Origin: an uncultured Deferribacteres bacterium
GTDB lineage: Bacteria > Zhuqueibacterota > Zhuqueibacteria > Zhuqueibacterales > Geothermadaptataceae
DNA: 17,671 nt
Reading direction: 5' to 3'
Assembly (NCBI GenBank): GCA_964014485.1
Contig: CAXHAT010000164.1
Span: 1 to 17,671, forward strand
The notes below the pieces were generated by a model that was given only the letters and a program-made list of their open reading frames with translations, was not told the DNA's origin and did not search any database. Below are positions 1-17,671 of the stretch, piece after piece (positions within the stretch are counted from its first letter, which is position 1; each line of letters begins with the position of its first letter). Made by a program: the position numbers and the translations under genes.

Positions 1-228
1 GAATTTGGTCTGTTTCGACAGATTTACAACATCTACAGGTTTCGATAAATACCTTTGCAATTTGCCGTAAAAGTCAAAAAAGGACTTTGGCGCGACTCCT
101 TTAACAGCCAAATCAATATCATTTGCCTTTTTCTCATCTTCAAGAGAAGAGCCAAAAAGATAAACTTCATTGACGTTAAATTTCTTTGCCAAATCAACAA
201 CGATTTTTTTGTCTTGTTCGCTAATCAT
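1..228 (-). CDS. Minimal nucleotidyltransferase (MNT/MntA-like antitoxin), 3' end truncated by the window edge
   Basis: Not in the ORF track. Manual translation from ATG at 228: MISEQDKKIVVDLAKKFNVNEVYLFGSSLEDEKKANDIDLAVKGVAPKSFFDFYGKLQRYLSKPVDVVNLSKQTKF..., open to base 1. It has the LFGS...DID and VDVV Pol-beta NTase motifs. Confidence 0.88.
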   Translation of the reverse strand, partial: MISEQDKKIVVDLAKKFNVNEVYLFGSSLEDEKKANDIDLAVKGVAPKSFFDFYGKLQRYLSKPVDVVNLSKQTKF

Positions 229-308
229 AATTTTTAGGTCCGACTTAATATTGTCGAAGAATCATCCGGGGAGATTTTGATACCGAATCTTCATTTCCTG
301 ACATTCAA

Positions 309-1091
309 TTACTCCTGCGCTTCCAGCTTCAAATCCTTGCGCAAAATGTTCCCAAACCGCGTTGCGCTGATTGGATGATCGGCCAACAGGCGACCGTTGT
401 AAACCAGATTAATCATGCCATAAGGCGAGAGCAAGGTCTCCCGCGCTTGCGCCGAGTCGTTCAGTTCATGCAGTTTCAATTCAATGCCATATTTCACCGC
501 AACCGGCGGCATTTCATCCACGGCTTTTCCGATGTAAGGGCATTGATCGGTGTAGATCAATTGCAAGCCTTGAAAACGATCCGATCGATCTTGCCAATTT
601 GTGGGGAACGCGGGCATGGGGGCTGGTTTCACGGACTTTTTCAACAATTGAAAGTGCGGTTCAGCCTCATCCACTTGCTCAAAACCGTGCTTGAGAAAAA
701 CATCCTTGCGCGCCATAAAACTGCCGTCGCTGGTGACGACCGCGACGCCTGATTGCCCGCTCGACGCGGCGTCATCCAGGCATTCTCGGAACAAAGCGGC
801 GGCCATGCCTTCATAGGGAAATTTTGCTGACGCAACCCAAATGCAGTGAATCACAAAATAGTTCGGCGCTTCGACCACCCGCCAAGTGAACTCTCCCGGA
901 ATGTATTCGAGAAAACCTGCTTGTTTGCCGTCATGCGTCAAAATCAGTTTGATGCGAAGTCCTTCTTCAAAGCGTTTGTGCAGCCAGGAACGCTTGGCGA
1001 TATACCCGGGATGCTTTTTGTTCTTCACGCAAAAAAAGCCGAATTCGTCGACGTTGTCGGAATTCACGGTGATAATTTTGTAATCAGCCAT
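309..1091 (-). CDS. GNAT-fold N-acetyltransferase with C-terminal YoaP domain
   Basis: GFLEYIPGE, IHCIWV, F-x-KHGF GNAT elements; C-terminal TDQCPY...SPYGMINLVYNGRLL matches YoaP-like proteins; GGAGG RBS upstream. Confidence 0.85.
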   Translation of the reverse strand: MADYKIITVNSDNVDEFGFFCVKNKKHPGYIAKRSWLHKRFEEGLRIKLILTHDGKQAGFLEYIPGEFTWRVVEAPNYFVIHCIWVASAKFPYEGMAAALFRECLDDAASSGQSGVAVVTSDGSFMARKDVFLKHGFEQVDEAEPHFQLLKKSVKPAPMPAFPTNWQDRSDRFQGLQLIYTDQCPYIGKAVDEMPPVAVKYGIELKLHELNDSAQARETLLSPYGMINLVYNGRLLADHPISATRFGNILRKDLKLEAQE

Positions 1092-1108
1092 GATTTTTCT
1101 CCTCCGTC

Positions 1109-2836
1109 TTAATTTTGCTCATTCGAAATGTCACTTTTATTTTGTGTCGGCTCGAATGGTAAAAAAACGTCAAATTGCGAGCCTTTGTCAAGCTCGCTTT
1201 GCACGGAAATATTGCCGCCGTGCGCTTCAACGATGAGCTTGACGTAACTCAAGCCCAAGCCGAAGCCCTTCACGTCGTGGATGTTTCCGGTTGAGACGCG
1301 AAAATACTTGTCGAAAACCTGCTTTTGATCTTCGGGGTGCAAGCCAATGCCGTTGTCTCGCACACGAATTTGTACGCCGTTTTCTGCGTTGGCAGTCGCG
1401 ATTTCGATGACGGGCGACCGTTTCGTGTATTTGCTGGCGTTATCGAGCAAATTGAAAATAATGCTTGCCAAATGCACTGCATCTGCTTTGATATGCGAAG
1501 ACGTCGCTTGCAGATTCTCGATAATTTTCCCGCCGCGCTTTTCAATTTGCAAAGTGATTTTTTGCACGGCGTTTTTCAAGAGAGCGTGAACATCGATTTG
1601 CGAGATTTTCAATTCGTACTCTTTGTTCTCGAGCACCGCCATTTGCAGGATTTTCTCGACCTGCTCGCGCATCCGCAGATTTTCATCGCGGACAATGCCG
1701 TTGTAACGCAAGACCTTCTCTTTGTTTTCGAGCGCCGCCGGATTTTCCAACGCCTCGGTCGCCAGTGAAATAGTCGAAATCGGCGTTTTGAATTCGTGCG
1801 TCATGTTGTTGACGAAGTCCATGACCGAAGTCGCGAAACGCTGCTGCCGGAAAATCGTGCGCACGGTGTAGACAAAGCTGAGAACAATAATCGAGACAAG
1901 TACGATGGTGGCAAAAAACAACGCGCCCATTTTTTGAAGCACGAACATGTTTTCATCGGGAAAATGGAGAGCAAGGTCGTGACGCGCGCCGAAGGGTTCA
2001 AAAGGAAAAAGGCGCTCCCGGAAGGGCGTGTCGCGCAGTTCCGGAATCATATCAGCGCGATTGGTCATTCGCAAAGAATCGTTTTTTTCTGAGAAAATGC
2101 CGAAAGCGTGAGGCAGAAAGATGTCATTTTCCGCCAATCTTGTTTGAATGAGCGAATCGAGCTGCACCTGGTTGATGCGTTCTTCAATCGGTTTTCGTTG
2201 CAGCGGATCCAGGTCGGCGAGAATTTTGGTGACCAGGCCGCGTTTCTCATCATCCGATGCGGGCTGGTGCTGCCAGAAGCCGCGCTGTTTGCTGGTGTAA
2301 TGGTAGGTCGAAAACGAGTTCTCGGTCGCCATGCGTATGAGCAGCGAACCGCGCTCCAATAAAGTTGAATCGATCTCTACTTCATATTTTCCGGCGGGAT
2401 GGTCGCCGTTGACCACGTCGGCGAGCTTTTCTCCGTCAATGCTCGTAATCTGGATTTTCACATGTTGCGAATCCGCCAGATCATAGAAAAGCTTTCCGTT
2501 ATCAACGGCAAAACTTGAATTTTCCGGCGTTTTTGTTGTGCGTAATTTCAAGCTGTCGGCAAAAACATAGCGCCTGCCGCTGCTTTTGGAAATGACGCCG
2601 ACGCTGTCATTTTCGGCGTGAAATTTAAAGGCGACGCCGATGGTGTGTTCGAGCGCTTCCAGCCGTTCTAATTCCTGAACAACGCCAACTAACGCGGCGT
2701 TGATGTTTTTTTCAAACGCTTGCCGTCGCAGCTTCCAGGCATTATTTAAAAGCACGATTTGCAAACCGGCCAATCCCGCGAGCGCCAACGTGATCACGCC
2801 CAGGATGATGCGAAGTTGTTTTTTTCGGTTTTTCAT
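1109..2836 (-). CDS. Membrane sensor histidine kinase (HisKA + HATPase_c), Bacteroidota RprX-like
   Basis: Two TM segments around a large periplasmic region; H-box DFVNNMTHEFKTP, N-box NLLDNASKY, G1 DNGIG, F-box FDKYFR, G2 GFGLGL. Confidence 0.95.
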   Translation of the reverse strand: MKNRKKQLRIILGVITLALAGLAGLQIVLLNNAWKLRRQAFEKNINAALVGVVQELERLEALEHTIGVAFKFHAENDSVGVISKSSGRRYVFADSLKLRTTKTPENSSFAVDNGKLFYDLADSQHVKIQITSIDGEKLADVVNGDHPAGKYEVEIDSTLLERGSLLIRMATENSFSTYHYTSKQRGFWQHQPASDDEKRGLVTKILADLDPLQRKPIEERINQVQLDSLIQTRLAENDIFLPHAFGIFSEKNDSLRMTNRADMIPELRDTPFRERLFPFEPFGARHDLALHFPDENMFVLQKMGALFFATIVLVSIIVLSFVYTVRTIFRQQRFATSVMDFVNNMTHEFKTPISTISLATEALENPAALENKEKVLRYNGIVRDENLRMREQVEKILQMAVLENKEYELKISQIDVHALLKNAVQKITLQIEKRGGKIIENLQATSSHIKADAVHLASIIFNLLDNASKYTKRSPVIEIATANAENGVQIRVRDNGIGLHPEDQKQVFDKYFRVSTGNIHDVKGFGLGLSYVKLIVEAHGGNISVQSELDKGSQFDVFLPFEPTQNKSDISNEQN

Positions 2837-2873
2837 AATCGTTCAATATCGTCCGAAACAAAGACGGAGCCTA

Positions 2874-2949
2874 AACGCGGAATGCGCAAAGGCGCTGAGT
2901 ATCCGCAGAGTTTTGAAAATTTTCTCTGCGGGCTTCGCGTCTCTGCGTT
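2874..2949. repeat. Imperfect palindrome of CGCAGAG-like units (REP-like)
   Basis: CCGCAGAG (2903-2910) pairs with CTCTGCGG (2924-2931); outer AACGCGGA (2874) pairs imperfectly with TCTGCGTT (to 2949). Confidence 0.65.
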
Positions 2950-3030
2950 GAATAATCAATCTCAACACAAACGAAATGGAAATTTTTCCACGGCTAAAAA
3001 ATATGCTTTTCACGCAATAAACGCTTGCCA

Positions 3031-3067
3031 TTTAACATTCATTAACACTTTCTAACACTCTTTAACT
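3031..3067. promoter_or_regulatory. Four direct repeats with 10-bp period, putative OmpR/PhoB-family regulator binding site
   Basis: TTTAACATTC ATTAACACTT TCTAACACTC TTTAACT in the divergent intergenic region between the kinase and the PDZ gene. Confidence 0.65.
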
Positions 3068-3140
3068 ATAGCGTTTTAAAGCGTTTGCTTATTTTGTTCG
3101 TCACAAAATCAAACGCGAACTTTTGAGTGGAGAATCTGTG

Positions 3141-3944
3141 ATGAAAAAACTCGTTTTACTTTCCGCCGCACTTTTAATGATCGCTCCCGCCGCTTTTGGG
3201 CAAATGGTTTTTCGCACCCAGGGCGACGGCGAGTCGTTCATGATCCCGGAAGTCGGCGCTCTTTTACTAGACGAAGACGGCAAAGTCAACGTGCGTTTTG
3301 TTATGCCGGAGGCGCGTCGTGGAGAAAAGTACAAAAACGTCGATATTAAGCAAGACGATATTGTGCTTTATCTCAACGGCGTTCGCATCAAAAAAGTGGA
3401 AACGTTTAAGGCAAAGTACGATTCCCTGAAGTTCGGCGAGGAAGTGCAAATTGGCTTGCGTCGCGACAAAAACCGCTTCATCGCTTCTTTCATGAAAGCT
3501 GATCCCAAGGATTTACCGGAAACCGGAATGACGATGGTACGTCGCGGCGGGGCGGGAGAAGGCGAGACTTCGGGCGCTACGACGACCAGCGGCGGCGGCG
3601 AGCGCAGAATGACGATGCAGGGCAGTCCGCTTATGCAAGAAGCGGAAGCGATAAAGCCATTGGTCGAGCTTGCGCTGCTGATTGGCAAGATCGAAGACCA
3701 AGCCGTTGTAGTCGGCAAGCTGCCAATTCCCGGCGCTTTTGATAAAATGGAATTTGAAGAGGAAGACGTTTTGGCCTCCGTTAATGGCGACAAAGTGAAG
3801 TCATACGATCATTTTTTCGAACTTTGGGAAAAAATCAAACTTGGCGACGAGGTTACTCTGAAAGTGACGCGCGACAAGAAAGACGTCAGCGGGAAATTCG
3901 CCAAGCCGGCGCCGCCTGCTGGCATAAATATCAAGACTCGGTAG
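3141..3944 (+). CDS. Secreted tandem PDZ-domain protein
   Basis: ATG 3141 chosen: GGAG at 3129, signal peptide MKKLVLLSAALLMIAPAAFG. Two PDZ-like repeats (IKQDDIVLYLNGVRI...GEEVQIGLRRD; EEEDVLASVNGDKV...GDEVTLKVTRD). No protease domain recognised. Confidence 0.8.
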   Translation: MKKLVLLSAALLMIAPAAFGQMVFRTQGDGESFMIPEVGALLLDEDGKVNVRFVMPEARRGEKYKNVDIKQDDIVLYLNGVRIKKVETFKAKYDSLKFGEEVQIGLRRDKNRFIASFMKADPKDLPETGMTMVRRGGAGEGETSGATTTSGGGERRMTMQGSPLMQEAEAIKPLVELALLIGKIEDQAVVVGKLPIPGAFDKMEFEEEDVLASVNGDKVKSYDHFFELWEKIKLGDEVTLKVTRDKKDVSGKFAKPAPPAGINIKTR

Positions 3945-4004
3945 TGATGAGTTTTTAGTATTCAGCGGAGGCGCCAGACCGTGAAACGCCCCGGCTTCAT
4001 CGTC

Positions 4005-4086
4005 GAGTAACTCCGGAGTGCAAGGCTTGCCTTGCTTTGTTTTCCCAAACTCATCGCAAAGCAAGCTTTGCACTCCGAAGTTACTC
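4005..4086. repeat. 31-bp inverted repeat (GGAGTGC...GCACTCC REP-like element)
   Basis: Arms 4005-4035 and 4056-4086, 28/31 complementary, 20-nt spacer. Confidence 0.85.
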
Positions 4087-4112
4087 AGAAGATTTCAGTG
4101 ATCAGTGTTTTT

Positions 4113-4175
4113 CTCGTTCTCATTCCGCATCGCATCGGGATGGGAACGCCACTGTTCTCGAAGCTTCATTTCGAG
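4113..4175. repeat. Double-hairpin REP-like element (CGTTC...GGGAACG then CTCGAA...TTCGAG)
   Basis: 4115-4127 pairs with 4136-4148 (11/13); 4157-4162 pairs with 4170-4175. Confidence 0.6.
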
Positions 4176-4215
4176 TCAATTGACAGAATTGCTCTTCAAC
4201 CAATAACCACTTAAA

Positions 4216-5715
4216 ATGAACAAATCAAACCTGAATATCTGGTTTTGTCTCGCGTTCTTCATCCTTGCACCGACGCTTGCCCAAGCCCAAAGCGCATATT
4301 ACAACCCAAAGGACGATCAATATCAATTGCTCGGATTGCGGCGCGCCAAGCAGGCCTACGAATTCGCGCAGCAAGATTTTGAACGCAAAAAGGATTTGTA
4401 CGAAAAAAGCCTGATCTCGAAACTGGAAATGGATCGCTCACGCAATTCCTTCGCCGACGCGGAGGTCAACTACCAGCAGGCGCTTTTGGCCGTTTTGTTT
4501 GAAAAACAGTACGTCGCGATCCAGCGCGCGGTCAAAATCCAGAATGAAAAGGGCCAAAAAACCGTCCGGTTGACCATTGCCAATTCATCCGGATCAACAT
4601 CCGAGTTCAAAAAATTGGTTCAGTTCAATGACGAGCTTTTCCGTTCATTACAGCCGGACATCGTCCACGACGTTTACGTTTCTCTGCTCAACGACGAGCA
4701 AGCCATTGTCAGCCAGCCTTATGAAGCCAAAATCGAAGAATTGCATTTTGGCAAGCCAAAGGATTTAACTTTCACGCTTTTGCAGGATTTGGACGCGGTC
4801 ACCGTGAACATCATTTACGGCAACGGCAGCTCGAGTTCGCGCAAGATTTACCTGCAAAAAGACGCTTCGGTAAACAAGGTGCTGGTGCAGTCCGAGCAGT
4901 TTTCGCAGGAAGTTGAACTGGGCGGCTCCGCGAATTTTGACTTGGCGCTGGAACTGTTCAGCGGCGTGAACAACACTTTCAAGCTCGAAGTTGTCAATCT
5001 CACCAACCAAATCAATCGCTACTTCAGTGATCCAGGTTCGAACGCCCGTTTGAGTTATTTTAAATTTACGGAAAGCGCAAATACGCGCAGGGCGTCGCTG
5101 CAAGTTTTTCTGCCGGACAGGCCGACCGATGAAGTGACCATCGATCAATCCATTCCTTTTTACGTCATGGTCATCCCGCGCGATCAGGTCGCTTCGCTGG
5201 GCGACGTGCGCGGGCGCGTCTGGACGGAAGATGAAATCGAAGAACTCAACATCGGCTACGTTCGGCTTGAACTTGTGCCGCGCGGGGTCGGCAAGTTACA
5301 GGTGCGCGCGCCGCAATTGTTTTTTTCGGTCAAGTCCGGCGAATCTGTCGACGTGCCCATCGATTTGGTGAACGACGGTTCGCGGCGCCTGGATAATGTT
5401 GAAATCGAAGTCGATCCGCCGTTGAATTGGACGAAGCAAATTGATCCGGACAATATTGCGCAACTTGGCATTAACGAAGAGAAACGAGCAACGATCAGGC
5501 TTACGCCGCCGTCTGACGCTTCGGTAGGGCGCTACGAAACGCGCGTTCGCACCACCTCGCTTTCCGATGATCAACCGATCGCGGGAGAGGACAAAACCAT
5601 CACCGTCGAGATTCAGCAAGAAGCGAATGTTTTCGGCACGGTTTTGATTTTGGTGCTGATCTTGGGCCTGGTCGGCGGGATTGTGGTGTTCGGCGTGCGG
5701 CTTTCCAGAAGATAA
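4216..5715 (+). CDS. Exported, C-terminally anchored protein: coiled-coil hairpin + Ig-like/NEW3 domains
   Basis: Signal peptide ending AQA; helical hairpin AQQDFERKKDLYEKSLISKLEMD; NEW3-like NDGSRRLDNV..PPLNW..PPSDASVGRY; C-terminal TM helix and basic tail RLSRR. Confidence 0.75.
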   Translation: MNKSNLNIWFCLAFFILAPTLAQAQSAYYNPKDDQYQLLGLRRAKQAYEFAQQDFERKKDLYEKSLISKLEMDRSRNSFADAEVNYQQALLAVLFEKQYVAIQRAVKIQNEKGQKTVRLTIANSSGSTSEFKKLVQFNDELFRSLQPDIVHDVYVSLLNDEQAIVSQPYEAKIEELHFGKPKDLTFTLLQDLDAVTVNIIYGNGSSSSRKIYLQKDASVNKVLVQSEQFSQEVELGGSANFDLALELFSGVNNTFKLEVVNLTNQINRYFSDPGSNARLSYFKFTESANTRRASLQVFLPDRPTDEVTIDQSIPFYVMVIPRDQVASLGDVRGRVWTEDEIEELNIGYVRLELVPRGVGKLQVRAPQLFFSVKSGESVDVPIDLVNDGSRRLDNVEIEVDPPLNWTKQIDPDNIAQLGINEEKRATIRLTPPSDASVGRYETRVRTTSLSDDQPIAGEDKTITVEIQQEANVFGTVLILVLILGLVGGIVVFGVRLSRR

Positions 5716-5719
5716 ATTT

Positions 5720-5798
5720 GAACTACAAACGACAGAGTGTTCCTTACGTTCAGAACAAAGGCGGAAGCACGGTCGTTTGTAGTTCGACCTTCAGGCTG
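5720..5798. repeat. Perfect 14-bp inverted repeat with GTAG-type REP end
   Basis: GAACTACAAACGAC (5720-5733) / GTCGTTTGTAGTTC (5772-5785), continuing as GTAGTTCGACCTTCAGG. Confidence 0.75.
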
Positions 5799-5858
5799 TT
5801 TTTCGATTGATTCCAGTAGAAATATTTTAAAGATCAACTACTGCCAAAAGAGTCAAAA

Positions 5859-6935
5859 ATGTCCAAATTCCATAAGATTTCAGCACTGCTTTTTCTAACC
5901 CTTCCCATTTTGGCAACCGCACAACAAACCGAACTACCCTGGTTGAAAAACATCAATGCACAAGGCAAGCTCACGGAAATTGAGGCCATACGAGCGGATG
6001 CGAACGTCTCGGTTTCCGACGGAACGTCGTTCTCGACGATCAGCGTTTTTCATGACCGGCAGCGAGCCATTCATCGTCAAATCGACGAAGGGCGAACCAC
6101 GACGATGGGCGTTGAGGGGCGATACATGTGGATTTATGACGGCCAGACAGAAAAAGAAGCGCCGCCGTTCGTAGCAGATCTGGTTTTGGGCCATCAAATC
6201 CATGCGCTGGTTTTGTTTTTTGATCGCCTTTATTCTCCTCTTGATACGCCAAAAACGGCGCAATTTGCAGGCGAGGAGTGCGTTGCTCTTGCGAGCCAAA
6301 ATGATCCCTGGACTTTTTATTACGAACGGAATGGGCGACCTGTCGGGATGGAAATGAAGCGAGAAGGAGAACCGCCTGTCACTTTCAGATTCAGCGATTG
6401 GCGCACCATCGACGAGATGCTCTTGCCCTTTGCCGTGTTGATCGACGACGGCAGCAATCAATTTCAGTACAAGTACTCCGAAATTACCATCAATAAAGGC
6501 TCCATCTCTGAGTTCCGCGCGCCTGAAGCAGTTTTGACCGATGAGCAAAAATTATTGCGTCTGCACCGGATTTTTATGGACGGCCATTTGTTTGGCGAGG
6601 TCGCCGAAATGAGCGCGGCGCACGGAGATTCGGTCGTGATTGTCGGCAGAGGCGATGTTCACGAAATGCCGGGCGAGCAATCCGCCGCAACGCTGGGCGA
6701 TATCCTCGCACGCAGCAATTATTCGGTCTACGACGACATGATTCGCCCGAAAGTCGAGATTTCCGAAGACGGCAGCCTGGGCTGGGTTATCGCGCAGGTT
6801 TTGGGCAAAGGCGTGGATAATAACTCCGGCAATTCTTTTGAGTTCGTCTGCGCCTGGATTGAGCTTTACAAAAAAACAGACGGCAAATGGCGATTCACTG
6901 GCAACGTCTCCAATTTTCGACCTGAAAAACGTTAA
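5859..6935 (+). CDS. Secreted protein: LolA-like beta-sheet N-domain + C-terminal NTF2/SnoaL-like (DUF4440-type) domain
   Basis: Signal peptide ending ATA; FSDWRTIDEMLLPF motif; C-terminal VEISEDGSLGWV...WIELYKKTDGKWRFTGNVS is typical of NTF2-like folds. Confidence 0.65.
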   Translation: MSKFHKISALLFLTLPILATAQQTELPWLKNINAQGKLTEIEAIRADANVSVSDGTSFSTISVFHDRQRAIHRQIDEGRTTTMGVEGRYMWIYDGQTEKEAPPFVADLVLGHQIHALVLFFDRLYSPLDTPKTAQFAGEECVALASQNDPWTFYYERNGRPVGMEMKREGEPPVTFRFSDWRTIDEMLLPFAVLIDDGSNQFQYKYSEITINKGSISEFRAPEAVLTDEQKLLRLHRIFMDGHLFGEVAEMSAAHGDSVVIVGRGDVHEMPGEQSAATLGDILARSNYSVYDDMIRPKVEISEDGSLGWVIAQVLGKGVDNNSGNSFEFVCAWIELYKKTDGKWRFTGNVSNFRPEKR

Positions 6936-6941
6936 ACGCAT

Positions 6942-8471
6942 ATGACCAAGCTTGCATATTTTACAGTTTTCCTACTTGCACTCGCCGCATGCGAGAACCG
7001 CGAAAGACCCGAAGCATTCTTGAAAAATGTAGCTGAAAAGATGGGTTCGCTTCAAAATCTAACGAAAGCAGGTTCGATTTCGATTTATGCGTCTGGAACG
7101 ATGAACAAGACCGCTGAAGGCCAGGGATTGTCGCCGAACAGCCTGTCCAACGGCCCGTACTCCGAAGTTCTAGCAGTCGATCTTGAGAGCGGCGCGGTTT
7201 TCCGCGACTACAAAGAATCCCGATTCGATGGTACGCTCGAACGTTTCGGCGAATTATTTTCGTCCGACACCCTGCGTCAACTTCTCATTCGTGACTACGG
7301 CATCGTCATTCCGTTTCGGGCCCTAAGCTTTGCTGAAGAGCGGGCGCAACTGAGACGCAGAATTCCTCACTTTCTAGTCAACGAACTCCTTGAAAAACCG
7401 GGTGGATTGAAGTATGGAGAATCAGAAAATGGTTTCGCCAGCGTCGAGGGCGGCCTTGCGAGCGGGCAGGCTGTGACGCTCGATGTGGATCCATCGTCTC
7501 AATTCGTCCGCAAAGTCTCATTTGACTGGTTGATTCCCGGACGAGGAAGGGGCGAGATCGATTGGTCGTATGACGACTACAGGCAGGTCGCCGATGGCGT
7601 GCATGTGCCATTTGCGTACAGCTCGCGGGTCGGGAAGATCGATTATATCACCATGACCGTCGACAGCGTCCTGTTGGACAGGTCGGAGAATTTCCAACCG
7701 CCGAGCGATCTGTCGGTTTTGCCCGTTCGTGATCAGCAACCGGATAGAGACCGCACCCCATTGGAATTTCGAGAACTGGCTAAAGGGGTTTTCATCGTGC
7801 CTGAAGTTCGAAGCGGATTTGCTCCGCTCGTCGCCGAATTTGACGAGTTTCTGGTCGTCGTTGACGCACCGGCGAGTTTCCCGCTGCTTGGTCAAATCCC
7901 GCCGAGTGAGACTGATCCAGGGGCTTCGATGAGTTGGCCTTGTTTGGAATTTGTCTCGGCGTTGGAAAGAAAGTGGCCAAATAAGCGCGTCGCCTACGTC
8001 GTGCTCACGCATCATCATGAAGATCACATTGGCGGGATTCGCGCCTTTGTTGCTTCTGGCGCAACCGTCTTGGGCGGTAAGCACGCGGTCGCGGCGGCGC
8101 AAGCCCTCGCCAATTTGTCGTCGCCTTTGATTGATGATCAATTGGGAGACTTGAGAGCGTCTTTTCAGGCGGAAACTGTGGATGAAACTCGCAGAATCAG
8201 TGACGGCCAACAGGTGCTGGACATCATTCCAATGGGCGAGAATCCCCACGCTGAAGGTATGTTGGTCATCTCCTTGCCCAATTTGAAAATGCTCTACGTG
8301 AGCGATTTTGTTACGCCCGGCCCTGTTGACGGTTATCCCGAGCCTAATCATGCCGCGCTTGACCGTTTTTTTGCAAGATGGGTTGATGAAACCGGCTTGG
8401 CTGCTGACTCGGTGTGGTCGATGCATGGTCGTATGCCGTTGACCAAAGCGCATTTTGAGCGCTTGAAATGA
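6942..8471 (+). CDS. Lipoprotein with C-terminal MBL-fold metallo-hydrolase domain
   Basis: Lipobox LAAC; THHHEDHIGG (HxHxDH); downstream NPHAEG, VSDF and SMHG candidate metal ligands. Confidence 0.85.
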   Translation: MTKLAYFTVFLLALAACENRERPEAFLKNVAEKMGSLQNLTKAGSISIYASGTMNKTAEGQGLSPNSLSNGPYSEVLAVDLESGAVFRDYKESRFDGTLERFGELFSSDTLRQLLIRDYGIVIPFRALSFAEERAQLRRRIPHFLVNELLEKPGGLKYGESENGFASVEGGLASGQAVTLDVDPSSQFVRKVSFDWLIPGRGRGEIDWSYDDYRQVADGVHVPFAYSSRVGKIDYITMTVDSVLLDRSENFQPPSDLSVLPVRDQQPDRDRTPLEFRELAKGVFIVPEVRSGFAPLVAEFDEFLVVVDAPASFPLLGQIPPSETDPGASMSWPCLEFVSALERKWPNKRVAYVVLTHHHEDHIGGIRAFVASGATVLGGKHAVAAAQALANLSSPLIDDQLGDLRASFQAETVDETRRISDGQQVLDIIPMGENPHAEGMLVISLPNLKMLYVSDFVTPGPVDGYPEPNHAALDRFFARWVDETGLAADSVWSMHGRMPLTKAHFERLK

Positions 8472-8515
8472 CAAGGCTTAACCGCGGACGCCCTGAACTT
8501 TGGAAAAGTAAATTC

Positions 8516-9685
8516 ATGAATAACACGCAAACGTTCATCACCTTCTTGCTCATTATTTTATCAACGTCTTGTATGGCGCAGGATGACGTTTTGATAAAAA
8601 CTTACGGGGGCAACGGCTCTGATCGAGGCATTCATATTATTCAGGCTTCGGACAGCAATTTTGTTGTTGTCGGCAACACGACGGTAGAAGGGAAAAATTT
8701 GGACGTTTACCTTTTAAAATGCAACAGTTCCGGCGATACATTGTGGACGCGAAAATTTGGCGGGCCGGAAGATGACAATGGCTGGAGTATAAAAGAAACT
8801 TCAGACAGGGGCTACATTATTACTGGATTCACCGAAAGTTACGGCGCCGGCAAAAACGATGTCTTGCTCATGAAAACAGACGTGAATGGCGTCGAGCAAT
8901 GGAGCAAAACTTTCGGCGGTTCAGGTGATGACATTGGCTGGTCAATAGCAATAAATGATGATGGCGGGTTCACGATTGCAGCGCAAACCGACGGTTACGG
9001 CAACGGAGAACTGGACGCCTACTTGATCAGAGCGGACGCGAATGGCGACACGTTGTGGACCAGGACTTTTGGAGGCCCGAAAACGGATCGTGTTTTTTCC
9101 GTCGCTTTAGCCGATGACGGAAGCGCCCTATTGGCTGGAATTACCTATTCTTACGGCGCTGGTGATAGAGATGCCTGGCTGCTTAAAACTGGCAGCAGCG
9201 GAGATTTGCTTTGGCAAAAAACTTATGGCGGCCCCGGCTACGATAACGCCCATGGGGTGATTGTGAATAGCGAAAATGAAATCATTTTGACCGGCTACGG
9301 CGATTATTGGGGAAATGAAGAAAAACGGAATATTTTCCTGAAAAAAATCACGATGGATGGGGAAGACGTGTGGACTCAAAAGTACGGCGGGCCGGAGAAT
9401 GATCGTGCCATGACGGTTTTTCAAACCCAAGACAACGGGTATGTTATGACTGGCTTCACCCAAAGTTTTGGCCAGGGCGCCTGGGATGCTTACGTCTTAA
9501 GAACTGATGCAGCGGGAGATACTTTGTGGACCAGCACTTATGGTGCAACGGCTCCTGATTTCGGCTATGACGTCATTCAAAGCGTTCAAGGCGACTATTT
9601 TGTGACGGGGTGGAGTCACAGTTTTGGACAGCCGGAAGGAGGCTTGCTTTTGATTAAGATAATTGATGTTACGCGTCAGTTCTAA
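8516..9685 (+). CDS. Secreted beta-propeller repeat protein
   Basis: ATG 8516 gives signal peptide MNNTQTFITFLLIILSTSCMAQ (ORF-track start 8468 is an alternative). About 7 repeats of W-x-KT(F/Y)GG..D.G..I....DGGY...G.T.S.G.G..D..L.K.D..G. Confidence 0.8.
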   Translation: MNNTQTFITFLLIILSTSCMAQDDVLIKTYGGNGSDRGIHIIQASDSNFVVVGNTTVEGKNLDVYLLKCNSSGDTLWTRKFGGPEDDNGWSIKETSDRGYIITGFTESYGAGKNDVLLMKTDVNGVEQWSKTFGGSGDDIGWSIAINDDGGFTIAAQTDGYGNGELDAYLIRADANGDTLWTRTFGGPKTDRVFSVALADDGSALLAGITYSYGAGDRDAWLLKTGSSGDLLWQKTYGGPGYDNAHGVIVNSENEIILTGYGDYWGNEEKRNIFLKKITMDGEDVWTQKYGGPENDRAMTVFQTQDNGYVMTGFTQSFGQGAWDAYVLRTDAAGDTLWTSTYGATAPDFGYDVIQSVQGDYFVTGWSHSFGQPEGGLLLIKIIDVTRQF

Positions 9686-9708
9686 AATACAAAAACCGAT
9701 TGTTCACA

Positions 9709-9768
9709 TCATTCTCGCGGAGACGGGAATCCAAAAAATCGTGCAAACTTCTGGATTCCTGTCATGAC
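9709..9768. repeat. Degenerate GTCATTCCCGC..GCGGGAATCC-type palindromic element (dRS3/RPE-like)
   Basis: TCATTCTCGCGGAGACGGGAATCCA...TGGATTCCTGTCATGAC; GGAATCCA (9726-9733) pairs with TGGATTCC (9752-9759); right arm internally shortened. Confidence 0.65.
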
Positions 9769-9878
9769 GCGTAGAGCAAAAGCTTTTATTCAAATGCCAT
9801 AGCATTGGCCAATCTCGTAACATCAGTTAAAAAAATCATTTTGACTTCCATAATTTTGTCAAAAACAAAGAGGGAAGA

Positions 9879-10667
9879 ATGGAAACGGAAACCACGACAC
9901 AAACAAACGGCTCGACGAACGGCGCGGAAGTTTTGCTGCAAGCCGTCGATTTGAGCAAGCGTTATGAAGACGGCGTTTTGGCGCTGGATCGCGTGAATTT
10001 TAATGTTAAAAAAGGCGAAGTTTTCGCCATGCTTGGCGGCAACGGCGCAGGGAAAACGACCACGATCAACATCTTCCTGAATTTCATCGAACCGACCGAT
10101 GGCGAGGCGCGCGTGCGAAACGTCGCGACGCACAAGGAGCCTTTGCAAGCCAAGCAAAATTTGGCGTTTGTTTCGGAAAACGTCATGCTCTATCCGAATT
10201 TCACCGCCCTGCAAAACCTCGATTTTTTTGCCCGGCTGGGAGGCAAGACTGAATATTCCAGAGATGATTATCGCAAAGTCCTGCTCCGGGTTGGATTACA
10301 GGAAGAAGCGCACGGCAAGCGTTTGAAAGGCTTTTCGAAAGGCATGCGGCAAAAATGTGGCATCGCCATCGCGATTTTGAAAGACGCACCCGCGATTTTG
10401 CTCGACGAACCGACTTCCGGCCTCGATCCCAAAGCCGGATTTGAATTTATCCGATTGCTGGAAGAATTGCGTGACGAAGGCAAGGCCATCCTTATGTCCA
10501 CCCATGATATTTTCCGCGCCAAAGAGGTCGCCGACACGATTGGCATTATGAACCAGGGACAACTCGTCATGAACGCCCCGCGCAACGAACTCGGCGGCGA
10601 GGATTTGGAGAAATTGTACATGCAGTACATGGCCGGGTATATGGATGAAGCGGCTGTTGTTCAGTAA
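9879..10667 (+). CDS. ABC transporter ATP-binding protein (ABC-2 exporter type)
   Basis: Walker A GGNGAGKTT, signature FSKGM, Walker B ILLDEP, H-loop STHD. Confidence 0.96.
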   Translation: METETTTQTNGSTNGAEVLLQAVDLSKRYEDGVLALDRVNFNVKKGEVFAMLGGNGAGKTTTINIFLNFIEPTDGEARVRNVATHKEPLQAKQNLAFVSENVMLYPNFTALQNLDFFARLGGKTEYSRDDYRKVLLRVGLQEEAHGKRLKGFSKGMRQKCGIAIAILKDAPAILLDEPTSGLDPKAGFEFIRLLEELRDEGKAILMSTHDIFRAKEVADTIGIMNQGQLVMNAPRNELGGEDLEKLYMQYMAGYMDEAAVVQ

Positions 10668-10704
10668 ACAGTGATTAGTAAATAGTACTCACTAAGCACT
10701 GACT
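10662..10704. repeat. Heptamer tandem repeats followed by inverted copies
   Basis: CAGTAAA CAGTGAT TAGTAAA TAGT ACTC ACTAAGC ACTGACT; 10669-10679 pairs with 10691-10701 (10/11). Confidence 0.65.
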
Positions 10705-10735
10705 TGAGTGTCTTGAAAAGATTTGGAGCAAAAGA

Positions 10736-12160
10736 ATGCTGGGTTTATTGATACAAAAAGAACTGAAAGAAGTCATCGGCTCGACGAAATTCGCGGTGAC
10801 GTTCGCCGTGTGCTCGGTTTTGATTTTGTTGGCGTTTTATACCGGCGCGCAAAATTACGAAGTCAGCCGCCAGCAGTATGAAGCGTCGAAGACGGAAAAT
10901 CTGCGCCAGATGGAAGGTCTGACTGATTGGATGATGCTGCGAAACCACCGTATCTTTCGTTCGCCGGAGCCGTTGGCCGCGCTAGTGACCGGCGTTTCGA
11001 ATGATGTTGGCCGCTCAATTACAGTCCGTGGGCAGGGTTCGCTCGCGGCGGAAGATTCGCGCTTTAATGACGAACCGATTTTCGCGGTATTTCGTTTTCT
11101 CGACCTTGATTTTATCTTTCAAATCGTGCTCTCTCTGTTCGCCATTTTGTTCGCCTACGACGCGATCAACGGCGAAAAAGAGCGCGGTACGCTGCGACTG
11201 GTTTTCGCCAACGCCATTCCGCGCGCGAAATTCATTCTTGGCAAAATCATCGGCTCTTTTACGGCGCTGGCCGTGCCGCTGCTGATTCCCATACTTCTCG
11301 GCTGTCTGCTGCTACCGATTTTGGGCGTGCATTTGAACACGGACGAATGGCTGCGCCTCGGCATGGTCATTCTTGCGGGGATGCTCTATTTCGGCGTGTT
11401 TTTGATGCTTTCGGTTTTCATTTCCTCCATCACTCGCCGTTCATCAAGCTCATTTTTGCTTTTGCTTGTTGTCTGGATTTTTTCCGTGCTCATCATCCCG
11501 CGCTCCGCCGTGTTGATGGCGGGACGCGCCGTTGACGTGCCTTCGGTTGATGAAATTGCTTCTCAAAAAAGTCGCCTGAGCCGTCAGTTATGGACGGAAG
11601 ATCGCGAAAAAATGTCTTCGTTCAAGCCAACGGACAGCTCCGATCCACAGAAGATGATGGAAGAGTTTCAAAAGATGATGCAGGATAACGCCGACGAGCG
11701 CGAGAAGCGGATGAGCGACCTTGACGCCAAATTATCGGAAGAGCGCAACAATCGTTTGCGGACGCAGGAAAGTGCGGCTTTCTCTTTTGCCCGAATCTCC
11801 CCGACGGCGGCGTTCTCGTTGGCCGTGACCAATTTGACGGGCAGTTCGACTGATTTAAAACAGCATTTTCTTAATGAAGCGGCGGCTTATCAGCAGTCTT
11901 ACGCTGAATTCATGAAGGAAAAAACCGGGATGAACATCGGCGGCGGCGGGTTTGTATTTCGGATGCGGCATTCGGGGGACGGAGAAGAAGAGGAAGAAAA
12001 ACCCATTGATCCGCGTGAACTGCCGGAATTCAAGTACAGCGGCATTCCAATGGACAAAGTGGTAACTGCCGCCCTGCCGGAAATGGGCATCCTGGCGGTG
12101 TTTAACCTGCTGTTTTTTGCCGGCGCATTTGCGATGTTTATGCGATTTGATTTGAGATAA
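10736..12160 (+). CDS. ABC-2 family permease with large extracytoplasmic loops (DUF3526-like), subunit 1
   Basis: IQKELK N-terminus, YDAINGEKERGTLRL motif, about 6 TM helices, large helical loop, RFDLR C-terminus; GGAG RBS. Confidence 0.9.
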   Translation: MLGLLIQKELKEVIGSTKFAVTFAVCSVLILLAFYTGAQNYEVSRQQYEASKTENLRQMEGLTDWMMLRNHRIFRSPEPLAALVTGVSNDVGRSITVRGQGSLAAEDSRFNDEPIFAVFRFLDLDFIFQIVLSLFAILFAYDAINGEKERGTLRLVFANAIPRAKFILGKIIGSFTALAVPLLIPILLGCLLLPILGVHLNTDEWLRLGMVILAGMLYFGVFLMLSVFISSITRRSSSSFLLLLVVWIFSVLIIPRSAVLMAGRAVDVPSVDEIASQKSRLSRQLWTEDREKMSSFKPTDSSDPQKMMEEFQKMMQDNADEREKRMSDLDAKLSEERNNRLRTQESAAFSFARISPTAAFSLAVTNLTGSSTDLKQHFLNEAAAYQQSYAEFMKEKTGMNIGGGGFVFRMRHSGDGEEEEEKPIDPRELPEFKYSGIPMDKVVTAALPEMGILAVFNLLFFAGAFAMFMRFDLR

Positions 12161-12250
12161 AGAGAAGCGCCCAGAATTCCTTCGTCAAGGGAAGGATGCG
12201 TCGTCGTGGAAAACAGTTTTTGATCATTTTGAAGTGGAGAGAAAACAACG

Positions 12251-13522
12251 ATGTGGACAAACGCACAAAATTCGACAATCGGTCAGATTGCCTTTTTTGC
12301 GGTGATCTTTGCCGTTAATACCTCGCAGGCGCTCGCCCAAGACTGGACGCAATGGCTCGGCCCGAACCGCGACGGACGAATTCCCGCCCAGAGCGTGCCT
12401 GGGACGCTTTCTGAAAAACCCGATTTAATTTGGGAGACGACGGTTGGAGGCGGTTATTCTTCGCCTTTGATTTTTGATGATCAGGTTTTTGTTCACACTC
12501 GAATCGATGAACAAGAAGTTGTCGCCTGTCTGGATTTGAAGACCGGTAAACAAATTTGGCGAAAAACGAACGCCGCGCCAATGCAGCGCAATCAATACGC
12601 CGTCAAGCACGGCAAAGGCCCTTTCGCGACCCCGGCGATCCATTCCGGCAAACTTTTCACCGTCGGCGTAACCGGCGTTTTGACTTGTTTTGACATCAAA
12701 AACGGAAATGTGCTCTGGCGAAAAGTCTACAAGGAATCCGGTTTAAATACAGAGAAATTCTTTTGCGGCAACACTGTCTCGCCGCTGATCTACAAAAATA
12801 TGTGCATCACTTTCATCGGCGATGACGACGCCGGGGCACTAACGGCGTATGACGTCGAGACCGGCGAGGAAGTCTGGAGTTGGAAGGAAGACAACCCCGG
12901 CTACGCTTCGCCAATTCTGGTCACATCAGGCGGCGTCGCACAAATTGTCACGCTGTCACAAAACGGCGTCATCGGCGTTTCCGCGGAAAATGGCAAGCTG
13001 TTATGGCAAATTCCTTTTGTCTCTGAATGGAAAGAAAATATTCCATCGCCGGTCTTTTTCGATGATATGATCATCTATTCTGGCGTCGGGCGAGGAACAA
13101 TGAGCGTGAAGCTTGAAAAAAGCAACGGCGGGTGGAAGACGACGGAATTGTGGCAGAACAAAGAAATTTCAATGTATATGAATTCGCCTGTATTGCACGA
13201 AGCGAAGCTCTTCGGCCTCTCGCAGAAACGGCGCGGTCAATTCTTTAGTTTGGACGCCAAAACCGGAAAAACGTTTTGGACCAACGAGGGCCGAGAAGGG
13301 GCGAACGCCTCCTTGTTTTTGGGCGGTGACTCGTTCTATTCGTTGACGACGGAAGGCGTACTGAAAATATTTGAAGCGACTTCGGAAGCATTTCGGCTTC
13401 GAGGTGAACTTAGTCTCGCGGAAACATCGACCTGGGCGACCCCGGCGTTCGTTGAGAATCATATTTTGATCAAAGCCGGAGAGAATCTCAGGCTGTTTGC
13501 CGCTCCGAGAAAAACGCAATAG
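12251..13522 (+). CDS. Secreted PQQ-binding-like beta-propeller protein
   Basis: Signal peptide ending ALA-Q; DWTQWLGPNRDG; repeated YSSP/ATP...LD.KTGK..W blades. Confidence 0.88.
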   Translation: MWTNAQNSTIGQIAFFAVIFAVNTSQALAQDWTQWLGPNRDGRIPAQSVPGTLSEKPDLIWETTVGGGYSSPLIFDDQVFVHTRIDEQEVVACLDLKTGKQIWRKTNAAPMQRNQYAVKHGKGPFATPAIHSGKLFTVGVTGVLTCFDIKNGNVLWRKVYKESGLNTEKFFCGNTVSPLIYKNMCITFIGDDDAGALTAYDVETGEEVWSWKEDNPGYASPILVTSGGVAQIVTLSQNGVIGVSAENGKLLWQIPFVSEWKENIPSPVFFDDMIIYSGVGRGTMSVKLEKSNGGWKTTELWQNKEISMYMNSPVLHEAKLFGLSQKRRGQFFSLDAKTGKTFWTNEGREGANASLFLGGDSFYSLTTEGVLKIFEATSEAFRLRGELSLAETSTWATPAFVENHILIKAGENLRLFAAPRKTQ

Positions 13523-13596
13523 CTTCCTTCGAAAGGAAAACAGGTTAGGAAGCAATTCCTAAAAGTTGGTATTTCAAAATTAATCGTTCGATAGGC

Positions 13597-13762
13597 GGAA
13601 TCACATCACCACTTCGTGGTTTAGTAGAAGGAAACGACCGATTTTCTATAATCCTACCATCCCTCCGGGATTACGGTACTGAAAAATCCCGAAGGGATAA
13701 AATGATTATAGAAAGGCGGTTCCAAATGGTATGACCAAACTCTGAAAGAGTGACATAATTCC
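13597..13762. mobile_element. Non-autonomous palindromic element with four mini-hairpins (IS200/IS605 Y1-type MITE-like)
   Basis: Inner arms 13643-13672 / 13685-13714 (25/30); outer arms 13597-13622 / 13737-13762 (17/26); each arm holds a 5-bp-stem, 3-nt-loop hairpin. No transposase in the window. Confidence 0.65.
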
Positions 13763-13835
13763 GTTACCAACTTATGGGAATTGCACCCGATAGGTTGTCG
13801 CCTCGCGACAAAACGATAAAAACTGGAAGCGAACA

Positions 13836-15311
13836 ATGTTAAAAACACTCATCGAAAAAGAACTCAAAGCCATCATTCTCAGCCCGAAATTCGCGGCGAC
13901 GTTTGCGGTGTGCGCACTGCTCATCGTCCTGAGCGTATTTGTTGGAATCAAGGAATATAACAACGCCGTTGCGCAGTACGAAACCGTCACCAGCCTAGCG
14001 GAGCAGGAGCTGCGTGAACAGAATTCCTGGAGTTCGCTTGGAACGCGTATTTCGCGAGAACCGGAGCCAATGCAAATTTTTTCTTCCGGCGTACATAATG
14101 ACGTCGGGCGTTTGACGGCGATTTCTTCATGGCAGGAAATCAAACTGCGGAACAGCAATTATTCGGACGATCCGATTTTCGCCGTTTTCCGGTTTGTCGA
14201 TGTGGCGTTTATCGTGCAAATCGTTCTGTCGCTGTTCGCGATTTTGTTTACTTACGACGCAATCAACGGCGAACGCGAGGGAGGAACGCTGCAATTGACT
14301 TTTTCCAACGCCGTGCCGCGCGTGCAGTACATCGTTTCCAAATTTATCGGCTCATGGCTTGGTCTGGTTCTGCCGCTGCTCGTACCTATTCTGCTCGGAC
14401 TGCTCCTGCTCTTGCTTTTCAATGTGCCTTTGACCGGCGATGATTGGGGGAAAATGACGGCCATGATGGGGGCGTCTCTGCTGTATTTTACATTTTTCAT
14501 CGCTTTGGGCATTCTTGTTTCCGCGCTGACAAAACAATCCGCGACCTCGTTTCTGTTCTTGCTTGTCACTTGGGTAACGCTCGTTTTGATCATCCCGCGC
14601 GTGGGCGTAATGGCCGCCGGGCATTTGTACGAAGTGCCGACCGTGGCCGAAGTTGAGGCCAAACGCGACGGTTTTGCCAAAGACAAATGGGAAGAGCATT
14701 TCCAGGGCATGGAAGATCGCTGGAGCGCCCGCAACGTTGAAATGCAAGGCATGGACGAATCTGAGCGCGAAGAATATCGTGACGACAATGAATGGGGGTG
14801 GATGCAGGAAGACGCTGAAGAGCGCAAAAAAGTCACAGCGGAAATTAGCGACTACGGCAGAAAGCTGACCGAAGACCTGCGCAATCGCAAGGCGGAACAG
14901 GAAAAGTTCGGGTTCACAATTTCACGCTTTTCCCCCGCTTCCGCGTTTCAGTTGGCGGTAATGAATCTCGCTGGAACCAACATCGATTTGAAAACGCGCA
15001 ACGAAGACGCGATGGACGATTATCGTACTGCATTCAAAGATTATCGTGATAAGAAACAAAAAGAAAACGGCGGCGGCGGGGGCATCCGAATTTCGATGAG
15101 TTCCGGCGAAAGCGGAGGCGCGTTCAAAATCTCCGGCGACCGCGATCAAGGCACGCTCGACTTGACCGACATGCCAAAATTCGTCGCGCCACAGCACACA
15201 TTCTCAGCGGGCTTTTCCCCGGCGATGACGGATATTGGCCTGCTGAGTCTGTTCACGATCATCGCATTCGCCGCCGCATTCGTTGCGTTTTTGAAGTACG
15301 ACGTTCGCTAA
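13836..15311 (+). CDS. ABC-2 family permease with large extracytoplasmic loops (DUF3526-like), subunit 2
   Basis: Paralogue of 10736-12160: IEKELK, PIFAVFRF, YDAINGEREGGTL, RFSP, KYDVR. Confidence 0.9.
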   Translation: MLKTLIEKELKAIILSPKFAATFAVCALLIVLSVFVGIKEYNNAVAQYETVTSLAEQELREQNSWSSLGTRISREPEPMQIFSSGVHNDVGRLTAISSWQEIKLRNSNYSDDPIFAVFRFVDVAFIVQIVLSLFAILFTYDAINGEREGGTLQLTFSNAVPRVQYIVSKFIGSWLGLVLPLLVPILLGLLLLLLFNVPLTGDDWGKMTAMMGASLLYFTFFIALGILVSALTKQSATSFLFLLVTWVTLVLIIPRVGVMAAGHLYEVPTVAEVEAKRDGFAKDKWEEHFQGMEDRWSARNVEMQGMDESEREEYRDDNEWGWMQEDAEERKKVTAEISDYGRKLTEDLRNRKAEQEKFGFTISRFSPASAFQLAVMNLAGTNIDLKTRNEDAMDDYRTAFKDYRDKKQKENGGGGGIRISMSSGESGGAFKISGDRDQGTLDLTDMPKFVAPQHTFSAGFSPAMTDIGLLSLFTIIAFAAAFVAFLKYDVR

Positions 15312-15413
15312 ACTCTAAAGGAAATTATCCGCAATTTCGCACCTCCGTTGCACGGTCTTAATCTACGGAAACAAGTCGAAAGTATTGTGTTGCGGTTTTT
15401 GCCGAAAAATTTA

Positions 15414-15480
15414 CTTTAAATGCTTGCTCTGGCTGTACACGAAGAGAGACGATTCAGAATTGTAGAACAAGCATTTGAAG
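15414..15480. repeat. 17-bp inverted repeat upstream of the pyrophosphorylase gene
   Basis: CTTTAAATGCTTGCTCT (15414-15430) / AGAACAAGCATTTGAAG (15464-15480), 15/17; GTAG at the inner edge of the right arm. Confidence 0.6.
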
Positions 15481-15489
15481 GACTTTAGG

Positions 15490-16884
15490 ATGAAACAGCG
15501 ATACGAAAACGCCTATGCAAAAGCCGCTGAAGCCGGTCAATCTCATATTTTCAAGTTCTGGGGCGAGCTAAATGAAGCAAGCCGAGAAAGTTTGTTAAGG
15601 CAGGCGGAGAGCATGGACTGGCAGCTTGTGACAAACTTGCAGAACGAGCTGAACCATAAAGATAATTCTTCACAAAACGGCCAGCGTTTTGAACCCGCCG
15701 ACGCCGTCCCGATTTCAAAAACAGATGAAGAAATTCAAACCGCCGAAAGGGTGCGGGGCATTGGCGAGCGCGCATTGCGGGATGGAAAAGTCGGCGCAAT
15801 TCTAGTCGCTGGAGGGCAAGGAAGCCGTCTTGGCTTCGACGGTCCAAAGGGGAAGTTTGAAATCGGGCCGGTGACGAATAAATCACTATTTCAACTCCAT
15901 GCGGAAAAGCTCCTGGCGCTGGGCAAAAAATATGGTGCGAGCATTCCCTGGTACATCATGACCAGCGAGGTCAATAACGAAGAGACTGTCGCGTATTTTG
16001 AAGAGAACCGTCATTTTGGTCTTAAGCCGGATGACGTTTTTATTTTCAAGCAAGGCATGGCTCCAGCGCTTGACGAAAACGGCAAGCTCATTTTAGACGC
16101 TCGCGACCACATTTTCATGAGCCCAAACGGGCACGGCGGCATTTTCAAAGGCTTGCTCGACAGCGGCGCTTGCGATCATATGAAAAACGCCGGACTCGAA
16201 CAGCTTTTCTACTTCCAGGTCGATAATGTTCTGCTCAATATGTGCGATCCGTTGTTTTTGGGCTACCATATTGATCAAACTGCCGAGATGTCGGCGAAAG
16301 TTGTCGCGAAGAGCAGTCCTGAAGAAAAAGTCGGGATTATCGGAAAATTCAACGGCCGCTTGAGCGTGGTTGAGTATAGCGACATGTCGCGAGAAGACAT
16401 GTACGCGACCAATGATAACGGCAAGCTGCTTTTTGATGCCGGGAGTATCGCGATTCATGTTCTTGAACGAAAATTTATCGAAGCAATCGCCAAGGCTGAC
16501 TATGAGCTGCCCTGGCATGTGGCGCATAAGCAAATTCCGTTCGTCGATGACTCCGGAGAACTTGTCAAACCGTCCGACCCAAACGGCCACAAGTTCGAAA
16601 TGTTTATCTTTGACGCGCTGGGATTCGCAGAACACGGCGTGGTGCTTGAGGTCGAGCGCCAGTTAGAATTTAGCCCGGTCAAGAACGCAAACGGCGCTGA
16701 TTCACCCAAAACGGCCCAGCGTGATATGTCAAAATATTTTGCCGCATGGCTTGAAAAAGCCGGATTTTCTGTCGCGCAGGACGCGATGATCGAAATCAGC
16801 GCGCTCTACGCCTTGGATGATGCGGAATTCTTGCAAAAATTTAAGGGCAAGGGGATGATAGAAGGCGGTTTCGCGATTGGTTGA
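15490..16884 (+). CDS. UDPGP type 1 family protein (UAP1-like UDP-N-acetylhexosamine/UDP-sugar pyrophosphorylase)
   Basis: LVAGGQGSRLGFDGPKG, PWYIMTS, SPNGHGG, QVDN, VVEYS, KFEMFIFD, EFSPVKN. ATG 15490 preferred over TTG 15475. Confidence 0.93.
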   Translation: MKQRYENAYAKAAEAGQSHIFKFWGELNEASRESLLRQAESMDWQLVTNLQNELNHKDNSSQNGQRFEPADAVPISKTDEEIQTAERVRGIGERALRDGKVGAILVAGGQGSRLGFDGPKGKFEIGPVTNKSLFQLHAEKLLALGKKYGASIPWYIMTSEVNNEETVAYFEENRHFGLKPDDVFIFKQGMAPALDENGKLILDARDHIFMSPNGHGGIFKGLLDSGACDHMKNAGLEQLFYFQVDNVLLNMCDPLFLGYHIDQTAEMSAKVVAKSSPEEKVGIIGKFNGRLSVVEYSDMSREDMYATNDNGKLLFDAGSIAIHVLERKFIEAIAKADYELPWHVAHKQIPFVDDSGELVKPSDPNGHKFEMFIFDALGFAEHGVVLEVERQLEFSPVKNANGADSPKTAQRDMSKYFAAWLEKAGFSVAQDAMIEISALYALDDAEFLQKFKGKGMIEGGFAIG

Positions 16885-16908
16885 CGAATTACGGTGGCAA
16901 GAAAATAG

Positions 16909-17538
16909 ATGAGCCTGATTTCCGCAGCACTGTTTTGTTTGCCGAGCAATGCTTTTCGGCGTGCGGCATTACAAGTTTTGGCGCGCGAAACGTCTTCCGA
17001 TCAAACCGCTCGCATCTGGGGCGCGACGAAAAGCCGGCAATTAGAATTGCAAAGGCTGAGACCGCGCTACTCGTTTGGTTTGAACTTGCTTTTGCGCTAC
17101 TTCGAGTGGGATTGCGCTCTGTTCCTGGCGGCAAAGGAGGCGGGATTCGCTGAGACAACCGCAGGCCAGTTGGTTGAAGAAGTCAATTGGGGCGTCTTTG
17201 GGCCGGTGATCGAGCTTTCCTTTTCATTCTCGCGTCTGCGCGGCAGACACATACGCGTACGGGTCAAATGGATTACTGATTTGATGTTTAAGGCTCTCTT
17301 CACTTCGCCTTTCGAACGCACAACGCTGCCCGAAACACAGGACGTTGCTTTCAACGTGACAACTTGCCCGATTGCGCAATACTTCCGCGAACGGAGCGTT
17401 CCCGAACTAACGCGATACGCCGCATGTAGCCTCGATTACAAGATGGCGGCGGTCTGGGGCGTGCGTCTTGAACGCACCCAAACCATCGCGGAAGGACATT
17501 CGCTTTGTGATTTCAGGTTCAAAATCCATGAAAGCTAA
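16909..17538 (+). CDS. L-2-amino-thiazoline-4-carboxylic acid hydrolase (ATC_hydrolase)-family protein
   Basis: C-terminal FNVTTCPIAQYF...ACSLDY...LERTQTIAEGHSLCDFRF with three conserved Cys; actual activity unknown. Confidence 0.8.
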   Translation: MSLISAALFCLPSNAFRRAALQVLARETSSDQTARIWGATKSRQLELQRLRPRYSFGLNLLLRYFEWDCALFLAAKEAGFAETTAGQLVEEVNWGVFGPVIELSFSFSRLRGRHIRVRVKWITDLMFKALFTSPFERTTLPETQDVAFNVTTCPIAQYFRERSVPELTRYAACSLDYKMAAVWGVRLERTQTIAEGHSLCDFRFKIHES

Positions 17539-17621
17539 GCCAGTCGATGGAAACGGTACGTTGATGTGTAGCCCAGATTCATCGACAGAAATATGTTTGG
17601 CCGAAAAAACATCAACTGGCT
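17538..17621. repeat. Nested inverted repeat, possible bidirectional terminator-like structure
   Basis: AGCCAGTCGATG (17538-17549) / CATCAACTGGCT (17610-17621), 11/12; inner GTTGATG (17560-17566) / CATCGAC (17580-17586). Confidence 0.5.
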
Positions 17622-17671
17622 CTATATGAATTTGTGTGGGTAATCAAATTCGAGTTTTCCTGCGATGAAGT
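17622..17671 (-). CDS. Possible 3' end of a convergent gene entering from the right edge
   Basis: Minus frame reads ...FIAGKLEFDYPHKFI* and stops exactly at the edge of the inverted repeat; too short to verify. Confidence 0.3.
   Translation of the reverse strand, partial: FIAGKLEFDYPHKFI

Follow-up and report, generated by a model that had tools for sequence, protein, structure and literature searches.

According to PMC11285876, the type-A CTD is a compact Ig-like, seven-stranded antiparallel sandwich of 70–100 residues that carries a motif designated L-beta3-beta4, and a preprint reports that motif D of the CTD is needed for PorM binding (bioRxiv 10.1101/483123). In P. gingivalis, the CTD of PorA binds and activates PorY, also when anchored to the inner membrane, and this activity depended on the last strand being intact and on six or more basic residues (PMC12152298). 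The review PMC8534201 describes kinase–transporter sensing complexes and characterises BceS-type kinases as lacking an extracytoplasmic domain; the terms ‘beta-sandwich’ and ‘immunoglobulin’ each have 0 occurrences in its main text. Among the open-access papers searched, none was found to describe a histidine-kinase sensor with a CTD-like or FlgD-like domain. Ig-like Y_Y_Y domains occur in Bacteroides hybrid kinases, and the Ig-like domain of FlgD is internal, not terminal, as is the domain in the kinase described here.

The 17.7-kb stretch of DNA analysed here (hereafter the window) encodes a sensor histidine kinase, P0001, whose features are listed with those of its neighbourhood in Table 1. 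The preliminary description had placed a CTD/FlgD-like Ig domain at positions 2297–2491, and both these coordinates and the 65 residues that it quoted (116–180) were correct. Stops interrupt the plus-strand reading of this segment, which therefore belongs to the minus-strand kinase gene. From the N-terminus, the protein comprises TM1, a long helix, a disordered linker, the Ig-like domain, an alpha/beta module, TM2, HisKA (residues 340–403; Pfam E = 1.5e-10) and the ATPase domain HATPase_c (residues 452–562; Pfam E = 2.9e-25). The loop after TM1 is extracytoplasmic, given the K/R-rich N-terminus ahead of this helix, and residues 116–180 lie within it, because hydrophobic helices flank them on both sides and HisKA and HATPase_c follow behind. 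Two helices around an extracytoplasmic loop, with HisKA and HATPase_c behind them, are the layout of a membrane-bound HisKA-class sensor kinase. No Pfam match to a HAMP domain was found in the kinase, and TM2 passes straight into the DHp helix. A PDB fold search with the full-length model returned kinase cores alone, including HK853, WalK and similar kinases (E = 1e-20 to 1e-12), and a word-indexed homologue search with residues 30–300 retrieved only the kinase itself among 2,166 candidates.

Table 1. Kinase gene, its parts and its neighbourhood (positions refer to the window; residues refer to the kinase).
Feature	Position	Strand	Basis
Sensor histidine kinase P0001, 575 aa	1109..2836	-	ORF list and translation; Pfam HisKA, HATPase_c
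Kinase core	1151..1819 (HisKA 1628-1819; HATPase_c 1151-1483)	-	Pfam
TM helix 2, residues ~303-325	1862..1930	-	Hydropathy scan; model helix 295-364
Membrane-proximal alpha/beta sensor module (predicted), residues 195-291	1964..2254	-	AF2, pLDDT >90
CTD/FlgD-Ig-like beta-sandwich (predicted), residues 109-190	2267..2512	-	AF2, Atlas neighbours, hhalign, sub-threshold Pfam
Disordered linker, residues 78-105	2522..2605	-	pLDDT <50
Long periplasmic helix extending TM1, residues 31-76	2609..2746	-	AF2, pLDDT mostly >90
TM helix 1, residues ~10-30	2747..2809	-	Hydropathy scan; model: continuous helix 2-76
Operator: four direct GTTAA repeats, 10-bp period, divergent intergenic region	3032..3066	-	Pattern match
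Secreted PDZ-domain protein, first gene of divergent operon	3141..3944	+	PDZ_2 E 6.4e-15; signal-peptide-like N-terminus
499-aa exported NEW3/Ig-like protein, C-terminal membrane helix	4216..5715	+	NPCBM_assoc E 4.5e-14
ABC transporter ATPase	9879..10667	+	ABC_tran E 1.1e-26; DrrA/GldA-like, below cut-offs
ABC-2 permease, ABC2_membrane_2 and DUF3526	10736..12160	+	Pfam
Second ABC-2 permease, ABC2_membrane_2 and DUF3526	13836..15311	+	Pfam

In an AlphaFold2 (AF2) model built from a 62-sequence alignment (mean pLDDT, 85.6), the 65-residue segment forms the core of a predicted beta-sandwich with eight strands (109–112, 115–120, 124–132, 137–146, 149–154, 164–170, 175–181 and 184–190). The block-mean pLDDT was 79–93 over residues 111–180 and ca. 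62 at residues 181–190. Folding of the sensor region from the single sequence was poor (pLDDT 37.4), and a PDB fold search with that fold gave 0 matches at E ≤ 0.001. A structure search of the ESM Atlas with residues 100–190 yielded clusters bearing Por_Secre_tail in nine of the 10 rows listed, with TM scores by query of 0.74–0.82, although the Atlas cautions that TM > 0.5 means little for short stretches. With eight predicted strands in 82 residues and CTD clusters as its nearest predicted-structure neighbours, the domain resembles the type-A CTD (PF18962/TIGR04183), likewise an Ig-like sandwich of ca. 80 residues and seven to eight strands. These models support the assignment of residues 109–190 to an Ig-like beta-sandwich of the T9SS type-A CTD/FlgD-Ig kind. 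The modelling and structure search proposed in the preliminary description were thus in line with its claim of such a domain in the periplasmic region, as are the position of the segment between the TM helices and the hhalign scores given below. In the PDB fold search with the single-sequence fold, the RgpB CTD appeared at rank 32 and a chain of the T9SS translocon at rank 43; neither was significant, and both were dropped.

We favour, with a probability of roughly 0.55, the reading that this domain is an accessory Ig-like module of the CTD/FlgD kind in a periplasmic sensor, where it would tune the signal, with output through an OmpR-type regulator and the GTTAA repeats. The adjoining parts of the sensor differ in conservation. 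Mean pairwise identity within the kinase family was 30% for the helix at residues 31–76, only 9% for the poorly conserved linker and 32% for the alpha/beta module. In the AF2 model, this module consists of helices (195–236) followed by strands (244–291), an order of secondary structure that suggests a PDC/PAS-like fold. It is common to the wider kinase family without the Ig-like domain, and many relatives match query positions ~165–271 only. Known sensor folds (PDC, double PDC, all-alpha and others) may therefore have a counterpart in the module at TM2, whereas a CTD-like sandwich ahead of such a module does not figure among the folds that the review names (PMC8534201).

The Ig-like domain itself is variably present. 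Relatives were gathered by full-length alignment, so that many kinases without it were included; all belonged to the FCB group. Judged by the family profile, 83 of the 150 listed relatives carry the domain. It was not found in the other 67, among them the orthologue in locus L002, which lacks the domain despite the same synteny. In a tree of kinase cores from 117 full-length proteins, of which 64 have the domain and 53 lack it, the label needed 19 changes, and well-supported branches forced at least seven of these gains or losses. The mean pairwise identity of the domain was 18%, and S/T/D-rich segments occupy the same slot in relatives that lack it. The Ig-like domain thus appears to be a variable accessory of the periplasmic sensor.

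This variability could also mean that the sandwich is a passive spacer or decaying insert, in a slot that would accept nearly any sequence, and that it sets height or bulk, perhaps bears glycans and has no specific ligand. Such a role would suit the least conserved folded part of the protein, one that low-complexity segments replace in many relatives and that has been gained or lost repeatedly. Motifs of the form D-[ST]-[AILVMT], given as the Bacteroidota O-glycosylation motif in PMC12871550, showed a 4.9-fold enrichment in the periplasmic regions of the kinase family. However, the other exported proteins of the window showed no such enrichment (8 motifs observed vs. 7.4 expected), which makes glycosylation doubtful. 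Moreover, several positions of surface type show strong conservation from phylum to phylum (G149 in 53/62 family members, D172 in 56/62, S173 in 47/62, and D143 and V126 in 43/62 each), and the domain is more conserved than the linker (18% vs. 9%). We therefore regard a mere spacer as unlikely. The family-specific motifs of the domain are P-Q-H and T-D-S. The window copy departs from the consensus at several of the best-conserved sites, with E172/N173 in place of D/S and with S132 and N143 in place of D, and its T-D-S motif reads E-N-S. O-glycosylation of T-D-S, considered as a candidate modification, was weakened by this E-N-S and by the unenriched motif in the other exported proteins.

Searches at the sequence level gave sub-threshold signals. 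Of 24,736 Pfam models, just two, FlgD_ig and Por_Secre_tail, matched residues 101–190 (90 aa) at E ≤ 10. FlgD_ig (PF13860) was the best single-sequence Pfam match (E = 0.041; E = 0.072 with the 90-aa segment), aligning kinase residues 121–158 with profile positions 20–57 of 79; unlike a true FlgD Ig domain, however, the segment scored 14.3 bits where the cut-off is 27, matched in only 2/62 family members at E ≤ 1 and has no flagellar context. Por_Secre_tail (PF18962) matched the window copy at E = 0.14 (13 bits vs. a cut-off of 27) and likewise 2/62 members at E ≤ 1 (best E = 0.0053). The window copy had no match to TIGR04183 or the rest of NCBIfam at E ≤ 10. Thus, of the two profile likenesses anticipated in the preliminary description, that to FlgD_ig was found below threshold in the window copy and that to TIGR04183 was not found there. 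When six isolated domain segments were searched, PF18962 matched two and TIGR04183 one (E = 0.0057). The curated cut-offs of PF18962/TIGR04183 and PF13860 were not reached by any match.

In profile–profile comparison, the 62-member family profile aligned with a reference profile of 38 Pfam-verified CTDs over 59 columns (hhalign probability 66%, P = 5.6e-5, score 24.4). Controls scored lower: reversed CTDs gave 8.1, 60 column shuffles a mean of 7.4 and a maximum of 11.4, other kinase regions 7.2–13.9, and other beta-rich segments of a neighbouring protein 9.8–16.5. An independent six-sequence profile reached 78.4% (E = 1.7e-5) with the register unchanged, and the CTD register was identical across all comparisons and family members. 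Used as a model, the 38 CTDs weakly matched about a dozen family members at residues ~113–180. In the reverse direction, the family profile matched no genuine CTD among 2,481 ORFs. A PDB sequence search returned 0 matches with the single sequence, and with the six-sequence profile it gave chance matches only (E ≥ 0.8).

The remote match to the CTDs runs in register over a D-x-x-G hairpin and a G-x-aromatic strand. The hairpin aligns with the beta3–beta4 loop motif (motif L-beta3-beta4, or B), and the aligned part as a whole corresponds to CTD motifs B and D. D132 is present in 40/62 members and G135 in 28/62; the sequence of the window copy here is S-I-D-G. Within the PNP strand, N and P are invariant across the 38 reference CTDs, and at least 90% of these have the preceding P. 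In contrast, the CTD alignments to the kinase domain begin past this strand and end short of the last CTD positions, so that neither a PNP-strand match nor a free C-terminal motif (C-t, or E) is found. Further differences from a type-A CTD are the scores below the cut-offs, the P-Q-H and T-D-S motifs and the internal location (residues 109–190 of 575, between two membrane helices); the domain ends at residue 190, with the alpha/beta module, TM2 and the kinase core behind it, and thus does not lie at the extreme C-terminus. P-Q-H was also considered as a counterpart of the CTD P-N-P and was rejected, as profile alignments put it in a different strand.

Might these matches reflect nothing but the alternating-strand pattern of a generic Ig-like sandwich that shares no ancestry with T9SS CTDs or FlgD-Ig? 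Convergence of this kind would account for the sub-threshold scores (13–14 bits), the small number of members matching Por_Secre_tail, hhalign probabilities of just 66–78%, the failure of the family profile to match a real CTD and the PDB sequence-profile search with nothing under E 0.8. It does not sit well, however, with the CTD and FlgD families being the sole Pfam models to appear for the segment, with the far lower scores of the other beta-rich control domains, with a register that is constant in every comparison, or with structural neighbours that are specifically CTD clusters and not general Ig folds. We consider convergence quite unlikely. As far as sequences and predicted structures can tell, the profile comparison, the structural neighbours and the constant register support a remote relationship to type-A CTDs and FlgD-Ig, and the kinase domain may share common ancestry with the CTDs.

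The gene neighbourhood was compared with that of six orthologous loci (L001–L006). NEW3 and ABC-2 genes lie divergently beside the kinase in the window and five loci, and the PDZ gene in the window and four (L001, L004, L005 and L006, in which PDZ homologues adjoin the kinase). In locus L002, both the Ig domain and the PDZ gene are lacking, a single case (n = 1) that serves as a lead only. The NEW3 protein, with hydrophobic segments at residues 6–24 and 468–486, has orthologues of 54–63% identity in L001, L002, L004, L005 and L006. Orthologues in five loci were 71–74% identical for the ABC ATPase and 48–64% for the first permease, and those of the second permease were 48–58% identical in L002, L004, L005 and L006; in L001, the sole match to the latter (39%) was a single permease ORF that best matched the first permease. 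An OmpR-type regulator gene directly follows the kinase gene in all five loci with downstream sequence; the window has no regulator gene adjacent to the kinase. No paper on DUF3526 together with ABC was found among the open-access papers searched. The apparent conservation of a kinase–regulator pair beside an ABC transporter operon recalls Bce-like modules. Unlike these, this kinase has a 270-residue extracytoplasmic region, and the transporter is of the ABC-2 type with DUF3526 and is accompanied by PDZ and NEW3 accessory proteins.

The GTTAA pattern had one match in the window, and any match occurred in 0 of 200 shuffles. It also lies upstream of the kinase in all six orthologous loci and in L020 and L025, and the operator alignment contained 21 invariant columns. 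A scan of the intergenic region for sigma-70 promoters and terminators found none. The kinases of L020 and L025 carry the operator with no ABC operon nearby; thus, it may mark autoregulation only, in which case the link to the ABC operon would be one of synteny alone.

The preliminary description had further proposed that the domain acts as a decoy through which the kinase senses secretion load or CTD-binding factors. In this T9SS-linked account, the built-in domain would engage CTD-binding secretion parts, or block a CTD site on its own sensor in cis, and a build-up or load of CTD cargo would alter the kinase. The CTD-type fold, the remote profile match over motifs B and D and the frequency of D132 and G135 are compatible with it, as are the activation of PorY by a membrane-tethered PorA CTD (PMC12152298) and the restriction of the relatives to the FCB group, in which T9SS occurs according to PMC11285876. 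No result, however, directly supports the proposed function. By analogy with PorA–PorY–PorX, a CTD-type domain and the periplasmic region of a histidine kinase would be together at the inner membrane. In that system, however, the CTD belongs to a secreted protein of its own and T9SS genes form the output, whereas here the domain is within the kinase, the partner regulator encoded in orthologous loci is of the OmpR type, and ABC-2/PDZ genes are the neighbours. Neither T9SS components nor Por_Secre_tail proteins were found in the window or L001–L006, although this lack of linkage proves little because the porY and porX locus tags of P. gingivalis are themselves far apart (PGN_2001 and PGN_1019). 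The conserved partners (the OmpR-type regulator and the PDZ, NEW3 and ABC-2 genes), a match that stops short of the PNP strand, the impossibility of a free C-terminal motif and the repeated loss of the domain, even in an orthologue with the same synteny, all speak against the decoy proposal, which we now hold to be very unlikely. Least probable of all is a cis-acting pseudo-ligand, in which the built-in CTD-like domain would block a CTD surface on the alpha/beta module or the PDZ protein until unexported cargo competes, and the kinase would report T9SS stress and turn on a PDZ/ABC-2 envelope clean-up; if true, this would be a fused, hard-wired PorA–PorY circuit across several FCB phyla.

One role can be set aside on topology: the Ig-like domain is unable to serve as an outer-membrane export tag, because membrane anchors hold it on both sides and leave it no free C-terminus. 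It occupies a slot of variable content, with the N-terminal helix before it and the conserved alpha/beta module after it, the latter being the part wired directly to TM2. Under the favoured reading of an accessory sensor module, the domain could offer a surface for a periplasmic partner (protein or glycan) or could determine sensor geometry; in both cases, its effect would be to tune, not create, the signal relayed to the kinase by the alpha/beta module. The OmpR-type regulator would then bind the four GTTAA repeats of the divergent promoter and control the kinase operon itself, and probably also the PDZ/NEW3/ABC-2 operon.

These results describe an uncharacterised sensor architecture in at least 83 sequence clusters, and a compact module of kinase, OmpR-type regulator, four-fold GTTAA operator and PDZ/NEW3/ABC-2 operon in Zixibacteria-, Ignavibacteria- and Bacteroidota-like genomes. 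For annotation, they are a warning that weak Por_Secre_tail or FlgD_ig matches within membrane proteins do not equate to secretion signals. Type-A CTDs are regarded as terminal export tags, and the internal use of a CTD-like domain in an inner-membrane sensor would be a case of a fold taken up for another job. As a CTD was first shown to be a kinase ligand in 2025, a family with a built-in CTD-like domain may provide a natural test ground for how CTDs and kinase sensors touch and for whether CTD sensing extends beyond P. gingivalis.

On the minus strand, the segment at 2297-2491 encodes residues 116-180 of the kinase, identical letter for letter to the sequence quoted in the preliminary description, and its plus-strand frame is interrupted by stops. 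A hydropathy scan located two hydrophobic helices (approximately residues 10-30 and 303-325), and Pfam assigned HisKA to residues 340-403 and HATPase_c to 452-562. Because K and R are abundant in the N-terminus ahead of the first helix, residues 31-302 are probably periplasmic according to the positive-inside rule. Translation, hydropathy and Pfam thus agreed with the original placement of the domain in the periplasmic sensor region of a histidine kinase. The single-sequence structural model was poor (pLDDT 37.4), and a full-length model built with the 62-sequence family alignment reached a mean pLDDT of 85.6. It comprised a helix (2-76), a disordered stretch (78-105), the Ig-like strands (109-112, 115-120, 124-132, 137-146, 149-154, 164-170, 175-181 and 184-190), helices (195-236) and a small sheet (244-291) running into the second transmembrane helix (TM2). 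The Ig-like domain occupies a variable slot, with the helix continuing TM1 on one side and a conserved alpha/beta module on the other; this module leads to TM2, which, according to Pfam and the model, runs directly into the DHp helix without a HAMP domain.

An exhaustive search with residues 30-300 returned 226 proteins at E ≤ 1e-3. Among the 150 matches listed, 70 matched the whole sensor region, and a profile of the Ig segment (E ≤ 0.01) was positive for 83 (59 in its training set, 24 outside it) and negative for 67. The domain began at a median position of 109 in the positive relatives, and many further relatives had only the membrane-proximal module in common (query approximately 165-271). 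Mean pairwise identity among the 62 aligned members was 50% in the kinase core, 32% in the alpha/beta module, 30% in the helix, 18% in the Ig-like domain and 9% in the linker; the best-kept Ig positions were D172 (56 members), G149 (53), S173 (47), V126 and D143 (43 each) and D132 (40). In a FastTree phylogeny of 117 full-length proteins, 64 of them carrying the domain and 53 lacking it, built on their last 262 residues, the pattern of presence and absence required 19 changes, at least seven of which were forced by well-supported branches (mean of shuffled states, 38.7); since this tree is quick and unrooted, gains and losses look alike on it. In relatives without the domain, the slot was filled by S/T/D-rich segments of comparable length that resemble low-complexity sequence and contain scattered D-S-hydrophobic triplets (e.g., P0049, P0045, P0118, P0051, P0099 and the kinases of loci L002, L020 and L025). 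Given this distribution, conservation and tree, the Ig-like domain is best regarded as a conserved but dispensable accessory. That it is a passive spacer, a reading on which both the S/T/D-rich filling of the slot in Ig-less relatives and the retention of positions such as D172 and G149 bear, appears unlikely. By kinase core, the window's protein is closest to the Ig-less P0049 (63% core identity), which has an S/T/D-rich slot. The window's own copy departs from the consensus at several of the best-kept positions, with S for P123, S for D132, N for D143 and E-N for D172-S173; the copy may be undergoing drift, and this would be in keeping with the absence of an adjacent regulator gene.

The motif D-[ST]-[AILVMT], given in one account as that of O-glycosylation in Bacteroidota (PMC12871550), showed a 4.9-fold enrichment in the periplasmic portions of the 62 kinases, scored over residues 31-300 and the family alignment (329 observed, 67.8 expected), and a depletion in their cytoplasmic portions (20 observed, 39.2 expected). 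Five such sites (residues 77, 94, 156, 227 and 253) occur in the window's kinase, none of them cytoplasmic; sites kept across the family lie at 227 (56/62), 253 (50/62) and 172 (33/62). Because the window's other exported proteins were not enriched (8 observed, 7.4 expected), these motifs may have a structural role instead of marking glycan attachment.

The domain families closest to this domain are the type-A CTD of T9SS cargo and FlgD_ig. Of the 24,736 Pfam models, FlgD_ig (E 0.072) and Por_Secre_tail (E 0.14; 13 bits, where the cut-off is 27) were the sole matches to residues 101-190 at E ≤ 10, and no NCBIfam model matched the window's copy; of the two models first proposed for comparison, FlgD_ig was thus found below threshold and TIGR04183 not at all. 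Across the 62 members, Por_Secre_tail and FlgD_ig each matched two at E ≤ 1 (best Por_Secre_tail E 0.0053), and among six isolated Ig segments PF18962 matched two, TIGR04183 one (E 0.0057) and FlgD_ig one. Reference CTDs came from ORFs of the fetched loci: 45 C-terminal tails fitted a PNP-type regular expression, six were removed by eye as un-CTD-like, and 38 of the remaining 39 matched Por_Secre_tail at E ≤ 0.01 (the L045 tail failed and was removed), so the set stands only for those Bacteroidota CTDs that carry PNP. When the 62-sequence Ig alignment was compared with these 38 CTDs, profile against profile, the result was a probability of 66% (P 5.6e-5, score 24.4, 59 columns), aligning kinase residues 114-177 with CTD columns 36-94 of 106. 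Control scores were 8.1 for reversed CTDs, a mean of 7.4 for 60 column shuffles (sd 1.55, maximum 11.4), 7.2-13.9 for four other kinase regions and 9.8-16.5, over at most 33 columns, for four segments rich in beta structure from the 499-aa protein encoded nearby. An independent six-sequence Ig alignment, obtained via DNA references, gave 78.4% (E 1.7e-5, 60 columns) in the same register, and a model of the 38 CTDs produced weak in-register matches (approximately 113-180, at most 13.8 bits) in about a dozen family members. In the converse search, the kinase Ig-domain model matched no real CTD among 2,481 ORFs. An ESM Atlas structure search with residues 100-190 of the Atlas's own kinase model listed ten rows, nine of them clusters with Por_Secre_tail in 58-100% of members (TM by query 0.74-0.82). 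Among the rows was a 99-aa cluster consisting of a CTD alone (TM by query 0.80, by target 0.74); such TM values, between predictions, mean little over short stretches. PDB fold searches returned only kinase cores for the full-length model and no significant match for a poor sensor-only model. The model strands, the Atlas neighbours and a profile-profile score above its controls support the CTD/FlgD-like fold first suggested for the segment: the domain is a beta-sandwich of this kind. Remote homology to CTD/FlgD-Ig is probable, though not proven; convergence without common ancestry, a reading on which the sub-threshold family matches and the in-register profile agreement both bear, is rather improbable.

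CTDs have been described as C-terminal domains of 70-100 residues on Sec-exported cargo, forming a 4+3 seven-stranded sandwich with surface motifs L-beta3-beta4 and C-t (PMC11285876). The kinase's Ig-like domain, as modelled, belongs to this fold class, scores below the family-model cut-offs and lies internally, where a free C-terminal motif is impossible. Its D-x-x-G hairpin aligns with L-beta3-beta4 (D132 in 40/62, G135 in 28/62), and its profile match stops short of the PNP strand, in which N and P are invariant and the preceding P occurs in at least 90% of the 38 reference CTDs. A role as a T9SS sorting domain was therefore rejected. The closest system-level precedent for a CTD-type domain acting with a kinase is PorA-PorY: the PorA CTD is reported to bind PorY and activate the PorXY-SigP cascade even with PorA held at the inner membrane (PMC12152298), and CTD motif D is reported as required for PorM binding (bioRxiv 10.1101/483123). 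Beside this precedent, no Por_Secre_tail protein or T9SS component was detected in the window by Pfam scan or in the L001-L006 ORFs scanned (15 + 45, plus a CTD-model search); a T9SS-linked decoy or cis-ligand is very unlikely, and the earlier proposal of a decoy sensing secretion-machine load or CTD-binding factors found no support.

A genome scan returned 80 loci, the closest from a MAG labelled "bacterium", two Zixibacteria MAGs, an Ignavibacteria MAG and MAGs labelled Chlorobiaceae and Bacteroidetes; the rest were from Bacteroidota. The Ig profile was positive only for the window's kinase and those of L001 and L003-L006, so these orthologues keep the insert, whereas that of L002 lacks it. 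In all five loci whose sequence continues past the kinase (L002-L006), the next gene encodes a 230-233-aa Response_reg + Trans_reg_C (OmpR-type) regulator. The corresponding position in the window is taken by a 260-aa protein that matches neither Pfam nor NCBIfam models, leaving the kinase without an adjacent regulator; the operator is nonetheless kept. The divergent operon upstream of the kinase is retained in L001, L002 and L004-L006 (L003 ends at a contig edge on this side). L002, the only orthologue in this synteny without the Ig-like domain, also lacks the PDZ gene, a single case and thus a lead. The operon inserts of L001 differ from those of the window, comprising an alkaline phosphatase and a serine beta-lactamase-family protein. 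The operator alignment contained 21 invariant columns over seven loci, and the operator also lies upstream of the L020 and L025 kinases, which have neither Ig-like domain nor ABC operon. Its GTTAA repeats are probably a binding site of the OmpR-type regulator, autoregulation being the best reading; control of the ABC operon through it is suggested by the shared divergent region. The ends of two proteins in the Zixibacteria locus L005 (Dockerin_1 and Golvesin_C) prompt one to ask what export tags are in use in this lineage.

Features of the kinase locus and related loci (positions refer to the window unless a locus is named)
Feature	Position	Strand	Remarks
Kinase ORF	1109..2836	minus	575 residues; largest ORF near 2297-2491
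Scored periplasmic part	1937-2746	minus	residues 31-300
Off-consensus Ig positions	2318-2470	minus	
Partial ORF, 76 aa	1-228	minus	off window edge; MntA-family adenylyltransferase antitoxin, type VII toxin-antitoxin (E 6.9e-9, below cut-off)
260-aa protein	309-1091	minus	17 bases past kinase stop
Operator	3032-3066	minus	four direct GTTAA repeats, 10-bp period; intergenic, upstream of kinase; matched by 0/200 shuffles
Operator, L001	9866-9900		
Operator, L002	9922-9956		
Operator, L003	31-65		
Operator, L004	9900-9934		
Operator, L005	9898-9932		
Operator, L006	9927-9961		
Operator, L020	5132-5166		
Operator, L025	3323-3357		
Secreted PDZ protein			divergent operon gene; missing in L002
NEW3-domain protein			divergent operon gene; 499 aa, exported, C-terminal membrane helix; 54-63% identical across loci
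ABC ATPase			divergent operon gene; 71-74% identical across loci
ABC-2 permeases with DUF3526			divergent operon; two in window, L002, L004, L005 and L006; one seen in L001
Extra genes relative to orthologous loci, NEW3 protein to ATPase	5859-9685		358-aa unknown exported, 509-aa metallo-beta-lactamase-fold and 405-aa SBBP/beta-propeller proteins
Extra gene relative to orthologous loci, between permeases	12251-13522		PQQ_2 (BamB-like) beta-propeller
Peptidase_C25 (gingipain-family) protein, L005	3-3692		ends in Dockerin_1, without type-A CTD
1,131-aa protein, L005	14602-17994		ends in Golvesin_C, without type-A CTD

We favour, with a probability of roughly 0.55, an accessory role in which the alpha/beta module would be the core transducer, the Ig-like domain would supply a binding surface or set the sensor geometry, and the output would pass through an OmpR-type regulator acting on the GTTAA repeats, reaching the kinase operon and, probably, the PDZ/NEW3/ABC-2 operon as well. 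The folds named in a review on how kinases sense (PMC8534201) include PDC, double-PDC and all-alpha ones among others, and the terms "beta-sandwich" and "immunoglobulin" are absent from its main text; the open-access literature searched yielded no account of a kinase sensor that contains a CTD-like domain. Our results indicate that a CTD-type sandwich has been put to a second use in a sensor kinase, within an uncharacterised two-component/ABC-2 module of the FCB group.

Follow-up and report, generated by a model that had tools for sequence, protein, structure and literature searches.

What purpose is served by a helical hairpin of the kind found in TolC-contacting adaptors, when it stands at the head of a chain of immunoglobulin-like domains that is anchored at its far end, is the question raised by one gene in the window, by which we mean the whole 17,671-nucleotide stretch of DNA that was analyzed. 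The prevailing view of tripartite efflux and secretion systems is that they depend on adaptors of a single build, with a hairpin inserted in a set of lipoyl, barrel and MP domains and a membrane anchor at the N-terminus. The family studied here carries that hairpin on a scaffold that is unrelated and anchored at the opposite end, beside an ABC-2 pump, and we consider that the encoded protein (hereafter the target) probably represents a kind of pump adaptor not described before. A listings-level literature search on the topics NEW3, DUF3526, COG1470, PF10633 and ABC-2 adaptors found no description of the protein family or its system.

Domain architecture of the target

The target open reading frame occupies positions 4216-5715 (+ strand), begins with an ATG at 4216 and encodes 499 residues. 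In the preliminary description it had been given as 4333..5715; the frame and sequence were right and the start was not, as 4333 corresponds to residue 40 and the true start lies upstream. An AF2 model based on a 103-sequence alignment (pLDDT 92, pTM 0.74) showed a helix at residues 34-63, a loop at 64-68, a second helix at 69-96, beta domains at ~100-212, 222-343 and 347-467, and a helix at 472-498 with a basic tail. The architecture is a signal peptide, a helical hairpin, three beta-sandwich domains of which the last is NEW3 (PF10633), and a C-terminal TM helix; the model thus confirmed both the layout proposed earlier (hairpin, beta-rich domains, C-terminal TM helix) and that the segment taken for a hairpin folds as one.

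Residues 1-25 (4216..4290, +) look like a cleavable signal peptide, given a hydrophobic N-terminus ending in LAQA/QS and low pLDDT over residues 1-30, and a lipobox-like motif was seen in just 3 of 95 relatives. After the hairpin (residues 34-96; 4315..4503, +) comes the Ig-like beta-sandwich D1 (residues ~100-215; 4513..4860, +), delineated by AF2, VIA and a weak Ig_GlcNase match; VIA matched it to the Ig-like domains of SgrA (5fce_B, Z 9.3) and CsxA (2vzo_A, Z 9.2), and it carries a conserved, nearly invariant S-x-P-Y-E loop, in which P168 is invariant. The beta domain D2 (residues ~220-345; 4873..5250, +), which has two short helices in the AF2 secondary structure, varies in length between relatives. 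D3 (residues ~347-468; 5254..5619, +) is a NEW3/NPCBM_assoc Ig-like domain, with a PF10633 match at residues 373-445 (E 4.5e-14; 52.8 bits against a gathering cut-off of 24.4) and VIA matches to glycosidase Ig domains (Z 12-12.6); NEW3 was present in all 95 relatives. The AF2 helix of residues 472-498, the basic tail RLSRR and the stop codon fill 5629..5715 (+). All 95 relatives had a hydrophobic stretch at the C-terminus, which upheld the earlier proposal of a C-terminal anchor, and the tail was basic in 88 of 95; this pattern of TM segment and basic, presumably cytoplasmic tail places the protein in the inner membrane.

Comparison of the full target with PDB sequences by phmmer gave no matches at E<=1, Foldseek with the whole model returned generic strings of Ig domains (integrin legs, HYDIN ASH domains), and a four-copy complex prediction for residues 26-215, run without controls, scored 0.26 against a mark of 0.42, a value that weighs neither for nor against the assembly.

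Hairpin likeness and tip motif

The preliminary description had likened the hairpin to those of the MFP/PAP adaptors, and this likeness was supported in both fold and sequence profile. VIA superposed the hairpin on MexA (1vf7_A) with Z 10.7 and an rmsd of 1.2 A over 65 aa, other matches including 4l8j (Z 11.2) and EmrA (8zar, Z 9.7), so that MexA, EmrA and a Bacteroides MFP were its best fold matches; for residues 26-218 the top ranks were held by 4l8j, MexA, EmrA and a MacA-MexA chimera (Z 10.7-9.5). VIA Z scores of 9-11 are also attained by unrelated helical hairpins (a designed protein at 9.1, PrgA at 9.0). An Atlas structure search with residues 26-100 gave nine non-self rows (TM by query 0.87-0.89), seven of which were named as or carried efflux-adaptor families, the other two carrying at most Biotin_lipoyl, in a minority of their members; going by predicted structure, the closest hairpins would be those of Bacteroidota adaptors. 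In Foldseek, residues 26-218 drew generic Ig strings and Kir channels (two helices and an Ig domain), with MFPs only at E ~5e-4. The hairpin has the length of that of MexA, and its length was constant in 88 of 103 relatives.

At the sequence level, the NCBIfam models CzcB, MdtN, RND_mfp and EmrA matched target residues 35-91 (E 1.3e-5 to 7e-3), and the four most-matched families among 95 diverse relatives were all adaptors (RND_mfp 43, CzcB 29, EmrA 10, MdtN 8). Because the match is limited to the hairpin, these scores fell far under the curated cut-offs (24.5 bits against 319.3 for CzcB and 17 against 94.9 for RND_mfp; likewise in the 95 relatives). A hairpin profile searched against the PDB yielded 15 matches with weak E-values (best 0.0019), of which 12 were adaptors, including all of the top 11; phmmer with the target hairpin alone gave seven matches among PDB sequences (E 0.28-2.7), none to an adaptor. 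The sequence similarity is thus visible at the profile level only. Our local Pfam copy identified no hairpin family in six proteins (E<=1) or in the 95 relatives (E<=0.01), and precomputed labels placed PF25893 and/or PF25876 on 33 of 120 relatives; the latter is named HH_MFP_RND in the Atlas rows, and the former we take to be HH_CzcB.

The tip motif of adaptor hairpins is given as RxxxLxxxxxxS in PMC3391258, and contact of this RLS motif with TolC is described there and in PMC4446572. The target matches the published form exactly with R57, L61 and S68 (4384..4419, +); the earlier rendering, 'ER...L....IS..E.D', was a loose version of the motif, which is nevertheless present. Among 103 diverse relatives the tip residues are kept, as the adaptor proposal had presupposed, with R in 66, L in 92 and S in 76 (plus T in 9, for S/T in 85). 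All three stood at aligned columns in 51 of the 103, and the L61-S68 spacing was identical in every one. The motif fell within the first 130 aa of 60 relatives, compared with 15 on average and at most 24 in 200 composition-preserving shuffles, and by this comparison of sequences its occurrence is above chance.

Outside the hairpin the target departs from adaptors such as MexA, AcrA, MacA, EmrA, HlyD and CzcB, with which it shares a coiled-coil hairpin of MexA length, the RxxxLxxxxxxS tip and a profile-level similarity restricted to that element. According to PMC4446572, the MFP/PAP hairpin is spliced into the lipoyl domain, whose two halves flank it. In the target the hairpin is instead N-terminal; only ~8 mature residues precede helix 1, making an N-terminal lipoyl half-domain impossible, and a contiguous Ig-like sandwich follows. 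The MFP-model matches cover residues 35-91 only, bearing out the earlier remark that the lipoyl and barrel domains are missing, and three Ig-like domains stand in place of the beta-barrel and membrane-proximal domains. The anchor is a C-terminal TM helix rather than an N-terminal TM segment or lipid, the exception being permease-fused forms, which retain an N-terminal membrane helix. Lacking lipoyl, beta-barrel and membrane-proximal domains, and anchored at its C-terminus, the target is ruled out as an MFP proper.

A conserved ABC-2 transporter operon

The target gene belongs to a conserved ABC-2 transporter operon, in the order PDZ protein, target, ABC ATPase and two ABC-2 permeases, which was conserved in 33 of 35 loci; the target-ATPase-permease order was likewise kept in 33 of 35, under several phylum labels and at 56-70% identity. 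The inner-membrane partner is therefore encoded not 'elsewhere' but in the target's own operon. Membership in this operon had been missed in the preliminary description. The first gene (3123..3944, +, probably starting in fact with the ATG at 3141) encodes a secreted tandem-PDZ protein (PDZ_2, E 6.4e-15, two stretches) and is the immediate upstream neighbor of the target gene in 32 of 35 loci. The ATPase gene (9879..10667, +; PF00005, E 1.1e-26; DrrA/RbbA/GldA-type matches) immediately follows that of the target in 33 of 35. Permease a (10736..12160, +), also conserved in 33 of 35 loci, matched PF12679 (E 1.6e-33), DUF3526 and NosY (7o0y_D, E 7e-9), and its DUF3526 insert of ~180 aa is predicted to be periplasmic. 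Its paralog, permease b (13836..15311, +; PF12679, E 1.1e-29; DUF3526, E 7.7e-8), was found in 27 of 35 loci; in seven of the other eight the locus ends before it, and the eighth (L030) has four distant permeases instead.

Divergent from these genes is a sensor histidine kinase (1109..2836, - strand; HisKA and HATPase_c) that probably regulates the operon. Its position and strand are shared by 21 of the 35 loci, in most cases together with a regulator of the OmpR type; within the window no regulator adjoins it. The operon in the window is interrupted by four extra same-strand genes. Three of these (5859..9685, +) encode an unknown protein of 358 aa, an MBL-fold lipoprotein and an unknown 405-aa repeat protein, for which Pfam gave, respectively, a weak DUF4440 match, Lactamase_B (E 1.3e-10) and none; none of the 35 loci has an equivalent of these genes, which are confined to this genome. 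The fourth, a PQQ/BamB-like beta-propeller gene (12251..13522, +; PQQ_2, E 4.2e-33), lies between the permease genes and is absent from that position in the 35 loci.

In lying directly beside inner-membrane transporter genes (33 of 35 loci), the target gene resembles those of MFP/PAP adaptors, a likeness that is one of genetic linkage only. The locus likewise resembles ABC-2 (type V) modules with NosY-like permeases in having PF00005 and two PF12679 genes, here in one operon with the target. The succession of adaptor, ATPase and two ABC-2 permeases recalls the ybhG-ybhF-ybhS-ybhR operon, described in PMC7190983 as encoding an MFP, an ATPase and two ABC-2 permeases, and YbhF is described as having two fused NBDs (PMC13739795). 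YbhG, unlike the target, is a canonical MFP, and the target operon differs from YbhFSR in its PF12679/NosY-like permeases with DUF3526 inserts and in its PDZ protein. Another MFP-dependent ABC-2 exporter is YhiI-RbbA-YhhJ, and the ATPase and permease b of the target locus match the RbbA model weakly.

Possible roles of the hairpin

The reading we favor, although we put it at a little under an even chance, is that the target serves a conserved ABC-2 (type V) exporter as its adaptor-like periplasmic subunit, with the hairpin linking the exporter to a TolC-family channel. Besides the target, such a system would include the secreted tandem-PDZ protein, a single ATPase and a pair of paralogous ABC-2 permeases whose periplasmic inserts are large, and a divergent two-component sensor would usually lie beside it. 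A cleavable signal peptide would direct the target out of the cytoplasm, and its C-terminal helix would fix it in the inner membrane; in the periplasm the three Ig-like domains would form a series with very short linkers, and the free N-terminal end would be the 63-residue coiled-coil hairpin, putatively homologous to MFP/PAP hairpins and including their TolC-contacting RLS tip. Most likely the hairpin would bridge from the ABC-2 pump to a channel of the TolC family whose gene lies elsewhere. The module would then operate in the manner of YbhG-YbhFSR or MacA-MacB-TolC, except that another scaffold takes the place of the lipoyl, barrel and MP domains. The parts of this scheme that we infer are that the target binds the permeases and touches an outer-membrane factor, along with its oligomeric state and the substrate. 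BLASTP, which is less sensitive than a profile search, found no TolC-family gene within ~10 kb in the 35 loci or in the window; the host is a diderm whose genome holds 23 OEP-domain matches spread over 13 places, amounting to about a dozen TolC-family genes.

The chief alternative, which we rate as only somewhat less likely, is that the hairpin works inside the inner-membrane complex of the same exporter and never touches an outer-membrane channel, for example by packing on the helical periplasmic DUF3526 inserts or on the PDZ protein; the RLS-like residues would then be kept for hairpin folding, as an inheritance from an MFP ancestor. The lack of a linked outer-membrane factor gene is in keeping with this, as is the report in PMC4446572 of hairpin PAPs in Gram-positive bacteria, which have no outer membrane. 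In some lineages the target is fused to an ABC-2 permease, as seen in an uninterrupted permease-target ORF (L044) and in fusion proteins from two sources; a homolog search limited to longer proteins had given no match, and the fusions came from the broader family listing. In the fused forms the hairpin begins ~5 residues past the membrane helix that follows the permease, and, if the junction stays uncleaved, this short tether to hairpin helix 1 would keep the base of the hairpin at the inner membrane; we estimate that the tip of an uncleaved form would reach only ~45 A from that membrane. The fused forms argue against the simple geometry proposed earlier, in which a stalk of Ig domains presents the hairpin. 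The number of Ig repeats also varies, D1 being repeated three more times in long relatives, and these extra repeats argue against a fixed stalk length. Fusion further implies a 1:1 stoichiometry with the permease; that of MacA:MacB is 6:2. Against confinement to the inner complex, the junction keeps a signal-peptide-like n-h-c pattern ending in V-Y-S/Q and could be cleaved, and the hairpin length is fixed at that of MexA. Conservation points both ways, as R57, L61 and S68 rank among the best-kept hairpin positions across the 103 distant relatives, whereas in 34 close homologs the hairpin base and N-terminal peptide are near-invariant and more conserved than the tip, which varies. Full-length relatives with no hairpin also exist (P0193 and P0210), and a metagenome scan with P0193 found no relative of it.

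It seems unlikely to us that the target instead acts, as NosD does on NosFY, as a periplasmic effector or as a scaffold that handles substrate and is driven by the ABC-2 motor, in which case the Ig/NEW3 domains would bind glycan, lipid or protein cargo with help from the PDZ protein and the hairpin would be a dimerization or docking handle. Such a role would suit the NosY-like permeases, the conserved secreted PDZ protein and the presence of NEW3, CARDB and Ig_GlcNase-type domains, which are typical of carbohydrate-active and surface proteins, and it would suit the S-x-P-Y-E loop of D1, which recurs in the extra Ig repeats, and the secreted hydrolase genes inserted in the operon in several genomes. 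It leaves unexplained why the hairpin is MFP-like in particular and has a conserved RLS tip, however, no ligand-binding site was identified in the target, and the NosD fold, a beta-helix, is unrelated to that of the target. Least credible of all is that the target is a NEW3 protein of the surface or adhesin type, independent of the transporter that happens to lie beside it, and that its hairpin is a generic coiled coil, a reading which would fit the generic Ig strings from Foldseek of the whole model, the overlap of hairpin Z scores with unrelated hairpins and the names of relatives in databases ('NEW3 domain-containing' or 'hypothetical') but conflicts with the gene order kept across several phyla, the permease fusion, the adaptor-specific profile matches and the signs of an inner-membrane location in the C-terminal TM helix and basic tail.

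COG1470/NEW3 single-pass proteins share with the target a NEW3 domain followed by a C-terminal TM segment and differ in having no N-terminal hairpin; target residues ~95-495 aligned structurally with COG1470-type clusters (387-408 aa) from Pseudomonadota, Bacillota and Methanobacteriota, at Atlas TM values (0.39-0.45) that serve as a lead only. We offer as a tentative proposal, itself somewhat short of even odds, that a COG1470-type Ig/NEW3 protein with a C-terminal anchor acquired an MFP hairpin, giving an undescribed class of periplasmic adaptor that, in KSB1, Ignavibacteria, Zixibacteria and allied phyla, would connect outer-membrane channels with ABC-2 exporters of the NosY-like kind; if so, the adaptor hairpin would be a portable module workable on a scaffold of opposite topology. 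Should the hairpin dock a TolC-type channel, the definition of an adaptor would widen, the hairpin would prove to be an exchangeable docking module, hundreds of proteins now called 'NEW3 domain-containing' or 'hypothetical' would gain a function, and an envelope export system would be identified in poorly studied phyla. Should it not dock, an RLS hairpin alone would be an unreliable predictor of outer-membrane-factor binding.

A further comparison is with KpsE, the polysaccharide co-polymerase of the KpsMT-KpsE capsule exporter, which also pairs a helical periplasmic element with an ABC-2 transporter. VIA matched it to the target (8tsh_E; Z 8.9, rmsd 1.7 A over 63 aa), at a Z that is not specific for helical hairpins, and no sequence similarity between the two was detected. 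KpsE also differs in how it is anchored and in forming a cage of helices. The target family itself is large and well conserved, with 639 cluster representatives at 50% identity, and was present in 42 of 151 genomes sampled in the host phylum.

Architecture and topology of the protein

The open reading frame at 4216-5715 on the forward strand encodes a 499-residue protein and encloses the span 4333-5715 originally assigned to it. Judged from their sequence, residues 1-25 look like a cleavable signal peptide. An AlphaFold2 model built from an alignment of 103 diverse relatives was confident (mean pLDDT 92, pTM 0.74); it has a hairpin of two helices (residues 34-63 and 69-96) joined by a five-residue loop, three beta domains (about residues 100-212, 222-343, and 347-467) connected by linkers of 3-9 residues, and a C-terminal helix (residues 472-498) followed by RLSRR. 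The third beta domain is a NEW3/NPCBM_assoc domain (PF10633, E-value 4.5e-14), and the protein is the sole NEW3 protein in its genome. A C-terminal hydrophobic segment was present in all 95 relatives tested and a basic tail in 88 of them, and we therefore assign an N-out, C-in topology with a C-terminal anchor. The preliminary description, which had proposed an alpha-hairpin followed by beta-rich domains and a C-terminal anchor, was right about this overall plan.

In structural comparison, the first Ig-like sandwich (D1) came closest to SgrA and to the Ig domain of CsxA, each at a Z of about 9. D1 and the second Ig-like domain, D2, vary widely in length among relatives; three long relatives (P0145, P0157, and P0162, 718-797 residues) keep the N-terminal hairpin and have three extra D1-type Ig copies, each carrying a conserved P-Y-E loop. 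Its three residues (P168, Y169, E170) vary little, if at all, within the family, which makes the loop a candidate binding site.

Relationship of the hairpin to efflux adaptors

NCBIfam models of efflux adaptors matched residues 35-91, the best being CzcB (E-value 1.3e-5), followed by MdtN (6e-4), RND_mfp (2e-3), and EmrA (7e-3). When 95 relatives were scanned singly, the four commonest families were all adaptors (RND_mfp 43, CzcB 29, EmrA 10, MdtN 8), with rarer matches to a HlyD-named model (5), DevB (3), a second EmrA model (1), and MexA (1); a weak match to the TolC (OEP) model in six of the 95 is expected for such a coiled coil. As a single sequence, the hairpin found no adaptor among PDB sequences. 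A profile built from 34 loci gave 15 matches (E-value ≤10), 12 of them adaptors, and the best-ranked 11, which included the TriAB fusion, EmrA, AcrA, MexJ, MacA, and 4l8j, were all adaptors, with weak E-values (best 0.0019).

Structural comparisons pointed the same way. Residues 32-96 superposed on MexA (1vf7_A, 71-135) with no gaps at 1.2 Å (Z 10.7). With a model of the fragment 26-218 (pLDDT 80), the top four of 48,161 chains were adaptor hairpins (4l8j, Z 10.7; MexA, 10.3; EmrA, 9.7; a MacA-MexA chimera, 9.5), in a ranking where unrelated hairpins score Z about 9 and AcrA, a second EmrA entry, HlyD, and ZneB lie further down. An Atlas structure search with residues 26-100 returned nine non-self rows, mostly from Bacteroidota (TM by query 0.87-0.89); seven were named as or carried efflux-adaptor families, and the other two carried at most Biotin_lipoyl, on a minority of members.

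PMC3391258 and PMC4446572 give RxxxLxxxxxxS as the TolC-contact motif at the hairpin tips of adaptors of the MFP family. The protein matches this motif exactly, with R57, L61, and S68 placed on both sides of the loop. Among 103 relatives (25-68% identity), the arginine is kept in 66, the leucine in 92, and the serine in 76 (threonine in a further 9), bearing out the expectation that homologs would conserve the tip; all three residues occur together in 51, and the spacing from L to S is the same in every relative. Counted from L39 to L91, the hairpin spans 53 residues in 88 relatives and 60, i.e., one extra heptad, in 14. Sixty of the 103 sequences carry the motif within their first 130 residues, compared with a mean of 15 and a maximum of 24 in 200 shuffles. 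In the gapless MexA register, R57, L61, and S68 align with entry residues 96, 100, and 107. If the numbering of 1VF7 starts at the mature N-terminus (precursor minus 23), these positions would be MexA R119, L123, and S130. Those are the RLS residues of MexA named in PMC4446572. That the hairpin resembles those of HlyD, AcrA, and MacA, as first suggested, was thus upheld by profile, fold, and tip motif, and we consider it homologous to adaptor hairpins with high, if incomplete, confidence.

The whole protein is not an MFP. As outlined in PMC4446572, adaptors are anchored N-terminally and contain a lipoyl domain that is interrupted by the hairpin, followed by a beta-barrel and a membrane-proximal domain. 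Here, in contrast, only about eight mature residues precede helix 1, the domain after the hairpin is a contiguous Ig-like sandwich, and the scores against the adaptor family models lie an order of magnitude under their cut-offs; the lack of lipoyl and beta-barrel domains had been anticipated. Atlas clusters labeled COG1470 from Pseudomonadota, Bacillota, and Methanobacteriota (387-408 residues) align with residues ~95-495 only, at TM values (0.39-0.45) that we treat as a lead only. The hairpin profile matched 108 of 150 representatives; most of the 42 misses were fragments truncated at the N-terminus. Two full-length relatives, P0193 and P0210, have no hairpin. Most simply, the protein can be read as a COG1470-type Ig/NEW3 membrane protein that gained an adaptor hairpin at its N-terminus.

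The exporter operon and the role of the protein

The operon context had escaped the preliminary description. We compared ORFs by BLASTP across 35 loci from species-representative genomes (42-70% identity), with record titles including KSB1, Ignavibacteria/Melioribacter, Zixibacteria, Calditrichaceae, and 'Bacteroidota'. A secreted PDZ protein was encoded directly upstream in 32 loci and an ABC ATPase directly downstream in 33 (L012 stops at the target gene, and L030 is ordered differently). Permease a was present in 33 loci and permease b in 27; seven of the other eight end before permease b, and L030 has four distant permeases instead. The permeases are PF12679/NosY-like (7o0y_D, E-value 7e-9), and their ~180-residue insert (DUF3526) is predicted to be periplasmic from hydrophobic segments and charge distribution.

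In some relatives the permease and target are one protein. P0194 (892 residues) comprises an ABC-2 permease, a membrane helix, the hairpin, Ig domains, NEW3, and the TM helix; P0271 (924 residues, complete), which belongs to the same cluster but comes from a different source, has the same layout, and locus L044 has an unbroken 928-residue permease-target ORF (PF12679 at 4-444, PF10633 at 806-876) followed by the ATPase gene. Such fusion supports physical association of the target with the permease, and the fused forms would have 1:1 stoichiometry. In L048 the two genes are separate, with five permease paralogs upstream; two short ORFs between the last permease and the target homolog (6251-6902) look like a HicA/HicB toxin-antitoxin pair, at the point where L044 joins permease and target into one ORF. 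The signal sequence of the target homolog in L048 contains a lipobox-like L-L-G-C.

The domain architecture, a hairpin of adaptor type whose tip is conserved and whose length is fixed, exporter-operon membership, and permease fusion are established features, and the protein is very probably a subunit of an ABC-2 exporter. More tentatively, the favored reading is an adaptor that docks to an outer-membrane factor: its TM helix and NEW3 domain would bind the two permeases, the Ig domains would reach across part of the periplasm, and the hairpin would contact a TolC-family channel whose gene lies elsewhere. OEP-domain matches number 23 in the genome, at 13 places, and BLASTP placed no TolC-family gene within about 10 kb in any locus. 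The genes for MacAB likewise lie apart from tolC. A precedent with the same gene order is ybhG-ybhFSR, which encodes an MFP, an ATPase, and two ABC-2 permeases, as set out in PMC7190983.

Somewhat less probably, the hairpin works inside the exporter complex. In the fused proteins helix 1 begins about five residues past the extra membrane helix, so that unless the junction is cleaved (it retains a signal-peptide-like pattern ending V-Y-S/Q) the hairpin base sits on the inner membrane, out of reach of a TolC tip; against this, relatives keep the R57/L61/S68 tip at fixed spacing. A NosD-like effector or scaffold is improbable, and an unrelated surface protein is scarcely credible. We classify the protein as related to known efflux adaptors and ABC-2 accessory subunits, with a putative outer-membrane-channel contact.

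Family distribution and neighboring genes

Our literature search found no description of the hairpin-NEW3 family or its exporter system, and databases name the relatives 'NEW3 domain-containing', 'uncharacterized membrane protein', or 'hypothetical'. The family is large, with 1255 matches among candidates scored and 639, 342, and 186 representatives at E-values ≤1e-3, ≤1e-10, and ≤1e-30, respectively. Within the phylum it is patchy, occurring in 42 of 151 genomes (a count that takes in the unpublished G144 and G087) and in 30 of 105 good-quality ones.

Extra genes on the same strand break up the operon in the window: three between the target and the ATPase (5859-9685, encoding an unknown protein, an MBL-fold lipoprotein, and an unknown repeat protein), and a PQQ/BamB-like propeller gene between permeases a and b (12251-13522). 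Other KSB1-type loci have other secreted enzymes at comparable positions, such as PF00144 beta-lactamase-family genes in L004 (8324-9919) and L002 (2781-4628) and an S41 peptidase in L001 (8592-10124). The operon seems to attract genes for periplasmic enzymes as an insertion hotspot, and a functional link with them is possible. The repeat protein (8468-9685, forward strand) is secreted, has 405 residues, and has no Pfam match at E-value ≤0.1; its start overlaps the MBL gene stop by 4 nt, the gene has three DNA repeats (labeled D3) about 312 nt apart, and W-x-x-x-(Y/F)-G-G recurs along the protein, suggesting repeats of a beta-propeller-like kind.

A divergent histidine kinase gene accompanies the operon in 21 of the 35 loci, usually with an OmpR-type regulator. 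Downstream of the kinase, the window has a 260-residue ORF with no Pfam match at E-value ≤0.1 (309-1091, reverse strand) in the position held by the regulator in 19 related loci, and its kinase therefore appears orphaned. Speculatively, the neighboring sensor kinase and the hydrolase genes inserted in several genomes would fit an inducible role in envelope detoxification or export.

Two long intergenic inverted repeats lie at 4005-4086, between the PDZ and target genes (31-nt arms, 90% complementary, including a terminator-like stem and T-run), and at 13637-13720, between the PQQ-like gene and permease b (36-nt arms, 81% complementary). Since most related loci have these gene pairs abutting or overlapping, the repeats may be insertion scars or attenuators. 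Seven of the 35 loci have nearby a gene for a large DUF5916 and CBM9-like protein (about 890-910 residues; PF19313, E-values 1e-62 to 2e-68), namely L015, L016, L018, and L019 (about 15.2-17.9 kb, reverse strand), L020 (468-3194), L007, and L012; in four of the seven it is convergent with permease b.
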